A program made the position numbers and the translations under genes. The notes beneath the pieces are model-generated. The model was given only the letters and a program-made list of their open reading frames with translations. It searched no databases and had not been told where the DNA came from. Positions 1 through 64,000 of a stretch of 64,000 nucleotides of DNA are shown piece after piece. The stretch is from NCBI GenBank assembly GCA_965223855.1, contig CBDCXM010000009.1, positions 1,600,001 to 1,664,000 of the forward strand. Reading direction: 5' to 3'. Numbering within the stretch: position 1 is the stretch's first letter; each line of letters begins with the position of its first letter. Source of the DNA: Candidatus Multivoradales bacterium. Its GTDB lineage: Bacteria; Acidobacteriota; Thermoanaerobaculia; Multivoradales; JAHEKO01.

Positions 1-781
1 GGTACTGGAAGAGCTGGTCGCGGCTCGGATCGAGGTGCGAGGCGAGCGTCTCGAGGTCGTAGTCGCCCATCCGCCGGTCGAGCAGGCCGGCTTCGACGGA
101 CCCGGCGATCGCCGCCTGGAAGGTGGTGCGGTAGCTCTCGTTCCGCTCCTCGTCGTCGATCGTCCAGCCGCCGAGCACTTCGTAGTGGAGCTTCCTCAGC
201 AGCAGCCGCGCGGCGAGGTAGCTGTACGCCGGGTCGTACTCGATGAAGGCGGTCGCCGCCAGCACGAAGGCGCGCGACAGGTGATCGGGCGAGACGCCGT
301 CGTAGACGTTCTTCACGACCTCGCCGACGAGGAGCTGCATGTCGATGTCGCCGGCGAGATCCTCGCCCGCCGCCTGCTCGATCGTCTCGGTGATCTGCTT
401 GGCTGAGAGGAGCTCGACCCGGCCGTCGGACTTGGTGACGGTCAGCTTGCCGAGCTTGGCGTGCTCGATCGCCCGCTCGTGCGCCTCGTGGCGCACCCGG
501 CGGCGCTCGCTGCGGTAGAGGATGTAGGCCTTGGCGATCTCGTAGTGGCCGGCGAGCACCAGGTGCTTCTCGACGATGTCCTGGATGTTCTCGACGTTCG
601 GGTAGAACTCACCGAAGCGGCTGTCGATGTCGGCGGAGACCGCCTCGACGAGCTTCTCGAGATCGTCGCCGGCAATCTCGCGACGGGTGGCGTGCACCGC
701 TTTCAGGATGGCGTTGCGAATCCGCTCGGCGTCGAAATCGACGACGTCGCCCGAGCGCTTGACGACACGTGTGGCCAGCAT
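1..781 (-). CDS. nrdA: Ribonucleoside-diphosphate reductase large subunit, N-terminal part with two ATP-cone domains (runs off the window edge)
   Basis: Manual translation from ATG at 781: MLATRVVKRSGDVVDFDAERIRNAILKA...PNVENIQDIVEKHLV...YEIAKAYILYR (ATP cone), second cone VTKSDGRVE, then FIEYDPAYSYLAARLLL; NrdR-like box upstream. Confidence 0.85.
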   Translation of the reverse strand, partial: MLATRVVKRSGDVVDFDAERIRNAILKAVHATRREIAGDDLEKLVEAVSADIDSRFGEFYPNVENIQDIVEKHLVLAGHYEIAKAYILYRSERRRVRHEAHERAIEHAKLGKLTVTKSDGRVELLSAKQITETIEQAAGEDLAGDIDMQLLVGEVVKNVYDGVSPDHLSRAFVLAATAFIEYDPAYSYLAARLLLRKLHYEVLGGWTIDDEERNESYRTTFQAAIAGSVEAGLLDRRMGDYDLETLASHLDPSRDQLFQY

Positions 782-1045
782 TCCGTTGTTCCCCCAGGTC
801 TTTCTTCGGTCCGTCCCGAGCCGCTCTGCTCTCCTGCTTCCGCGCCCGGCTCGTAGGCGCACCTCTCCCGTGGCGTGGCAGAAACCACGCTGCGATGCGC
901 CGCCGATCTGCTCCCGCACCACCCCGACCGTGAAGCTGCCTTTTTTCGGGCCGTCCGAGGGCCTCGATGGATCTCTCGGCGGCCGCTCGGTTCGTTTGAG
1001 GCCGAAAGAGAATAGACGAGGGGTTGTGGTGTCGTCAAGCTCTAG

Positions 1046-1061
1046 CCACAAGATCTTGTGG
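1046..1061. promoter_or_regulatory. NrdR box
   Basis: Perfect 16-bp palindrome CCACAAGATCTTGTGG resembling the NrdR consensus acaCwAtATaTwGtgt, upstream of nrdA; weaker copy sharing TTGTGG at 1014-1029, 32 bp away. Confidence 0.75.
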
Positions 1062-1268
1062 TTTTCTCGGATCGGCCGACTCTCCTTTGTTGATCGCAGG
1101 TTACGTCGAGCCCGAAAGAGGCCGCGAGACGGGCTGGCGAGATGGCCAAGTAGAGTAAGAGCCGATGAAAACGGGGTTTTCGGGCGGCCTGCCCGGGGAG
1201 TTGTGACGATTCTGAGGTTTGCAGCAGCGGGCTCTGGCGAAGACGAGCTCCTTGGAGCGACCGCCGGC

Positions 1269-2156
1269 TTGCTAGAGAAGCGGCGAGGAACTCGCGCGAG
1301 ACGCTGGCGCTTCGTGCTTCTGCTGGGCGCGGGAGTCGCCGCCTTCCTCAGTCTGTGGGCGTTCTGGTGGGAGCCGTCTCGACTGACCGACCGGGAGACG
1401 ACGCTCGCCCTGCCCGGCTGGCCTTCGGTGTGCTCCGGGCTGAGCGTGGCCGTGCTGGCCGACCTGCACGTCGGCTCGCCGTACCACGGTCTCGGGATGC
1501 TCCAGCGGGTGGTCGAGAAGACCTTGCGGGCCGACCCCGATCTCATCCTCCTCGCGGGCGACTACGTGATCCATGGCGTAGTGGGCGGCGACTTCGTCGA
1601 GCCGGAACCGGCTGCGGCGGTGCTCGAGCGGCTCGCCGCTCCAGCCGGCGTGGTGGCGGTGCTCGGCAACCACGACCTGTGGCTCGACGGGCCGCGGGTG
1701 GCTGCGGCCCTCGAGGCGAGGTCGATCCCGGTGCTCGAGAACGAGGCGATCGAGACGGCGGTCGGCAAATGCCGCTTCTGGGTTGCCGGCGTCGGCGACT
1801 ACTGGGAGCGAGCGCACGATGTCGAGGCAGCGCTCTCCGCCGTGCCGGAGGGGGAGCCGGTGCTCGTCCTGACCCACAACCCCGACCTCTTCCCGACGGT
1901 GCCCGGGAGAGTCGCCTTGACGGTGGCCGGCCACACCCACGGCGGGCAGGTGTACTTGCCGGGAATCGGCCGGCCGATCGTGCCGTCGCAGTTCGGCGAG
2001 CGCTTCGCGATCGGCCACGTCGAGGAAGAGGGGCGCCACCTCTTCGTCAGCTCGGGTACAGGAACCAGCATTCTGCCTGTCCGCTTCCTGGTGCCGCCCG
2101 AGATCTCGCTGCTGGTGCTGGAGTCGGCAACGCCGTACAGATCGCCAGCGGACTAG
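1269..2156 (+). CDS. Membrane-anchored metallophosphoesterase (YkuE/YaeI-like)
   Basis: ADLHVG, LAGDYV, LGNHD, LTHNPD and GHTHGGQ motifs; N-terminal TM segment; start moved to TTG 1269 (approximate). Confidence 0.85.
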   Translation: MLEKRRGTRARRWRFVLLLGAGVAAFLSLWAFWWEPSRLTDRETTLALPGWPSVCSGLSVAVLADLHVGSPYHGLGMLQRVVEKTLRADPDLILLAGDYVIHGVVGGDFVEPEPAAAVLERLAAPAGVVAVLGNHDLWLDGPRVAAALEARSIPVLENEAIETAVGKCRFWVAGVGDYWERAHDVEAALSAVPEGEPVLVLTHNPDLFPTVPGRVALTVAGHTHGGQVYLPGIGRPIVPSQFGERFAIGHVEEEGRHLFVSSGTGTSILPVRFLVPPEISLLVLESATPYRSPAD

Positions 2157-3157
2157 AGCTCGAGCGTCGCCTGAGCCGGCGCTTCGCCGTCCTCGTTGCC
2201 GCCCTCGCCTTCGGGCAGCAGCACGTAGCGCCCGAGGCCGCGGAGGAACTGCAGGCCGTCGCCCCCTTCGGCCGCTTCCCAGAGCTGGGCGAGCTTGGAG
2301 TCGAGGTTGTCGATGAAGGACAGCGCGAGTGCCTCTGCGGTCATCGGCTGCACCGGGGAGCCGAACTCGAGCTCGCCGTGGTGGGAGAGGACGAGGTGCT
2401 CGAGGTGGAGGCGCAGATCCTCCGGGAAGCCCTCGATGGCGGCGCAGCGCTCTCGTAGCAGGTCGCGGCCGATCACGATGTGGCCGATCATCCGCCCCTC
2501 GCGGCTGTACTCGTTGGCGGGCATGGCGCCGAGCTCGACGAGCTTGCCGAGGTCGTGGAAGAGGACGCCCAGGAGCAGCAGGTCGCCGTCGAGGCGCGGG
2601 TAGTGCTCGGCGACCCGGAGCGCCAGGCCGGCCATCGACACTGTGTGTTCCAGCAGGCCGCCGCGGTAGGCGTGGTGGATCGCCTTCGCTGCCGGGTGCT
2701 CCTTGAGCGCCTTGCCGTGGGTGGCGAGGGTCTCGCGGCCGAGGCGGCGCAGTTGGGGGTGGCGGATCCTCTCTTCGATCATCGCCTCTAGGCGCTGGTA
2801 GAGCTCGCCGATGTCCTCGCGCGTGGTGGGGACGAGGAGTGCCGGGTCGAAGCCCTCCCCCTTGTCCTCGTCGACGACGCGGCGGCAGCGCTGCACGCTC
2901 ATCTGCAGGCGACCGCGGTAGTCCTTGACGAAGCCGCGCACCTTGACGAAGTCGTGCGCCGCGTAGTCCCCCTCGAGCGCCGGGCTGTCGGACCACACCT
3001 TGCCGCTCATCGAGCCGGTGGCGTCGGTGAGGTCGAGGTCGAGGAAGGTGTTGCCGTTGCGGTCCTGGCGGCTCTCCTTGCGGGCGAGGAGGACGAACGC
3101 CTCCACGGCGTCGCCGTCGCGCCATTCGGCAATCGGGATTCCCGTCTTGGGGGCCAT
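2153..3157 (-). CDS. yhaM: 3'-5' exoribonuclease, YhaM/Cbf1 family (OB-fold plus HD domain)
   Basis: OB-fold (LDLTDATGSMSGKVW), then PAAKAIHHAYRGGLLEH, LFHDLGK, GHI, VLSHHG, IDNLD. Confidence 0.85.
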   Translation of the reverse strand: MAPKTGIPIAEWRDGDAVEAFVLLARKESRQDRNGNTFLDLDLTDATGSMSGKVWSDSPALEGDYAAHDFVKVRGFVKDYRGRLQMSVQRCRRVVDEDKGEGFDPALLVPTTREDIGELYQRLEAMIEERIRHPQLRRLGRETLATHGKALKEHPAAKAIHHAYRGGLLEHTVSMAGLALRVAEHYPRLDGDLLLLGVLFHDLGKLVELGAMPANEYSREGRMIGHIVIGRDLLRERCAAIEGFPEDLRLHLEHLVLSHHGELEFGSPVQPMTAEALALSFIDNLDSKLAQLWEAAEGGDGLQFLRGLGRYVLLPEGEGGNEDGEAPAQATLEL

Positions 3158-3297
3158 CGCTGTCGTCTCGCTTCTCTGGAGGGTTCGGGGGCGTCTGGGT
3201 GGATTCTCGCCCCGGACGGGGCGGGCGTACTCTACCGTGCAACATGAGAACAACGGCCTCGATACCGATGGCAGCTGGATTGCAAACTGGAGCGCCT

Positions 3298-5859
3298 ATG
3301 CCGCGCACTACCGCTTCGTCCCGGTCCACCTCCCCCTCGCCTTCCCCGTCTCCCTTCACCCGTCGCCGCAGGCCCGCCAGGGCAGGAACCGTCTGGCTTC
3401 TGGCGCTACTTGCCGTGGTGAGCGGCGGCGTAGCTGCGGCCGCCGACGACCCCGTCCTCTGGCCGGAACACCAGCGGGCCTTCCTGCAGGACGGTGGAGC
3501 GCTCCTGTGGGACGAAGGCGAGCGGCGGGCGTTCCTCGCCGAGAACGAGGAGGCGCGCGAGGCGCGGCTGGCGGCGTTCCTCGCCGACCCGCTGCCGGAG
3601 ACGGAAGAGAACGAGCTGGTGCTCGGCATCGAGCGCCGCCGGGCGCTGGTGGCTTCCGAGTATCCGTCGCCGCTCGACGCGCGGGCGCGGATCGCCTTCC
3701 TCCACGGGCTGCCGAACGCCAGGCAGGTGGTCGACTGCGGCGCGGTCGTGGTGCCGATCGAGTTGTGGCGCGTGGCCGGCGCCGGCGACGTCACGCTCGT
3801 CTTCTACCGCCCGCGCGGCAGCCTCCACTATGAGCTGTGGCGGCCGGGGCTCGGCAAGCGGGTGCTCTACAGCTCGCTGATGCGCGGCTGGTTCCACGAG
3901 CTCGAGGACTTTGGCCGCGGGCAGACGCGGCTCGACATCCGCAACTGCCAGGCGGTGGCGGCGGTCGATGCGGCGACCCGCACGGTCGGCCTGGTGGACG
4001 AGGATCCCGATCCGGCGCTCGGCCGGGCGATCGACACCCTCGCGGCGCCGCCGGCCGACCTCGCCGCCTGGGCGCGCCGGGCCGCGAGCACCGAGACGCC
4101 CGAGCGCCCGGCCGAGCTCGCCGTGGCGCCGGTCGAGGTCGACTTCCCGTATCGCACCGGCCAGCGCATCGCGACGCGCTTCTTCGTCCGGGTCGATCCG
4201 GGGGTGCTGGCGGTCGAACAGCAGGGAGAAGAGGAGCCGCGGGTGCGGGTCGAGGTCGAGGGGCTGCTCGAGCAGAGCGGCAACGTGTTCGAGGAGTTCA
4301 AGTTCCGCTTCGACCGCGAGCCGTCGGACGAAGAGCCGGTGCTGCTGGTGTTCGAGCGGCGGCTGCGGCCGGGGCGCAACTTCCTCTCGCGGCTGGTGGT
4401 CCGCGACCCTGTGAGCGGCGCCGAGCGGCGGCTGATTCACCCGGTGGCGGTGCCGCGGGAGGTCGAGCGGGTGGTGGAGGCGGCCTCGGCCAGCCCGGCC
4501 GAGGCGGTGGCGGCGACGCGGCTCGCCGGCGAGGATTCGCTGCATCTCATCCCGCCGGTGACGGACGGCCTGAGCAAGACGTGGCGCACCGAGGCGGTGG
4601 TCTCCGGTGAGGCGATCCGCAAGGTCGAGTTCGCGGTCGACGAGGAGGTGCAGCTCACCAGGAACCGCCCGCCGTTCACGGCCGACCTGCGACTGACCGA
4701 CGTGCCGACCGAGCAGGTGGTGACGGCGCGCGGGCTCGACGCCGCCGGAGAGTTGGTGGCGGAGGACCGGATCCTCCTCAACCAGGCGCGCGGCGCTTTC
4801 GCGGTGAAGATCCTCTCGCCGACGGTCGGCGCGCCGAGCGGCGAGGCGATCGCCCGTGCCGAGGTCAGCGTGCCGGAGGGCGGGCGGCTCGAGTCGGTCG
4901 AGTTCCTGATCGACGAGCAGCCGGTGGTAGCGCTCGACCGGCCGCCGTTCGAGGTGCCGATCGAGTGGCAGGAGTCGGACTCGGTGTCGTACCTGACGGT
5001 CGTCGCGCGGCTCGCCGACGGGCGGCGCGAGGAGGATGTCTTCTTCCTCAACACGCCGGAGAACTACGCGCAGGTCGACGTCGGACTGGTGGAGCTCTTC
5101 GCCACCGTCTCCGACGGCTCGGGGCGGCTGGTCGACGATCTGTCGAGCGAAGATTTCCGGGTCACCGAGCGGGGCGAGGAGCGGCCGATCGAGCAGTTCG
5201 ACCTGGTGCACAACCTGCCGCTGGTGATCGGCTTCGCGCTCGACAGCTCGACCTCGATGGCCGACCACATGGCGACCGCGCGCGAGGCGGCGGTCGGCTT
5301 CCTGCAGTCGCTGATGGAGCCGGGCGACCGGGCGTTCGCCGTCGCCTTCAGCACGGCGCCGCGGCTGGTGGCGGCGCCGACCGACGACCCGCGGGCGGTC
5401 GAGGCGGCGCTCCTCGGAGTCAACTCCGAGGGGTGGACGACGCTCTACGACGCGGTGGTGAAGAGCCTCTTCTACTTCCGCGGCTTCGGCGGCCGCAGGG
5501 CTCTGATCCTGCTCTCCGACGGGGAAGACACCTCGAGCGCCACGTCGTTCGGCGAGGCGCTACGCTACGCGCGCGAGAGTGGCGCGGTGGTGTACTCGGT
5601 CGGCCTCGGCGCCAGTGTCGGCCTCGGCTGGCGGCGCAAGCTCGAGCGGCTGGCGGAGGAGACCGGCGGCCGCTTCTTCCGCGCGGCGAAGGCCGAGGAC
5701 CTCTCCGCCGTCTACGCCGACATCGAGGCGGAGCTGCGCAGTCAGTACTTTCTCACCTTCGAGCCGCAGCGCGCCGCGGAAACCTCGCTCGACGACGTCG
5801 AGGTGGAGGTGCGCGGTGGCGGCTTGAAGGTGCGGGCGACGCGCGGATACGCTCCCTGA
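3298..5859 (+). CDS. Secreted protein with GWxTD-like N-terminal domain, Ig-like domains and C-terminal VWA domain
   Basis: Signal-like LLALLAVVSGGVAAA; DARARIAFLHGLP; two Ig-like segments (KVEFAVD...RPPF, SVEFLID...RPPF); MIDAS motifs DSSTS, TTLYDA, LLSDGED; start approximate. Confidence 0.8.
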   Translation: MPRTTASSRSTSPSPSPSPFTRRRRPARAGTVWLLALLAVVSGGVAAAADDPVLWPEHQRAFLQDGGALLWDEGERRAFLAENEEAREARLAAFLADPLPETEENELVLGIERRRALVASEYPSPLDARARIAFLHGLPNARQVVDCGAVVVPIELWRVAGAGDVTLVFYRPRGSLHYELWRPGLGKRVLYSSLMRGWFHELEDFGRGQTRLDIRNCQAVAAVDAATRTVGLVDEDPDPALGRAIDTLAAPPADLAAWARRAASTETPERPAELAVAPVEVDFPYRTGQRIATRFFVRVDPGVLAVEQQGEEEPRVRVEVEGLLEQSGNVFEEFKFRFDREPSDEEPVLLVFERRLRPGRNFLSRLVVRDPVSGAERRLIHPVAVPREVERVVEAASASPAEAVAATRLAGEDSLHLIPPVTDGLSKTWRTEAVVSGEAIRKVEFAVDEEVQLTRNRPPFTADLRLTDVPTEQVVTARGLDAAGELVAEDRILLNQARGAFAVKILSPTVGAPSGEAIARAEVSVPEGGRLESVEFLIDEQPVVALDRPPFEVPIEWQESDSVSYLTVVARLADGRREEDVFFLNTPENYAQVDVGLVELFATVSDGSGRLVDDLSSEDFRVTERGEERPIEQFDLVHNLPLVIGFALDSSTSMADHMATAREAAVGFLQSLMEPGDRAFAVAFSTAPRLVAAPTDDPRAVEAALLGVNSEGWTTLYDAVVKSLFYFRGFGGRRALILLSDGEDTSSATSFGEALRYARESGAVVYSVGLGASVGLGWRRKLERLAEETGGRFFRAAKAEDLSAVYADIEAELRSQYFLTFEPQRAAETSLDDVEVEVRGGGLKVRATRGYAP

Positions 5860-5862
5860 ACC

Positions 5863-6492
5863 GTGACCGCTCGCCGATGGATTGCCGCCGTCGCCCTCTT
5901 CGCCGCGCTGCCGTTGCTGGCTCTCGGCGGCGAGATCTCGTTCCCGCGTTTCAACGGCACCTACGAGAACCTGACGCCGGACCTCATGCCGGTGTCGACC
6001 GCCGGGATGACGATCGAGCTCAGCTCGCCGTCCAACTCGCTGACGATCGACGGCCATCGGATCGAGGTCGAGCCGCTCGGGGACGGCGTCTTCCGGTTCC
6101 GCGGATCGGTCGACTTCTCCGGCCGCGGCGAGCTGATCGCCCGGCTCGGCGGCACGGTGCCGGCGCAGCTCCAGGACGTCGTCGAGCTGCCCAGCCAGAC
6201 CTTCGCGCTCGAAGGGGAGGTCGGCATCGTGCGCGACGACACCGGCTACGACCTCACGACGGTGTCTCTGCCCGCGGAGGCGTCGATCGAGATGAAGAGT
6301 CAGCTCGCCGCGTCGCTCGTCGGCATGTGCGAGCTGATGCTGATGCTCGCCGGCGGCGACTGCTCGGCGGTCGATGCGGCGCTCGGCAAGGTGACCTTCC
6401 CGCTGCCGGAGCCGGGCGAGACGTACCGCATCGACGGTGAGACGTTCACCGCCGAAGAGCGGGCGGCGATCGACGCGCTGCTTTTCGAGTAA
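5863..6492 (+). CDS. Hypothetical secreted protein
   Basis: Signal peptide, host-like codon usage, 3 nt after the VWA gene, one Cys pair. Confidence 0.7.
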   Translation: MTARRWIAAVALFAALPLLALGGEISFPRFNGTYENLTPDLMPVSTAGMTIELSSPSNSLTIDGHRIEVEPLGDGVFRFRGSVDFSGRGELIARLGGTVPAQLQDVVELPSQTFALEGEVGIVRDDTGYDLTTVSLPAEASIEMKSQLAASLVGMCELMLMLAGGDCSAVDAALGKVTFPLPEPGETYRIDGETFTAEERAAIDALLFE

Positions 6493-6532
6493 CCGGGTCC
6501 TCGAGTAACCGGGTCTTCGAGTAGCCGGGCCT
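6485..6532 (+). repeat. Three-copy 16-bp tandem repeat spanning a stop codon
   Basis: TCGAGTAACCGGGTCC / TCGAGTAACCGGGTCT / TCGAGTAGCCGGGCCT. Confidence 0.85.
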
Positions 6533-6562
6533 TCTCGCCCGCGTCTTCTCCCCCGGGCCGGC

Positions 6563-9500
6563 CTAGTTGTCCGAGCCGATCGGCGGGGCTTCGAGCCCCT
6601 CGCGGGTCGCCTGCTCGACGATCGCCCGGTTGTCGGCGACCTCGAACAGGTAGTGGTGGCGCTGCTCCGGGTCGAGCGGGAACGCCTTGCGCAGCACCTC
6701 GGCGTAAGCCTGCTCGAGGAACTTGCGCGGATCCTCGACCTTGGCGTCATGGAGTCGCAGCCACGAGAGCCCCTCGTACATCCGGTAGTTGAGGGATTCG
6801 ATCTCGCTCGAATGGTGGAGGTCGGGGAGCAGCTCCTCGAGCTCGGCGGTGTGCTGGCGCAGCATCGAGCCGTCTTCGGTGGCGATGCCGAGGCCGATCG
6901 CCAGGGCGTGATCGACGGCGGCGCCGCGGGAGTTGCCCGCCTCGCGGTGCTGGGCGAGCGCCCGTTCGAGGTACTCGCCGGCGTCGTCGTAGCGCCGCCG
7001 GCTGATCTCGATGCGGGCGACGAGCTGCTCGGCGTCGGCGAGCTCTGCCGACATCGACAGCAGATCCATCTCGAACTGCACCTGACGCGCTTGGGCGAGC
7101 GCCTTGTCGTACTGCTCGAGATCGGCGTGGGTGCGCGCGAGCGCCAGCCTGGCGGAGGCGACGGCGACGGCATCCTCGCGCGCCTCGTGGATCTTGAGCG
7201 CACGCCGGCTCAGCGCCGCCGCGTGGGTGTAGTCGCCGAGGCGGCGCAGCACGGTGGCGGTGCCCAGCAGCACCCGGGCGCACTCTTCGCTGGTGCGGTC
7301 GGTGACGCTCTGGAGCGCCTCCTCGAAGTAGTCGAGAGCCTGCGGGTAGTTGCCCGCGGCGTGCGACACCCTGCCGAGCGCGGTGAGCGACGCCGTCAGC
7401 GATTGCTTGCCGAGCTTCTTGCGGGTCTCGTAGGCGGAGCGGTGGTGGGTGATCGCCTCTTCGAGGCGGTTGAGACGCAGGGCGATCTCGCCGAGGGTGA
7501 AGTGGCACGACGCGGCCAGCTCGTGGTGCTTCTGCCGCTCGAGCGCCGGGTAGAGATCCTCGAGCAGCCGGCTCGCCTCCGACAGCCGGCCGGCGCGCTC
7601 GTAGACCGCGCCGAGCTGCAGGGCGAGGCGGGCGCGGCGCTGCGGCTGATCACCGAGGCTGGTCTCCTCGAGCGCCGTGAGCAGCATCTTCTCGGCGCGT
7701 CGGTAGTTGCCGCTCTCCTCGTACGCCGCAGCCATCAGGCTCGACAGGGCGAGCGCCTTGTCGGAGTCGGCGCTCGCCAGCTCGAGGCCGCGTTCGAGAT
7801 CGGGGATCAGGTGGCGCAGCTTGCCGAGGCGCCGGGCGACGCCGAGGAGCCGCCAGATAAGGAGCAGCTCGGTCTCGTCGTCACCGTCGCGCTCGCGGTG
7901 CAGGGCGAGCTCGCTGGTCAGCGCCTCGTAGAGCGTCTCACCGGCGAGTTCGCGGGCATAGGGCGAGCGCGCGGTGCGCAGCAGCGGCGGCACGCCGTCC
8001 TTGGTCCCTTCGAGCAGCCGGTAGGTGTACCAGAGCTGCTCTCCCTCGTTGCTGACCGCCTGAAGCGCCCGGCCGAGACGACCGCGCAGCGTCTCCCGCG
8101 TCTCGTCCGGCGCCGAGAGCGCCAGCGCGCGGGCGTAGGCGGGGCAGGTGAATTCGAGACCGACACCCCAGGGCGAGGGGACCCGCCGGAGCATTCCCGC
8201 CTCGAGTGCTGCGGTAGCCCACGATTCGTTGGAGTCCGGTTCGACACGGCCGGAGGCGACGGTCAGCACCGACGACGGAACCGGCGTGTCGGCGAGCGAG
8301 AGCAGGATCAGCCGATCGCTGGCGCCGAGACGGCCCGCCTCGGCCTGCAGGTGGCAGACCAGTCGCGCCGACGGCTGGAAGTCCGTCGACTCGCTGCCGA
8401 CGAAGAAGTAGTTGCCGTAGATCGAGCGCATCACCTTGGAGCGCACGAGGGCGACGAGCCCCTCCTCGAGCGCGAACGGATGCCCGCCGGTCGCCTTCAC
8501 CAGCGAGGCGCTCAGGTCCTCGGGCAGCGACAGGCCGCTCAGCAGGCGGTCGGTCAGCGCCACCGTCTCCTCACCCTCGAAGGCGGGGACGCGTAGCGAG
8601 AAGGTGCCCTCGAAGCCCGAGCGGCCGGTAACGCCGCCGCGGCCGACGAGGACGAGATGGAGCCGCCGCCCCGGCAGCCGGGCGTTCGACAGCCGGAGCA
8701 GGAGCTCGAGATCCTCTTCCTGGATCTGCTCGAAGTCGTCGCACACCAGGTAGAGCGGCCGGTCCGCCGGTTCGCAGGCGGCGAGCATCGAGAGCACCGA
8801 GTCGCGCTGGTTCTCTGCCGGGCCGTCGCGCTCCTGGAGGGCGCGCCGCCGCTCGGGGTCGAGCACCGGGCGGTGCGGGTCTTCGGCGTGATGGGGGTCG
8901 AGCAGCTCGTCGACGACCTGCTGCGAAAGCGACAGACCGCCGCGACGCTCGGGCTGCGCCTGGAGCCACAGGAAGATCGCCCCGGAGCGCTCGAGCGTCT
9001 CCCACACGAGACGGGTCTTGCCGCAGCCGGCCGGCCCGGTGACGCGGATGACCGGGTCGTGGAGATGCTCGGCGAGGACCGCCTCGAGCTCGGGGCGAGG
9101 GGTCGATTCGACCTCGCGACCGAGGATCTCGGGATTGCGCCACGGCGCCCGCGAGCGCACCCGCGCCATCGCCCGCACCAGCGGGAACTCGCGTCCCGAC
9201 GGCCCGCGGTACGAACCGCTCGCCTGGAGATCCCACGAAGTCTCGAGCGTCTGTGCCGCCCAGGTGGTGAGGTAGATGTCGTTCGACTTGAGGGTCGGCG
9301 CGCGACGACCGACCTCATCAGCGATCTCGTCGTGCACTCCCAGCACTTCACGGCCCCGCAGCAGCACCTCGGCGGGCGAGATCAGCACGCGTGGGCCGTC
9401 GGGCGAGACCTCGAGCTGCGAGAGCACGCGCCGCGACCAGTGGAGCCCGGCGTCGAACACTCCCGGATCGCCGGGCTCGGGAACGATCGCCAGCGCGTCG

Positions 9501-9625
9501 GGGCCGACCTCGACCGCCTGGCAGCCGCCGAGCACCGCTTCGCGGACCTGGTCGCGCGCCCCGTCCGCGCCCCAGACACGGAGCACCGAGGTCGGATGGC
9601 GTACGGCTAGCGGGGAGTCTGCCAC
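6563..9625 (-). CDS. STAND/AAA-type ATPase with TPR repeats and a degenerate cyclase-like N-terminal domain
   Basis: Walker A GPAGCGKT, Walker B LYLVCDD, GxP motif TGGHPFAL, many TPRs; start set at GTG 9625, downstream of TGnTATGAT (-10 at 9699-9704). Confidence 0.75.
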   Translation of the reverse strand: MADSPLAVRHPTSVLRVWGADGARDQVREAVLGGCQAVEVGPDALAIVPEPGDPGVFDAGLHWSRRVLSQLEVSPDGPRVLISPAEVLLRGREVLGVHDEIADEVGRRAPTLKSNDIYLTTWAAQTLETSWDLQASGSYRGPSGREFPLVRAMARVRSRAPWRNPEILGREVESTPRPELEAVLAEHLHDPVIRVTGPAGCGKTRLVWETLERSGAIFLWLQAQPERRGGLSLSQQVVDELLDPHHAEDPHRPVLDPERRRALQERDGPAENQRDSVLSMLAACEPADRPLYLVCDDFEQIQEEDLELLLRLSNARLPGRRLHLVLVGRGGVTGRSGFEGTFSLRVPAFEGEETVALTDRLLSGLSLPEDLSASLVKATGGHPFALEEGLVALVRSKVMRSIYGNYFFVGSESTDFQPSARLVCHLQAEAGRLGASDRLILLSLADTPVPSSVLTVASGRVEPDSNESWATAALEAGMLRRVPSPWGVGLEFTCPAYARALALSAPDETRETLRGRLGRALQAVSNEGEQLWYTYRLLEGTKDGVPPLLRTARSPYARELAGETLYEALTSELALHRERDGDDETELLLIWRLLGVARRLGKLRHLIPDLERGLELASADSDKALALSSLMAAAYEESGNYRRAEKMLLTALEETSLGDQPQRRARLALQLGAVYERAGRLSEASRLLEDLYPALERQKHHELAASCHFTLGEIALRLNRLEEAITHHRSAYETRKKLGKQSLTASLTALGRVSHAAGNYPQALDYFEEALQSVTDRTSEECARVLLGTATVLRRLGDYTHAAALSRRALKIHEAREDAVAVASARLALARTHADLEQYDKALAQARQVQFEMDLLSMSAELADAEQLVARIEISRRRYDDAGEYLERALAQHREAGNSRGAAVDHALAIGLGIATEDGSMLRQHTAELEELLPDLHHSSEIESLNYRMYEGLSWLRLHDAKVEDPRKFLEQAYAEVLRKAFPLDPEQRHHYLFEVADNRAIVEQATREGLEAPPIGSDN

Positions 9626-9761
9626 GGGCGCTTCGAGGGGGATGGGTGCTTCGCGGGTTCGAGAGGGGACGTCCGGTCTGCCGGGCGAGCCACCGGCAAT
9701 CATAGCAAGGGAATCCGTCACACCGTTCCGGTGCCGCGACGCCCCCTCGTGCTCGCGGCGG

Positions 9762-9789
9762 TTGTGACGACCGGGTGAAGCGATACAAT
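9762..9789 (+). promoter_or_regulatory. Putative sigma70 promoter for the 9898-xseAB-rhomboid-moeB gene run
   Basis: TTGTGA-N16-TACAAT. Confidence 0.4.
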
Positions 9790-9897
9790 CGCGCGGTCGC
9801 GGCCGGTCCGACTCGCAATCGCGCCCGCCCGATCCACCTGCAACTGAGCGCCGCCACCTTTCCGACCTCTCCGGCGGCGTCTACCTGGAGTTCCCCG

Positions 9898-10446
9898 ATG
9901 TCCAATCGACGCCTGATGACCCGCCTGTACTACTTCACCATCGAAGACGAGAGCATGCTCGCCGAGGCCTTCCCCCAGTTCGAGGAGGAGGGGATCGCGA
10001 TCACCTACAAGGTGGTCGATACCGAGGACGTCTTCGTCACCACCGCCGACACCCGCGAGGCGATGGACCGCCACGACGTGCCCTACAACCTTCTCGCCGA
10101 GGAGGAGTCGGAGCGGATCGCGATCTACCACACGCCGCTGTCGCGCGAGGAGCTCGGCGAGCACGAGGATCCGCTGCGCGCCCTGGCGCTGGCGCATCGG
10201 GCGATCGGCATGGCGTGCGTCGGCGTCAACGGCGAGGCCGACCTCGGCTTCGACCTCTCGGACGGCACCGACGGCTACACCTACTTCACCGCGCCCGCCG
10301 GCCACACCTTCATCTGGCGCGTCTTCCGCACCCGCGAAGAGGCGGAGGACTTCCTCACCAAGCTCACCGGCGAGGACAAGGAGGCGATCGCGTGGGTGAA
10401 GAACATGCCGCTCTCGAACAGCGAAGAACTGGCCGGCTATCACTGA
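9898..10446 (+). CDS. Hypothetical acidic cytoplasmic protein
   Basis: GGAG RBS before ATG, strong GC3 codon bias, no recognised domain. Confidence 0.75.
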   Translation: MSNRRLMTRLYYFTIEDESMLAEAFPQFEEEGIAITYKVVDTEDVFVTTADTREAMDRHDVPYNLLAEEESERIAIYHTPLSREELGEHEDPLRALALAHRAIGMACVGVNGEADLGFDLSDGTDGYTYFTAPAGHTFIWRVFRTREEAEDFLTKLTGEDKEAIAWVKNMPLSNSEELAGYH

Positions 10447-10452
10447 TCACCC

Positions 10453-11826
10453 TTGAGTAGCGGCACGCCCGTCACGGTCTCCGTCAGCGCCCTGTGCGCC
10501 GACGTCAAGGGGTTGTTGCGCGAGGCCTACGACTCGTTGTGGGTGTCGGGGGAGGTGCAGCGGCTGCGGCCGAACCGCAACGGGCACCTGTTCTTCGAGC
10601 TGGTGGAGAAGGGAGCGGGCGACGAGGTGGTCGCCAAGCTCGAGGCGGTGATCTGGCGGCGCGACTGGGAGCGGGTGCGGCGGGAGCTCGAGAGGGCGGG
10701 GAGCGAGATCGTCGACGGGGGTGAGATCCGGTGTCTCGCCGGGCTCGACCTCTATGCGCCGTTCGGGCGCATGCAGCTCACGGTGCGCGAGGTCGATCCG
10801 CTCTTCGCCCTCGGCAAGCTCGAGGCGCGGCGACGGCAGGTGCTGGCCGAGCTCGAGAGGTCGGGGCTGCTCGAGAAGAACGGCGGCCTGGAGCTCTCCC
10901 CCGTGCCGCTCGACCTGGCACTGGTGACGTCGCGCGAGAGTGCGGCGTACCACGACTTCCTGGCCACGCTCGGCGAGAGCGGCTACGGCTTCCGCGTGAC
11001 GCTGCTGGATGCAGCGATGCAGGGTCGGGCTGCGGAGGGGGCGGTGGCGAGTGCGCTGGCGGCGGCTTCGCGGCTGCCGATCGACGCCTGCGTGCTGATC
11101 CGCGGCGGCGGCTCGCGCACCGACCTGGCGGCGTTCGACAGCCTGCGGGTGTCGCGGGCGGTCGCCGAGTGCGGTGTGCCCGTGGTGACCGGTCTCGGCC
11201 ACCAGATCGACCGCGCGATCGCCGATCTCGCCGCCCACACGGCGGTGAAGACGCCGACCCAAGCGGCGGCGTTCCTGATCGACCGGGTGGCGGGCGCCGA
11301 TCGGGCGCAGGCCGAGATCGGCTCGCGACTGTCGGTCGCGGCGGGAAGGACCGTCGAACGCGGCCGGCATCGGGCGGCACAGGCCGAGGCGCGATTCGCT
11401 CAGCCGCGCCTGAGACTGGCGGCGACCGGGGCGAAGCTCGACGGCGTGGCCGCGGCTCTGGCGCGTGCCGCCGCAAGGGTGCCGCGCGAGGGGCGGCGGC
11501 GACTCGAACGGACCGCGGCCGGCCTCGGTGCGCGCGCGCCGCGAGTAGTGGCTGCTGCGGGCGCCACCTGGCGCACTGCCGGCGAGCGTCTCGCCCGCTC
11601 GGCGCGCGGCCGGCTCCAGACGGTCGCCGCACGCCTCGACGGCTTCGAGCGGGTGGCACACGGACTGGCCCCCGAGCGGGTGCTGGCGCGCGGCTTCAGC
11701 GTCACCCGCGACGCCTCGGGGCGCGCCATGAGGAGCGCCGATCAGATCGGGTATGGTGATCTGGTGACGACCCGGCTGGCCGATGGGAGCTTCCGCAGCC
11801 GGGTCGAAGCCGGGGATGGCGAGTGA
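10453..11826 (+). CDS. xseA: Exodeoxyribonuclease VII large subunit
   Basis: LWVSGEV, GHLFFEL, LIRGGGS, VVTGLGHQID, TPTQAA, VLARGFS. Confidence 0.92.
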   Translation: MSSGTPVTVSVSALCADVKGLLREAYDSLWVSGEVQRLRPNRNGHLFFELVEKGAGDEVVAKLEAVIWRRDWERVRRELERAGSEIVDGGEIRCLAGLDLYAPFGRMQLTVREVDPLFALGKLEARRRQVLAELERSGLLEKNGGLELSPVPLDLALVTSRESAAYHDFLATLGESGYGFRVTLLDAAMQGRAAEGAVASALAAASRLPIDACVLIRGGGSRTDLAAFDSLRVSRAVAECGVPVVTGLGHQIDRAIADLAAHTAVKTPTQAAAFLIDRVAGADRAQAEIGSRLSVAAGRTVERGRHRAAQAEARFAQPRLRLAATGAKLDGVAAALARAAARVPREGRRRLERTAAGLGARAPRVVAAAGATWRTAGERLARSARGRLQTVAARLDGFERVAHGLAPERVLARGFSVTRDASGRAMRSADQIGYGDLVTTRLADGSFRSRVEAGDGE

Positions 11827-11851
11827 CGGGGACCGACACGGAGTGACTGGA

Positions 11852-12157
11852 ATGGCCGAAGACGATCTGTCCAAACTGGGGTTCAGCGCCGCGATGGACG
11901 AGCTGGAGGGGATCCTGCGGCGCATCGAGGGCGAGCAGGTCGACATCGACGAGCTGGCCGTAGAGCTCGAACGGGCGGCCAAACTGCTCGACGTCTGCCG
12001 CACCAAGATCCGGCGTGCCGAGGTCGAGGTGAGCCAGATCGTCCAGACTCTCGATCCGGAGAAGGCTGAGGAGTCGGAGCCGGAGGAAGGGTCGCAGGCC
12101 GACGGCGACGAGAGCGAAGGCGGCGAGACCGCCAGCCTGTTCCCGGACGAGGAATGA
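11852..12157 (+). CDS. xseB: Exodeoxyribonuclease VII small subunit
   Basis: FSAAMDELEGILRRIE...IDELA...CRTKIRRAE; follows xseA. Confidence 0.9.
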   Translation: MAEDDLSKLGFSAAMDELEGILRRIEGEQVDIDELAVELERAAKLLDVCRTKIRRAEVEVSQIVQTLDPEKAEESEPEEGSQADGDESEGGETASLFPDEE

Positions 12158-12176
12158 GGCGCCGGAGCTGACGGGG

Positions 12177-13031
12177 ATGTTCGAGCGGCAGACCAGCGGC
12201 GCCGTCGTCTGCCCGACATGCGGCAAGCTGGTCGGGGTCAACGACGCGCAGTGTCCGTTCTGCGGCCGCGCCAATCCGGGGATGTTCGGCTTCGCCCGCG
12301 CCCTCGGCCGGATCGCCGACGGCGACGGCTTCGTCAAGGTGGTGATCGGCGCCTGTGTCGTGCTCTACGCGCTGACGCTGCTGGTCAGCGGGCGCGACAT
12401 CGGCTTCGGCGGCACCCTCGGCTTCCTCGAGCCGAACGAGCTGTCGCTGAGGATGTTCGGCGCCTCCGGCGCGAGCCCGATCTTCGGCTTCGGCATGTGG
12501 TGGACGGTGCTCTCCGCCTCGTGGCTCCACGGCAGCCTGCTCCACATCGTCTTCAACATGATGTGGATCCGCAACCTCGCGCCGCCGCTGGCGCAGTTCG
12601 TCGGCCCGGGGCGGATGATCCTCATCTATCTCGTCTCCGGGGTGGTCGGCTTCGCGGCGACGAGCGCGGCGCGCTACGTCTTCCCCTACGGCCTGCCGGT
12701 GCTCGGCGGGGCGTTTCTCACCGTCGGCGCTTCGGCGTCGATCTTCGGCCTCCTCGGCGGGCTGGTGCAGTACGGGCGGCGGACCGGCAGCACGGCGCTG
12801 AGCCGTCAGGTGTGGACCTGGGCGCTGGTGCTCTTCGTCTTCGGCATCCTGATGCCGCGGGTCGACAACATCGCCCACCTCGGCGGCTTCGTCGGCGGCT
12901 ATGTTGCCGCGGGGATGCTCAAGCTCGGCGAGCCGGAGAAGCCCGAGCACCTGATCGGCGCCCTGGTCGGCCTCGCGCTCTCCCTGGTGGCGGTGGCGCT
13001 GTCGGTGCTCAGGATCTGGAGCCTGACCTGA
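12177..13031 (+). CDS. Rhomboid intramembrane serine protease with N-terminal zinc ribbon
   Basis: CPTC...CPFC, HGSLLHIVFNM, GASAS, AHLGGF. Confidence 0.9.
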   Translation: MFERQTSGAVVCPTCGKLVGVNDAQCPFCGRANPGMFGFARALGRIADGDGFVKVVIGACVVLYALTLLVSGRDIGFGGTLGFLEPNELSLRMFGASGASPIFGFGMWWTVLSASWLHGSLLHIVFNMMWIRNLAPPLAQFVGPGRMILIYLVSGVVGFAATSAARYVFPYGLPVLGGAFLTVGASASIFGLLGGLVQYGRRTGSTALSRQVWTWALVLFVFGILMPRVDNIAHLGGFVGGYVAAGMLKLGEPEKPEHLIGALVGLALSLVAVALSVLRIWSLT

Positions 13032-13033
13032 CG

Positions 13034-14200
13034 GTGGCGCTGACGGCGGCCGAGACAGAGCGCTACGGGCGGCATCTGGTGATGCCGGAGGTCGGCGTCG
13101 AAGGGCAGGAGCGGCTCCGCGCGGCGCGGGTGCTGCTGGTCGGAGCCGGCGGCCTCGGCTCGCCGGCGGCGCTCTATCTCGCCGCGGCAGGGGTCGGGAC
13201 GCTCGGCCTGGTCGAGTTCGACCGCGTCGAGACGACCAATCTGCAACGTCAGATCCTCTACGGAGCCGGAGACGTCGGGCGGGCGAAGACAGAGGTCGCC
13301 GCCGAGCGGCTCGCCGCCGTCAACCCGCACGTCACCCTCGAGGTTCACGACGAGCGGCTGACCGCGGCCAACGCGCTCGAGCTGGTCGGCGCCTACGACC
13401 TGGTGATCGACGGCTCCGACAACTTCCCGACCCGCTACCTGGTGAACGACGCCTGCGTCCTGACCGGCACACCGAACGTCTATGGCTCGGTGCTGCGGTT
13501 CGAGGGGCAGGTGAGCGTCTTCGCCACTGCGGGGGGGCCGTGCTACCGCTGCCTGTTCCCGGAGCCGCCGCCGCCCGGCTCGGTGCCGTCGTGCGCCGAG
13601 GCGGGGGTGCTCGGGGTGCTGCCGGGGATCATCGGCTCGCTCCAGGCGCTCGAGGCGATCAAGTGGATCCTCGGTCTGGGCGATGCGCTGGTCGGGCGGT
13701 TCCTGGTGTTCGACGGGGTGAGCCTGCGCTTTCGCGAGGTGACGTTGCCGCGCTCCGAGGAGTGCCCGGTGTGCTCGGCGGAGGCGCCGCAGCGCGAGCT
13801 GATCGAGTACGACGACGCCTGCGAGGTTGCGCAGGCTCGTGAAACTTCGGAGGGATCTTCGATGACCGGAGGAGAAAGCGTGCTGTTCGACATCAGCGTG
13901 GCGGAGCTCGACGAGCTGCGGCGCGCCGGCTCCGACCTGCAGCTGATCGACGTCCGCACGCCGCGCGAGTACGAGATCGCGCGGATCGACGGAGCGACGC
14001 TGGTGCCGATGAACGAGCTCCCGGGCCGGCTCGAGGAGCTCGACCGCGAGCGCCCGCTGGTGGTGCACTGCCATCACGGCCCGCGCTCGACGCAGACGGT
14101 CGCGTGGCTGCGGCAGCAGGGGTTCTCGCGCGCCCGCAATCTCGCAGGGGGGATCGACGCCTGGAGCCGCGAGGTCGATCCTTCCGTGCCGCTCTACTGA
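13034..14200 (+). CDS. moeB: Molybdopterin-synthase adenylyltransferase MoeB with C-terminal rhodanese domain (MoeZ-like)
   Basis: RYGRHL, GAGGLGSP, TNLQRQ, DGSDNFPTRY, CYRC, SCAEAGVLG, CPVC, rhodanese CHHGPRS. Confidence 0.92.
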   Translation: MALTAAETERYGRHLVMPEVGVEGQERLRAARVLLVGAGGLGSPAALYLAAAGVGTLGLVEFDRVETTNLQRQILYGAGDVGRAKTEVAAERLAAVNPHVTLEVHDERLTAANALELVGAYDLVIDGSDNFPTRYLVNDACVLTGTPNVYGSVLRFEGQVSVFATAGGPCYRCLFPEPPPPGSVPSCAEAGVLGVLPGIIGSLQALEAIKWILGLGDALVGRFLVFDGVSLRFREVTLPRSEECPVCSAEAPQRELIEYDDACEVAQARETSEGSSMTGGESVLFDISVAELDELRRAGSDLQLIDVRTPREYEIARIDGATLVPMNELPGRLEELDRERPLVVHCHHGPRSTQTVAWLRQQGFSRARNLAGGIDAWSREVDPSVPLY

Positions 14201-14233
14201 CACGGAACTTCCGGACGACGACCCGTTCGACCG

Positions 14234-15559
14234 ATGGCGCGTCGAGGCAACGGCTGCGGCCCCGTCCTGCTGATCCTGCTGCTGGCGGCGTTGGCCGCCG
14301 TGGCGCTGGCGACGCAGTTTCCGGACGCCGAGCTGATCCGACGCGCGACCGGGTGGCCGGTGCTCGGTCCGTGGGTCGAGCGCTTCCGGGCGCTCTACGT
14401 TCCTGCCGAGGGAGAAGCGGCCGAAGGCGAAGCGGCCTCGACCGGGGCGACCTCGACCGGGGTGGCGGCCTCGGCCGGAGCGGCGCCGGAGGTCGACTTC
14501 GTCATCGAGTACGTCGAGCCCGAGTACACCGCCCTGCCGAAGCTGTGGCTCGAGCCGGAGACCGAGCTCCACGCCGAGCCGTCGACGTCGAGCGCCGTCA
14601 CCGCTCGGGTGCACGCGCTGTCGAACTTCGGCTGGATCGAGCGCCGTGGCGACTGGTTCCTGGTGCGCCGCGGGGAGGCGGGCGGAGTCGTGGTCGAGGG
14701 GTGGGTGAGGGTCGAGGACCTCGACGCCGCCCGCCCGCAGCTCGCGCCCGGAATCGAGCCGGCGACACCGCTCGCCGCGGTGGAACTGGCAGCGCGCCAT
14801 CGCCGGTCGGCGGACACGATCATGACCTCGCCGCGCGAGGGCAGATGCGGCGCCTATCGCCTGCTGAGCGACGTCGAGAGCGGCACGCTCGGGACGTTCT
14901 GCGCCGGGGTCGTGTCGCGGCTCGACGCCGCCTATGAGGAGACGTTCGGGCGCCCTCCGCTCGGCGTGGCGGCGGAGACGATCCTGGTCTTCCGCGACAA
15001 GCCGGACTTCCGGGTCTTCGCCGCCACCGGTTCGCGCTGGCGGGTCGAGGCAAGCGGTCGCGCCAGCGCCGCCGACGGCTACGCGGCGCTCGCCTGGGAC
15101 GAGAGCGAGGCCGAAGCGCGGTCGGCGACGTTGATCCACGAGCTGACCCACCTCGTCAACCGCCGCGCGCTGGGCCCGGCGCTGCCGGCCTGGCTGGCCG
15201 AGGGCCTGGCCGACACTCTTGCCGAGAGGTTGGTCGGCGGCAAGGCGGAGGCGGCCCGCTGGCGGGTCGGGATGGACCTCGCAGCCGGTGAGCTGCCGCC
15301 GATCGCCGAACTGCTCGGCCTTTCGTCGCGCGAGTTCTACGAGGGGGGCGGGTTCTCGAACTACGCGCGGGCGCACCTGTGGGTGGAGTTCCTCTCGAGC
15401 CATGCCGTCCTGGGTGAGCGCTTCGAGTCGTTCCTCGATGCCGTCGCCGAGGGCGACGCGGGGACCGCCGAGACCCTCGAGTCCCATCTCGCTCGCCCCC
15501 TCGGGGCTGTCGAGGAGGAGTGGCGGGCGTGGGTGCGCGCGGCGCCCGGTCGTGGCTGA
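14234..15559 (+). CDS. Membrane-anchored protein with SH3-like domain and HExxH (gluzincin-type) metallopeptidase domain
   Basis: N-terminal TM; ERRGDWFLVR...EGWV (SH3-like); LIHELTH...WLAEGLA. Confidence 0.7.
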   Translation: MARRGNGCGPVLLILLLAALAAVALATQFPDAELIRRATGWPVLGPWVERFRALYVPAEGEAAEGEAASTGATSTGVAASAGAAPEVDFVIEYVEPEYTALPKLWLEPETELHAEPSTSSAVTARVHALSNFGWIERRGDWFLVRRGEAGGVVVEGWVRVEDLDAARPQLAPGIEPATPLAAVELAARHRRSADTIMTSPREGRCGAYRLLSDVESGTLGTFCAGVVSRLDAAYEETFGRPPLGVAAETILVFRDKPDFRVFAATGSRWRVEASGRASAADGYAALAWDESEAEARSATLIHELTHLVNRRALGPALPAWLAEGLADTLAERLVGGKAEAARWRVGMDLAAGELPPIAELLGLSSREFYEGGGFSNYARAHLWVEFLSSHAVLGERFESFLDAVAEGDAGTAETLESHLARPLGAVEEEWRAWVRAAPGRG

Positions 15560-15649
15560 AGAAGACGGTAGCGAGGGGCGGCGGGCTCGTGAGGAATCCG
15601 CGGCGGTCGCCGTGTAGACTCGTCGGCCAATTCCACTGGAGGGGTTCCC

Positions 15650-17317
15650 ATGCGCCATCGCTGGATCTTCTGTCTCGCCATCCTCGCCCTCGCAGCGGCT
15701 CCCGGATCGGGTGCCGAGCGGATCTCGAACGCCGAGCCGTACGTCAGCGAGGTCGTCGTGCCGCACGTCTTCAACGGCGACCTGCGGAGCTTCGACACCG
15801 TGGCGTCGTGGAACCCAGGCGACCCGATCGAGGTGGTGCCCGAAGGTCTCTTTGCCGAAGAGGGCTCCGAGGGAGATCCGAGCTGGGTCGATCCGGTGCG
15901 GCAGGATGCCCCGGTGGGAGGCGACTCGCTCTTCGCCGGCGAGGTGGTGACCGACTTCCAGGCGATGAACTTCACCGGCGCGCTGCCGCCGGACGTCGTC
16001 GGCGACGTCGGTCCCGACCACTACATCGCGATGGCCAACGCGTCGCGCTTCTCGATCTTCGACAAGGACGGCAACGTGCTCGCCGGGCCGCTGGCGCTCA
16101 ACACGCTCTGGACCGGCGGCTCGTCGCCTTGCACCGACGGCGACGGCGATCCGATCGTCCGCTACGACGGGCTGGCGGACCGGTGGTTCATGACCGAGTT
16201 CGACCTCACCGGCAACACCTTCTGCTGGTACGTCTCCCAGGGCCCCAACCCGGTGACCGACGGCTGGTTCGTCTACGACTTCTCGGCGCCGTCGTTCCCC
16301 GACTATCCGCAGTACGGGGTGTGGCCGGGGGCGTACTTCGTCACCACCTTCGAGAGCCCGTCGCTCGGCCTCTACGCCTTCGACCGCAACCAGATGCTCA
16401 ACGGCGATCCGGCGACCTACCAGCGCTTCACGGTGCCGCAGCTCGTCGGCTCGTCACCCCGCGTGACTCGTATGCTGCCCGCCGACGTCGACGGCACGAC
16501 GGCCCCTCTGGACGGCGACGAGGGCCTCTTCGCCCGCACCGTCGACGCGACTCAGGACAACACCGATCCGACCGATCGGATCGAGATGTTCGCGTTCTTC
16601 GTCGACTTCGTCACGCCTGCGAACTCCTCGCTTTCCCAGATGAACGACGTGATTCCGGAGTCGTTCACCCTGCTGCCGTGTTCGCCGACGGTGCGGGACT
16701 GCGTGCCGCAACCCGGCACCTCGCGACGGCTCGATGCGCTCTTCAACCGCTCGCTACGCCGTCTGCAGTTCCGGCGTTTCGGTGACGAGGACAGGCTCGT
16801 GACGACCCAGGTGGTCGATGCGGGCGGCGGCATCGCCGGCAAGCGCTGGTACGAGCTTCGTCGGACCATCACCGGCGACTTCCCGGAGGGCTCGGCTCCC
16901 TTCTCGATCCATCAGCAGGGCACCTACTCGCCGGACAGCGTCGAGCGGTTCATGGGCTCGATCGCCCAGAACGGGCGCGGCGACATCGCGCTCGGCTATT
17001 CCGTCAGCGACGCCACTTCGACCCTGCCGGGCATCCGCGTCACGGCGCGCAGGTCGGGGGATCCTCTCGGCGAGATGACGATGGAGGAGCTCGAGATCAA
17101 GGCCGGCGAGGGAGTCCAGACCTCGACGCAGCGCTGGGGCGACTACACGTCGATGAACGTCGATCCGGCGGATGACGACACCTTCTGGTACGTCAATCAG
17201 TTCGTGCGGACGAACGGCACGTGGGCGACCTATGTCGGCGCCATCCGCCTGACCGGCCTGATCGAGGACGGCTTCGAAAGCGGCGACACCTCGGCGTGGT
17301 CCGACACCGTTCCCTGA
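15650..17317 (+). CDS. Secreted uncharacterised protein with C-terminal DGFESGDTSAWS tail
   Basis: Signal peptide; PPDVVGDVGPDHYI, DGDPIVRYD, FPDYP and RWGDY motifs; ends LIEDGFESGDTSAWSDTVP. Confidence 0.85.
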   Translation: MRHRWIFCLAILALAAAPGSGAERISNAEPYVSEVVVPHVFNGDLRSFDTVASWNPGDPIEVVPEGLFAEEGSEGDPSWVDPVRQDAPVGGDSLFAGEVVTDFQAMNFTGALPPDVVGDVGPDHYIAMANASRFSIFDKDGNVLAGPLALNTLWTGGSSPCTDGDGDPIVRYDGLADRWFMTEFDLTGNTFCWYVSQGPNPVTDGWFVYDFSAPSFPDYPQYGVWPGAYFVTTFESPSLGLYAFDRNQMLNGDPATYQRFTVPQLVGSSPRVTRMLPADVDGTTAPLDGDEGLFARTVDATQDNTDPTDRIEMFAFFVDFVTPANSSLSQMNDVIPESFTLLPCSPTVRDCVPQPGTSRRLDALFNRSLRRLQFRRFGDEDRLVTTQVVDAGGGIAGKRWYELRRTITGDFPEGSAPFSIHQQGTYSPDSVERFMGSIAQNGRGDIALGYSVSDATSTLPGIRVTARRSGDPLGEMTMEELEIKAGEGVQTSTQRWGDYTSMNVDPADDDTFWYVNQFVRTNGTWATYVGAIRLTGLIEDGFESGDTSAWSDTVP

Positions 17318-18156
17318 TCCGGAGACCATGGCCGGCCGGCATCGCCCTCGCCATGGCGATGCCGGTCGCCGTCGCCGCGGCAGTCCAGGAGCCAGCCCAG
17401 GAGCCGGTCGAGGAAGCGGTCGAGCCGGCGTGGTCGCTGGTGCATCGCACGTGGTCCCGGTCGACAGCCGACGTCGAGCGCCTGCGGATCGAGAACCGCT
17501 GGGGGGACATCCGGCTTCGTGGCGGTGAGGGAGACCGGGTCGAGCTGGCGGCCGCCGTGCAGCAGATCGAGGGTGACGGAGCTCGCTTCGAGGTCCGCAA
17601 CGAGCTGCGTGGAGGGGAACTCCTCGTCTGGGTGGAGTTCGAGGGCGGTGACGCGGTCGCTTCGGAAGGGGAAGAGGCGGACCGGCGGCGGATCGACGTC
17701 GCCGTCGCGCTTCCGGTCCAGCTGGCGCTCAACGCTCTCGCCACCGGCGGGCTCGTCGAGCTGACCGATCTCAGCTCGCCCGTCACCGTGACCACCACGT
17801 CGGGACCGATCGTCTTCGTCGGCACGGCGCCGCTCGAGGCGATCAGCGAGTCGGGAGCCGTGCGGGCGCAGTTCCGGGGCAGCGCCTCCCAGGACTCCGG
17901 CTCGACGATCACGACCGTGCGCGGCTCGATCGACGTCGAGCTGCTGGCCGACGGCGCGGCGACCTTCGAGGTCACCACACGCGGTTCGATCACCACCGAT
18001 TACTCGATCGAGATCGAGCGCGATCCGAAGGGGACCGCCAAGCGGGGGGTGGCCCGGGTCGGTGAGGGCGGGGCGACGATCCGGATCGATTCGCGGCGCG
18101 GCGACGTGCGCCTGCGAGCGCTGGTGGCTCCCGAGGCGGCGCGCGAGGACGGCTGA
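17296..18156 (+). CDS. DUF4097/adhesin-like beta-strand repeat protein
   Basis: Repeated NRWGDI, TTSGPI, SESGAV, TVRGSI, TTRGSI, SRRGDV; signal-like N-terminus; start uncertain (17296 or 17314). Confidence 0.7.
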   Translation: MVRHRSLIRRPWPAGIALAMAMPVAVAAAVQEPAQEPVEEAVEPAWSLVHRTWSRSTADVERLRIENRWGDIRLRGGEGDRVELAAAVQQIEGDGARFEVRNELRGGELLVWVEFEGGDAVASEGEEADRRRIDVAVALPVQLALNALATGGLVELTDLSSPVTVTTTSGPIVFVGTAPLEAISESGAVRAQFRGSASQDSGSTITTVRGSIDVELLADGAATFEVTTRGSITTDYSIEIERDPKGTAKRGVARVGEGGATIRIDSRRGDVRLRALVAPEAAREDG

Positions 18157-18181
18157 TCTTCCAGCCGGGCGTCAGCCGGCG

Positions 18182-18616
18182 TCAGTCGGCGAGCGTCTCC
18201 TCTTCGCGCCATACCGCACTGCCGTCGGCGTAGTGCTCCTGCTTCCAGATCGGCACTTCGCACTTGAGCCGTTCGAGCGTCATCCGGCTGGCGGTGTAGG
18301 CGGCGTCGCGGTGGGGGGCAGCGGCGGCGATGACGACGCTGGGCTCGCCGGCGGCAACCTCGCCGAGCCGGTGATGGATCGCCAGTGCGAGGTCGGTCGC
18401 CTCGGCGACGAGCTCGGCGACGATGCGCTCCAGCCGCTCGAGCGCCATCGGCTGATAGGCGTCGTAGGTCAGGCTGGTGACCCGGCGGCCGTGATGGTGG
18501 TTGCGCACCGTCCCGACGAAGAGCGCCACGGCGCCGCGGCTCGGCGAGCGCACCAGCGCCGCCGCCGGTTCCACTTCGAGCGGCCCCTCGACCAGCCGCA
18601 CGGCGTCGCCGCCCAC
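18182..18616 (-). CDS. moaE: Molybdopterin synthase catalytic subunit
   Basis: GAVALFVGTVR, LTYDAY, HHRLG, APHR, VPIWKQE. Confidence 0.92.
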   Translation of the reverse strand: MGGDAVRLVEGPLEVEPAAALVRSPSRGAVALFVGTVRNHHHGRRVTSLTYDAYQPMALERLERIVAELVAEATDLALAIHHRLGEVAAGEPSVVIAAAAPHRDAAYTASRMTLERLKCEVPIWKQEHYADGSAVWREEETLAD

Positions 18617-18617
18617 C

Positions 18618-18863
18618 TCAGCCCCCGGAGACCGGCGGCAGCAGGGCGATTTCCTGCCCGGCGGTGAGGGTCGGGTTGCCGCGCTCGATGTGGCCGTCGA
18701 TCGCGATGGCGATGCGCTCCCACTGGCCGACGAGCGACGGATGGACCGACGACAGCGCCCGTTGCAGGGTGTCGAGGTCGGCGCCGTCCTCCAGCGGGAA
18801 CTCGAACTCGGCGAGGCCGATCGACTCCCGGGCCGAGGCGAAGGCGAGGATGCGAACTTCCAT
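18618..18863 (-). CDS. moaD: Molybdopterin synthase sulfur carrier
   Basis: 81 aa beta-grasp protein ending PPVSGG, adjacent to moaE. Confidence 0.92.
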   Translation of the reverse strand: MEVRILAFASARESIGLAEFEFPLEDGADLDTLQRALSSVHPSLVGQWERIAIAIDGHIERGNPTLTAGQEIALLPPVSGG

Positions 18864-19013
18864 GGAGCGTCGAGTTTACGCTCTGCGCACCGATGCGCCG
18901 AGCCGTCGAGGGTGGACGTCGCCCGCTTGTAGAATGCCGCCGCTCCCGACCGACCGGGGACGTCGCCGGCAACGGCCGATCCTCACGACCCGCTCGGGGC
19001 GCGAAGAGGGGAC

Positions 19014-20681
19014 GTGATGGCGAAACTCGAGACGACACTGAAACGCGACGCGACCTTCGCCCAGCGCGCGGCGCACTGGCGGGCGAAGCTCGACGCGATC
19101 GAGGAGGGGGCGGCGCGGATCCGCCAGGGCGGCGGCGAGGCGCGGATGGCGAAGCATCGCGCCAAGGGGAAGATGACCGCTCGTGAACGGATAGAGGCGC
19201 TGTGCGATCCGGGGAGCGACTTCCTGGAGCTCGGCCTGTGGGTCGCCCACGGCTTCTACGAGGAGCACGGCGGGGCGCCGGCCGCCGGCGTCGTCACCGG
19301 GCTGGGGAAGATCCACGACCGCGACGTGGTGGTGGTGGCCAACGACGCCACCGTCAAGGCGGGCGCCTGGTTCCCGCTGACCTGCAAGAAGGTGCTGCGG
19401 GCGCAGGAGATCGCGCTCGAGAACCGGTTGCCGATGGTCTATCTGGTCGACTCGGCGGGGGTGTTCCTGCCGCTCCAGGACGAGATCTTCCCCGACAAGG
19501 AGCACTTCGGCCGCGCCTTCTACAACAACGCCCGGCTCTCTGCCGAGGGGGTGTTCCAGATGGCGGCGATCATGGGGCCGTGCGTCGCCGGCGGTGCCTA
19601 CCTGCCGATCATGAGCGACGAGGCGCACATCGTCGAAGGGACCGGGTCGATCTTCCTCGCCGGCTCTCACCTGGTGAAGGCGGCGATCGGGGAGTCGATC
19701 GACAACGAGGAGCTGGGCGGGGCGATGGTGCAGTGCGACGTCTCCGGGGTCGTCGATCATCGGCATCCCGACGACGCGAGCTGTCTCGCCAAGATCCGCG
19801 CGCAGTTCCGCCAGCTCGGCGAGGCCGGCCGGGCGCCGTTCGCCCGTCAGGCGGCGGTCGAGCCGGAGTACGAGGGGGAGGAGCTCTTCGGCGTGCTGCC
19901 GGTCGATCGTTCGCGCCCGTACGACATGCGCGAGCTGCTCTCGAGGCTCGTCGACGGCAGCGAGCTCGAGGAGTACAAGGCGACCTACGGCCAGACGCTC
20001 GTGTGCGGTACCGGCTGGATCGAGGGGTGGGCGGTCGGCATCGTCGCCAACCAGCGCTCGATCGTCGATCGGCGCACCGGTACCGGCGAGCGCGACAAGG
20101 AGATCCAGATCGGCGGCGTCGTCTACTCGGAGGCGGCCGACAAGGGGGCGCGCTTCGTCGAGCTGTGCAACCAGAAGCGGATCCCGCTGCTGTTCGTCCA
20201 GGACGTCACCGGCTTCATGGTCGGCTCGCGCGCCGAGCGCGGCGGCATCATCAAGGACGGCGCCAAGATGGTAAATGCGGTCGCCAACTCGGTGGTGCCG
20301 AAGATCACGCTGTTCGTCGGCAACTCCTACGGCGCCGGCAACTATGCGATGTGCGGCAAGGCGTACGGGGCGCGCTTCCTCTACGCCTGGCCGTCGGCCT
20401 CGATCGCCGTGATGGGCGGCTCCCAGGCGTCGAAGACGCTGCTGGGCATCCAGCTCAAGAACCGCGGCGCCGACGTGAGCGACGAGGAGAAGCAGGAGCT
20501 GCTGGCGCGGATCGAGAAGCACTACGACGACGCGATGGATCCGCGCTACGCCGCCGCGCGCCTGTGGGTCGACGCGATCATCGATCCGTCCGAGACCCGC
20601 GCCGTGCTGGGCCGCTCGCTGGCGGCGGTCGCCTGCAACCCCGACGTGCCGGAGTTCAAGACCGGCGTGCTGCAGACGTGA
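19014..20681 (+). CDS. Acyl-CoA carboxylase carboxyltransferase (beta) subunit, methylcrotonyl/geranyl-CoA type
   Basis: GKMTARERI, ANDATVKAGA, VDSAG, CVAGGAY, QDVTGFMVG, SYGAGNYAMCG, ARLWVDAII. Confidence 0.9.
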   Translation: MMAKLETTLKRDATFAQRAAHWRAKLDAIEEGAARIRQGGGEARMAKHRAKGKMTARERIEALCDPGSDFLELGLWVAHGFYEEHGGAPAAGVVTGLGKIHDRDVVVVANDATVKAGAWFPLTCKKVLRAQEIALENRLPMVYLVDSAGVFLPLQDEIFPDKEHFGRAFYNNARLSAEGVFQMAAIMGPCVAGGAYLPIMSDEAHIVEGTGSIFLAGSHLVKAAIGESIDNEELGGAMVQCDVSGVVDHRHPDDASCLAKIRAQFRQLGEAGRAPFARQAAVEPEYEGEELFGVLPVDRSRPYDMRELLSRLVDGSELEEYKATYGQTLVCGTGWIEGWAVGIVANQRSIVDRRTGTGERDKEIQIGGVVYSEAADKGARFVELCNQKRIPLLFVQDVTGFMVGSRAERGGIIKDGAKMVNAVANSVVPKITLFVGNSYGAGNYAMCGKAYGARFLYAWPSASIAVMGGSQASKTLLGIQLKNRGADVSDEEKQELLARIEKHYDDAMDPRYAAARLWVDAIIDPSETRAVLGRSLAAVACNPDVPEFKTGVLQT

Positions 20682-20689
20682 CCGCCACG

Positions 20690-21301
20690 ATGGCGCTGGC
20701 ACAGAGAGTTGTCGGCCAGGAGGCGGGTCAGGAGGCGCTGGCGCAGGTCGGGGAGCTCGCCGACCGGATCGGCGGTTCGGTCGGCACGGTCGCCGCCGTC
20801 GTCATCGGCGCCCTGCTGATCCTCTTCGGTCGCAAGCTCTACTGGCTGGCGGCCGGCGTCGTCGGCTTCGGCGCCGTCTTCATGCTCACCCGTCGTCTGG
20901 TGCCCGAGCTCTCCCCGGAGGCGCTCCTCATCACCGCGGTCGTCGCCGGCATCGTCGGCGCGGCGCTGGCAATCTTCGCCCACAAGGTGCTGCTGGGGCT
21001 CGTGGGCGGCGCCGGCGGCGCGCTGATCGGCCTGTGGCAGGCCCAGGCGTGGGGCGTCGAGCAGGGGGTCGGCTGGCTGGTCGCGGCCGTCGTCGGCGGC
21101 CTGCTGGGAGCGTGGCTGGTGGCGAAGCTCTTCGAGTTCGCGCTGGTGCTCCTGAGCTCGCTCCTCGGCGCGCAGCTGGTGGTCGACGGGCTGACGCCGC
21201 CGTCGAAGTGGGTGTTGCCGGTCTTCGTGGTGCTGGTGGCGGTTGGATTGCTCGCGCAGCTTCGCGGCAGGAGACGCAGGAAGAGGTCGGACTCGAGCTG
21301 A
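20690..21301 (+). CDS. Multi-pass membrane protein (DUF4203-like)
   Basis: About seven Gly-rich hydrophobic helices, LLILFGRKLY, basic C-terminus. Confidence 0.7.
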   Translation: MALAQRVVGQEAGQEALAQVGELADRIGGSVGTVAAVVIGALLILFGRKLYWLAAGVVGFGAVFMLTRRLVPELSPEALLITAVVAGIVGAALAIFAHKVLLGLVGGAGGALIGLWQAQAWGVEQGVGWLVAAVVGGLLGAWLVAKLFEFALVLLSSLLGAQLVVDGLTPPSKWVLPVFVVLVAVGLLAQLRGRRRRKRSDSS

Positions 21302-21397
21302 CATGGGCAGATCTGGAATCTGCATGCGGCGTGGGGTGGGTGCGGCTCTATGTCATGATCGAGATAAGGTTCTGATTCTTCGTGTCGAGAGGAGTTC

Positions 21398-24046
21398 GTG
21401 ATGCGAGTCTGGTCACGTTGTCTTGTTTGCTCGTTCCTTGGTTTCGTTCCCGCTGCCATCTCGGAACCAGAGCCGGTCGTGGATCGGGAAGTAGTGCGAG
21501 GGGAGGCGGACACTCTCCTGCTGGGGGAGATGTGGAACGTCGTGGACGAGCATCGGAACTGGCAAAGGCGTGCAGCCCGAGCCGCGGAGCTCGGTGTCTC
21601 GCTAGCCGGAGGCAAGCGTTCTTCCGAGGAGTCCCTCAGCCGACTCGACCGACTGACGGCTTATCTCCCTCGAGAGAGTGGCCGCCGGCGAGTACTCGAA
21701 CGTAAGTGGCGGCGGCTGCGGAGGGAATTGCTCGAGGGCAGGGCCTCGGCAGCGCCGGAAGGCCTGGCGCTGGAGTTCGAAGCTCGGCCGGTACGGCCCG
21801 CGAGCGATTGCGGCGAAGCTGGGGCGGCTCCGCTAAAGGTTGGCGAGGGGCCGGTGAGCTGGGTGGCGGCGGAGTCGGACGAATCGTGGTTCCTGCTCGA
21901 GGGGGTGCCTCTCGAGCCCGCACTTCTGATGACAGTGGGTTCGGCGGCAGACACGCACCTGACGGTCTACGAGGCCTGCAATGGCAAGGTTGTGGCTTCC
22001 AACGACGACGGCTCGGGACTGTGGTCGATGGTCACGGCAGCACTGCCCTTCACCGGCTCGGCGTGGGTGCGAATCACGCGCCTTGCAGGTCGCGCTGGAG
22101 CGCCGATGCGCCTTGTGGCAGAGGGTGGCGACTCAGGAGTCCTCACGGGGAGCGTCGTCGAGGAAGGCTCGGGAGCTCCTCTCCCGTTCGTCAGTGTGGT
22201 GGCCTTGACTTCCCTGGGCTTCTTTGCCGGGTCCGACTGGACCGATTCAGCCGGAATCTACGAGATCGAGGGCCTCGAGGACGGCAGCTACTACCTCCTG
22301 ACGGAGTTTACGGACGAATACGTCGATGAGCTATGGGACGACCATCCGTGCGACCCGATTTGCGACCCTCTCACGGGCGACCTGGTGGCGGTCACGCAGA
22401 CGATTCCCGGAGTGGCGAACTTCGAGCTCTCGCCCGGGGGGATGGCGAGCGGAGTGATCCTCGAAACTGGAGGGGGGCCGCTGGCATCGGATGTCCGGCT
22501 GGAGGATGCTGACGGCTTCATCTCCGAGTTCGCCTCTACTGACGCGGCGGGTCGCTTCACCTTCACCGGGCTGCCGACGGGAACCTACTTCGTCTACACG
22601 AGGAGCTTCGAAGGCTTCAGGGACGAGGTCTTCGACGACATTCCGTGTGTCGATTTCTGCGATCCTCAGAGCGGAACTCCGATTGCCGTGACCCAGGGAG
22701 TCGAGACGACCGGGATCGACTTTTCTCTGGATCGCCTAGGTACGCTCGCAGGGAGAGTGGTGCAGTCATCGACTGGACAACCGATCCCGTTCGCGAACCT
22801 GCGGGTGGTGTCTGCCGCAGACGGCGGATCGTCCGACTTCCCGGATGCTGACGTGGGCGGCTACTGGCGCAGCCGCGGTCTCGAACCCGGCACGTACTTC
22901 GTCGCGACGAGCGAGTCGGACGTCTATCGCAACGAGGTGTTCGACGGCGTTCCGTGCGGCACGAGCTGCGATCCCCAGAGCGGCACCCCTATCTCTCTAG
23001 GGATCGATGAAGAGGTGGGGGGTATCGATTTCGCTCTCGAGCGTTTGGGCTGGCTGTCCGGCAGGGTCAGTGACGCAGCTTCCGGAGCGGCGGTGCTCGA
23101 TATCGATGTTGAGCTATGGCTGGATGACTCCACCTTTGTGGATTGGACGCAGCCATTCTCCTCGGGGTACTTCGAGGTTACCGATCTCCACCCGGACTCC
23201 TACCTGGTGGTGACAGCAGAGAGTGAAACGCACATCGACGAGGCTTGGGACGGTGTCCCGTGTCCCTTCGGGCCCTTCGACGGTTGCCTTCCCTCTGACG
23301 GAAGCCCGGTTGCGGTGGCGTTGGCGGCTGGCACGGGGGGCATCGACTTCGAGCTCGACCTGGGAGGTTCGGTGACGGGAAGGGTTTCCGACGAGTTCCT
23401 CGGCGAGGGGCTCGAGGGCGTGGGAGCTGCTCTCACCGACTCCGCAGGAGTCCAGCGCCGGTATTCCGATCTGAGCGATGGAAGAATCGGTTTTTTCGGC
23501 CTCCCGGCTGGCGACTATCGCGTCTTCAGCGACACGTTCACCCACCTCAACGAGGTCTGGGACGACATTCCCTGTGGCTCGATCTGCGACCCGCTGGCGG
23601 GGGATCCGATCGCGGTTTCGCTTGGGGAGGAAACGGCGGGCATCGACCTCGCGCTCGCCCTTGAGGGAGGTCTTCGCGGCACCATTACCAACGCTCTCGG
23701 TGAACCGGTGGAAGGTGTCATCCTGCATGTCTGGACCGACGACGGCCAGATCGTGGCGGCCGGTGCCAGCGACGAGAACGGGCGCTACCAGGTCGATCTC
23801 GAATCGGGCGTCTACTACGTCTCGACCGAGAACTCGCTCGGCGTGCCGGAGGAGCTGTGGGACGACATTCCCTGCCCCGGCGGACCCGCCAGCCAGGGGG
23901 GGTGCGACCCGACCACCGGCGATCCGGTTACCGTCGTCGGTGCCCAGGCAGCGGTCGCCGGCATCGACTTCGAGCTCGGCTCGACGATCTTCGCCGACGG
24001 CTTCGAGTCCGGCGACACCTCGGCCTGGTCGGTGACGGTGCCTTAG
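21398..24046 (+). CDS. Large secreted protein: PPC-like domain, six carboxypeptidase-regulatory-like (transthyretin-fold) repeats with Cys loops, C-terminal DGFESGDTSAWS tail
   Basis: AGGAG RBS; DTHLTVY...SNDD; six roughly 100-aa repeats GxxxGxV...G.Y...E.(W/F)D..PC..C.P..G...IDF.L; ends TIFADGFESGDTSAWSVTVP. Confidence 0.85.
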   Translation: MMRVWSRCLVCSFLGFVPAAISEPEPVVDREVVRGEADTLLLGEMWNVVDEHRNWQRRAARAAELGVSLAGGKRSSEESLSRLDRLTAYLPRESGRRRVLERKWRRLRRELLEGRASAAPEGLALEFEARPVRPASDCGEAGAAPLKVGEGPVSWVAAESDESWFLLEGVPLEPALLMTVGSAADTHLTVYEACNGKVVASNDDGSGLWSMVTAALPFTGSAWVRITRLAGRAGAPMRLVAEGGDSGVLTGSVVEEGSGAPLPFVSVVALTSLGFFAGSDWTDSAGIYEIEGLEDGSYYLLTEFTDEYVDELWDDHPCDPICDPLTGDLVAVTQTIPGVANFELSPGGMASGVILETGGGPLASDVRLEDADGFISEFASTDAAGRFTFTGLPTGTYFVYTRSFEGFRDEVFDDIPCVDFCDPQSGTPIAVTQGVETTGIDFSLDRLGTLAGRVVQSSTGQPIPFANLRVVSAADGGSSDFPDADVGGYWRSRGLEPGTYFVATSESDVYRNEVFDGVPCGTSCDPQSGTPISLGIDEEVGGIDFALERLGWLSGRVSDAASGAAVLDIDVELWLDDSTFVDWTQPFSSGYFEVTDLHPDSYLVVTAESETHIDEAWDGVPCPFGPFDGCLPSDGSPVAVALAAGTGGIDFELDLGGSVTGRVSDEFLGEGLEGVGAALTDSAGVQRRYSDLSDGRIGFFGLPAGDYRVFSDTFTHLNEVWDDIPCGSICDPLAGDPIAVSLGEETAGIDLALALEGGLRGTITNALGEPVEGVILHVWTDDGQIVAAGASDENGRYQVDLESGVYYVSTENSLGVPEELWDDIPCPGGPASQGGCDPTTGDPVTVVGAQAAVAGIDFELGSTIFADGFESGDTSAWSVTVP

Positions 24047-24052
24047 GGCCTT

Positions 24053-25360
24053 CTAGCCTTCTTCGCCCTCGCGACTGCGATCGAGCTCGGCCGCCTGCGC
24101 GAGCCACTCGTCCCGCTCGATGCGATCGGGGAAGGTGCCGAGGTGGGAAGCGACCCAGTCGATGTTGGAGGGACTCCAAGAGGCGATCTGGCGGTAGTGG
24201 TAGACGCCGAGCTCGTTGAGCGTCGCCTCCAGGACCTGGCCGATGCCGCGGATCTTCTTGAGGTCGTCCCGCTCTCCCTCGGGGGCTTCGAGCAGCTCGG
24301 GGCCCTCTCCGGGGACCGGCTGCTCGGCCTTTGAAGTCGCAGGGGTGCCGTCGATGTCGACGAGCCTTGCTTCGAGGAGCGCCTCGAGCTCGCCCCGGGC
24401 CTGTTCGCGAGCCGTCTCGGCGCGCTCGGCGCGTTGGATCGCCTCGCGCAGCTGCTCTTCGAGCTCGCGGCTCTGCTCGCCTCCGGACTCCGCCGCCGAA
24501 CGCAACTGTTCGACCTCCTCTTCGAGGCCGGCGCGACTGGCGATGTGCGCCTCGAGATCGGCGATGCGGGCGCTGCGCCGGGAGAGCTCCTCGCGCAGGC
24601 TCTCGGTCTCTTCGGACGGGGCCGCGTCCGCGCCGGCGAGCCGACTCCTCAGGTGCCCGATCTCCTCGGCGACGGCGTCGCGCTCGGTCGTGGCGCGCTC
24701 GAGCTGGTGCCGCAGGTGGCGGGCCTCCTCCTCGCGCTTCGCTTCACCGAGCATCCACTCCTGAAACTCCGCCTTGACCTTGCGCAGCCGGTCGAGCTCG
24801 AGCCTGAGCGGCCCGAGGTCGGCGTCCGGGGTGCGGGAACGCTCGAACTCGGCGATCTGGTGGCGACCGCGGGCGACGGCCGCCTCGAGCTCGGCGATCC
24901 GCTCCCGGGAGCGGGCGAGTTCGTCGCTGAGCCGATCCAGATCCTCGTCGGTCTGGCGGCGCGCGGCGTCGAGATCCGCGCGCTCGCGGCGCCAGCGCTC
25001 GATCTCTCCCCGCAGCGCGCCGATCTCGGCGTCGCGCTCTTCGACCTCGCGCTCCCCCTGCTGGCGCTCCTCCGCCAGCAGGCGCTCGGATTCGCTCAGG
25101 TTGACGGCGACTTTGGCGGCACGCTGGTTGGCACGCTCGAGGTCGCCGCGGGCGGTGGCGAGTTCGTTGTCGAGCTCTTCCTCACGCGCCTGGAGGCCGC
25201 GGTTCTCGTCCTCGATCGCCAGCAGGCGCCGCTCCCACCCCTCCTCGGCGTCCGCGAGCCGGGCGCCGGCGCTGCTGCGCCCCAGCCACCAGCCGAGGAG
25301 CAGGCCGAGGAGGCCCGTCGCCAGCAAGCACAACGCGATCTGACCAACGAGGAAAGCCAT
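24053..25360 (-). CDS. Membrane-anchored coiled-coil protein with C-terminal helix-hairpin-helix domain (COG3743-like)
   Basis: N-terminal TM, about 300 aa of heptad-rich sequence, DDLKKIRGIG...LNELGVYHYRQIASW...IERDEW. Confidence 0.75.
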   Translation of the reverse strand: MAFLVGQIALCLLATGLLGLLLGWWLGRSSAGARLADAEEGWERRLLAIEDENRGLQAREEELDNELATARGDLERANQRAAKVAVNLSESERLLAEERQQGEREVEERDAEIGALRGEIERWRRERADLDAARRQTDEDLDRLSDELARSRERIAELEAAVARGRHQIAEFERSRTPDADLGPLRLELDRLRKVKAEFQEWMLGEAKREEEARHLRHQLERATTERDAVAEEIGHLRSRLAGADAAPSEETESLREELSRRSARIADLEAHIASRAGLEEEVEQLRSAAESGGEQSRELEEQLREAIQRAERAETAREQARGELEALLEARLVDIDGTPATSKAEQPVPGEGPELLEAPEGERDDLKKIRGIGQVLEATLNELGVYHYRQIASWSPSNIDWVASHLGTFPDRIERDEWLAQAAELDRSREGEEG

Positions 25361-25473
25361 GGTTCCCGCCTCCGGTGAGAGGCTCGTGTCGGGGAAAGGC
25401 TCCAGGAGCCGACCCGCCCTGTCCGTGAACGGCGCAGGCTACCACGGCGTGGCGGTCGCCTCTGCGCGGCGGA

Positions 25474-26373
25474 TCAGCCGTAGCTTTCGTGGTGAATCCG
25501 GGCCGCCGGAACGCCGAGATCGTCGAGTGCCGTGAGCACACTCTCGAGGAAACGCGGCTTCGGCTCCTCCCCGGCGTCGCGTGCCGCTTTGCGGTCCCAC
25601 TTGCTGATCCCGGGGCCGCAGGCGAACACCTCGACGGCCCCCGGATCGGTGACGCATTCGGCGAGAAGCGCGGCGTCGATACGCCCCTTCCGGTACTCGG
25701 GACCGTGACGCTCCGGATCGTCCTCACGACTCAGCGCATGGACCACCCGCAGGCGGTCGGGGTAGTCGCGTGCGAGGCGGTCGAGGTCGCGACGGAAGAT
25801 GACCGATTCGCGCTCGCGGTTGCCGTAGACGAAGGTGTGCCGCAGCGCCAGGTCGTTCGCCAGCGCGTGCTTGAGGATGCTGAAGTTGGGGACGACGCCG
25901 GAGCCGGCGCAGACGTGCAGCAGGTGGTCGGTGCGCTCTTCGATGTCCGCCGGCAGCACGTAGGGGCCGCTGAAGCCTGTGACGGTCATCCGCGTGCCGC
26001 GCGGAGTGCGGTGGACCAGCAGCGGCGAGAGCAGCGGCGGGAACTCGGTCACGCCGCTGGTGTAGGCCTCCTCCTTCACCGTGATCGCCAGGTAGTCCTC
26101 ATGGGGCGCGGAGGAGAGCGAGTAGGCGCGCTGCGGCTCCCGCTTGCCCTTGATGTCCTCGAGGTAGGCGATGAAGCGCTCGAGGGCGGGGAACTGGTGC
26201 GGGTCGATGGTGAGGAAGTGCCCCGCCTCGTACTCGAGCTTGTCGTTGCCGGTGAAGAGCAGCAGGGTCGCCGCATCTGGAGTCTCGACGATGACATCGG
26301 CGACCATCACCTCGAGCCTCTTGATCTTCTTGCGTGGCCGTGCCGGCGCGGTCGTTTCCTCGGTTGCGATCAT
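25474..26373 (-). CDS. FAD/NAD(P)H-binding oxidoreductase, ferredoxin-NADP reductase superfamily
   Basis: RAYSLSS, AGSGVVP, FVYGNR, FACGP, IHHESYG; no 2Fe-2S domain. Confidence 0.85.
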   Translation of the reverse strand: MIATEETTAPARPRKKIKRLEVMVADVIVETPDAATLLLFTGNDKLEYEAGHFLTIDPHQFPALERFIAYLEDIKGKREPQRAYSLSSAPHEDYLAITVKEEAYTSGVTEFPPLLSPLLVHRTPRGTRMTVTGFSGPYVLPADIEERTDHLLHVCAGSGVVPNFSILKHALANDLALRHTFVYGNRERESVIFRRDLDRLARDYPDRLRVVHALSREDDPERHGPEYRKGRIDAALLAECVTDPGAVEVFACGPGISKWDRKAARDAGEEPKPRFLESVLTALDDLGVPAARIHHESYG

Positions 26374-26556
26374 CGGGTCCTGCCTCCTTCTTCACCTCGG
26401 GCGAGAGGGCACCGCTCAGTCGGTGTGGGACGAGGTTGGCGAAAGCGGGGTTACAGGAGGTTTACGGTGCGGGCGCGAGGTCCGGACTCGCCGGCACCGC
26501 ACGGGCCGCTCGGGGATCGAGCGGGGTGCTATCTTCCGGGCCATGAGGCGGGCGGC

Positions 26557-27924
26557 ATGAAGACGGTTCGAATCGGCAACGGCCAGGGGTTCTGGGGCGA
26601 CAGCGTCGACGCCCCGGTGGAGCTGCTGCGAGGCGGCGAGATCGACTACATCGGCATGGACTATCTGGCCGAGGTGACGCTGTCGATCATGATGCGGCAG
26701 AAGCTCAAGAACCCCGAGATGGGGTACGCCACCGACTTCATCGGCTTCGTCGAGCGAGTGCTGCCGGAGCTGGTGGAGAGGAACGTCCGCATCCTCTGCA
26801 ACGCCGGTGGGCTCAACCCGCACGGTGCCCGCGCGAAGATCTTCGAGGTGGCGAAGAAGCTCGGGGTGAGCGGCTTCAAGGTCGGGGTGGTCGAGGGGGA
26901 CGACATCCTGCCGCGGCTGCCGGAGCTGATCGCGGCAGGCCACGACCTCGCCGACATGGAGAGCGGCGAGCCGATGTCGACCGTCGTCGAGCGGGTGACG
27001 AGCGCCAACGCCTACCTCGGCGCCCGGCCGGTGGTCGAGGCGCTCGACCAGGGCGCGCTGATCGTGCTGTGCGGGCGGGTCACCGACACCGCGCTCGCGC
27101 TCGCGCCGATGGCGCACGAGTTCGGCTGGAGCTTCGACGACTGGGATCTGATGGCGGCGGGCACGGTCGCCGGTCACATCATCGAGTGCGGCGCCCAGTG
27201 CACCGGCGGCAACTTCTCGCGCTGGTGGGAGGTCGAGGACCTGTGGAACGTCGGCTACCCGGTGGTCGAGGCGCACGAGGACGGCACCTTCGTCGTCACC
27301 AAGCACGAGGGGACGGGCGGCATGGTGACCGTCGAGACGGTCTCCGAGCAGCTGCTCTACGAGATGGGGAACCCGGAGGCCTACATCGGCCCCGACTGCG
27401 TCGCCGACTTCACGTCGATCCGCCTCGAGCAGCAGGGCGAAGACCGTGTGCATGTCTCCGGAGTTCGCGGAGCGCCGCGCACGGAGACGCTCAAGATCTC
27501 GGCGTCGTACCTCGAGGGATACAAGGCGAGCGGGCAGCTGACCGTCTCGGGCCCGCGGGCGGTCGAGAAGGCCGAGCTCGCCGCCGAGACGGTGTGGAAG
27601 CGGCTCGAGCGTGCCGGCGTCTCCTTCGAGGAGGCGCAGAAGACGGTCGAGCTGGTCGGCATCGGCGCCTGCCTGCCGGGAATCACGCCGGCGCCCGACG
27701 ATCCGCCGGAAGTGGTGCTGCGGCTCGGGGTCCACGACGGCGACCGGGGGAAGGTCGAGCGCTTCGGCAAGGAGATCGCACCACTCGTGACCAGCGGCCC
27801 GCCCGGCGTCACCGGTTTCGCCGGCGGGCGGCCGAAGCCGCAGCAGGTGGTCGCCTACTGGCCGGCGCTGCTGGCGCGCGACGAGGTCGAACGGCACGTG
27901 ACCGTGGACGTGGAGGAAGCATGA
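26557..27924 (+). CDS. atuA: Acyclic terpene utilisation AtuA family protein (DUF1446), N-terminal domain
   Basis: RIGNGQGFWGD, DYLAEVT, NAGGLNP, ANAYLGA, GRVTD, GHIIECG, EQLLYE. Confidence 0.85.
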   Translation: MKTVRIGNGQGFWGDSVDAPVELLRGGEIDYIGMDYLAEVTLSIMMRQKLKNPEMGYATDFIGFVERVLPELVERNVRILCNAGGLNPHGARAKIFEVAKKLGVSGFKVGVVEGDDILPRLPELIAAGHDLADMESGEPMSTVVERVTSANAYLGARPVVEALDQGALIVLCGRVTDTALALAPMAHEFGWSFDDWDLMAAGTVAGHIIECGAQCTGGNFSRWWEVEDLWNVGYPVVEAHEDGTFVVTKHEGTGGMVTVETVSEQLLYEMGNPEAYIGPDCVADFTSIRLEQQGEDRVHVSGVRGAPRTETLKISASYLEGYKASGQLTVSGPRAVEKAELAAETVWKRLERAGVSFEEAQKTVELVGIGACLPGITPAPDDPPEVVLRLGVHDGDRGKVERFGKEIAPLVTSGPPGVTGFAGGRPKPQQVVAYWPALLARDEVERHVTVDVEEA

Positions 27925-28256
27925 AGGTCCCTCTCTATCGCGTCGCCCACGCCCGCTCGGGCGACAAGGGCGACGGCTCGAACGTCGGTTTGATCGCCGA
28001 CTCGGCCGAGCTCTTCGAGGCGATCGCGCCGCAGTTGACGGCCGAAGCGGTCAAGGAGCACTTCCGCGAGGTGTGCAAGGGGGAGGTCGAGCGCTTCGAG
28101 GTGCCGAACCTCCATGCGCTCAACTTCCTGCTCCACGACTCGCTCGGCGGCGGCGGCACCGAGAGCCAGAAGACCGACGCCCAGGGCAAGACCCACGGGC
28201 AGGGGCTGTTGACGATGCTGGTCGAGGTGCCGGACCACCTCGTGCCTTCCCGCTGA
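27921..28256 (+). CDS. Small AtuA C-terminal-like protein
   Basis: AHARSGDKGD, ALNFLLHDSLGGGG, DAQGK; ATGA coupling with GGAGG RBS. Confidence 0.85.
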   Translation: MKVPLYRVAHARSGDKGDGSNVGLIADSAELFEAIAPQLTAEAVKEHFREVCKGEVERFEVPNLHALNFLLHDSLGGGGTESQKTDAQGKTHGQGLLTMLVEVPDHLVPSR

Positions 28257-28291
28257 GCACCCACCTGATGAGCACCCACCCGATGAGCACC
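28254..28291 (+). repeat. 15-bp tandem repeat across a stop/start junction
   Basis: TGAGCACCCACCTGA / TGAGCACCCACCCGA / TGAGCACC. Confidence 0.8.
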
Positions 28292-29074
28292 GAGCTGTTG
28301 CTCCAGGAGCGGCGCGGCGACCTGCTGTGGCTGACGCTGAACGACCCGCAGCGGGCGAATGCGCTGCGCCCCGAGCTGACGGCGGCGCTGACCGAGTGTT
28401 ACTCGAAGGACTGGCGCGCCGAAGGGGTGAGAGGAGTCGTCCTCACCGCGGCGGGGAAGAACTTCTCGGCCGGCGCCGACCTCGAGAACCTGCGCAAGAT
28501 CGCCGACAGCGACCTCGAGGCGAACAGGCGGGACTCGGCGGCGCTGCGAGGCCTCTTCGAGTCGATCCTGCGCCAGGAAGCGCTGACGGTGGCGCTGGTG
28601 CAAGGCGCCTGCGTCGCCGGCGGCTGCGGCCTGGCGACGGCGTGCGACTTCGTGATCGCCGGCGAGGGGGCGCGGTTCCTCTACAGCGAGGTCAAGATCG
28701 GCTTCGTCGCGGCGCTGGTGGCGACCTACCTGCCGCTCCGGGTACGGGGCTCCGACCTGCGCGAGCTGCTGCTGGCGCCGGAGTTCGTCGGTGCTGAGCG
28801 AGGCCGGGAGCTAGGGGTGGTGAACCGCGTCGTGGCGGACGACGCGTTGGCCGAAGAAGGGCAGGCGTTTGCGGAGAAGGTGCTGCGAAACGCCAGCTCG
28901 GAGTCGATCGCGCGCACCAAGCGGCTGATCCTCGACATGGTCGGCAGGCCGCTCTCCGAGCGTCTCGACATGGCGGCGGAGGTCAATGCGCAGTCGCGGC
29001 TGACGGCGGACTGCCGGCGGGGGGTGGAGACGTTCCTCTCCGAGAAGCGGACTCCGGACTGGAGCGACTCGTAG
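28268..29074 (+). CDS. Enoyl-CoA hydratase/isomerase (methylglutaconyl-CoA hydratase-like)
   Basis: LNDPQRANAL, FSAGADL, AGGCGL, SEVKIG; alternative start 28283. Confidence 0.88.
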   Translation: MSTHPMSTELLLQERRGDLLWLTLNDPQRANALRPELTAALTECYSKDWRAEGVRGVVLTAAGKNFSAGADLENLRKIADSDLEANRRDSAALRGLFESILRQEALTVALVQGACVAGGCGLATACDFVIAGEGARFLYSEVKIGFVAALVATYLPLRVRGSDLRELLLAPEFVGAERGRELGVVNRVVADDALAEEGQAFAEKVLRNASSESIARTKRLILDMVGRPLSERLDMAAEVNAQSRLTADCRRGVETFLSEKRTPDWSDS

Positions 29075-29310
29075 TCAGTACCGGCTCAGGTCGGGCGGGT
29101 TAGGTAGGACCCGGCCCGCAACTCGAGCCACCGACGGCGCCAAGGGGGACGTCGCGCGTACTCGGTCATTGTGTGGTCAGCGCGCGCTCGCACGGCGTCG
29201 CCATGGACAGCCGAGGTGATGGGAGGGTGTCGACGGCTCGCCGTGAGCCCCCTTGGTCGCCGTCGGTGGCTCGAGCAGCGGGCCTGGCGGGCGCTGCCTC
29301 GCTGAGAGTT

Positions 29311-29335
29311 TGAACCCGCGTCGGACATCGACGAC
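29311..29335 (+). promoter_or_regulatory. Putative ECF-type (autoregulatory) promoter
   Basis: GAAC-N16-CGAC just upstream of the ECF sigma gene. Confidence 0.35.
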
Positions 29336-29351
29336 TGTAGAAGGTAGAGAC

Positions 29352-29915
29352 ATGACGACTCGATCGGACAGGGTTCTCGAGGAGCTGCTGGTTCTTCGCT
29401 CTCAAAGCGGCGATCGCGCCGCGTTCGATCGGCTCGTCGAGCTCTGGCATCCACGGCTCCTGCGGCTCGCTCGGCGGTTGACGCGGAGCGACGCCGCCGA
29501 CGGGGTCGTGCAGGAGGCGTGGCTCGCGATCGTCCGGGGGTTGTCGAAGCTGAAGGACCCCGCTCTGTTCGGCCCGTGGGCGTTGCGCATCGTCTCGTTC
29601 AAGAGCGCCGACTGGGTGCGCGGACGCCAGCGCGGCCGGAAGCTGCGCGCGGAGGTGGCCGCGGAGCCGAGCGCGGAAGCCGTGGAAGCCGACCCGGACG
29701 ACGAGGCTTCCGAGCCCGCCGACGATCTTGCCAGACTGCGAGGGCGGCTCGGGAAGCTGCCGGCGCGCCAGCGTGTGGTGCTCGAGATGCACTACCTCGA
29801 GGAGCTGCCGGTCGCTCGGATCGCCGCCGTCCTCGGCATCCCGGCGGGAACGGTCAAGTCCCGCCTGTTCCACGCCCGCAAGCAGTTGCGGGCCTCTCTG
29901 GAGGAAGCGAAATGA
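29352..29915 (+). CDS. ECF RNA polymerase sigma factor
   Basis: GDRAAFDRLV, VVQEAW, FGPWALRI, IAAVLGIPAGTVKSRLFHAR. Confidence 0.92.
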   Translation: MTTRSDRVLEELLVLRSQSGDRAAFDRLVELWHPRLLRLARRLTRSDAADGVVQEAWLAIVRGLSKLKDPALFGPWALRIVSFKSADWVRGRQRGRKLRAEVAAEPSAEAVEADPDDEASEPADDLARLRGRLGKLPARQRVVLEMHYLEELPVARIAAVLGIPAGTVKSRLFHARKQLRASLEEAK

Positions 29916-30295
29916 AGAAGCAAAAGATTGACTCTCTGATCCGCGAAGCGCTGGGACAGGAGCACCAGGAGTTCCTCGATTCACTCGACGAGCCCGGACT
30001 GTCCGAGCAGGTCACCTCACTCTTCAGAGGGCGGTGGCGCTTTCTGAATGCGATCAGCATGGTCTGCATGCTGGCGCTCTTCATTGGCGCGGTCTTCTGC
30101 CTGACCCGGTTCCTGGGGACCGACTCCGTGCCGGAGATGCTGCGCTGGGGCGCCGCGATGGCCGCCTGCTGGTTCGGCGTCGGCTTCCTGAAGCTGTGGG
30201 CGTGGCTCGAGCTGGAGCGTCACGCGGTGACGCGAGAGATCAAGCGCCTGGAGCTCCAGATCGTTCATCTCGGGTCGCGGTTGGAGCGGAGCTGA
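29912..30295 (+). CDS. Two-TM protein (DUF6768-like), putative anti-sigma factor
   Basis: ATGA-coupled to the sigma gene; KIDSLIREAL, two TMs, KLWAW...REIKRLELQI. Confidence 0.7.
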   Translation: MKKQKIDSLIREALGQEHQEFLDSLDEPGLSEQVTSLFRGRWRFLNAISMVCMLALFIGAVFCLTRFLGTDSVPEMLRWGAAMAACWFGVGFLKLWAWLELERHAVTREIKRLELQIVHLGSRLERS

Positions 30296-30346
30296 GGAGG
30301 AGGTGAGGAGAGCTGAGGAGGGAAGTCTCGAGATGGAGGTCGGAGG

Positions 30347-32626
30347 TCAGACGACCCGCTCGAGCCTCGCCGGCACGTGCTTGTGCCAGGGCGTGCCGGC
30401 GAGGAAGTCGCGGCTGGCGGCGTCGGTGAACTCGTTCGGGGGTACGCCGCGCCGCGCGGTCTTTCCCTGGGCGTCGGTGTAGTCGACCCCCGTGCCGTTG
30501 GGGAGCGAGATGTGCCCGGGCGCCATGCGGTCGCTGACTTCGACGGTGACCTCGGAGCTGGCGCGGCTCGTGACGAGACGCAGCACGTCGCCGGTGTCGC
30601 AGCCGATCGCGGCGGCGTCCTGGGGGCTGATCCTCAAGCCGGCGTAGAGGCCGTCGCGGTGCCAGGCGGTGTCGCGCACCGCGGTGTTGGCGGTGTCGCT
30701 TCGGCGCTCGCCGGCGGAGAGCACCAGCGGGAACTCGTCGCTGCGGCCGGGCGGTTCGCTCAGTGCCGCGGCGAGACCGTCGAGCAGCTCGGGGATCGCC
30801 AGTTGGATGCGGTGGTCCGGGTGGCGGATCGCCGTGCGGCTTTCGTCGTAGGTGCTCTTCGAGTAGATGACACCGGAAGGATTGTCGAGGAGCGCACGGA
30901 ACAGGCGGTTGGCGGCCACCGGCCTCGGGCCGCCGAAGCCGGCGCGCTTCGCCTGGCGTGGAAAGCTGCGGACGTAGTTGAGGCAGAAGCCCCAGACGAC
31001 CGCGGCCATCTCCATCCCCGGCGGGAGGCTCGGCCCGAGGGTTCGGTAGAGGAGCGGGCCGGCGTAGCGCATCAGAGAGGGGCGGCGGGCGAGCTTCGCG
31101 GCGAAGACGGCGGTGAAGGGGGTGAGCCCGAGCCGGGCGGCACGTCGCAGGGCGCGGTAGTCGCGCTCGCCGAGCTCGCCCATCGCCTCGAGGAGCCGGC
31201 AGACGATCTCCCCTTCGTCGAGGGTGCCTTCGAGCGGCGCGAAGACGGGCGGGCGCAGGTGGAACGCGTTGTCGGGGTGCTCGAGGTTGAAGAAGGTCGC
31301 CTCCGCCTTCTCGTACTGGCTCGACGACGGCAGGACATAGTCGGCCTGGCGTGCGGTCTCGGTCATCGCGACGTCGATCACGACCGAGAACTCCAGCGCG
31401 CGCATCGCCTCGCGCATCCGCTGGCTGTCGGCGAGCGAGTGCACCGGGTTGCCGCTCTGGACGATCATCGCCCGGTAGCGGTCGGGGTGATCGGTGAGGA
31501 TCTCCTCCGGGATGACGTTGCACGGGATGAGGCCGATGATGATCTTCGCCTCCGCCACCGGGCTGGTGCCGGGCGTCGGCTTGCGCTTGCCGGTGTGGCC
31601 CCGGCTCGCCTTGCCGAGAGAGAAGAACGGCACGAAGGCGTTGCTGGTGCCCTTGCGACCGTAGTGGCCGGTGAGCAACCACACGAGGCGTTGGAGGTAG
31701 CTGACGAGAGTCGAGTGAACCGACATCTGGATGCCGAGGTCCTCGGCGAACGAGACGCTGCCCGCGTGAGCGATGCGCCCGGTCACTTCGCGGATCAGCG
31801 CCTCGTCGACGCCGCAGATCTCGGCACATTCGGCCACAGAGACCCCCGAGAGCGCTGCGCGAACCTCCTCGAAACCGGTCGTGTGCTCGGCGAGCCAGTC
31901 CTGCTTCACCCAACCCTCTTCCAGGATCGTGGCGATCATCGCCGCGATCAGCCAGGCGTCGGTGCCCGGCCTTACCGCCAGGTGATAGTCGGCCCGCTCG
32001 GCGGTTTCGCTGCGGCGCGGGTCGATGACGACGAGACAGCGCTCGGGATCGCGGGCGATCTCTCCGATCACCGCCCGGGCGCGGGCGATGCCGTGTGACT
32101 GCCATGGGTTCTTGCCGAGGAAGACCGCGACCTCGCAGTGCTCGAAGTCGCCGTGAGCGCCGATGCCGAGCATCTTGCCGGCGACCCAGAACTCACCCGT
32201 CTTCTCCTGCGCCAGGGCGTTGGAGCGGTAGCGCACCCCGAGCGCCTTGAGCCAGGCGTCGATGTAGGTGCCGCCCAGGTGGTTGCCCTGGCCGCCGCCG
32301 CCGAAGAAGAGGATCCTGTCGCCGCCCCATTTTTCGCGTACCGCCCCCATCCGCTCGGTGATCTCGGCGATCGCGGTGTCCCAGTCGACCGGCTCGTAGC
32401 TGCCGTCCTCGCGGCGGCGCATCGGCGAGGTGATTCGGTCGGCGCCGTTCTGGTAGTAGTCGAGCCGCTGCGCCTTCTCGCACAGGTAGCCCTTCGAGAC
32501 CGGGTGTGCCTTGTCGCCGACGATGCGAGTGAAGCGGCGATCGTCGGACTGCGCCTTCACGCCGCAGTTGAGCGAGCAGAGGATGCACGCGGTGTGATGC
32601 CAGGGCTGGCTGTCAGGCGGGGGCAT
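30347..32626 (-). CDS. Cytoplasmic molybdopterin (bis-MGD) oxidoreductase catalytic subunit
   Basis: CILCSLNCG...GYLCEK 4Fe-4S motif, GKNPWQSHG, VIDPRRSETA, TETARQADYVLP, C-terminal dinucleotide-binding domain; no Tat signal. Confidence 0.9.
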   Translation of the reverse strand: MPPPDSQPWHHTACILCSLNCGVKAQSDDRRFTRIVGDKAHPVSKGYLCEKAQRLDYYQNGADRITSPMRRREDGSYEPVDWDTAIAEITERMGAVREKWGGDRILFFGGGGQGNHLGGTYIDAWLKALGVRYRSNALAQEKTGEFWVAGKMLGIGAHGDFEHCEVAVFLGKNPWQSHGIARARAVIGEIARDPERCLVVIDPRRSETAERADYHLAVRPGTDAWLIAAMIATILEEGWVKQDWLAEHTTGFEEVRAALSGVSVAECAEICGVDEALIREVTGRIAHAGSVSFAEDLGIQMSVHSTLVSYLQRLVWLLTGHYGRKGTSNAFVPFFSLGKASRGHTGKRKPTPGTSPVAEAKIIIGLIPCNVIPEEILTDHPDRYRAMIVQSGNPVHSLADSQRMREAMRALEFSVVIDVAMTETARQADYVLPSSSQYEKAEATFFNLEHPDNAFHLRPPVFAPLEGTLDEGEIVCRLLEAMGELGERDYRALRRAARLGLTPFTAVFAAKLARRPSLMRYAGPLLYRTLGPSLPPGMEMAAVVWGFCLNYVRSFPRQAKRAGFGGPRPVAANRLFRALLDNPSGVIYSKSTYDESRTAIRHPDHRIQLAIPELLDGLAAALSEPPGRSDEFPLVLSAGERRSDTANTAVRDTAWHRDGLYAGLRISPQDAAAIGCDTGDVLRLVTSRASSEVTVEVSDRMAPGHISLPNGTGVDYTDAQGKTARRGVPPNEFTDAASRDFLAGTPWHKHVPARLERVV

Positions 32627-32682
32627 ATCCTGCGGCGCAGCATATCGGGAACGACGGTCGGAGGCCCCGATGGCGGGGCTAC

Positions 32683-32726
32683 CTACCCCGGAGGGTGGCT
32701 GCGACAGCCGTGATTGCGGGTACCGT
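32683..32726 (+). promoter_or_regulatory. Putative NarL-family activator box plus -10 element
   Basis: CTACCCCGGAGGGTGG (32683-32698), 22 nt, TACCGT; same layout as 36738-36781. Confidence 0.6.
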
Positions 32727-32775
32727 CCGACTGGATTCGTCGCTCGAACGTTCCTCGCAGCAAGGAGGCCTCGCC

Positions 32776-34713
32776 ATGGGTCAGACCGACGTCAGCGCCG
32801 CCTTCGATCCGCAGCAACTGCGGCTCTTCGGGCAGAAGGTGCTCCGCGATCTCCGGGCGCTCGAAGCGATGATCGAACAGTCTCTGTTCGAGACCGACCG
32901 CCGCCGGATCGGCGCCGAGCAGGAGATGTGCCTCGTGACCCCGGAGGGGTTCCCGGCGCTCGTCGGGCCGGCGATTCTCGAGGCGGTCGAGGATTCGCAC
33001 CTGACGACCGAGCTCGGCCGCTTCAATCTCGAGCTCAACCTCGACCCGCAGGAGTTCGAGGGGCATGCGCTGTCGGTGATGGAGGGGCAGCTGCTCGAGT
33101 TGCTGGCGATCGTGCGCCGTGGGGCGCGCGAGGAGGGGAGCGAGGTGTTGCTGACCGGGCTCCTGCCGACGCTCGAGAAACGCCACCTGACCCTCGAAGC
33201 GATGACCCCAGTACCGCGCTACCACGCCCTCAACGAGGCGATGCGCCGGCTCCGCGACGGTGAGGACTTCCAGTTCCACATCCGCGGCGAGGACGAGCTG
33301 CGCGTCTCGCACGACAATGTGATGCTCGAGGCGTGCACGACGAGCTTCCAGGTCCACTACCAGGTGGCGCCGGCGGAGTTCGCCCTCGCCTACAACACCG
33401 CTCAACTTCTGGCGGCGCCGGTGCTGGCGGTCGCCACGAACTCGCCGCTCCTCTTCGGCCATCGGTTGTGGAGGGAGACGAGGATCGCCGTCTTCGAGCA
33501 GTCGATCGACACGCGGCCGACGGCGTCGCACCACCGTCAGCAGGCGCGGCGCGTGAGCTTCGGCCGCGAGTGGGTGAAGGAGTCGGTGCTCGAGCTCTTC
33601 CGGGACGACATCTCGCGGTTCCCGGCCGTGCTGGCCGTCGAGACGGACGAGGACTCGCTGGCGCTCCTGGAGAAGGGGGAGATCCCGAAGCTGCGTGCGT
33701 TGCAGCTGCGCAACGGCACGGTCTATCGCTGGAACCGGCCCTGCTACGGCATCACCGACGGCAAACCCCACCTGCGGATCGAAAACCGGCTGCTGCCTTC
33801 CGGGCCCTCGGTGCGCGACGAGATGGCGAATGCCGCGCTGTGGCTGGGGTTGATGAGCGGCCTCCCGGCGCAGCTGGGGGATCCGTCGTCGCTGCTGCCG
33901 TTCGACGAAGCGCGGTCGAACTTCATCGCCGCCGCGCGCCATGGGCTCGACGCGCAGGTGAGCTGGCCGGGGCTCGGGCGGCTGCCCGTCGCGGTGCTCC
34001 TCGAGGAGACGTTGCTGCCGATCGCCCGCCAGGGGCTCGAGGAGGCAGGTGTCGCTCGTGACGACGTCGACGAGTATCTGTGGGTCATCGCCGGTCGGGT
34101 TCGCTCCGGTCGCACGGGCTCGCGCTGGATCCTGGAGGCTGCCGGCGGAGAGCGGGGGATGGCGAAGGCGTCGGCACTGGCCCACGTGGTGCGCGAGACG
34201 CTGGCGCGCCAGGCGGAAGGCCTGCCGGTGCACGAATGGTCGCCGGCACAGCCGCCGGCGGAGGTGGCGACCCCGGGGCCGGACCTCACCGTTTCTCATC
34301 TGATGACGGGGGATCTCTTCACCGTCGGCGAGGAGGAGGTCGTCGATGTGGTGGCCGCGGTGATGAACTGGCGGCACCTGCGCCGGATTCCGGTGGAGGA
34401 CGCCGCCGGGCGGCTCGTCGGGCTGGTGACCTATCGGGCGCTGCTGCGGGTGCTGAGCGACTCCCAGGCGCGCCGGGCGCTGCCGGTGGGGGAGATCATG
34501 ACGCGCGACCTGCACACGGCGTCGCCCGACACGACGGTGCTCGAGGCGCTCAAGACGATGCAGGAGCATCGGGTCGGCTGTCTGCCGATCGTCGACGGCG
34601 ACCGGCGGCTGGTCGGCATCCTGACCGAGCACGACCTGATCGGACTCGCGCGGCCGCTGCTCGAGCGCCACCTGACGGGTGACGAAGGCGGCCCGACCGA
34701 CCGGGCGGAGTAG
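32776..34713 (+). CDS. Glutamate-cysteine ligase (GCS2)-like protein fused to a C-terminal CBS pair
   Basis: AAGGAGG RBS; IGAEQE, TTELGRFNLELN, EACTTSFQVH, NSP, VYRWNRPCY, HLRIENR; two CBS repeats. Confidence 0.85.
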   Translation: MGQTDVSAAFDPQQLRLFGQKVLRDLRALEAMIEQSLFETDRRRIGAEQEMCLVTPEGFPALVGPAILEAVEDSHLTTELGRFNLELNLDPQEFEGHALSVMEGQLLELLAIVRRGAREEGSEVLLTGLLPTLEKRHLTLEAMTPVPRYHALNEAMRRLRDGEDFQFHIRGEDELRVSHDNVMLEACTTSFQVHYQVAPAEFALAYNTAQLLAAPVLAVATNSPLLFGHRLWRETRIAVFEQSIDTRPTASHHRQQARRVSFGREWVKESVLELFRDDISRFPAVLAVETDEDSLALLEKGEIPKLRALQLRNGTVYRWNRPCYGITDGKPHLRIENRLLPSGPSVRDEMANAALWLGLMSGLPAQLGDPSSLLPFDEARSNFIAAARHGLDAQVSWPGLGRLPVAVLLEETLLPIARQGLEEAGVARDDVDEYLWVIAGRVRSGRTGSRWILEAAGGERGMAKASALAHVVRETLARQAEGLPVHEWSPAQPPAEVATPGPDLTVSHLMTGDLFTVGEEEVVDVVAAVMNWRHLRRIPVEDAAGRLVGLVTYRALLRVLSDSQARRALPVGEIMTRDLHTASPDTTVLEALKTMQEHRVGCLPIVDGDRRLVGILTEHDLIGLARPLLERHLTGDEGGPTDRAE

Positions 34714-35370
34714 CTAGCTGTCCTCCTGCTCCTTCGGGCTGCCGTGGCCGGCCTGGAGGGCGAAGGCGACGACCTGCGCGCGGTTGTTGAGGTGCAGCTT
34801 CTCGAAGATGTGCCGGATGTGAAACTTGACCGTGTTCTCGCTCACACCGAGGTGCTCCGCGAGATCGCGATTGCTCGTCACGCCGTGGATCATCAGGTCG
34901 AGTACCTGGTCCTCGCGCTCGGTGAGCGCCTCCACCATCGGTGTGTCGAGGGTGCCGGCGCCGCTGAAGTCGCCACGGACCCGGCGCGCCATCGAGGGGG
35001 TGAGGAGCGGATGTCCCTCGGCGAGGCTGTCGAGGACGGCGAAGAAGTCCTCCGCCATCAGGTTCTTGAGCAGATAGCCGCGCGCACCGCTCTTGATGGC
35101 GGCGAACACCGAGGCGTCGTCGTCGCTCGCCGTCAGAACGACGACATGGGTCTCGGGGAGCTCGGCGCTGATCGCCCGGGTGGCGTCGAGTCCGCTCATG
35201 CGGGGCATCGTGAGGTCCATCAGCACGACCTCGGGCTTGAGCTCGAGGGTTAGATCGACCGCCTCACGTCCGTCGCTCGCCTCCGCGACCACCTCGTAGT
35301 CGTTCGCCTCCAGCAGGCTGCGCAGACTGGCGCGAAAGAGCGCGTGATCGTCTGCGATGAGGAGCCTCAC
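34714..35370 (-). CDS. NarL/LuxR-family response regulator
   Basis: IADDH, LMDLTMP, GYLLK; HTH LTERE...SENTVKFH. Confidence 0.93.
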   Translation of the reverse strand: MRLLIADDHALFRASLRSLLEANDYEVVAEASDGREAVDLTLELKPEVVLMDLTMPRMSGLDATRAISAELPETHVVVLTASDDDASVFAAIKSGARGYLLKNLMAEDFFAVLDSLAEGHPLLTPSMARRVRGDFSGAGTLDTPMVEALTEREDQVLDLMIHGVTSNRDLAEHLGVSENTVKFHIRHIFEKLHLNNRAQVVAFALQAGHGSPKEQEDS

Positions 35371-36704
35371 GGGTCGGTGCCTTGTCTCCTCGGCACCTCC
35401 GCAAGGATCTTCGTCCCCTCACCGGGTGCCGTGGTGAGCGTAAGGGTACCGCCAATTCCCTCGACGCGCTCGCGCATGATCGACAGGCCGTAGCCGTTGC
35501 CCTCGGCGGCGGTCTCGACCTCGAATCCGGTGCCGTCGTCCGAGACCGAGAGGGTGGTGCCCTCGCCGTTGGCGGCCATCCTGATCTCGACCCGGCCGGC
35601 AGCGGCGTGACGGCGGACGTTCGACAGCGCCTCCTGCAGCACCCGGTAGAGCTCCCACTTGGAGGTCCAGGGCAGCTGGACCGCCTGGCTCGAGACGGCG
35701 GTGACGATGCCGGTCTGCTCGGACCAGTCCTGCGCATAGGCGTCGACGGCTTCCTCGAGGTCGAGCTCGGAGTTGAGAGGATTTCGCAGTGCGAGGATGC
35801 TCTCCCGGACCTCGTCGTACGCCGTCCGCGCCGACTCGCCGAGCCCCTCCAGATGGCCAAGGACGGCGTCGGTGTCGTTCTTGCGCAGCAGTCTCAGAGC
35901 CGCCTGCGAGCGGACGCTGACCGAGGCGAGCACCTGCGCCAGGCCGTCGTGCATCTCGCGTGCGATGCGCAGAGCCTCGTTGGAAACAGCGGCGGAGCGC
36001 AGTTGCTCGTGGTGGGAGGAGGTATCGACCGCGAGCCCGGCGATCCTGGCGAAACGGACGAGCGATTCTTCGTCGAACTGGGTGAACGCCGGCGCCGTCT
36101 CCTTCTCGGCCAGGTAGAGATTGCCGCGAAAGCCGTTACGGGACGCGATCGGGACGGCGAGAAGGGATTTCATCGGCGGGTGCTTGGCGGGGAAGCCGGC
36201 GGAGCGGGGGTCGCGGGCGAGGTCGTCGAGGCGCAACCGCTCGCCCCTTAGCAGTGGAACCGCCAGCAGGCCGCGACCGGTGGGCGGAGCCCCGATCTGC
36301 TCGGCGAGCTCGGGCTCGATCCCGGAGGTGATGAACTCGACGATGGTCCCCTCGTCGTCGACGACGGACAGTGCTCCGTAGCGCGCGTCCATGAGTTCAC
36401 GAGCCTGTTCGACGATTCGCTCCAGCAGTTGCCCCAGGTCGAGGTCGCCGTGGATCTCGAGACCCGCCTCGTAGAGTGCATAGAGTTCGTCGTTGTGGCG
36501 TTCCAACCTCTCTCGAAGCAGCACCTGCTCCCGGATTGCGCCGATGCCGAGCGCCACTACGCAGGCGACGAAGAGCAGCTTCACTGCGACCGTCGTCCAA
36601 CCGGGCGCGGCGGGGGGGAGGAGCAGATACAGCGCTACCAGCATCACGATGAGCGCGAGCGCTACCGTCCAGTGCCACTTGTACCGCCGGGCGGTGGGTT
36701 GCAT
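35367..36704 (-). CDS. Sensor histidine kinase with two TMs, DosS-like GAF domain and HisKA_3
   Basis: GFPAKHPPMKSLLAVPI (GAF), IAREMHDGLAQ, QEALSNVRRH, DDGTGF, GYGLSIMRER; start placed at ATG 36704. Confidence 0.9.
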   Translation of the reverse strand: MQPTARRYKWHWTVALALIVMLVALYLLLPPAAPGWTTVAVKLLFVACVVALGIGAIREQVLLRERLERHNDELYALYEAGLEIHGDLDLGQLLERIVEQARELMDARYGALSVVDDEGTIVEFITSGIEPELAEQIGAPPTGRGLLAVPLLRGERLRLDDLARDPRSAGFPAKHPPMKSLLAVPIASRNGFRGNLYLAEKETAPAFTQFDEESLVRFARIAGLAVDTSSHHEQLRSAAVSNEALRIAREMHDGLAQVLASVSVRSQAALRLLRKNDTDAVLGHLEGLGESARTAYDEVRESILALRNPLNSELDLEEAVDAYAQDWSEQTGIVTAVSSQAVQLPWTSKWELYRVLQEALSNVRRHAAAGRVEIRMAANGEGTTLSVSDDGTGFEVETAAEGNGYGLSIMRERVEGIGGTLTLTTAPGEGTKILAEVPRRQGTDP

Positions 36705-36737
36705 GCGCGCATTGTAGGGAAGTCGGCTCGAAGCCGC

Positions 36738-36781
36738 CCACCCGATCGGGTGGTGCGTTGCGTCGGGCGGTGTCTCAGAAT
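36738..36781 (+). promoter_or_regulatory. Putative NarL-family activator box plus -10 element
   Basis: Perfect palindrome CCACCCGATCGGGTGG (36738-36753), 22 nt, CAGAAT. Confidence 0.65.
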
Positions 36782-36789
36782 CGAAGGGC

Positions 36790-38052
36790 ATGTACGCAAG
36801 ATGCGCCTTCGCGGCGCTGACCGTCGTTGCCGCCCTGGCGGCGCCGGTGTCTGCCGGCCGGGAGCCGGCGGCTCGAAACGCGGCCGACGGAGAGGACAGC
36901 AGCGCCTCGACGGAGGGTTCCGGTCTCCTGTCGGCCCTGCGGGCGGGCGAAACCAGCCTGGGCCTGCGCTACCGCCACGAGACCGTCTCGGTCGATTCTC
37001 CCGTGCGGGACGCGCACGCCTCTACCCTTCGCACGACGCTCGGGTGGAAGTCGGGCTCCTACTACGGCTGGCGGGTGTTTCTGGAGGCCGAGGACGTTTC
37101 GGTTCTCGGCGATCGCGACGGCTATCGCAACGCCGGGGCCGGGGCGTTGTCGAACGGCGTCGACGACCGGGCGGTGGTGGCCGATCCCGCTCTCACCGAG
37201 CTCAACCAGGCGGGGCTCCGCTGGCAGGGAAGACGGGGCGAACTCGTGGTCGGTCGGCAGGAGATCAATCTCGCCGACCAGAGGCTGGTCGGCGCCGTCG
37301 GCTGGCGGCAGAACCATCAGTCGTTCGAGGCCGTTCTCTTCCGCTACAGAACGGCGAACGGAATCGGCTTCGAGGCTGCACAGCTCGAGAGTGTGCAGCG
37401 GATCTTCGGCGACGCCCGCGACCTCTCCGGGCAGCTGCTGCAAGTGGACTGGGGGCACGGCCCGGTGAAGCTGAGGGCCTACGTGCTCGAGGTCGACTTC
37501 GAGCGCTTCGCCGGACTTTCGACCCGCACGGCGGGTGCCGAAGGCCGTTGGACGACCGCTCTGACCTCCCGCCGATCCCTCGAGGCCGAGATCGAGTACG
37601 CCGTGCAGGAAGACGCCGGCGCAAACCCAGACAACGTCGAAGCCGACTACCTCCACTGGAGCGTCGGGCTGTCCGGGGAGCCCCTTTCGTTGTGGGTCGG
37701 AGGCGAAGAGCTGTCGGGCGCCCCCGACGAAGGGCGCTTCGCGACCCCGCTGGCCACGCTGCACAAGTTCAACGGCTGGGCCGATCAGTTCCTGCAGACG
37801 CCCGAGAACGGCCTCCGCGACCTCCATGTAGGTCTCGGGGCGCAGCGAGGTGCCTGGCTGGGCGAACTGAGGGCCCACCGGTTCGACGCCGCCAGCGGCG
37901 GCGCCGAGTACGGCGACGAGTTGGACCTGCTGGTGCGGTGGAAGAGCGGCTGGGGCCAGACCTTCGCCCTCAAGATGGCCGACTACGGCGCGGACGGTCA
38001 CTCGGTCGATACGACGAAGTGGATGCTTTGGACGGAGGTGCGCTTTCCATGA
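36790..38052 (+). CDS. Alginate-export-family outer-membrane beta-barrel protein
   Basis: Signal peptide; LRYRHE, VVADP..TELNQA, GRQEINL.DQRLVGAVGWRQN, FATPLATLHKFNGWAD; terminal beta strand. Confidence 0.85.
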   Translation: MYARCAFAALTVVAALAAPVSAGREPAARNAADGEDSSASTEGSGLLSALRAGETSLGLRYRHETVSVDSPVRDAHASTLRTTLGWKSGSYYGWRVFLEAEDVSVLGDRDGYRNAGAGALSNGVDDRAVVADPALTELNQAGLRWQGRRGELVVGRQEINLADQRLVGAVGWRQNHQSFEAVLFRYRTANGIGFEAAQLESVQRIFGDARDLSGQLLQVDWGHGPVKLRAYVLEVDFERFAGLSTRTAGAEGRWTTALTSRRSLEAEIEYAVQEDAGANPDNVEADYLHWSVGLSGEPLSLWVGGEELSGAPDEGRFATPLATLHKFNGWADQFLQTPENGLRDLHVGLGAQRGAWLGELRAHRFDAASGGAEYGDELDLLVRWKSGWGQTFALKMADYGADGHSVDTTKWMLWTEVRFP

Positions 38053-38660
38053 GTGACGCGTCGAGGGATTCCAAGGCCAGCACCACCACGGGCGGCGACC
38101 CGAGGGAAACGTCGTCACCTTCCGCAGCGCGGGCCCAGCCGCCGAGCGAGGATCGCCGGGACTTCCTGGCCAGGGCGTCGAAGGTCGCCATGGCCACAGG
38201 CCTCGCGGCGGGGTACGGTGCCCTCGGAGTCGTCGCGGCTCGCTATCTCTATCCAGCCGGGTCGACCGACGAGGGGTGGGTGTTCGCCGCCGAGACGGCG
38301 AAGATGCGCCCCGGCGATTCGAGGCTCTTTCGGGGCCCGTCCGGGGAGACGATCAACATCACCCGGACGGCGGCCGAGGAGTCGGCGGAGAGTTTCATCG
38401 CGCTCTCGAGCACCTGTCCGCACCTGGGATGCCAGGTGCACTGGGAGCCGCAGAACGACCGCTACTTCTGCCCCTGCCACAACGGGACCTTCGATGCCGA
38501 GGGGAAGGGGACCGGCGGTCCGCCGGGAGATGCGGGTCAGACACTCCCGAAGTACCCGCTGAGAGTGGAGAAGGGGCTGCTGTTCGTCTCCGTGCCTTCC
38601 TCGCAGCTGGCGCGCGGTGAGCGACTCGTCGAGATCGAGCGGAGGAGACGGCGATCCTGA
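38049..38660 (+). CDS. Rieske 2Fe-2S protein (QcrA/PetC-like) with Tat anchor
   Basis: DRRDFL twin-arginine motif, CPHLGC, CPCHNG. Confidence 0.92.
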   Translation: MSDASRDSKASTTTGGDPRETSSPSAARAQPPSEDRRDFLARASKVAMATGLAAGYGALGVVAARYLYPAGSTDEGWVFAAETAKMRPGDSRLFRGPSGETINITRTAAEESAESFIALSSTCPHLGCQVHWEPQNDRYFCPCHNGTFDAEGKGTGGPPGDAGQTLPKYPLRVEKGLLFVSVPSSQLARGERLVEIERRRRRS

Positions 38661-39706
38661 GCGGAGCACAGAGCTGGCTCAAAGAGCGGATCCCCGTGTC
38701 GGGCTCGCAGATGCGCGAGCTCACGAACGAGCCGGTGCCCCACCACCTGAAGCGCTGGTGGTTCGCCCTCGGTGGCACACCGGCCTACCTCTTCGTGGTG
38801 CAGATCTTCACCGGGATTCTCCTCGCCTTCTACTACGAGCCGTCGTCGCAGTCGGCCTACGAATCGGTGCGCTACATCACCGAGGAGGCGGCGTTCGGCT
38901 GGTATCTGCGCAGCGTCCACAAGTGGGCGGCCACGCTGATGATCGCCGCCGTGGTGCTGCATCAGATGCGGGTCTATTTCACCGGCGCCTACCGCCGCCC
39001 GCGGGAGCTCAACTGGGTCGTCGGGATGTGTCTGCTGCTGACGACCCTGATGACCGGTTTCACCGGTTACAGCCTGGTCTACGAACAGCTCTCGTTCTGG
39101 GGTGCGACGGTCGGCGCCAACATCACCGACACCGTGCCGGTCGTCGGCGGATTCCTGAAGACGATGCTCCTGGCGGGCGACAGCTACAACGAGCACACGT
39201 TGTCCCGCTTCTTCGTGCTCCACGCCGCCGTCTTGCCCGTGACGATCATCCTGCTGGTGGTCGTGCACGTGATCTTCATTCGCCTCCAGGGGGTGACGGA
39301 GTTCAAGTTCAAGGACGAGGAGCGACTGCCGGCCAGGTCGTTCAACTTCTTCCCGGAGCATCTGATGACGGAGCTCACGATCGGGCTGGTCCTGATGGTG
39401 ATTCTGTCGGCACTCGCCACGATCTTTCCAGCCGTCATGGGGCCGCCCGCGGATCCGCTGACCACTCCCGAAGTCATCAAGCCCGAGTGGTTCTTCTATG
39501 TGGCGTTCCGCTGGTTGAAGCTCTTTACTGGGACCGCGGCGGTGCTGAGCATGGGGTTGATCGTCGGCACGATGTTCGCCTGGCCGTGGATCGACGGTTG
39601 GATCCGGCGACGGACGAGGTTCAAGGAGGCGAGCGTCTGGATCGGCATCGTCGGGGTGCTCACGATCGTCGCGCTCACCGTCTGGGAGGCAGTGGTCAAA
39701 CACTGA
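38657..39706 (+). CDS. Cytochrome b (b6 plus subunit IV fused type) of a Rieske/cytb complex
   Basis: LRSVH...VLH and FFVLH-x14-H heme ligands, TGYSL, WGATV, PADPLTTP, IKPEWF; start probably upstream of GTG 38696. Confidence 0.92.
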   Translation: MSGAQSWLKERIPVSGSQMRELTNEPVPHHLKRWWFALGGTPAYLFVVQIFTGILLAFYYEPSSQSAYESVRYITEEAAFGWYLRSVHKWAATLMIAAVVLHQMRVYFTGAYRRPRELNWVVGMCLLLTTLMTGFTGYSLVYEQLSFWGATVGANITDTVPVVGGFLKTMLLAGDSYNEHTLSRFFVLHAAVLPVTIILLVVVHVIFIRLQGVTEFKFKDEERLPARSFNFFPEHLMTELTIGLVLMVILSALATIFPAVMGPPADPLTTPEVIKPEWFFYVAFRWLKLFTGTAAVLSMGLIVGTMFAWPWIDGWIRRRTRFKEASVWIGIVGVLTIVALTVWEAVVKH

Positions 39707-39715
39707 GGAGCTGTC

Positions 39716-41356
39716 ATGACACTCGAGACCAAACGTTGGATCATCGCCGCGCTCGGCTTTCTCTTCCTGCTCTCTCTCGTGCTGGTGCAGTGGATGGAGA
39801 CGGCGCGCAAGGCGGAGGAAGCGGGCCTGGCCAAGGCTCACATCGCGGTGCCCGACAGTTCGAAGGAATGCGTCAAGTGTCACGACCAGAGCACGCCGGG
39901 GATCATCGGCCACTGGGAGGGGAGTACCCATGCGGAGAAGGGTGTCGGCTGTGTCGAATGCCATCGGGCCGAGTCCTTCGATGCGGACTCGTTCGAGCAC
40001 TACGGCGAGGTGATCGCCACCGTCGTCACGCCGCGCGACTGCGCCGGTTGTCATCTGAAAGAGGCGGAGCAGTTCGCCTCCAGCCACCACGCCAAGGGCG
40101 GCAACATCCTCGCTTCGCTCGACAACTTCCTCGCCGAGACGGTCGAAGGCTCGCGCGAGCCGTTCAATCCCCACAGCCCTACGCCCGGGATGCAGGTGAA
40201 CGCCGTCAACGGTCTGGCGAGCGCGTTTTCCGGCTGCCAGCAGTGCCATGGGTCAAAAGTGGCGCTGCTGGGAGAGGACGGTCGGCAGATCACCGTCGAT
40301 GACCTGCAGCCCGACGAGAACGGGCGGCCGACCAACGTCGTCGCGGTGGAGGCGATCGCCCGCGACGAGAACGGCAAGCCGAGCTTCCATCCCGGTACCT
40401 GGCCCAACACGGGCATCGGGCGACTCAATCTCGACGGATCACGAGGATCGTGCTCGGCCTGTCACAGCCGTCACGATTTCTCGCCGCGCCGGGCACGTCA
40501 GCCGGAGAACTGCGGCAAATGCCACCTCGGCCCCGACCATCCTCAGAAAGAGATCTTCGAGGAGTCGAAGCACGGCGTCGCCTACCGCGACCTCAAGGAC
40601 GACCTCAACCTCGACGGCGAGGACTGGGTGCTGGGGGTGGACTACTCCGCCGCCCCGACCTGCGCCACGTGCCACATGTCCGGCCATCTGCGCAACGGCG
40701 GCGAGGTGACCCACGACCCGGGCGAGCGCATCTCATGGACGAACCGGCCTCCGGTGTCGCTCGTCATGGACACCGACGAGAACCATGCGATCGTCAAGGA
40801 GACCGATCCCGACAAGAGGCGTGAGCTCATCGCCGACAGCTGGGAGGACAAGCGCAATCGGATGAAGCAGGTGTGCTCGCACTGCCACACCCCCGACTAC
40901 GTCAACGCCTTCTACCGGCAGTACGACGACCTGGTCATCCTCTACAACGAGAAGTTCGCCAAGCCGGGACAGCAGATCATGGCGGCGTTGGCGGCGGCCG
41001 GCTTGCGATCGCCCACCCAGTTCGACGAAGAGATCGAGTGGACCTGGTTCTACCTGTGGCACCACGAGGGGCGGCGGGCGCGTCACGGCGCGTCGATGAT
41101 GGCGCCCGACTACACGCACTGGCACGGCATGTACGAGGTCGCGGAGCGGTTCTACATGGAGCTCATCCCACAGGCGCGCGAGATCACTCACGAGGCGAGG
41201 GCGGACGGGCACGCGGCTGCGGCCGCCGAGGTGGACGGAGTGATCGCCGCCATCCTTGCCCGGCCCGAGCACGAATGGTTCGAGGAGGGGGCCGTGGCCG
41301 AGACCGAGCGGGTGCGAGAGGAGATGCGACGGCGCTACGGTCAGGGCGGCGGTTAG
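39716..41356 (+). CDS. Membrane-anchored octaheme cytochrome c, hydroxylamine oxidoreductase (HAO) family
   Basis: Eight CxxCH motifs (CVKCH, CVECH, CAGCH, CQQCH, CSACH, CGKCH, CATCH, CSHCH), GPDH, ESKHG, PDYTHWHG; GAGGAG RBS. Confidence 0.9.
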   Translation: MTLETKRWIIAALGFLFLLSLVLVQWMETARKAEEAGLAKAHIAVPDSSKECVKCHDQSTPGIIGHWEGSTHAEKGVGCVECHRAESFDADSFEHYGEVIATVVTPRDCAGCHLKEAEQFASSHHAKGGNILASLDNFLAETVEGSREPFNPHSPTPGMQVNAVNGLASAFSGCQQCHGSKVALLGEDGRQITVDDLQPDENGRPTNVVAVEAIARDENGKPSFHPGTWPNTGIGRLNLDGSRGSCSACHSRHDFSPRRARQPENCGKCHLGPDHPQKEIFEESKHGVAYRDLKDDLNLDGEDWVLGVDYSAAPTCATCHMSGHLRNGGEVTHDPGERISWTNRPPVSLVMDTDENHAIVKETDPDKRRELIADSWEDKRNRMKQVCSHCHTPDYVNAFYRQYDDLVILYNEKFAKPGQQIMAALAAAGLRSPTQFDEEIEWTWFYLWHHEGRRARHGASMMAPDYTHWHGMYEVAERFYMELIPQAREITHEARADGHAAAAAEVDGVIAAILARPEHEWFEEGAVAETERVREEMRRRYGQGGG

Positions 41357-41419
41357 CACCGTAGAGGGGAGTGAGGCCGCGGCCGGTCCCGCGGGCGGGC
41401 GAACCCCTGTCAGGTGGCT

Positions 41420-42274
41420 TCAGCCCGACAGGTGCCTGCGGAACCAGGTCTGCGTCGCGTTGAGGACGGTCGTGAGGTGCGGGTTCGGGGAACCGAGCGG
41501 GTGAGTGGCGCCGAAGGTATGGTTGCCGCCTTCGACCAGCACGCTCTCGAAGCTCGATCCGGTCGCGACACCTTGCAGGGCCCCGGCCTCCGCCACCGGC
41601 ACGGTCTCGTCCTCCGTCCCGTGTACGAGCAGCCACGGCGTCTCGATCCGCGCGGCGGCCGCCCGAACGTCGTACTCGTCGAGACGACCCTCGCCGTCCT
41701 CGATCAGCGAGGCGTCGAGAAAAAGCTCCTGTCCGGTGCGACCGTTGACGATCGGCAGCCGCCCGCTTTCGCGCCACGCCTGCTTCGCCTCTTCGTCGAT
41801 CCGGTCCCAGGTCGAGATCGCCGCCCAGGTCACGAGGGCGCGCAGCCGTCCGCGCCAGCGCTCGGAGCCGGCGGTGACGATCGACAGACCGCCGCCGCGG
41901 CTGTGACCAAGCAGGCCCAGGCGCTCGGTATCGACCCGGCCGGCGGCGAGGCGGTCCTCGGTGAGCGCGGTCAGCACGGCGTCGATGTCCTCGAGATCGT
42001 CGCCGAAGGTGCGCCGGGCGAACGCCTCTTCGTCGGTCACGAGGTCGTCCCCCGGCTGCATGCCCGAGCTGCCGAGATTGAAGCGGACGACGGTGAAGCC
42101 TCGTGCCGCCAGCAGGTCGGCGAGGTAGGGATGGAAGCCCCACTCCTGGAAGCTCTTGAAGCCGTGGCAGTCGAGGACGGTCGGCCGGCGGCCCGGGGTG
42201 TCGGGAAGGTCGAGGATACCGGGGAGCACACGACCGGAAGGCGTGTCGAGGGCGAAGCTCTGGCGTTCGGGCAT
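41420..42274 (-). CDS. Alpha/beta hydrolase (S9-like)
   Basis: CHGFK, GHSRGG, HGTEDETV, GNHTF. Confidence 0.85.
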   Translation of the reverse strand: MPERQSFALDTPSGRVLPGILDLPDTPGRRPTVLDCHGFKSFQEWGFHPYLADLLAARGFTVVRFNLGSSGMQPGDDLVTDEEAFARRTFGDDLEDIDAVLTALTEDRLAAGRVDTERLGLLGHSRGGGLSIVTAGSERWRGRLRALVTWAAISTWDRIDEEAKQAWRESGRLPIVNGRTGQELFLDASLIEDGEGRLDEYDVRAAAARIETPWLLVHGTEDETVPVAEAGALQGVATGSSFESVLVEGGNHTFGATHPLGSPNPHLTTVLNATQTWFRRHLSG

Positions 42275-42337
42275 GGAGGCATCCTATCGGCACCTGTCGT
42301 GCGCCCAGGGGCTCGTCTGCAGGGGTAGACTGCCGGC

Positions 42338-43315
42338 GTGATCGGGCGAGCGGCGTGGATGGAGGGGGCCGGCTGGACCGAGCGGCGGTGGAGCGAGGCG
42401 TTTCTCGCGCGCGGCGAGGATCGGGTCCGCTTCCTCAACGGGTACCTCACCTGCGAGGTCGCTGCCGAGAACGGCAGCTTCGGCTTCTTCACCCACGCGA
42501 AGGGGGGCATCCTCGCCGACGCGGTGGTTCAGGCGCGCGAAGGGGAGCACCGGATCGTGGTGCCGGATGGGCGGGGAGAGGCTCTCCTCGAGCATCTGCG
42601 GCGCTACGTGATCGCCGACCGGGTCGAGTTCGAGCTGGAGGAAGGCGTGGCGGAGTGGATCCTGGCGGGGGAGGGCGCCGCCGGCATGCTCTCGGCACTC
42701 GGTGTCGACGTACCGCGCGTCGAAGCAAGGGAGGAGTGGACGACGGTCACCGGCAAGCTCGGCGGTGCGGCGGTCCACGTCACGCTGGAGCGTGACCTCG
42801 GGGCGCCGGTGTTCTCGATTGCCGCTGCCATCGAGGACGCCGCCGGCGTCGCTGGAGCTCTCGAGAGTTCCGGCGCCGAAACGGTCGACGGGGCGGCGTT
42901 CGAAGCGGCTCGGATCGCCGCCGGAGTGCCCCGCTACGGCGTCGACTACGACGAGCGTCACTTTCCGCAGGAGACGGGGCTCGAAGACGGGATCAGTTAC
43001 ACCAAGGGCTGCTATCTGGGCCAGGAGGTGGTGGCGAGGATTCACTATCGCGGCCACGTCAACCACAGTCTGCGGGCTCTCGACTTCGAGCTGACCGATT
43101 CGTTGACGCTGCCCGAGCCGGGCACGCCCGTGACGTTCGAGGGCGACGAGGTCGGTCGGGTCGGCAGCTCGGCTCGCTTCGAGCCCGACGGAGTGGCGCG
43201 TGCTCTGGCGGTGCTCCACCGCAAGGCGGCCGAACCCGGGACGACCGTTCGCGTCGCCGGCGGCCTGGCAGCGGTGGTCGTCGTCGCACGATCGCCTCAC
43301 GGCTCTGTTATCTGA
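42338..43315 (+). CDS. ygfZ: Folate-binding Fe-S repair protein, YgfZ/GcvT family
   Basis: GEDRVRFLNG, PQET, KGCYLGQE signature. Confidence 0.88.
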   Translation: MIGRAAWMEGAGWTERRWSEAFLARGEDRVRFLNGYLTCEVAAENGSFGFFTHAKGGILADAVVQAREGEHRIVVPDGRGEALLEHLRRYVIADRVEFELEEGVAEWILAGEGAAGMLSALGVDVPRVEAREEWTTVTGKLGGAAVHVTLERDLGAPVFSIAAAIEDAAGVAGALESSGAETVDGAAFEAARIAAGVPRYGVDYDERHFPQETGLEDGISYTKGCYLGQEVVARIHYRGHVNHSLRALDFELTDSLTLPEPGTPVTFEGDEVGRVGSSARFEPDGVARALAVLHRKAAEPGTTVRVAGGLAAVVVVARSPHGSVI

Positions 43316-43337
43316 GGTTCCTCGACAGGAGGAACCC

Positions 43338-44012
43338 GTGAAACAGAGTCTGACCCCAGCCCTGATCTGCGAACTGGTCGGTACCTTCGCCCTGGTCTTC
43401 GTCGGCGCCGGCGCGGCCGCCCTCGGCGTGGGCGGTCTCCTGGGAGCCGCCTTCGCACACGGCATGGTCGTCGTCGGTTTCGTCTACGCCTACGGCCACG
43501 TCTCCGGTACCCACATCAACCCCGTGGTGACGATCGGCTGCTGGGTCGCCGGTGCCATCGGCACCGGCCAGGCGCTCTTCTACGTCGTCTTCCAGCTCTT
43601 CGGGGGAGTTCTGGGAGCGATGACCCTGCGTACGGTGCTCGGCGGTGCGGAAACGGGGCTGGGGCTGACGCTGCCGGCTCAGGAACTCGCGATCGGTGAC
43701 GCCAGCCTGACGATCGGCGCCGGGATGGCGATTCTCATCGAGGCGATCCTGACGTTCTTTCTCGTCAATGCGGTCCTCAATGCCGCCGTCAGCGGCAAGG
43801 CCGGGAGTCTCGCGGCGGTAGGGATCGGCATGACGCTCATGGCCTGCATCCTCATGGGCGCACCGCTCACCGGGGCGAGCTTCAACCCGGCGCGCTCTCT
43901 CGGACCGGCCGTGGCGACGGGGCAGTTCCAGCAGTTGTGGATCTACTTCGTCGGCCCGACTCTCGGCGCCGTGGTGGCGGCGCTCCTCTACCGCGGCTTG
44001 CTCGAGGAATAG
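43338..44012 (+). CDS. MIP-family channel (aquaporin)
   Basis: ELVGTF, SGTHINPV, SFNPARSLGPA, WIYFVGP; AGGAGG RBS. Confidence 0.92.
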   Translation: MKQSLTPALICELVGTFALVFVGAGAAALGVGGLLGAAFAHGMVVVGFVYAYGHVSGTHINPVVTIGCWVAGAIGTGQALFYVVFQLFGGVLGAMTLRTVLGGAETGLGLTLPAQELAIGDASLTIGAGMAILIEAILTFFLVNAVLNAAVSGKAGSLAAVGIGMTLMACILMGAPLTGASFNPARSLGPAVATGQFQQLWIYFVGPTLGAVVAALLYRGLLEE

Positions 44013-44068
44013 GGAACCCGAGTCTCAGGAGCCCGACTCTCAGGAGCCCGGGCCCCGGGAGTCGGGGG
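44011..44068. repeat. Roughly 15-bp tandem repeat and GC hairpin between convergent genes (possible terminator)
   Basis: AGGGAACCCGAGTCTC / AGGAGCCCGACTCTC / AGGAGCCCGGG; CCGACTC pairs with GAGTCGG. Confidence 0.55.
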
Positions 44069-44086
44069 CGTGGCAGGACCGGGGTG

Positions 44087-44467
44087 TCAGACGGCGAAGG
44101 ACGAGCCGCAGCCGCAGGTGCCGACCGCCTGCGGGTTGATGAACTTGAAACCGGCCCCGGTCGTGCCGAGGACGTAGTCGATCTCGGTGCCCTGGAGATA
44201 GCGCGCGCTGATCGGATCGACGAAGACGGTCAGTCCGTCGTACTCGAGCACGAAGTCGTTCTCCCGCGGCTCGAGTTCGAAGTCGAGGGCGTACTCGAAG
44301 CCGCTGCATCCGCCGCCGCGGACCGCCACCCTCAGGCCGGAGGCCTCGTCGATCTTCTCCGTCTCGCGGGTGATCTTCACCATCTGCACCGCCTTGTCGG
44401 TGAGGGCGATCGGGGTGGGTGCCGGAGGCGTCGCCGCATCCGGAGTCGTGGTCGGGGTGGTTTCCAT
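44087..44467 (-). CDS. A-type Fe-S carrier (HesB/IscA/ErpA family)
   Basis: GGGCSGFEY, F.NP...CGCGSSF. Confidence 0.93.
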   Translation of the reverse strand: METTPTTTPDAATPPAPTPIALTDKAVQMVKITRETEKIDEASGLRVAVRGGGCSGFEYALDFELEPRENDFVLEYDGLTVFVDPISARYLQGTEIDYVLGTTGAGFKFINPQAVGTCGCGSSFAV

Positions 44468-44525
44468 CTTCAGCGCTCCTTGCCGGCGTTGTCGTTGCCG
44501 ACTGGAGGAAAGTGTACCAAGCGGG

Positions 44526-45011
44526 TCAAGGAATCTCGTCTTCGGCAGGTGGCGGTGAGTGCCCCTGCGGACGGTGCCGCGGGTGCTCACCGGCACGGTC
44601 GTCGTCGCGTCCATCGCCACGACGGTGCCGACCCCGGGGGCCACGGTGGCGACCCGGACCGCGCTCCCGCCAGCGCCGCCGGCGCTCGCGATAGATCTCG
44701 AGCTGCTCGGCATCGAGCACCGCCTCGACCTCGGCGTGGGCGCGCTCGAGGACCGTTTCCACCCTCGGTCGCAGCTCCTCGCGCACCGCCTCCAGCTCGC
44801 GCCGCGAGTCGCGGAAGATCGCTTCGAGTCGGCTGCGTTGCTCGGGCGTCAGGTCGAGATCGCGATGAAGGAAGTAGCGCTCCAGGTGCGGTGGCTCGCC
44901 GGGCATGTCGGCCGGGCGCCGGCCGTCGAGGAGCCGGGCACCCAGCGCTCCCGAAACCAGGCCGACGGCGAAGACGACCGCCACCAGCAGCAGCGCGATC
45001 GGCCGGCTCAC
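44526..45011 (-). CDS. Periplasmic heavy-metal sensor / Spy-CpxP-like protein
   Basis: N-terminal TM, LDLTPEQR and VLDAEQ (LTxxQ motifs). Confidence 0.75.
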   Translation of the reverse strand: MSRPIALLLVAVVFAVGLVSGALGARLLDGRRPADMPGEPPHLERYFLHRDLDLTPEQRSRLEAIFRDSRRELEAVREELRPRVETVLERAHAEVEAVLDAEQLEIYRERRRRWRERGPGRHRGPRGRHRRGDGRDDDRAGEHPRHRPQGHSPPPAEDEIP

Positions 45012-45403
45012 GGCGCCTCCCCCGGCCCCGCGTCGGCGCTCAGCCCCGCATCGTCGAGCAGCCAGGAGACCACGGCGGTCTCAGGGTCGCTCGTCTCCGT
45101 CGTCAACGGGTCGGTCTCGCGCAGACTGAGCCACGAGAGCACGAGCGCCAGCGCGAGGGTCGCCGGCAGCAGGCGCAGCGCCGCCCATCCGAGAAGGTCT
45201 TCGGAGGTCTCGAGCCGCTCGCGGACCCGCAGAGCGAAGCCGGGAGGCGGCGAAATCTCGGAGCGCTCGCCGAGGAGCTCATGGGCCGCCTCCAGACGTC
45301 CGACGAAGCGGGCGCACGCGGGGCAGCCCTCCGCATGCCGGAGCGCCACCGGATCGGTCCCATCGGTGGCGATCAGGGTGTCGCGAGCGCTGCGGCAGTT
45401 CAC
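45008..45403 (-). CDS. Zinc-binding (HxxxCxxC) anti-sigma factor
   Basis: MNC...HAEGCPAC, PPPGFALRV, one TM; coupled to the sigma gene. Confidence 0.85.
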   Translation of the reverse strand: MNCRSARDTLIATDGTDPVALRHAEGCPACARFVGRLEAAHELLGERSEISPPPGFALRVRERLETSEDLLGWAALRLLPATLALALVLSWLSLRETDPLTTETSDPETAVVSWLLDDAGLSADAGPGEAP

Positions 45404-45936
45404 GGCGTCTCCTCCTCCAGGAGAGCCCGCAGCTTGCGCCGCGCGCGGAAGGCCCGCACCTTGACGTTCGAGACGGACCAGCCGAGGCGCTCGGCGATCT
45501 CGGCCGTCGTCCAGCCCTCGCCGTGGAGCAGCTGAAGCAGAAATCGATCTCGAGAATCGAGGTGCGAGAGCAGCCGCTCGGCATCGAGTCGCGCCTCGGG
45601 ACCGGCGCTCCTGTCCGGCAGCTCGGAGTCCAGCTCCTCGCTCGGTTTCGCCCGGCGCAGAAGCTGATAGCAGCAGTTGAGGCAGACGCGCGTCAGCCAG
45701 TGCTCGAACGGCGCCTCGGCACGGTAGCTCGAGAGCTTTCGCCAGGCGGTGAGGAAGGTTTCCTGAGCCGCCTCCTCGACGTCGGCTCGCTGGCGGAAGA
45801 AGCGACCGGCGAGCCGGAAGACCCGCTGTTGATGCTGCTCGACGAGGCGGGTGAAAGCGTCGCGGTCGCCGTCCCTGGCGGCGACGACGAGGCGTGCCTC
45901 TTCGCTCGCGTCCACGGGAGCGAAACCGGCGGTCAT
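45400..45936 (-). CDS. ECF RNA polymerase sigma factor
   Basis: GDRDAFTRLV, AAQETF, FEHWLTRV, EIAERLGWSVSNVKVRAFRAR; start 45936 or 45957. Confidence 0.92.
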   Translation of the reverse strand: MTAGFAPVDASEEARLVVAARDGDRDAFTRLVEQHQQRVFRLAGRFFRQRADVEEAAQETFLTAWRKLSSYRAEAPFEHWLTRVCLNCCYQLLRRAKPSEELDSELPDRSAGPEARLDAERLLSHLDSRDRFLLQLLHGEGWTTAEIAERLGWSVSNVKVRAFRARRKLRALLEEETP

Positions 45937-46009
45937 CGGTAGGGCCCAGGCATACATGATCTTGGGTGCGGCAGTGGCGGCCGTCGCGATCACGGCCGCT
46001 TCAACCAGT

Positions 46010-46038
46010 GAGATGCAGCGAACCGCCGTCAGGTTACA
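46010..46038 (-). promoter_or_regulatory. Putative ECF promoter for the sigma operon
   Basis: Minus strand TGTAACCTGACGGCGGTTCGCTGCATCTC (TGTAAC-N17-CATC). Confidence 0.7.
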
Positions 46039-46075
46039 TCGTGCGGCCGGCCGTGCGAGCCGGCCCCGGCTCCTT

Positions 46076-46104
46076 TGTAACCCGATCGGCGGTTCGCGCA
46101 TCTC
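46076..46104 (+). promoter_or_regulatory. Putative ECF promoter for the Spy/CpxP gene
   Basis: TGTAACCCGATCGGCGGTTCGCGCATCTC, inverted near-copy of 46010-46038. Confidence 0.7.
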
Positions 46105-46164
46105 TCCACCCGAAGCGAGCCGAACGCGGCTCGACACAGACGAACCGAACGAAGGGACGAACCG

Positions 46165-46746
46165 ATGAAGCGAAGGAAGATACCGGGTTGGATGCTGGTG
46201 ACCGTCATGGCGCTGCCGGGCATGGCGGCTGCCGACGGTGGGCCGGAAGCGTGGGACAGGGAGGGCCGGGTTCATGAGCGGCACGGTCGCCGCGGCGGCC
46301 CGCATCTGGAGGAGAGGCGGGAAGAGCGGCTCGATCGCATGGTCCGCTTCCTCGACCTCAACGATCAGCAGGTCGAAGAATGGCGCGAGATTCGCGCCGG
46401 CCACGAGAGCGAGATGCGGGGGCAACTCGAAGGAGTCGGCGACCTGTTGCGGCAGGTGGACGAGACGATCGAGGCCGGCAACGCCGATCCCGCCGAAGTC
46501 GGTCGGATGGTGATCGAAGTCCACGAGCGGCGGGCCGCCGCCGCAGCCTCCCGCGAGCAGATGCACGAGCAGCTGGCAGCCGTGCTCACTCCGGAGCAGC
46601 TCGAGCGGTTCGAGGCGATGCGTGAACTGCACGGCGAGAGTCATCGCGGACCGTTCTCCCGGCGGGGAGGCGCACGCCACGGTCGTCACGGTCGCTGGGG
46701 TGGCCCCTCGGGCGCCGGCGACGGATCCGATCCGAGCAGGGACTGA
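46165..46746 (+). CDS. Spy/CpxP family periplasmic chaperone
   Basis: Signal peptide, LDLNDQQ and VLTPEQ motifs, His/Arg/Gly-rich termini. Confidence 0.85.
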   Translation: MKRRKIPGWMLVTVMALPGMAAADGGPEAWDREGRVHERHGRRGGPHLEERREERLDRMVRFLDLNDQQVEEWREIRAGHESEMRGQLEGVGDLLRQVDETIEAGNADPAEVGRMVIEVHERRAAAAASREQMHEQLAAVLTPEQLERFEAMRELHGESHRGPFSRRGGARHGRHGRWGGPSGAGDGSDPSRD

Positions 46747-46823
46747 CGAGTTCCCGGTCCCCCGGTGCCCCGGGGCGCAGCCGGCCGCGCTGCCGGCTGC
46801 GCCGTCTCTCGTAAGATCGCGCC

Positions 46824-47528
46824 GTGCTGCGTGCGGTGTTGTTCGACTTCAACGGCGTCCTCGTCGATGATCTGCAGGTCCATCGAGACCTGCTCGAACG
46901 GGTGCTGGCCGAGGAGGAGCTGCCGGGCCGCTCGGAGATCGACGCCCCACTCGCCGGCCGCAACGACCGCGAGGTGTTCGCAGCATTGCTCGAACACTCC
47001 GGCAGCGAGGCCGAGCCGAGCGAGCTGCTGCGCCTGGTGGCACGCAAGGCGGCGCTCTACCAGGAACACGTACGCCGTCGTGGCTACCGTCTCTACCCCG
47101 GGGCGCTAGAGCTGGTGGAGGGGGCGGCGACCCAGGGGTTGATGCTCGGGATCGTCAGCGGCGCCCTGCGCGAGGAGATCGTCCAGGCGCTCCACCAGAG
47201 TGGCCTGCGCAGCCGCTTCAAGGCGATCGTCTCGGCGGAGGACGTGCGCCGCGGCAAGCCGCACCCCGAGATCTTCCAGCGCGCCGTCGAGCAGCTCAAC
47301 TTCCAGCCGCCCCTGCCGGAGCGGCTCGTCCATCCGCACGAGGTGCTGGCGGTCGAGAACTCGCCGATGGGGATCGCCGCGGCGCGGGCGGCCGGTCTCG
47401 TCTGTCTCGGGGTGGCGCACTCCCACCAGTTGTGTCAGCTCGTCACCGCCAGCGGCGCGGTCGTGAGCCTCACCGACGTCGATCCGGGCGACCTGCAACG
47501 GCTGTTCGCCGAGGCGAGCCAGCGATGA
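46824..47528 (+). CDS. HAD-family phosphatase
   Basis: FDFNGVLVD, IVSG, GKPHPE, VENS. Confidence 0.85.
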   Translation: MLRAVLFDFNGVLVDDLQVHRDLLERVLAEEELPGRSEIDAPLAGRNDREVFAALLEHSGSEAEPSELLRLVARKAALYQEHVRRRGYRLYPGALELVEGAATQGLMLGIVSGALREEIVQALHQSGLRSRFKAIVSAEDVRRGKPHPEIFQRAVEQLNFQPPLPERLVHPHEVLAVENSPMGIAAARAAGLVCLGVAHSHQLCQLVTASGAVVSLTDVDPGDLQRLFAEASQR

Positions 47529-48082
47529 GTCTTCCCGCCGAATGGCAGGCGGAGATCGAGCGCTACGTGCGCCCGCTCTACGCCGGGCTCGACGGTGTCG
47601 ACGGATATCCCGCGGTGGAGCGGCTGGAGCGCCGCCTCGACGAGCTCGCGGAGGGCACCGCCTGCGATCGTGAACTCGTCTCCCTGCTCGCCGTGTTCCA
47701 GGGCGTTCTCCCGCGCCTCGGCTCGCTGACGGCAGGCGGGCGCTGGCACCTCTTCCTCAAGGGGGTCGGTCTTCCGGAGGCGACGATCGCCCGGCTGCGG
47801 GCGGCGCTGGGTCGCCTGGAGGCGGCACCGGTTGGCATCGAAGAGGAGCTGCTGCAGGACGCGCTGCTCCTCGAGCGTACCGGGGTCCGCGCGGCGGTCG
47901 AGGCGCTGTGGCAGGCGGGGCGCAAGCGCACTGCGGTCGATCGCGCGGTGGGCGCGCTCGACGCCGGACCGGGCGAAGAGCGATTTCACACTCCGAACGG
48001 GCGCCGCATCGCGGCGCGCCGGTTCGCCGCCGCCACCGCCTTCATCGCCGACCTCAGAAGCGCGCTCGACGCCGAGCGCTGA
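47525..48082 (+). CDS. Hypothetical protein resembling an HD domain that has lost its metal ligands
   Basis: ATGA-coupled; DRELVSLLAVFQG, ELLQDALLLERTG, FHTPNGRRIAARR. Confidence 0.65.
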   Translation: MSLPAEWQAEIERYVRPLYAGLDGVDGYPAVERLERRLDELAEGTACDRELVSLLAVFQGVLPRLGSLTAGGRWHLFLKGVGLPEATIARLRAALGRLEAAPVGIEEELLQDALLLERTGVRAAVEALWQAGRKRTAVDRAVGALDAGPGEERFHTPNGRRIAARRFAAATAFIADLRSALDAER

Positions 48083-48112
48083 ACCGGTCGCCGCCGGGGC
48101 TCAGTCCCGGGC

Positions 48113-48547
48113 TCAGTCCGGGGCGGGCAGTGGGATGCGCGGCCGGATCTGCGCCGGGTCGCCGTTCGAGTCGATCTGCACGTAGACCACCTCGGCCTCG
48201 GTGACCGTGACCCGGCTGCCGTCGGCGCTCAGCCGCTCGGCGTCGACGACCACCTTGACCGTGATCGAGGTGCGGCCGATGCGCGTCGTCTCGGCGTAGA
48301 AGCTCACCAGGTCGCCGACGAAGACCGGCTTGTGAAACTCGACTGCGCGCATGGCGACGGTGACGAGTCGCCCGGCGGCGTACCGACGGGCATCGACGGC
48401 TCCCGCCTGATCGATGTAGGAAAGGATGATGCCGCCGAAGATCGTCCCCTGAGGGTTGGTGTCTTTCGGCATCATCGACACCCGGATCGCTGCAGGGTGA
48501 CGCTTGTTCGATTCTTCTCCGGCGTGGCTGGGTTCAGTGTGGCTCAT
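48113..48547 (-). CDS. Acyl-CoA thioesterase (YciA-like hotdog fold)
   Basis: MPKDTNPQGTIFGG...IDQAG, FHKPVFVGD, GRTSITV. Confidence 0.9.
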   Translation of the reverse strand: MSHTEPSHAGEESNKRHPAAIRVSMMPKDTNPQGTIFGGIILSYIDQAGAVDARRYAAGRLVTVAMRAVEFHKPVFVGDLVSFYAETTRIGRTSITVKVVVDAERLSADGSRVTVTEAEVVYVQIDSNGDPAQIRPRIPLPAPD

Positions 48548-49089
48548 GGCGTGGAAACGTCTCCGGCCGCTGCGAGTGCGAGGGCCTTGCGAACTGCGTT
48601 CTCGGGTGTGCTTGCGGTGGTGAGGGACTGCCGGTCGAGCGGTTGCGGCAGCTTCGCACTGCTGCCCGCCCACTCGCCCGGAAGGGCGTCGCCGAGCAGG
48701 ACGACCGGCCGACCGTGCTTGCGCGCCAGCGCGACCTCCGAGAGCGTACCCCAACCGCCGCCGACCGCGATCACCGCGTCGGCGTTGAGGACGACCAGCA
48801 GGTTGCGACCCTGCCCCAGGCCGGTGTAGATCGGGATCTCGATCCAGCGGTTGGGTGGCGACTCGTCGCGGCTCGCTCCGGGCAGGAGACCGAGGGTCGC
48901 TCCGCCCGCGCTCCGGGCGCCTCGAGCCGCCGCGGCCATGGCGCCGCCGCGGCCTCCGCAGACCAACACCGCGCCCGCTTCGGCGATCCCGCGCCCGATC
49001 GCCTCGACCTGTGCTCGATCGCCGTCGGGACCGCCTGAACCGACGACTGCGATCCTCGTCGGCCGGGAGAGATTCGTGAAATTCGGCAC
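48544..49089 (-). CDS. LOG/SLOG family protein (TIGR00725-like)
   Basis: CGGRGGAM, TGLGQGRN, GGGWGTLSE. Confidence 0.88.
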   Translation of the reverse strand: MPNFTNLSRPTRIAVVGSGGPDGDRAQVEAIGRGIAEAGAVLVCGGRGGAMAAAARGARSAGGATLGLLPGASRDESPPNRWIEIPIYTGLGQGRNLLVVLNADAVIAVGGGWGTLSEVALARKHGRPVVLLGDALPGEWAGSSAKLPQPLDRQSLTTASTPENAVRKALALAAAGDVSTP

Positions 49090-49118
49090 CGCTGCTCGAT
49101 GGTATCGTCCGTTTTCCC

Positions 49119-49709
49119 ATGGAGACCGAGGTTTCGAGGGCTAAGCGCGCCGCCGAGGATCGCGGCCTGATGGCGCAGATGGTCGAGGGCGACGAGGGCG
49201 CGCTGGGGCACCTGTACGACCGCTACGCCTCGATGCTGCTCGGTCTCGCGATGCGGGTGGTCGGCACGCCCGAAGAGGCGGAGGAAGTCGTCCAGGAAGT
49301 ACTGATCCAGGCCTGGAAGCAGGCCGAGCGCTACAACCCCGATCGCTCCTCGGTCGCCACCTGGCTGGTGATGATGACCCGCAGCCGCGCGATCGACCGG
49401 ATCCGCAGCCGCAACGTCGTCGATCGCACCCTGGCGGCGGCGCAGAAGGAGGAACGGCGCACCCATGAATCCCCCGAGGGGGGACGAAACGTACTGCAGC
49501 AGGAGCGAGCCGCTCGTCTGCAGACAGAGCTCGCTGCGTTACCGCCGGAGCAACGACAGGTTCTCGGACTGGCCTTCTTCTCCGGCATGACGCAGCGCGA
49601 GATCGCAGGCGAGACAGGAATCCCGCTCGGTACCGTGAAGACCCGAACCCTGTTGGCGATGAAGAAACTGAGAGCCGCCCTGAGCGAAGAGGCTGGAGAG
49701 CTGTTGTGA
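49119..49709 (+). CDS. ECF sigma factor (SigK-like)
   Basis: GDEGALGHLYDRY, AEEVVQE, RSRAIDR, GIPLGTVKTR. Confidence 0.92.
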   Translation: METEVSRAKRAAEDRGLMAQMVEGDEGALGHLYDRYASMLLGLAMRVVGTPEEAEEVVQEVLIQAWKQAERYNPDRSSVATWLVMMTRSRAIDRIRSRNVVDRTLAAAQKEERRTHESPEGGRNVLQQERAARLQTELAALPPEQRQVLGLAFFSGMTQREIAGETGIPLGTVKTRTLLAMKKLRAALSEEAGELL

Positions 49710-50545
49710 CCGAGCGTTACGACGAGTTCGGTTGGCTGCGCGAGTTCGACGGCTCGGAGCGCGACGAGGTCGACGGCTGGGCCGGCCTGTCGGCGGCCGA
49801 ACGGGCCGAGATCGAGCGCCTCGACGCCGAGGTGTTCGGCGCGCTGGTCGAGGGGCTCGATCCGGTGGAACCTTCCGCCGGCCTCAGGCAGCGCGTCCTC
49901 GACGCCGCCGCGCCCGCGGACGTCGTGCCGTTCGCAGCCTCGCAGCGCCCTGCCACGACTACCGCCGCCTCGCGCTGGCCGTTGCAGCTCGCGGCCGCGC
50001 TGGCGCTCGCCGCCTTCGGTGTCGCCTGGTGGTTCTCCGGCACCGTCCGCGATCAGCGCGGCCAGCTCGCGGAGCTCGAGCTCAAGGTGGAAGCGCTCGG
50101 CGTCGAATCGGCTGCGCTGGCGAGCCTGCGCGAAGATCTGGCGGCGGCGCGCGAAAATCTGCAGCTCGTCGGCGGAAAGGGAGTCGAGGTCTGCCCACTG
50201 CGGCCGCAGACGGCTTCGGCCGCCGCTTCGACCGGGCAGGCGATCGAACTCGAGGGCGCCCACGGCCTGCTGTTCGTCGCCGAGGACCACCAGCACTGGT
50301 ACCTGCGCACCGGCGGCCTCGAGCCGCGCGACGGCGAGTGGTACCGCGTGTGGTTCATCGTTAGCGACGGCAGCGCCGTGCCGGCGGGCAACCTGCTGGC
50401 CGGCGAACTCGATCTCGGTTCGCCGACGATGCCTGAAGACACCCGCGCCGTGCTGGTCACCCTCGAGTCCGAACCGGAGCCCGAGGAGCCGAGCGAGAGG
50501 CAGGTGCTCTACGGCGTCGGCGAAGAGATGATCCGGCTGATCTAG
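49706..50545 (+). CDS. Anti-sigma factor (RskA-like)
   Basis: PVEPSAGLRQRVL, one TM, YRVWFI...PAG, LVTLE; GTGA-coupled. Confidence 0.85.
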   Translation: MTERYDEFGWLREFDGSERDEVDGWAGLSAAERAEIERLDAEVFGALVEGLDPVEPSAGLRQRVLDAAAPADVVPFAASQRPATTTAASRWPLQLAAALALAAFGVAWWFSGTVRDQRGQLAELELKVEALGVESAALASLREDLAAARENLQLVGGKGVEVCPLRPQTASAAASTGQAIELEGAHGLLFVAEDHQHWYLRTGGLEPRDGEWYRVWFIVSDGSAVPAGNLLAGELDLGSPTMPEDTRAVLVTLESEPEPEEPSERQVLYGVGEEMIRLI

Positions 50546-50548
50546 CTC

Positions 50549-51277
50549 TCAGCCTCGCGGAGGTCGTGTCGGGCGCAGCTCGATGCGGCTCGGCAACGCC
50601 CGCTCGGGATAGTCGAGCAGGTCGGTGACGGCTCTGGCGACGTCCTCGTCGGTCAGCATCCAGTCGGTGTCGCTGCGACGCGACGGCGGGCGGAAGTCGG
50701 TGTCGACGCTGCCCGGCAGGATCGCCGTCACCCGGATGCCGTGGTGACGCAGGTCGAGCATCGCCGCCTCCGACATGCCGAGCAGGCCGAACTTGCTGGC
50801 GTTGTAGGCCGCGCCGCCGGCGAACGGGTTCTTCGCTGCCAGCGAGGCGATGTTGACGATCCAACCGGATCCCTGCTCGATCATCGCGCGGGCGGCGGCT
50901 CGCAGAGCGTAGAAGGCGCCGCTCAGGTTGGTGTCGATCACCAGCCGCCAATCGTCGTGGGAGATGGCGTCGACCGGCCCGAAGCGACCGAGCCCGGCGT
51001 TGTTGACGAGGCAGTCGAGGCGACCCGACGCCTCGACGACGGCGGCGACGAGGGAATCGACCTGGGACGCGTCGCGTATGTCGATCGTGTGGCCGTGCGC
51101 CGAGGACGAGTCGAGCTTCCGCAGCGCCTCGGCGACGCTTTCGTCGCTGCGGCCGCACAGATGGACCTGCCAGCCACGCTCGAGCAATGCGGAGACGACG
51201 GCGAGACCGATGCCACGTGTGCCGCCTGTGACCAGGGCGACAGGTGCGGGGTCTGAAGAGTTGTGGTCGGAGTGCAT
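50549..51277 (-). CDS. Short-chain dehydrogenase/reductase
   Basis: TGGTRGIG, NNAG, YNASK. Confidence 0.92.
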   Translation of the reverse strand: MHSDHNSSDPAPVALVTGGTRGIGLAVVSALLERGWQVHLCGRSDESVAEALRKLDSSSAHGHTIDIRDASQVDSLVAAVVEASGRLDCLVNNAGLGRFGPVDAISHDDWRLVIDTNLSGAFYALRAAARAMIEQGSGWIVNIASLAAKNPFAGGAAYNASKFGLLGMSEAAMLDLRHHGIRVTAILPGSVDTDFRPPSRRSDTDWMLTDEDVARAVTDLLDYPERALPSRIELRPTRPPRG

Positions 51278-51371
51278 GGCGGTGATTCTACGTCTCCGCA
51301 CCACGAATCGCCGCTGGTAGAATCGACGAGTTCACACGGCCCCGCGGGGCCGCCTGGAAGGAGTTTCAAGC

Positions 51372-52058
51372 ATGTTTTTCGATCCTGTCTACTTTCTCTT
51401 CGTCGGTCCGGCGATGCTGCTGTCGCTGTGGGCGAGCTGGAAGACGAAGTCTGCGTTCAACAAGTGGTCCAAGGTCCGCACGATGAGCGGCACCACCGGC
51501 GCCGAAGCGGCGACGAAGCTGCTCGAGAACGCCGGCATCACCGACGTCAAGGTCGTCCCGACCCGCGGCGTGCTGTCCGATCACTACAACCCGATCAACA
51601 AGACCCTCGCCCTCTCGGAGCCGGTCTACGGCTCGAACTCGGTCGCCGCCGTCGGCGTCGCCTGCCACGAAGCGGGCCACGCCATCCAGCACGCCCGCAA
51701 CTACCGCCCGATGTGGCTGCGCTCGGCCCTCGTGCCGACGACGAACATCGGCTCGAAGATCGGCTACTGGATCATGATCGCCGGCCTCTTCATGATGTCG
51801 TCGAACATCGGGCCGACGATGATCTACGTCGGCGCGGCCCTCTTCTCCCTCACCCTGATCTTCCAGATCGTCACCCTGCCGGTCGAGTTCGACGCCTCCA
51901 AGCGCGCCAAAGTCCTCGCCTTCGAGCAGGGCCTCGTCACCGATCAGGAGCGCCAGGGCGTCAGCGCCGTCCTCAACGCCGCGGCCCTGACCTACGTCGC
52001 AGCCGCGATCTCCACACTTCTCACCATCCTCTACTTCCTCTCCAGAGCTCGACGCTAA
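51372..52058 (+). CDS. Membrane zinc metallopeptidase (YugP / Zn_peptidase_2)
   Basis: SDHYNP, ACHEAGHA, TLPVEFDAS, AAALTYVA; AAGGAG RBS. Confidence 0.92.
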   Translation: MFFDPVYFLFVGPAMLLSLWASWKTKSAFNKWSKVRTMSGTTGAEAATKLLENAGITDVKVVPTRGVLSDHYNPINKTLALSEPVYGSNSVAAVGVACHEAGHAIQHARNYRPMWLRSALVPTTNIGSKIGYWIMIAGLFMMSSNIGPTMIYVGAALFSLTLIFQIVTLPVEFDASKRAKVLAFEQGLVTDQERQGVSAVLNAAALTYVAAAISTLLTILYFLSRARR

Positions 52059-52080
52059 GCGGCGTACTTCGCCAACCGTC

Positions 52081-52465
52081 GTTTCGCGCGTCCCGAGGAT
52101 TCAGGCCGACAAAGCCCTTCTCCCCAACTGGCCGACCCGAGGACCGACCCCAGTTGGGGAGAACCCCTTTGTCGGCCTTGAGGGTAAGCCAAGAGGTGCA
52201 GCTTCTCGGCCAAGAGTGGAAGGGGGAAGGTGTGACGACCGAGCCTGCGGCTTTGTCTCTTGAGGGTTCGGCTACGTGCAGCCGCCGAGGGCCCGTTGTC
52301 TCTGGCGTCGCCTTCCGGCGACGCGTCCCCGGTCTCAACTGGGAGAAGCTGTAGCGCTCCGATCTATCAAGGGAGACAAAGGCTTTTCTCTGTCAGGGGT
52401 ATGGTCGGGTGAGGCCTGGCAGAGAAAGGGCTTTGTCTCCCTGAATCGACAGGACGCGCGCAAAC
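52081..52465. repeat. Composite inverted-repeat element (MITE/REPIN-like)
   Basis: Imperfect terminal IRs of about 40 bp; two hairpins with about 28-bp arms (52103-52178, 52370-52442); five copies of the core GACAAAG. Confidence 0.7.
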
Positions 52466-52469
52466 CCCG

Positions 52470-53828
52470 TCAGTCGGCCGGCTCACCCAGGATGGCCCTG
52501 AGCTCAGCCACGCGCGCCTCGAGCGCCTCCGGAGTCGCCGCCTCGCAGACGAGCCTCAGGTAAGGCTCCGTGTTCGAGGGCCGGACGTTGAACCACCAGT
52601 CGGAGTACTGGATCGTGATCCCGTCGACCTTGTCCAGCTCGCCGTCCGGGTAGCGTCGCTCGAGCTCCGCCATCGCCCCTTCCTTGTCCTCGACGACGAA
52701 GTTGATCTCCGGCGACTTCGAGTAGCGCTCCAGCCTGCCGGCGAGTGCGGACATCGGCTCGCCGCTCTTCCACAGCAGGTTGAGGATCTCGATCACCGCC
52801 ATCATCGACGAGTCGGCGTTGAAGTTGTCGCGGAAGTAGTAGTGGCCGGCGAGCTCGCCGCCGAACGGGGAGTTGCGCTCCCGCAGCGTCGCCTTGATGA
52901 AGGAGTGGCCGACCCGCTCGCGCACCGGCACGCCACCGTTCTCCCGGATGTACTCGGCCACCGCGCGTGAAGAGCGCAGGTCGTAGACGATCGCCGCGCC
53001 CGGCTCGCGCTGGAGGATCTCGCCGGCGATGAGCGCGGTCGAGAGATCGCTCCCTACCGGCCGGCCCTTCTCGTCGACGAAGGCGGCGCGGTCGGCGTCG
53101 CCGTCGAAGCAGACGCCGAGGTCGGCGCCCTCGCTCTTCACCAGCGCGCTCAGGTCGGCGAGGTTTTCGAGTTTCAGCGGGTTGGCTTCGTGGTTGGGGA
53201 AGGTGCCGTCGAGCTCGAAGTAGAGGGGCACCAGTTCGATACCCAGCTCCCGCAGCAGGTCCTCGTAGATCGTCCCCATGCCGTTGGCGGCGTCGACGGC
53301 GACCTTGAGGCGCCGGCCGTCTTCGGGCCGTCGCAGATGGGAGAGGACGAAGTCGCGGTAGTCGGAGCGGATGTCGCCTCGGGTCACCGTGCCGGGCGTC
53401 GCCGCCTGCGGCAGGTCGCCGGCGGCGACCTTCGCCTCCATGAGCGCGATGCCGGAGGCGCCGGAGACCGGTCGCGCCCCCTTGCGGCTGAACTTGAGGC
53501 CGTTGTAGCGACCCGGGTTGTGACTCGCCGTCACCTGGACGCCGCCCGCCGCACCGAGGTGGCCGACGGCGAAGTAGTTCATCGGCGTCGTTGCCAGCCC
53601 GATGTCGAGCACGTCGAGGCCGGAGGCCGTCAGGCCTTCGATCAGCGCCGCGGAAAGCGGCACGCTGCTGGTGCGCATGTCCCGGCTGACGACGATCGTG
53701 CTGTTGTCGGCCCGGTCCGAGTCGTCGAGCACGTGCTGGAACGCGAGTCCGATGGAGCGGGCCAGCTCCTCGTGGAGCTGGTCAGGGTAGATGCCTCGGA
53801 CGTCGTATGCCTTGAAGATTCCGGCCAT
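52470..53828 (-). CDS. Phosphomannomutase/phosphoglucomutase
   Basis: FKAYDVRG, TASHNP, FDGDADR, GGELAGH, RPSNTEP. Confidence 0.93.
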   Translation of the reverse strand: MAGIFKAYDVRGIYPDQLHEELARSIGLAFQHVLDDSDRADNSTIVVSRDMRTSSVPLSAALIEGLTASGLDVLDIGLATTPMNYFAVGHLGAAGGVQVTASHNPGRYNGLKFSRKGARPVSGASGIALMEAKVAAGDLPQAATPGTVTRGDIRSDYRDFVLSHLRRPEDGRRLKVAVDAANGMGTIYEDLLRELGIELVPLYFELDGTFPNHEANPLKLENLADLSALVKSEGADLGVCFDGDADRAAFVDEKGRPVGSDLSTALIAGEILQREPGAAIVYDLRSSRAVAEYIRENGGVPVRERVGHSFIKATLRERNSPFGGELAGHYYFRDNFNADSSMMAVIEILNLLWKSGEPMSALAGRLERYSKSPEINFVVEDKEGAMAELERRYPDGELDKVDGITIQYSDWWFNVRPSNTEPYLRLVCEAATPEALEARVAELRAILGEPAD

Positions 53829-53897
53829 GGATGGTCCCTTCGGGAAAGTCGGGGGAGTTCAGGGAGGGAGCGTCGGCGGTTCTGCCGACGGCTCGAT

Positions 53898-54905
53898 TCA
53901 GGAGGTCGCGATCGTGTCGGAGCGACGCTCGAGGTGCTGCCGATAGCCGCGAACGAAGCGCGCCGCCGCCTCGAGGTGGGGAAGGTTGCCGCAGTCTTCG
54001 AAGACGTGGAGGTCGGCATGCGGCGCGCGTTGCAGCCACAGGTCGGCGGTCTCGACGGGCGGGTTGGCGGCCTGCCGCCCCCAGGCGAGCCATAGAGGCT
54101 GGGTGAGCCTGGAGATGCTCTCGAGCACGCGATGGTTGGAGTAGCCGCTGAGATAGGCGGCGAGCGCGACGTGGGCGCCCGGCTGGTGGCTCGAGTGGTA
54201 GAGGTGCCTCACATAGCCGGCGTCGGCGCGCTCCGGGGCATGGAAAACGTCTTTGCGCAGATACTGCCCGAGCGCCGTCTGGCTGGTGAAGAGGTTGAGC
54301 GCCGCAGTGCCGAAGATAGGGGTTCTCAGCAGCCAGTGTACGAGCGCGTCCTTGACGTCGGGCTCATCTCCTTCGACGTCGATGCCGGCAGGCACGACGA
54401 GCCCGAGGCCCGAGACGAGCTCGGGTCGGTCGACCGCGACCTGCGTGCAGTAGGCGGCGCTCAGGCCGGCTCCCAGCAAGGTCGTCCGCTCGCCGATGAC
54501 GTCCTCGCAGAAGGTGGTCAGCAGATCGATGTAGAGCTCGCCGTCGTAGGTGAGATCCGGCTTCTCGCTGCGACCCCAGCCGAGCAGGTCGATGGCATAC
54601 ACGGTGGCGTCGCCCGCGAGCACCTCGGCGACCTCGCGCCACTCCTCGCTGTCGTGCCCGGGGCCGAGGGAGTGGACCAGGAGGATCGGCTCTCCCGATC
54701 CGAGTCGCTGATAGGCGACTTCGCCGAGTTTCCAGGCGAAGCGCTGGCCGTCGCCCCAGGCGGCTCCGGCGAGGCGACGATTGCGCCGCGCGATGAGGGC
54801 GTTGGCGAGCGCCGGGATGCCGACGGCCGCCCCGCCGACCAGCAATCCCTTGAGGAGGCGGCCGCGGCGGCTGCGTTTCTGCTCTTCGTCCGAGTGGTTC
54901 GGCAT
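53898..54905 (-). CDS. Membrane-anchored alpha/beta-hydrolase-fold protein, probably non-catalytic
   Basis: IDLLGWGRS; elbow reads GAGLS; GNLPHLE. Confidence 0.8.
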   Translation of the reverse strand: MPNHSDEEQKRSRRGRLLKGLLVGGAAVGIPALANALIARRNRRLAGAAWGDGQRFAWKLGEVAYQRLGSGEPILLVHSLGPGHDSEEWREVAEVLAGDATVYAIDLLGWGRSEKPDLTYDGELYIDLLTTFCEDVIGERTTLLGAGLSAAYCTQVAVDRPELVSGLGLVVPAGIDVEGDEPDVKDALVHWLLRTPIFGTAALNLFTSQTALGQYLRKDVFHAPERADAGYVRHLYHSSHQPGAHVALAAYLSGYSNHRVLESISRLTQPLWLAWGRQAANPPVETADLWLQRAPHADLHVFEDCGNLPHLEAAARFVRGYRQHLERRSDTIATS

Positions 54906-54999
54906 CGGGCGCGCGATGTTAGCAAGTGGCGGAGGAGAGGAGGAGGGGCGGCAGTTCCTGTCGGGGAAGGGGTATCGCCCACAGTAGTAGGGTCGCGCC

Positions 55000-55470
55000 G
55001 TGGGAAGAGAGTTCTCAATCCTCTGGATCGGGCGGCGGCGGCCGGAGTGGGAGGAGTTGTGCTCGCGCTACCGGACCCGGATCGAGCGCTCGGTCCCGGT
55101 GGTGGATCGCGTCCTGCGCTCGCCGACCGGACCGGACGACCGGCGAGTCGAGCTCGAAGCCGACTCGCTGCGGGCGGCCCTGCCGGAGCGCGCGTGGACG
55201 GTGGCGCTCGATCGTCGCGGGCGCCAGCGCTCCTCTCCGGAGATCGCCAGGTGGCTCACGCGGCGGCTCGAAGAGTGGCCGCACCCGGTCGTTTTTCTCA
55301 TCGGCTCCGATCTCGGCATCGCGCCGGAGTTGACCTCGGACTGCCGTGAACGGTGGTCGCTCGGCCCCCTCACACTGCCTCACGAGCTCGCCCGACTGGT
55401 GCTCTACGAGCAGCTCTATCGCGGTCTATCCATCGCTGCTGGAATCAAGTACCATCGCGGCCCGTTATAG
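55000..55470 (+). CDS. rlmH: 23S rRNA pseudouridine-1915 N3-methyltransferase
   Basis: ALDRRG, FLIGSDLG, SLGPLTLPHELAR...EQLYR...YHR. Confidence 0.92.
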   Translation: MGREFSILWIGRRRPEWEELCSRYRTRIERSVPVVDRVLRSPTGPDDRRVELEADSLRAALPERAWTVALDRRGRQRSSPEIARWLTRRLEEWPHPVVFLIGSDLGIAPELTSDCRERWSLGPLTLPHELARLVLYEQLYRGLSIAAGIKYHRGPL

Positions 55471-55501
55471 CGGTCTAACTCAGCCGGGAGGGTGATTTCG
55501 G

Positions 55502-55900
55502 GTGCCTAGCGCAAAGACAGCGACGCGGAAATTGGCCGAGAGTTCGAAGACTCGGTTCCGCCAGCAGCTCGAGAAGCATCGCGAGGAAATCCTGAGTCTC
55601 TACGAGCACGACCTCGAGGTCGGCAAGGGAGATTCGGACTTCGAGGCCGACGACCTGGTCGATCGGGCCAACCACGCCTACAACCGCGAGTTCATGCTCT
55701 CGCTCTCCGGCGGAGAGCGTGACCGGCTTCGCGAGATCGAGGCGGCATTGGCGCGTCTCGAGGACGACAGCTACGGAGTCTGCAAGCCGTGCGGCACGGT
55801 GATCCCTCAGGCGCGCTTGAAGGCGGTCCCGTGGGCGCGCTACTGTATCGATTGTCAGGAGCGCGAAGAGCAGGGAATGCTCGTCGATCCGGACGCCTAG
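55502..55900 (+). CDS. TraR/DksA C4 zinc-finger protein
   Basis: DLVDRA (DxxDxA), YGVCKPC, RLKAVPWARYCIDC. Confidence 0.9.
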   Translation: MPSAKTATRKLAESSKTRFRQQLEKHREEILSLYEHDLEVGKGDSDFEADDLVDRANHAYNREFMLSLSGGERDRLREIEAALARLEDDSYGVCKPCGTVIPQARLKAVPWARYCIDCQEREEQGMLVDPDA

Positions 55901-55913
55901 ACACGGAACTCAG

Positions 55914-57299
55914 ATGAGGCTCAAGACGTTCGCGGGAATCCTCTTCGCCCTCGCGGTCGTCGTCTCCGTCGCCTACCTCTCGAATCAGAACGAGACCCTG
56001 CTCAACAGCAGGTTCGCGCTCAACCCGGTCGTCTCGCTACCACTCTATGTGGTGATGATCGGCGTCTTTCTCGCCGGCTTCCTGCCGGCGGTGTCGCTTC
56101 TGCTGCTGCAGTCGCTCAAGCGCGACCTGCAGGCGCGTCGCGACCGCCGTTCCAACCGGCAGGTCGAGAGCACCCGCGCCAGCTTCCGCAGGGCCGTGGA
56201 TCACCGGGCCGACGGTCTGTGGGGCAAGGCTCTCTCCGAACTCGAAGCGCTCGAGAAAGAGCAGCCCGAGAACTTCGGCACACTGCTCTACTACGGCGAG
56301 GCGCTCCGGGAGCTCGGCCGGGTCGACCAGGCGATCAACGTTCATCGTCGCCTGACCGTGCTCTATCCGCAGGGGCTGGCGGCGCTCTACGAGCTGGCGG
56401 CCGACTATGAGGCTGCGGAAGAGCCCGAGGTTGCCGATCAGATCTACGACCGCGTCCTGCGCGACTTTCCGGGGCAGGGGCTACGGGTCCACCGCCTCCG
56501 TCGCGACCGGGCGATCGAGGCGAAGGAATGGACGCTGGCCGGCGACGAGCAGGAGAAGGTCGACGCCCTGCTGGCGGGTTCGGGAGCGCCCGGTGAGAGT
56601 GAGGCCGAGGCTCGCGACGGGCTGCGCTACCAGAGCGCTGTTGCGCTGCTGCGATCCGACCGGCCCCGTGAGGCGCTCGAGGCATTGCGCGGCCTCCTCG
56701 AGCGGCGGCCCGACTTCGTACCCGCCCGCATCCTCCAGGGTGAAGTGCTCCAGGCGACGGGGGACGATCAGGGGGCACTGGCGGCCTGGAGTGCCGGGTT
56801 CGAGGAGAGCGGTCGAGCGGTCTACCTGCAGCGGATCGAGGACCACTTCATCGAGGCCGAGAACCCGATGCTGGCGATCGAGACCCTCCACGGCTGGATC
56901 GGTTCGGCACAGAGCGATCTGCTCCCGCGCTTCTACCTCGGCCGGCTCTACTACCGGCTCGAGATGCACGACGAAGCGCATCGGACGCTGGCGGCGATCG
57001 CCGATCGCGTCCGTTCCTCGCCGACCTATCACTACCTGATCGGCCGCATCCTCGAGCGCAAGGGCGACGCCGAAGGCGCGATCGCCGCCTATCGGACCAG
57101 TCTGCTGCAGGCGGGCATGGGTGAGGCGGAGTACATCTGCCGCAGCTGCGGCGATCGCCGCGTCGGCTGGGCGGCCTCGTGCGACCGCTGTGCGGCGTGG
57201 AACACCCTCGAGCTCGACTTCGAGGAAGAGACGCTCTCGGCCGAGGAGCTCGGCGTCCACGAGCGGCCGATCTACACCGTCGCCGACGAACCGGTCTGA
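55914..57299 (+). CDS. lapB: LapB-like TPR/rubredoxin protein with fused LapA-like N-terminus
   Basis: Two N-terminal TMs, TPRs, YICRSCG...W...CDRCAAWNT. Confidence 0.75.
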   Translation: MRLKTFAGILFALAVVVSVAYLSNQNETLLNSRFALNPVVSLPLYVVMIGVFLAGFLPAVSLLLLQSLKRDLQARRDRRSNRQVESTRASFRRAVDHRADGLWGKALSELEALEKEQPENFGTLLYYGEALRELGRVDQAINVHRRLTVLYPQGLAALYELAADYEAAEEPEVADQIYDRVLRDFPGQGLRVHRLRRDRAIEAKEWTLAGDEQEKVDALLAGSGAPGESEAEARDGLRYQSAVALLRSDRPREALEALRGLLERRPDFVPARILQGEVLQATGDDQGALAAWSAGFEESGRAVYLQRIEDHFIEAENPMLAIETLHGWIGSAQSDLLPRFYLGRLYYRLEMHDEAHRTLAAIADRVRSSPTYHYLIGRILERKGDAEGAIAAYRTSLLQAGMGEAEYICRSCGDRRVGWAASCDRCAAWNTLELDFEEETLSAEELGVHERPIYTVADEPV

Positions 57300-57307
57300 C
57301 CGACGGC

Positions 57308-58744
57308 GTGCACGAGAGCGTCGTCAAGGCGATCGCCGGCGGGCGGATCGAGCCGCTCTATCTCGTCGTCGGCGAGCGGGTGGCGGCCGAGCCGGCGGGC
57401 CTGGCGATCGCCGAGGCGGCGGCCGGGGCGATCGGAGCCGAGGTCGAGACGATCCGGCATCCGGCGGGTCTCGACGCGGTGCTCGGGGACCTGCGCACGC
57501 TGTCGCTCTTCGGCAGCGGCAAGGTGGTGCTGGTGATCGACTCTCAGCTGCTGACCGACGAGCACGGGGTCGCGGAGCTGATCGACGAGGCGGCGAAGTC
57601 GCTCCCGCTCGGTTCCGGTGACGATCTTTCGACGGATGAGCGGCGCGCGGCGGGGAGGCTGTTGCAGGCGCTTCGTCTCTACGAGCTCGATCCCTACGCC
57701 GGCTCGGTCGAGGAACTCCTCGGCAGGATGCCGGAGAAGGCGTTTCAGGGCGGCACCAGCCACCGGCGCAAGACCGGCAACAGGGCGCGCGGCAAGCGGC
57801 AGGTGGCGGGCCTCAAGGAAGGGCTCGCCCAGCTGCTCGGCCGCGCGCGCGCGCTCGAACTGGTCGGCTGGGCGGAGAACGACCTCGCGGAGTTGGGGAG
57901 ACTGGTCGAGGGTGGGCTGCCGCCCGGCCACACGCTGGTCCTGGTGGAGCGCAGTGCCGCCGCACAGCACCCGCTGGTCAGAACCCTCGATCGGCGAGAT
58001 GCGCTGGTCGTCCTCGAGACGGTCGATCAGAACCGTCGCGGGAGCTGGGAGGGGCTCGAGTCGATCGTCCGCCAGCTCGAGAGCGAGACCGGCGTCGGGA
58101 TCGACCGACCGGCACTCGACGAGCTCGCCCGCCGGACTCTGCAACAGAACGACTACCGCTCGGGCGGCGGTGCGCGGGAAGCGTCGACCGAGCGGCTTGC
58201 GGGGGAGTACCGGAAGCTCGCGAGCCTCGCCACCGGCGGCAGGATCGACCGCGAGCTGGTCGAGGACGCGGTCGACGATCGCGGCTCCGAGAACGTCTGG
58301 AAGATCCTCGATGCGATCGGTGCCGGCAACGCCGGCGAGGCGCTCCATCGGCTCGACCGGCTGCTCGCGGCCTCCGAAGATCCGGAGCGCGAGCGTCTGT
58401 CGTTCTTCGGTCTCGTGGCCGGTTTCGCCGGCAACCTGACCGCCATCGCCGGCCTCGCGCGGGCCAACGGCGTGCCGCGCAACGAACGCAACTACAACCG
58501 CTTCAAGAGCCAGCTCTATCCCAAGCTGACTGCGCCGACGCCGACGGGCAGGAATCCGCTCGCCGGCCAGCACGCGTTCAAGCTTCACCGCGCCTACCTG
58601 GCGGCTTCCAGGCTGCCCGCGGAGGTGCTGTCGCGGCTGCCGACCCGGGTGCTCGAAGCGGAAGTAGCGCTCAAGGGGGGCACCCGCCGCCCTGAAGCGG
58701 CGCTCGCCGTCCTGATCACCGAGCTGGCACACCCCGGCGCCTGA
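57308..58744 (+). CDS. holA: DNA polymerase III delta subunit (long form)
   Basis: PLYLVVGE, LRTLSLFGSGKVVLV, EYRKL, NVWKILDAI, EVALKGG. Confidence 0.75.
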   Translation: MHESVVKAIAGGRIEPLYLVVGERVAAEPAGLAIAEAAAGAIGAEVETIRHPAGLDAVLGDLRTLSLFGSGKVVLVIDSQLLTDEHGVAELIDEAAKSLPLGSGDDLSTDERRAAGRLLQALRLYELDPYAGSVEELLGRMPEKAFQGGTSHRRKTGNRARGKRQVAGLKEGLAQLLGRARALELVGWAENDLAELGRLVEGGLPPGHTLVLVERSAAAQHPLVRTLDRRDALVVLETVDQNRRGSWEGLESIVRQLESETGVGIDRPALDELARRTLQQNDYRSGGGAREASTERLAGEYRKLASLATGGRIDRELVEDAVDDRGSENVWKILDAIGAGNAGEALHRLDRLLAASEDPERERLSFFGLVAGFAGNLTAIAGLARANGVPRNERNYNRFKSQLYPKLTAPTPTGRNPLAGQHAFKLHRAYLAASRLPAEVLSRLPTRVLEAEVALKGGTRRPEAALAVLITELAHPGA

Positions 58745-58802
58745 CCGACGCCCGGGGTCTATCGGGGCAGGCGTCGCCGCCCGGCGGCTTAGAATCGACG
58801 GC

Positions 58803-59627
58803 ATGCCGGAGCTGCCCGAGGTCGAAGTCCTGCGCCGCAGCCTCGCCGGACCGCTCCTCGGGCGCAGAGTCGAGGCGGTGCGCGTGCATCACACCGGGCT
58901 GCGCGAGCCGGTGGATCGCCGCTCGCTCGAGAAGGCGGCCGTCGGGCGCCGGATCGTCGCTCTCGGGCGGCGGTCCAAGTACCTGCTGATCGATCTCGAC
59001 GGTGCGCACTCGCTGATCGTCCACCTCGGGATGAGCGGGCGTCTCACCCTGGTGCCGGAAAGCGAGGAGCGCGAGTTGCACGAGCACGTCTCGTTCGCTC
59101 TCGACGACGGGCGGCGACTGCGCTTCCGCGACCCGCGACGGTTCGGCATGGTGCTGGCGCGACCGACGGAGACGCTCTTCGACGAGAGCCGGTTCCGCGC
59201 CCTCGGCCCCGAACCGCTCGACGGCAACCTCGACGGCAAGGCGCTGGCGGCGGCTGCCGAGCGGCGGAGGGGACCGGTCAAGGGCTTTCTCCTCAACGGC
59301 TCGGTCGTCGCCGGCGTCGGCAACATCTACGCCTGCGAAGCGCTGTGGCGTGCGGGCGTGCATCCGAAGCGCACGGTCGACCGCATCGCCGCCGCCCGGT
59401 GGGACCGACTCGCCGCCGCGGTGCGCGAGACGCTCAGTGACGCCGTCGAACAGGGAGGGACGACGCTCAACGACTTCGCCGACGGTGAGGGCAACAGCGG
59501 CTACTTCCAGGTGTCGCTCGCGGTCTACGGCCGCGAGGGCGAACCGTGCCCGCGTTGCGAGCGGCCGATCCGGCGGATCGTCCAGGGGCAGCGCAGCACC
59601 TTCTACTGCGTGGGTTGTCAGCGGTGA
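58803..59627 (+). CDS. mutM: Formamidopyrimidine-DNA glycosylase
   Basis: MPELPEVE, HLGMSG, DPRRFG, GVGNIY, CPRC...CVGCQ. Confidence 0.96.
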   Translation: MPELPEVEVLRRSLAGPLLGRRVEAVRVHHTGLREPVDRRSLEKAAVGRRIVALGRRSKYLLIDLDGAHSLIVHLGMSGRLTLVPESEERELHEHVSFALDDGRRLRFRDPRRFGMVLARPTETLFDESRFRALGPEPLDGNLDGKALAAAAERRRGPVKGFLLNGSVVAGVGNIYACEALWRAGVHPKRTVDRIAAARWDRLAAAVRETLSDAVEQGGTTLNDFADGEGNSGYFQVSLAVYGREGEPCPRCERPIRRIVQGQRSTFYCVGCQR

Positions 59628-59655
59628 AATCGTGCCGCAGAACGGGAGGTGGCCG

Positions 59656-60372
59656 ATGATCGAAGCGGTGCTGTTCGACATGGGAGGCGTGCTTTTGAGC
59701 CTTCAGAACGGGCGCGGCCTGCCGCAGGGGCGGACCGACTGGCGCGGCCGCCAGGCGCTGCTGCGCAGGATTCGCGACGCCGGCGGCCGGATCGAGGAGG
59801 GCGATCTCGACAAGCTGCTCTTCGACCGCTGGCGCGAGGAGTACGACGAGCGCTACCGGCGAGGGGCCGAGGCGTCATGGGAGCCGCACCTGGGTCGGCT
59901 TCGCGCCTGGGCAAAGGTCGAACTCGACGACCTCGATCTTCTGGGCGCCTGGTTCCGCCCCTACGGCGAGCAGCTCCCCGCCTTGCCGGGTGCGATCGAG
60001 ACGGTCCGCGAGCTGCGCGAGCGCGGCCTCCGGGTCGGCCTGGTGTCGAACGTGCCGATGCCGGGCGTGCTCTATCAGGCCATCCTCGCCGGCCACGGCA
60101 TCGCCGACTGGATCGAGACCTTCCACTTCAGCTACGACGAGGGGAGCCGCAAGCCGTCACCCGTCATGATCCGCCGCGCCCTCGCCGAGTTGCAGATCGA
60201 GCCCGCCCGCGCGCTGATGGTCGGCGACCGCCGCAGCAGCGACGTCGCCGCCGGCAGGGCGGCCGGCGTCGGCACGATCTGGCTGCGCCGTCACGACGGC
60301 GGCGGGCCGGAGCCCGACTACGCGATCGACGAACTGCCCGGAGTCCTGTCGATCGCCGAGTCGATCGGGTGA
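59656..60372 (+). CDS. HAD-family hydrolase
   Basis: FDMGGVL, LVSN, RKPSP, MVGDRRSSD; GGAGG RBS. Confidence 0.88.
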   Translation: MIEAVLFDMGGVLLSLQNGRGLPQGRTDWRGRQALLRRIRDAGGRIEEGDLDKLLFDRWREEYDERYRRGAEASWEPHLGRLRAWAKVELDDLDLLGAWFRPYGEQLPALPGAIETVRELRERGLRVGLVSNVPMPGVLYQAILAGHGIADWIETFHFSYDEGSRKPSPVMIRRALAELQIEPARALMVGDRRSSDVAAGRAAGVGTIWLRRHDGGGPEPDYAIDELPGVLSIAESIG

Positions 60373-60377
60373 GAGGC

Positions 60378-61133
60378 GTGCGGGCAGCCGTGCTCGGCGG
60401 GCTTGGCCTCTGCGTGCTGGTGGCTGCCCTGAACGGGCAACCGACGACGTCGGACAGCGAAGTTGCGACACTCGACGAGGCGGTGGCGCTCTGCCGCGGG
60501 TCGATCGATCACGTGCGCGAGGACTGCGCGGATTGTGTGGCGGCGAACGAGGAGTGGATCCAGCGGGTCATCGAGGCGCACGGCGAGTGCGAGGCAGACG
60601 GTCGAGGCTTCTGCCTTTCACGGGCCGAAAGAGCTCTGGCTCGCTGTGCACAGCCGCCCTACCACTACTTCTATCCCAGGCTGCCGTTGGATCGAGCGGC
60701 CTTCGAGAGTCTCTCCGAGAGGGGCTCGATCTGCCCGGGAGTGCGCGGCCTACTGACATGGGGGTCGAGGGACCCGGAGATGTCGCTGGTCCTCCAGGTT
60801 CGGCTTCCTGAGAATGCCTTCGAAGGTGAGGTCGGCCCGGAGGTCGCCGTCGGGGAAGGGGTGGAGCTCGAGATCCGCACTGGCCGGAGACTGCAATCGG
60901 GGTGCGATCTCGCCCCGCCTCGCTCGAGCAGCCCCTACGAGGACTTCGTCGCCGAGCGCTGGCGAGGCTTGGCGGGCAGGGTGCGATGGAGCCTTTTCGA
61001 ACTCCCCTGCCGGGACTCGACCCGGCAAGGTGTTCGGGTCCGACTGGATTCGCTGCGAGTCGAGTCCGAAGACGGCGAGTCGAGAGAACTGGGAAGCCTG
61101 AGCCTCAGCGCCTATCCTCCCTTCGCCTGCTAG
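60378..61133 (+). CDS. Hypothetical Cys-rich secreted protein
   Basis: Signal-like N-terminus, about ten Cys, less GC3-biased codons; start 60369 or 60378. Confidence 0.55.
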   Translation: MRAAVLGGLGLCVLVAALNGQPTTSDSEVATLDEAVALCRGSIDHVREDCADCVAANEEWIQRVIEAHGECEADGRGFCLSRAERALARCAQPPYHYFYPRLPLDRAAFESLSERGSICPGVRGLLTWGSRDPEMSLVLQVRLPENAFEGEVGPEVAVGEGVELEIRTGRRLQSGCDLAPPRSSSPYEDFVAERWRGLAGRVRWSLFELPCRDSTRQGVRVRLDSLRVESEDGESRELGSLSLSAYPPFAC

Positions 61134-61149
61134 CGGGGGCGCTACCAGG

Positions 61150-61469
61150 TGTCGCCGAGTGGTTCTGTGAACCTGCGATATCGAGGCTTCAGATTCCGAC
61201 GAGCGCGCGACTGCCAGGGGCGTAGGTCACCCGACGACGCACCAGAGCCGTCGTACCCGGAGACCTTCGCCGCGACCGAGGAACCTCGAAAGCGGTCCTT
61301 CTCGAGAAGCCCTACGCACTCCGGCCACAGCCCGACAGCTGTCGAGGGAGGGACCCGCACCGCCGCCGACATCAAGTCAGGACAGCCCCACCTGAAGCCT
61401 TTTGCCTCGACCCAAGCTGGTCGAGATCGGTCAACCGTGAAGAGCCCGGCCTGGTTTCACAACCCGACA
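61150..61469. ncRNA. Candidate structured non-coding RNA or non-autonomous element
   Basis: Nested long-range helices plus several hairpins fill the intergenic gap (see findings); no family recognised. Confidence 0.4.
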
Positions 61470-61497
61470 GGCGCGCCTCTCCGCCGTGCCGAAGCCG

Positions 61498-63276
61498 TCA
61501 GAACGGCCAGAAGACCGGAATCAGAATCGTCGCCAGGATCCAGAACAGCAGGTTCAACGGCGCCCCGAATTTCATGTAGTCGTTGAACTTGTAGTTGCCG
61601 GGGCCGAAGACCATGGCGTTGGTCTGGTAGCCCATCGGAGTCATGAAGGAGGCGGACGCCGCGTAGGCGACGGCCATCAGCAGGGGGCGCGCGTCGACCC
61701 CGAGTTGGGAGGCAGCGGTCATGGCGATCGGCGCCATCAGCACGGCAGTGGCGTTGTTCGAGAAGAACGAGGTCAGTAGAGACGTCGCGAAGTAGAGCAG
61801 TGACAGCATCGCCAGCGGGCCGTAGTCGACGCCGAAACCGCCGAGGATGCCGCCGATGAAGCCGTCGAGGCCGGTGTTCCGCATCGCCGTCGACAGCGGC
61901 AGGATCGCCGCCAGCAGGAAGATCACCGTCCAATCGATCGCGTGGTACGACTGCTGGATGGTGATCGAGCGGGTGACGAGCAGCACGACGGCGCCGAGGA
62001 TCGCCGCCTTGAGGATCGGCATGATCGACAGCGCGGAGAGGAGCACCACCAGGGCGATGGTGCCGGCGCTGATCCACCAGCGTGGCGACAGGTTGAGCTT
62101 GAGGTCGCGCTCCCCGAGGGCGACGAAGTCCTCCATCTCGTAGAGCGCCTCGACTCGCGAGCGCGGGCCGAAGACGAGGACCGTGTCCCACTGGCGCAGC
62201 CGGATGCGGGCGAGCTTCTCCTGAATCAGCTCGCCGGTGCGGTTGAGCGCCAGCACGAAGCAGCCGAAGCGGCGGCGGAAGTCGATCTCCTTGAGCGTCG
62301 AATCGACGAGCTCGGAGGCGGGCGAGAGCTGCACCTCGGCGAGGATGGTCTGGGCGTCCGAGAGGTCCTCGTCGCGAAGCTTGACGTCGGTCAGCAGCAG
62401 CAGGCCGAACTGCTCGCGGAAGGCGATGATGTCTTCGACGCCGCCGCGCACCAGAAGGACGTCGTCCTCGCGCAGCCGCTCCGAGCGCAGATCGGTGGCG
62501 ATCTTCTCCTTGCCGCGCAGGATCTCGAGCACGTTGAGCTGGAAGCGCTGGCTGACCTGTTCCTCGACGACGGTGCGGCCGATCAGCTTGGAGCCGGCCG
62601 GCACCCGCAGTTCCGTCAGGAAGCCGCTCAGGTGGTACTTGCGCGTCAGCGACGACAGGATCGCCCGCGACGGCAGGAACTTCATCGGCACCAGCACGTT
62701 GTAGACCAGCCCGACCGTCAGCAGGATGAAGCCGAGCTTGGCGAACTCGAAGACCTCGAACGGCGGCTGGCCGCCCTGCTCGGCGAGCGAGCCGACGAGG
62801 AGATTGGTCGACGTGCCGAAGAGTGTGCAGGTGCCGCCGACGACGGCGACGAACGACAGCGGCATCAGCAGCTTCGACGGGCTGACCCGGAAGTGACGGC
62901 ACAGGTGGATCGCCACCGGCATGAAGACGCTCACCGCCGCGGTGTTGTTGATGAACGCCGAGATGACGCCGACGAGTGTCAGCAGCAGGACGGCGGCGAC
63001 CATCTGGGACGTCCCGGTGAGGTCGGCGATGCGGTAGCCGGCCTTGGTGACAAGACCGCTCTGCACCAGCCCTTCGGAGAGGATGAACATCATCATCACC
63101 GTCACCACGGCAGGGTTGCTGAAGCCGGCGACCGCCTCCTCCGCGGAGACGAGGTCGAACAGCAGCAGCAGCCCGAGGCTCGACAGCGCGATGACGTCCA
63201 TCGACGCCCACTCGCGCACGAACGCGGTGACCGTCAGGAGGACGATGACCAGGAGGATGGCGATGTCGGGCGTCAT
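61498..63276 (-). CDS. SLC13/DASS family permease with two TrkA-C domains
   Basis: GFSNPAV, SAFINNTA, GTSTN, two RCK-C repeats, SNNAT, TPMGYQTN. Confidence 0.92.
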   Translation of the reverse strand: MTPDIAILLVIVLLTVTAFVREWASMDVIALSSLGLLLLFDLVSAEEAVAGFSNPAVVTVMMMFILSEGLVQSGLVTKAGYRIADLTGTSQMVAAVLLLTLVGVISAFINNTAAVSVFMPVAIHLCRHFRVSPSKLLMPLSFVAVVGGTCTLFGTSTNLLVGSLAEQGGQPPFEVFEFAKLGFILLTVGLVYNVLVPMKFLPSRAILSSLTRKYHLSGFLTELRVPAGSKLIGRTVVEEQVSQRFQLNVLEILRGKEKIATDLRSERLREDDVLLVRGGVEDIIAFREQFGLLLLTDVKLRDEDLSDAQTILAEVQLSPASELVDSTLKEIDFRRRFGCFVLALNRTGELIQEKLARIRLRQWDTVLVFGPRSRVEALYEMEDFVALGERDLKLNLSPRWWISAGTIALVVLLSALSIMPILKAAILGAVVLLVTRSITIQQSYHAIDWTVIFLLAAILPLSTAMRNTGLDGFIGGILGGFGVDYGPLAMLSLLYFATSLLTSFFSNNATAVLMAPIAMTAASQLGVDARPLLMAVAYAASASFMTPMGYQTNAMVFGPGNYKFNDYMKFGAPLNLLFWILATILIPVFWPF

Positions 63277-63447
63277 TGGCAGAGGAGTCCGGCGTGGGAG
63301 GGCGCGAGTGTAGCCGGTTGGGGGCTCGTAGCCGGCCGCGTCCCCCCTGACAGTGCCAGGAGCGGCTGCTTCTTCGACCCCGGGTCGCAGGGAGGGATCG
63401 AGCCAGGGTGCTCAGTTGCTAAACTCCGCCCGCTTCTGAAGGGGAGA

Positions 63448-64000
63448 ATGAAGATGCTGACCAGCCACCGAAACTGCTTTCTGATCGCCCTCGCCGCCCT
63501 GCTGATCGCGGGCTGCGAGGAAGCGCCGCAACCGGTGGGCGGGATCGCCGTCGAGCCGACCCAGATCGCCCTGCCCGCCTCGAGCTACACGCCGCTCGAG
63601 ATCACCGTCACGCCTTCGACGGCCCTCGACGCAGGCGCCGACCCGCACGTGATGGTGCACCTGCTCGACGCGTCGGGGACGGTGGTCCGTACCTTCGACC
63701 ACCCACTACCGGTCGAGTGGACCCCGGGGACTACGGAGAGCTATCCGATCGACCTCTACCAGTCGGCGCTGGCGCCGCCGCTCGACGCCGGGGCCTACCG
63801 TCTCACCGTGGGACTCTACGACCCGGCGGCCGGGCGCTGGGCGTTGACGGCCGCGGGCGAGGAGGTCGCGACGAGCGAGTATGCGGTGGCGACCGTCGAT
63901 GCAGCGCCGCGCCCGGAGGCGGGGCCGCGGTTCTTCTTCTCCCCGACCTGGCAGGCGACCGAGGCTGGGACCGACGTACAGATCCTCGGCAGGCGGTGGC
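63448..64000 (+). CDS. Putative lipoprotein with Ig-like domain (runs off the window edge)
   Basis: GGAG RBS; MKMLTSHRNCFLIALAALLIAGC lipobox; VMVHLLD...RTFDHP...YRLTVGLYD. Confidence 0.7.
   Translation, partial: MKMLTSHRNCFLIALAALLIAGCEEAPQPVGGIAVEPTQIALPASSYTPLEITVTPSTALDAGADPHVMVHLLDASGTVVRTFDHPLPVEWTPGTTESYPIDLYQSALAPPLDAGAYRLTVGLYDPAAGRWALTAAGEEVATSEYAVATVDAAPRPEAGPRFFFSPTWQATEAGTDVQILGRRW

Follow-up and report, generated by a model that had tools for sequence, protein, structure and literature searches.

A Rieske/cytochrome b gene cluster with a membrane-anchored octaheme cytochrome: probably an overlooked, energy-conserving nitrite reductase

Introduction

In octaheme enzymes of the HAO family, heme 4 is the five-coordinate catalytic heme according to the account in PMC9250108, which also describes IhOCC of Ignicoccus hospitalis (Igni_0955, PDB 4qo5) as a nitrite-reducing octaheme enzyme and calls it an octaheme nitrite reductase. 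Among the members without a cross-linking tyrosine, the εHAOs are reported to reduce nitrite and hydroxylamine in vitro, and HAOr of Kuenenia to convert nitrite to NO (PMC8042395). Two systems in which a tyrosine-less enzyme occurs together with a Rieske/cytochrome b complex are partial precedents for the locus described here. R/b-3 of anammox bacteria (Kuste4569-4574) combines a b6f-type Rieske/cytochrome b pair with the HAO-like, tyrosine-less Kuste4574, which is proposed to reduce nitrite (PMC12954380, PMC12485887), and in Caldithrix abyssi nap genes and a Rieske/cytochrome b complex are accompanied by an adjacent tyrosine-less εHao, proposed to take nitrite to ammonium. Anammox clusters of this kind had been invoked in the original prediction, the account of the locus that preceded this study, and the two anammox sources do describe them.

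Here we analyse a locus in a 64,000-nt stretch of the genome of a Candidatus Multivoradales bacterium (the window, to which all coordinates refer). We consider it reasonably probable that the locus encodes a membrane-bound quinol:nitrite (N-oxide) oxidoreductase, built from three subunits (Rieske protein, cytochrome b, octaheme cytochrome), that is coupled through a Q-cycle and probably forms ammonium; the cluster would then probably be an overlooked, energy-conserving nitrite reductase. In the literature that we searched, this three-subunit form is not described, in keeping with the original prediction, which knew of no characterised example of its four-gene form.

Results

The operon and its conservation

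The ORF list of the window contains, on the + strand, the four tightly packed genes that had been predicted, encoding in order a porin, a Rieske protein, cytochrome b and the octaheme cytochrome. Divergent from them is a two-component pair on the - strand, consisting of a NarL/LuxR-type response regulator (34714..35370; Pfam Response_reg and GerE) and a membrane histidine kinase (35367..36791; Pfam GAF_2, a GAF sensor domain, HisKA_3 and HATPase_c) with two hydrophobic helices. The listed start of the kinase ORF abuts the porin ATG; judging from the sequence, the true start is probably an internal methionine about 29 codons downstream, which would leave about 85 bp between the genes. Of the 80 loci, 13 have a homologous pair beside the module (cluster C6; L044, L059 and L064 are examples), and the GAF kinase and NarL-type regulator would probably control its expression.

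Comparison of related loci indicates that the conserved unit comprises three genes, Rieske, cytochrome b and octaheme, and not four as first supposed. Octaheme homologues are syntenic with both partners: cytochrome b lies directly upstream in all 73 loci with at least 1100 bp of upstream sequence (the gap between the two genes has a median of 29 bp), and the Rieske gene is present in 70 of the 71 with at least 1900 bp, the sole exception containing 100 N. The gene arrangement is not due to chance; the same order is found in essentially every related locus examined. These loci, 69-79% identical, come from Acidobacteriota, Gemmatimonadota, Planctomycetota, Chloroflexota and other groups; three close octaheme copies in the phylum sample (L016, L020 and L022) stand without an adjacent cytochrome b, which counts against our main reading. 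As a separate observation, the cluster is widespread in soil and sediment bacteria.

The porin (36790..38052, + strand) is a recurrent accessory of this module. It is an outer-membrane beta-barrel of the Alginate_exp family (Pfam PF13372, 29.5 bits against a cut-off of 25.2; the copy at locus L102 reaches 191.6 bits) with a signal-peptide-like N-terminus, and a sequence search against solved structures gave no match. Relatives occur in 25 of the 80 loci, directly upstream on the same strand in 8, upstream and divergent in 9, downstream in 7 and as an overlapping call in 1. As an accessory, the porin may let nitrate or nitrite in.

Rieske and cytochrome b subunits

The Rieske gene (38049..38660, + strand), whose ATG overlaps the porin stop as ATGA, encodes a Tat-exported [2Fe-2S] protein of b6f type (Pfam Rieske) with an RRDFL twin-arginine motif, one membrane helix and the motifs CPHLGC and CPCHNGTF. 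Among solved structures it is closest to b6f iron-sulfur subunits (E 1.6e-11, cyanobacterial), and CPCHNGTF aligns with the cyanobacterial CPCHGSQY. In high-potential Rieske proteins, serine and tyrosine raise the potential; because both residues are absent here, the protein is probably of low potential, which is consistent with a low-potential chain driven by menaquinol.

Cytochrome b (38657..39706, + strand; 336-349 aa) is a fusion of b6 and subunit IV (Pfam Cytochrome_B, 182.8 bits, and Cytochrom_B_C; NCBIfam matches to cytochrome b6 and to b6f subunit IV). From its first canonical start the ORF spans 38696-39706, and the true start is probably the CTG at 38657, overlapping the Rieske stop: 30 orthologue ORFs have 23 residues before NEPVP, and the same register in the window begins at that CTG. 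H75/H89 and H176/H191, with b6-type spacing, and P263-E264-W265 within PEWFFY are invariant in 46 orthologues. In b6 the N-terminal stretch anchors heme ci; here that stretch has no cysteine. Neither the ORFs nor the Pfam matches of the operon include a c1/f-type gene.

The octaheme cytochrome

The octaheme gene (39716..41356, + strand) starts 9 bp past the cytochrome b stop, behind GAGGAG, and encodes a membrane-anchored octaheme cytochrome c of the HAO/IhOCC family (546 aa; Pfam PF13447, 83.4 bits). The predicted architecture was recovered on counting: there are exactly eight CxxCH motifs, which hold all 16 cysteines, and one hydrophobic helix, the N-terminal transmembrane anchor, at residues 9-27 by hydropathy (39740..39796, + strand; helix 3-35 in the AlphaFold model). 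A scan for CxxxCH and CxxxxCH variants found none. The closest match is PDB 4qo5, with E 1.6e-43 by sequence and 8.4e-107 by family profile, against a profile E of 6.7e-51 for Kuenenia HAOr (6h5l). The AlphaFold model (pLDDT 92.1, pTM 0.86) retains the complete enzyme fold, C-terminal helices included, and Foldseek places 4qo5 first (E 2.5e-21, TM 0.65/0.67), followed by 6h5l, 1fgj and 4n4j.

Heme motif 4 (C174-QQ-C177-H178; 40235..40249, + strand) is matched by the profile alignment to the fourth CxxCH motif of NeHAO and is invariant in 55 diverse relatives. The GPDH after heme motif 6 contains Asp274-His275 (40535..40540, + strand), which had been identified as the equivalent of the HAO catalytic Asp-His pair; it aligns with chain positions 267-268 of 4fas_A (Nitrosomonas HAO) and of 1fgj_A with identical D and H, and both residues are invariant in 81 of 81 orthologues. 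In the segment PDYTHWHG (residues 464-471; 41105..41128, + strand), the profile alignment puts His468 in the column of 4fas_A chain position 467, which we take to be the cross-linking tyrosine of Nitrosomonas HAO. Of the 81 orthologues, 79 have His and 2 have Gln in this column, so that the protein is an HAO-family octaheme enzyme without the tyrosine, as the original prediction held. Tyr466, two residues upstream, is conserved in 80 of 81, and a loop shift may bring it to the neighbouring heme. Together with the names 'hydroxylamine oxidoreductase' and 'hydroxylamine dehydrogenase' that many members bear in databases, this nearby tyrosine would suit an oxidative enzyme that takes electrons from hydroxylamine or hydrazine and passes them via the complex to the quinone pool or other acceptors. 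We find this scarcely credible, given the His or Gln in all 81 orthologues, the lack of appreciable oxidative activity reported for tyrosine-less HAOs (PMC8042395), the linkage to nitrate reductases, which suits a reductive chain, and the bioenergetic argument that transfer from a periplasmic cytochrome to quinone through Rieske/cytochrome b would be uphill.

Predicted assembly

Complex prediction docks the N-terminal helix of the octaheme protein onto cytochrome b with a score of 0.78, the best of three controls scoring 0.00; 58 of 80 solved complexes attain that mark, as do 2 of 110 mismatched pairs, counts that calibrate our runs only roughly since these used their own alignments. At least 92% of contacts are shared between runs, the partner pLDDT is at least 84, and the predicted interface joins octaheme residues 1-37, which make up the whole of that side, to cytochrome b residues 80-96 and 311-333. 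Within the anchor, K6, F17, L18, S20, L21, V24, Q25 and E28 are each shared by 79-81 of the 81 orthologues, so that the helix keeps conserved polar positions. The conserved helix, its predicted packing on cytochrome b and the lack of a c1/f gene in the operon all favour the proposal that the octaheme protein replaces c1. The solved structures matched by the octaheme protein or its model include no complex of an HAO-like protein with cytochrome b. HAO-family enzymes are trimers. HAOr is described as α3β3 (PMC8042395) and Rieske/cytochrome b complexes as dimers (PMC12954380), and the resulting question of stoichiometry counts against our main reading.

Associated nitrogen genes

The octaheme gene is immediately followed by napA in 39 of 80 loci (NF010055, 955 bits; cut-off 904). 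A gene for a NapB-like cytochrome (PF03892) often comes next, and tests of conserved neighbours detected no member of a NapC-type family. The window's genome has NarG (1522 bits) and NarH (660 bits). Searches of this genome, which is 92.47% complete and in which gene absences are therefore not proof, found the module without NapA, no NrfA family match and no NirS, none of NirK, NirB and clade-II NosZ over their cut-offs, and no NosZ match reaching them; no NOR was recognised, since the three heme-copper oxidases are two of A-type and one cbb3-like. The frequent napA neighbour, and the presence of NarGH without another recognisable nitrite reductase, lend indirect support to the N-oxide substrate that had been predicted.

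The phylum sample includes 21 genomes, the window's among them, with a full-length close octaheme copy. Nine have an adjacent napA, six others have NarG, and six, which weigh against the main reading, have neither, napA being counted only where adjacent. In line with a complementary role, NrfA is found in 2 of these 21 carriers against 101 of the 380 other genomes, and within one genus NirK is present in G186, whose octaheme copy is decayed, and missing from G381 and G296, whose modules are intact; all such co-occurrence counts come from related genomes and hence are non-independent.

The proximity of nap genes also raises the possibility that the octaheme protein is a mere electron wire, a multiheme replacement of c1 that leads from the Rieske protein to NapAB or other periplasmic reductases; the module would then serve Nap as a quinol dehydrogenase of Qcr type. 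The 39 loci with napA and a napB-like gene directly next, and with no NapC-type family among the neighbours tested, are what this would predict, and Garg et al. are said to have reported in 2018 that Rieske/cytochrome b complexes donate to Nap in Campylobacterota. We nevertheless judge it distinctly unlikely: the window's genome has the module without NapA, the enzyme fold is entire down to the C-terminal helices, and the Asp-His pair and its surrounding segment, which pure electron transfer would not need, are invariant in all 81 orthologues.

Discussion

From these features we infer the activity, electron path, substrate, product and proton-motive coupling of the complex. Menaquinol would be oxidised at the Qo site of the b6-type cytochrome b, one electron passing via the two b hemes in a Q-cycle and the other by way of the low-potential Rieske cluster to the chain of hemes in the octaheme enzyme, which its own N-terminal helix would hold to cytochrome b in place of cytochrome c1/f. 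Periplasmic nitrite, supplied by NarGH in the window's organism and, in roughly half of the related loci, by the NapAB encoded right after the module, would be reduced at the open heme 4, with its Asp-His pair and without a tyrosine cross-link. The step would conserve energy, since its quinol would be oxidised in a Q-cycle and not through NrfH or NapC. In the window's genome the product would most likely be ammonium, possibly formed through bound NO and hydroxylamine.

That the studied relatives differ in product, ammonium for εHao and NO for HAOr, counts against this last step, and the same complex might instead be a NO-forming nitrite reductase like Kuenenia HAOr, serving partial denitrification rather than ammonification. 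HAOr is the only tyrosine-less HAO with a product measured by MIMS, which was NO with no ammonium or hydroxylamine (PMC8042395), and its structure 6h5l is the second-best match of our model; moreover, Kuste4574 of anammox R/b-3 is proposed to produce NO (PMC12954380, PMC12485887), and studies of Planctomycetota MAGs report hao together with norB and napAB (PMC10732223, PMC11266412). With no recognised NOR or NosZ in the window's genome, however, NO would lack a respiratory sink there. IhOCC, and not HAOr, is the nearest relative with a solved structure (profile E 8.4e-107 against 6.7e-51), and reduction of both nitrite and hydroxylamine is on record for εHAOs (PMC8042395). We therefore regard NO formation as unlikely, though as the most probable of the alternatives.

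A substrate outside the nitrogen cycle, with the complex reducing a sulfur or selenium oxyanion or a metal and the porin forming part of an outward route for electrons or substrate, we consider very unlikely. It would accommodate the best NCBIfam match of cytochrome b, which is to ExtP of a selenite/tellurite reduction operon (224 bits, below the cut-off of 290), the porin gene linked in 25 of 80 loci, and the reduction of sulfite or tetrathionate described for related octaheme families (PMC9250108). The octaheme protein, however, belongs to the HAO/IhOCC clade and not to MccA/OTR (Foldseek gives E of at least 1 for 4rkm and no OTR match), its catalytic heme occupies the same place as in HAO, no gene for an outer-membrane or extracellular multiheme cytochrome recurs beside the porin, and NapA adjacency and NarGH indicate nitrate and nitrite. 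The sulfur oxyanion offered as an alternative in the original prediction thus gains nothing from the data; that interpretation is supported for the identity of the octaheme protein, its c1 position and the anammox precedent, gains indirect support for an N-oxide substrate, and needs correction for the four-gene unit.

Among known systems, IhOCC resembles the window's octaheme protein in having eight hemes in the HAO arrangement and, by sequence alignment, no tyrosine at the cross-link position. Yet this closest solved relative is archaeal and just 24% identical by Foldseek, and the accessible text of PMC4429474 and PMC9250108 reports no Rieske/cytochrome b partnership for it, in contrast to the conserved N-terminal anchor and Rieske/cytochrome b operon found here. 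Anammox R/b-3, as described in the sources available, has b6 split from subunit IV, a separate membrane-anchored hexaheme cytochrome and an NAD(P) oxidoreductase subunit, with the HAO-like protein as an additional subunit, whereas our module consists of three proteins only, its cytochrome b fused and its octaheme protein itself anchored. The Kuenenia Rieske structures match the window's Rieske protein worse than does the cyanobacterial b6f subunit (9rk4 E 1.8e-7 and 9rk3 6.7e-6, against 1.6e-11), and HAOr is likewise a weaker match for the octaheme protein than IhOCC. The εHao of Campylobacterota and Caldithrix, here compared by description only, is portrayed as a soluble periplasmic enzyme served alternatively by NapM or ACIII, and not as a replacement for c1.

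NrfHA or NrfABCD and octaheme ONR are functional analogues, being quinol-fed periplasmic multiheme nitrite ammonifiers, but they differ in family: PF02335 does not match the octaheme protein, and Foldseek gives E of at least 6e-3 for ONR and NrfA. Quinol oxidation by NrfH or NrfD, moreover, is not a Q-cycle. With b6f/bc1 the module shares a Tat-exported Rieske protein that has the two cluster-binding motifs, a four-histidine cytochrome b with b6-type spacing, the Qo-site PEW motif and C-terminal helices like those of subunit IV. It differs in having neither cytochrome f nor c1 and no cysteine at the heme ci position; its c-type subunit is an eight-heme enzyme whose anchor helix is N-terminal, where that of b6f/bc1 is C-terminal.

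Organisation of the operon

The operon consists of four tightly spaced open reading frames (ORFs) on the forward strand (36790-41356 in the ORF listing of the window), and the original prediction, which described a porin, a Tat-dependent Rieske protein, a cytochrome b and an anchored cytochrome with eight CxxCH motifs, was correct in every particular. The first ORF (36790-38052, + strand) encodes a porin of 420 aa with a signal-peptide-like N-terminus, which scores 29.5 bits against the Pfam family Alginate_exp (cut-off 25.2) and has no sequence match among solved structures. Its stop codon overlaps the ATG of the Rieske gene (38049, + strand) as ATGA. The Rieske protein combines an RRDFL twin-arginine motif and one hydrophobic helix with a match to PF00355, in which both cluster-binding motifs (CxH and CxxH) are present as CPHLGC and CPCH; its best matches among solved structures are the Rieske proteins of b6f complexes. 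Cytochrome b (+ strand; PF00033 at 182.8 bits, PF00032, and the NCBIfam models for b6 and subunit IV) is one fused chain, joining a b6-like four-helix core to a subunit-IV-like C-terminal part. Among 46 orthologues the two His pairs for hemes bL and bH (H75/H89 and H176/H191) are invariant, as are P263-E264-W265 of the Qo-site motif PEWFFY. The octaheme gene (39716-41356, + strand; 546 aa) begins 9 bp 3' of the cytochrome b stop, with GAGGAG ahead of it.

The first canonical start of cytochrome b is a GTG at 38696, but in 30 orthologous ORFs the sequence NEPVP is preceded by exactly 23 residues (W-x-x-[ED]-R-[LI]-P, opening with M), and these 23 are also encoded in the window 5' of the GTG, in a register that opens at CTG 38657 (CTGA with the Rieske stop). 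The true start is probably this CTG, and because it overlaps the Rieske stop all four genes would be translationally coupled.

Divergent from the operon and just upstream are genes for a GAF/HisKA_3 histidine kinase and a NarL-type regulator, as identified with Pfam. As called, the kinase ORF opens on the other strand a single base away from the ATG of the porin; its start is more likely an internal Met about 29 codons in (MQPTARRYKW...), which would leave approximately 85 bp, within 36704-36791, for a shared divergent promoter region. A promoter and terminator scan of the locus returned chance-level intragenic matches only. Adjoining the two-component genes is a gene for a 672-aa protein (32695-34713) with a glutamate-cysteine-ligase-family-2 region and two CBS domains. 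A homologue 52% identical to it is found at locus L059 (2891-4813), on the same strand and directly 5' of the Rieske gene, the place that the porin occupies in the window, and CBS-domain fragments also lie near the module in L055, L071 and L077. The downstream neighbour of the operon is a convergent α/β-hydrolase gene.

Family, fold and active site of the octaheme protein

The octaheme protein has exactly eight CxxCH motifs, which use all 16 of its cysteines, and a single hydrophobic helix at residues 9-27; it matches PF13447 at 83.4 bits (cut-off 21.9). An alignment of 55 diverse relatives, in which all eight heme motifs are invariant and in HAO-family order, was used for a profile search and for an AlphaFold model. 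Searched as a single sequence against solved structures, the protein is closest to the Ignicoccus cytochrome IhOCC (4qo5, E 1.6e-43), followed by the Kuenenia reductive HAO, or HAOr (6h5l, 3.2e-23), and Nitrosomonas HAO (NeHAO, approximately 1e-17). With the profile, 4qo5 was matched over nearly its full length at 8.4e-107, NeHAO at 9e-55 and 6h5l at 6.7e-51; Kuenenia HOX (4n4j) and HDH (6hif) were weaker, and ONR and NrfA were marginal only. The model (pLDDT 92.1, pTM 0.86) has a predicted HAO-type fold that includes the C-terminal helical bundle, and Foldseek matched it with probability 1.00 to 4qo5 (TM 0.65/0.67) and then to 6h5l, 1fgj, 4n4j, 6hif and 6t5e, with ONR, NrfA, MccA and c554 far below the HAO series (ONR and NrfA at E >= 6e-3 and TM <= 0.30). 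PF02335 (Cytochrom_C552), the mark of NrfA/ONR-type membership, is absent from the Pfam matches of the protein. By these sequence, profile and predicted-fold rankings, the octaheme protein belongs to the HAO/IhOCC clade, which Soares et al. name 'clade 1' (PMC9250108).

Residues D274 and H275, within the GPDH motif, are invariant in 81 of 81 orthologues. The original prediction had equated this motif with the Asp-His pair of HAO, and the profile alignment bears this out, setting it against an identical pair at chain positions 267-268 of both NeHAO structures (4fas_A and 1fgj_A); we take the catalytic pair of NeHAO to be Asp267-His268, and the match to this numbering fixes the register of the alignment. 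The same alignment, which is sequence-based and here crosses a loop, places chain position 467 of 4fas_A, presumably the tyrosine that forms the cross-link to the catalytic heme of the neighbouring subunit, on His468 of the PDYTHWHG motif (464-471). This column contains His in 79 and Gln in two of the 81 orthologues. The P460-type cross-linking tyrosine thus appears to be absent at its expected column, as originally proposed, with the real caveat that Tyr466, present in 80 of 81 orthologues, lies two residues upstream in a loop whose length varies by one residue, so that a shift is conceivable. NeHAO Tyr334 aligns tentatively with Arg344, again at a loop position, and we do not rely on it. An oxidative role, as in NeHAO, is contradicted by the His or Gln in the cross-link column, and by the genomic context described below.

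Distribution and conservation of the module

Relatives of the octaheme protein are very numerous. A protein search recovered at least 7993 at E <= 1e-5 among 8000 scored candidates, the best 120 being 74-100% identical over 99-100% of their length, under source names such as 'multiheme c-type cytochrome', 'hydroxylamine oxidoreductase' and 'hypothetical'; an exhaustive search of representative sequences gave 1942 clusters at E <= 1e-3 and 272 at E <= 1e-30. Among species-representative genomes, at least 575 stretches encode a relative (of at least 585 that were pattern-matched). The best 80 loci, with octaheme proteins 69-79% identical to that of the window, are titled as Acidobacteriota (Thermoanaerobaculia, Vicinamibacterales), Gemmatimonadota, Planctomycetota (Phycisphaeraceae, Planctomycetaceae, Gemmatales), Anaerolineales, Ca. 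Epilinea, Binatia, Krumholzibacteriota, Eiseniibacteriota, Myxococcota-type 'Deltaproteobacteria', UBP7 and one Chlamydiae MAG.

The survey of synteny across genomes that the original prediction called for gave a consistent answer. Among these best 80 loci, cytochrome b lies directly upstream of the octaheme gene in all 73 that extend at least 1100 bp upstream, and a Rieske gene lies upstream in 70 of the 71 that extend at least 1900 bp, the sole exception containing 100 N; all three core genes are nearly full-length in 68 of the 80. Mean column identity over 46 loci from across the phyla is 80% for cytochrome b and approximately 72% for the octaheme protein. In a quick tree the sequences mostly group by phylum (17 label changes, where shuffling gives 46 on average), with Acidobacteriota in several places and the window beside two Acidobacteria MAGs. 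One locus titled Candidatus Kuenenia sp. (L111) is a 5.8-kb contig of 56% G+C, and its octaheme sequence nests among Planctomycetaceae in the tree; it is probably mis-binned and provides no evidence for the module in Kuenenia.

Within a sample of 401 genomes from the window's phylum, 114 contain an HAO-family match at E <= 1e-20 (a tally that includes the unpublished genome G024), and a close copy of full length is present in 21, the window's included; a further three carry fragments or a decayed copy. Cytochrome b is upstream at 17 of the 20 non-window loci in this sample. The three without an adjacent cytochrome b (L016 in G081, L020 in G361 and L022 in G083) are 62-73% identical to the window's protein, L020 and L022 both at 62%, and may be a soluble or differently wired variant; at L016 the match begins at residue 31, and the gene upstream, in divergent orientation, encodes a porin. 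Relatives of only 45-55% identity (L026, L027 and L029) also directly follow cytochrome b, with napA following in turn at L029, and the partnership is therefore older than the tight clade of 70-80% identity. The Rieske, cytochrome b and octaheme genes are, in short, a real, well-conserved and very widespread respiratory module.

The octaheme protein as a proposed subunit of the Rieske/cytochrome b complex

Four observations argue that the octaheme protein is a subunit of this complex, in the place otherwise taken by cytochrome c1 or f. First, neither the ORFs nor the Pfam matches include a c1 or f gene in or beside the window operon. Second, the octaheme gene is the next gene after cytochrome b at every one of the 73 informative loci among the best 80, with a median gap of 29 bp. 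Third, the N-terminal helix is conserved to a degree that far exceeds the needs of a cleaved signal peptide, with K6, F17, L18, S20, L21, V24, Q25, E28, R31, E35 and G37 each kept in 78-81 of 81 orthologues. Fourth, a complex prediction for the octaheme protein and cytochrome b from paired family alignments scored 0.78, where the best of three controls scored 0.00. The mark for this score is reached by 58 of 80 solved complexes and by two of 110 mismatched pairs; these calibration counts apply approximately, since our own alignments went into the prediction. Separate runs agreed in at least 92% of contacts, with partner pLDDT of at least 84, and the whole of the confident predicted interface lies between octaheme residues 1-37 and cytochrome b residues 80-96 (the helix B region), 244-250, 265-268 and 311-333 (the last helix). 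The prediction supports binding of the octaheme N-terminal helix to cytochrome b, and we know of no solved complex of an HAO-like protein with cytochrome b that the model could have copied. Such a complex would have to combine an HAO fold that is trimeric with a bc-type core that is dimeric, by an arrangement so far unseen.

A second, conventional Rieske/cytochrome b pair, with a cytochrome b 40% identical to that of the operon, is encoded elsewhere in the window's genome (contig C9, 22602-23730), near A-type oxidase genes (C9, 4025-5452 and 52699-54027). The genome thus has an ordinary pair, and the window module is therefore an extra, dedicated complex.

Neighbouring genes

Recurrent neighbours were identified by clustering GC3-filtered genes of the best 80 loci, followed by HMM searches; clustering of raw six-frame ORFs had produced many antisense pseudo-families without Pfam matches and was set aside in favour of the filtered gene sets. 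Periplasmic nitrate reductase is the commonest partner of the three-gene core. At 39 of the 80 loci the next gene downstream, in the same orientation, encodes NapA, a molybdoenzyme of 789 aa; it scores 955 bits against NF010055 (cut-off 904) and falls below the cut-off of TIGR01706 (918 against 930). A NapB-like cytochrome (PF03892) with an extra c7-type heme motif is encoded 3' of napA, as is, at 13 of the 80 loci, an ORF of approximately 191 aa that matches no Pfam or NCBIfam family and whose product may serve Nap as an accessory or in electron transfer, a role so far unrecognised. Examples of this downstream region are L054 (11616-12191) and L087 (10960-11556).

Alginate_exp porins occur near the module at 25 of the 80 loci: eight upstream and codirectional (the arrangement of the window), nine upstream and divergent (mostly in Gemmatimonadota), seven downstream (mostly after napAB) and one as an overlapping call. 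The copy at L102 scores 191.6 bits against Alginate_exp. At this frequency the four-gene form, which the original prediction had taken as the unit, is one recurring variant; the conserved core has three genes and the porin is optional. Kinase and regulator pairs resembling those of the window are found at 13 of the 80 loci.

The frequency of napA raises the question of whether the octaheme protein is purely an electron wire to NapAB. This reading is weakened by the window's genome, which has the module and, at 92.47% completeness, no NapA that we could find, and by the invariance of the catalytic residues in all 81 orthologues. There are also weak hints of a substrate other than a nitrogen compound, namely the linkage to a porin and a match of cytochrome b to ExtP that falls below the cut-off.

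Nitrogen genes of the host genome and its phylum

The window's genome encodes NarG (1522 bits) and NarH (660 bits). Their genes, on contig C3 (L112, 1-6600), are preceded by a gene for a 428-aa c-type cytochrome with SoxX-like and heme-binding-domain matches. No match to PF02335 (NrfA) or PF02239 (NirS) was found in this 92.47%-complete genome, NirK, NirB and clade-II NosZ gave nothing over their cut-offs, and a search with TIGR04246 returned a CuA-domain match only. Its heme-copper oxidases are two of A-type and one cbb3-like, and so it has no recognisable NOR. The module is the sole candidate respiratory nitrite reductase found in this genome.

Among the 21 carriers of the phylum sample, nine have napA adjacent to the module and six others, the window's genome included, have NarG over cut-off; the remaining six have neither NarG over cut-off nor napA within the 1.5-kb flanks. 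NrfA is found in two of the 21 carriers (G093 and G248) and in 101 of the other 380 genomes, giving 103 of 401 in all, a total that includes the unpublished genome G152. NirK is over cut-off in six of the 401 genomes, none of them an intact carrier. In one genus of the window's order (g7, locus L025), G186 has NirK and a decayed octaheme copy, which contains an internal TAG, has lost its middle and lacks a cytochrome b gene within 1.5 kb; NirK is likewise present in G196, where the module is absent; and G381 (two intact copies) and G296 (one) have no NirK. This pattern looks like the swapping of alternative nitrite reductases. The genomes are related, and the complementarity with NrfA and NirK is for this reason suggestive and not statistical.

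Proposed function and its consequences

The evidence for a nitrite-reducing function is indirect and points one way. We propose that an HAO-type reductase would be fed from a Rieske/cytochrome b Q-cycle, so that the nitrite step itself would be proton-motive, and that in the window's organism the octaheme subunit would reduce nitrite with ammonium as the product. The window Rieske protein has CPCHNGTF where a cyanobacterial b6f Rieske protein has CPCHGSQY, and Rieske proteins of the low-potential, menaquinol type typically lack this Ser and Tyr; a low-potential Rieske protein would fit electron delivery into a multiheme reductase. On energetic reasoning, the span from menaquinol to nitrite/ammonium is roughly 0.4 V, which would suffice for a Q-cycle translocating one charge with each electron, and quinol oxidation of the NrfH type is not electrogenic as a Q-cycle is. 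The original reading of a reductive HAO-family subunit in a Rieske/cytochrome b module seems largely right, the composition of the core, three genes, being the part that has changed.

HAO-family enzymes without the cross-linking tyrosine act as reductases. Four εHAOs that lack the tyrosine reduce nitrite and hydroxylamine and barely oxidise hydroxylamine, and Kuenenia HAOr reduces nitrite to NO (both PMC8042395); IhOCC is treated as a nitrite reductase (PMC9250108). The main alternative to ammonium is NO, as in HAOr and as proposed for the anammox protein Kuste4574, and this may well hold in carriers with norB (PMC10732223). There is no recognised sink for NO in the window's genome, which stands against NO as the product there and makes ammonium the more economical one.

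Taken at its broadest, our proposal is that a minimal three-subunit complex is an uncounted major dissimilatory nitrite reductase, electrogenic and ammonium-forming, in Acidobacteriota, Gemmatimonadota, non-anammox Planctomycetota, Anaerolineae and other soil and sediment phyla; we offer this tentatively, as a possibility somewhat short of an even prospect. If it is true, several abundant phyla of soils and sediments reduce nitrite via a complex missed by nrfA, onr, nirK and nirS, surveys based on nrfA and onr underestimate ammonifiers, and the annotation 'hao' mislabels the module as a nitrification gene, many environmental 'hao' hits marking Q-cycle-coupled nitrate ammonification instead of nitrification or anammox. 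Energy-yield estimates for nitrate ammonification would also change, because the nitrite step would be proton-motive, unlike NrfH-dependent ammonification. Being small (three genes), highly conserved and common (at least 575 stretches), the module is a tractable model for how multiheme enzymes plug into bc-type complexes and for the role of the HAO-like subunit in the anammox complex R/b-3. Its interest for specialists in the nitrogen cycle and bioenergetics lies in this being a concrete, testable proposal of an uncounted, putatively energy-conserving nitrite reductase.

Comparison with known systems

The three-subunit form outside anammox bacteria, with an HAO-like enzyme that has its own anchor and replaces c1 or f, is not described in the literature searched, in agreement with the original prediction, which knew of no characterisation of the four-gene form; an earlier mention is possible, the search having covered accessible main texts. 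The OFTM MAGs of PMC10732223 are among the loci compared here, and its Supplementary Table 1 may already list these genes, as may Tables S8-S10 and Fig. S8 of PMC12758564 and the supplement of PMC9250108. Some of the MAGs in our comparison figure in studies that report 'hao', 'R/b complex genes' and 'napAB' together, and the text examined in these papers describes no single module (PMC10732223, PMC11266412). A global survey of ammonifiers took nrfA and onr as its only targets, with IhOCC serving as a negative control (PMC10716430).

The general idea of a Rieske/cytochrome b complex feeding an HAO-like nitrite reductase is in print twice in the portions of the literature available, for anammox R/b-3 (PMC12954380, PMC12485887) and for Caldithrix abyssi (PMC5317091). 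In the latter, nap genes cluster with those for a Rieske/cytochrome b complex and εHao, and several routes for the electrons have been put forward (PMC5317091). Two features observed here for the octaheme protein, the absence of the tyrosine and the linkage to nap, would also be those of εHao of the Campylobacterota type. The module resembles bc1 and b6f complexes in its Rieske and cytochrome b motifs, but it has no c1 or f and carries the octaheme gene instead. The original prediction also pointed to anammox Rieske/cytochrome b clusters with an HAO-like protein, and R/b-3 (Kuste4569-4574) is such a cluster; in the description given by the two papers on it, b6 is split from subunit IV, the anchor is a hexaheme cytochrome of its own, and an NAD(P) oxidoreductase is present, the HAO-like protein being a further, additional subunit, with the activity unproven and Kuste4574 not placed by AlphaFold3 (PMC12954380, PMC12485887). 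In contrast to R/b-3 as described there (PMC12954380), the window operon has four genes, none with NAD(P) oxidoreductase or hexaheme domains, and its cytochrome b is one fused chain.
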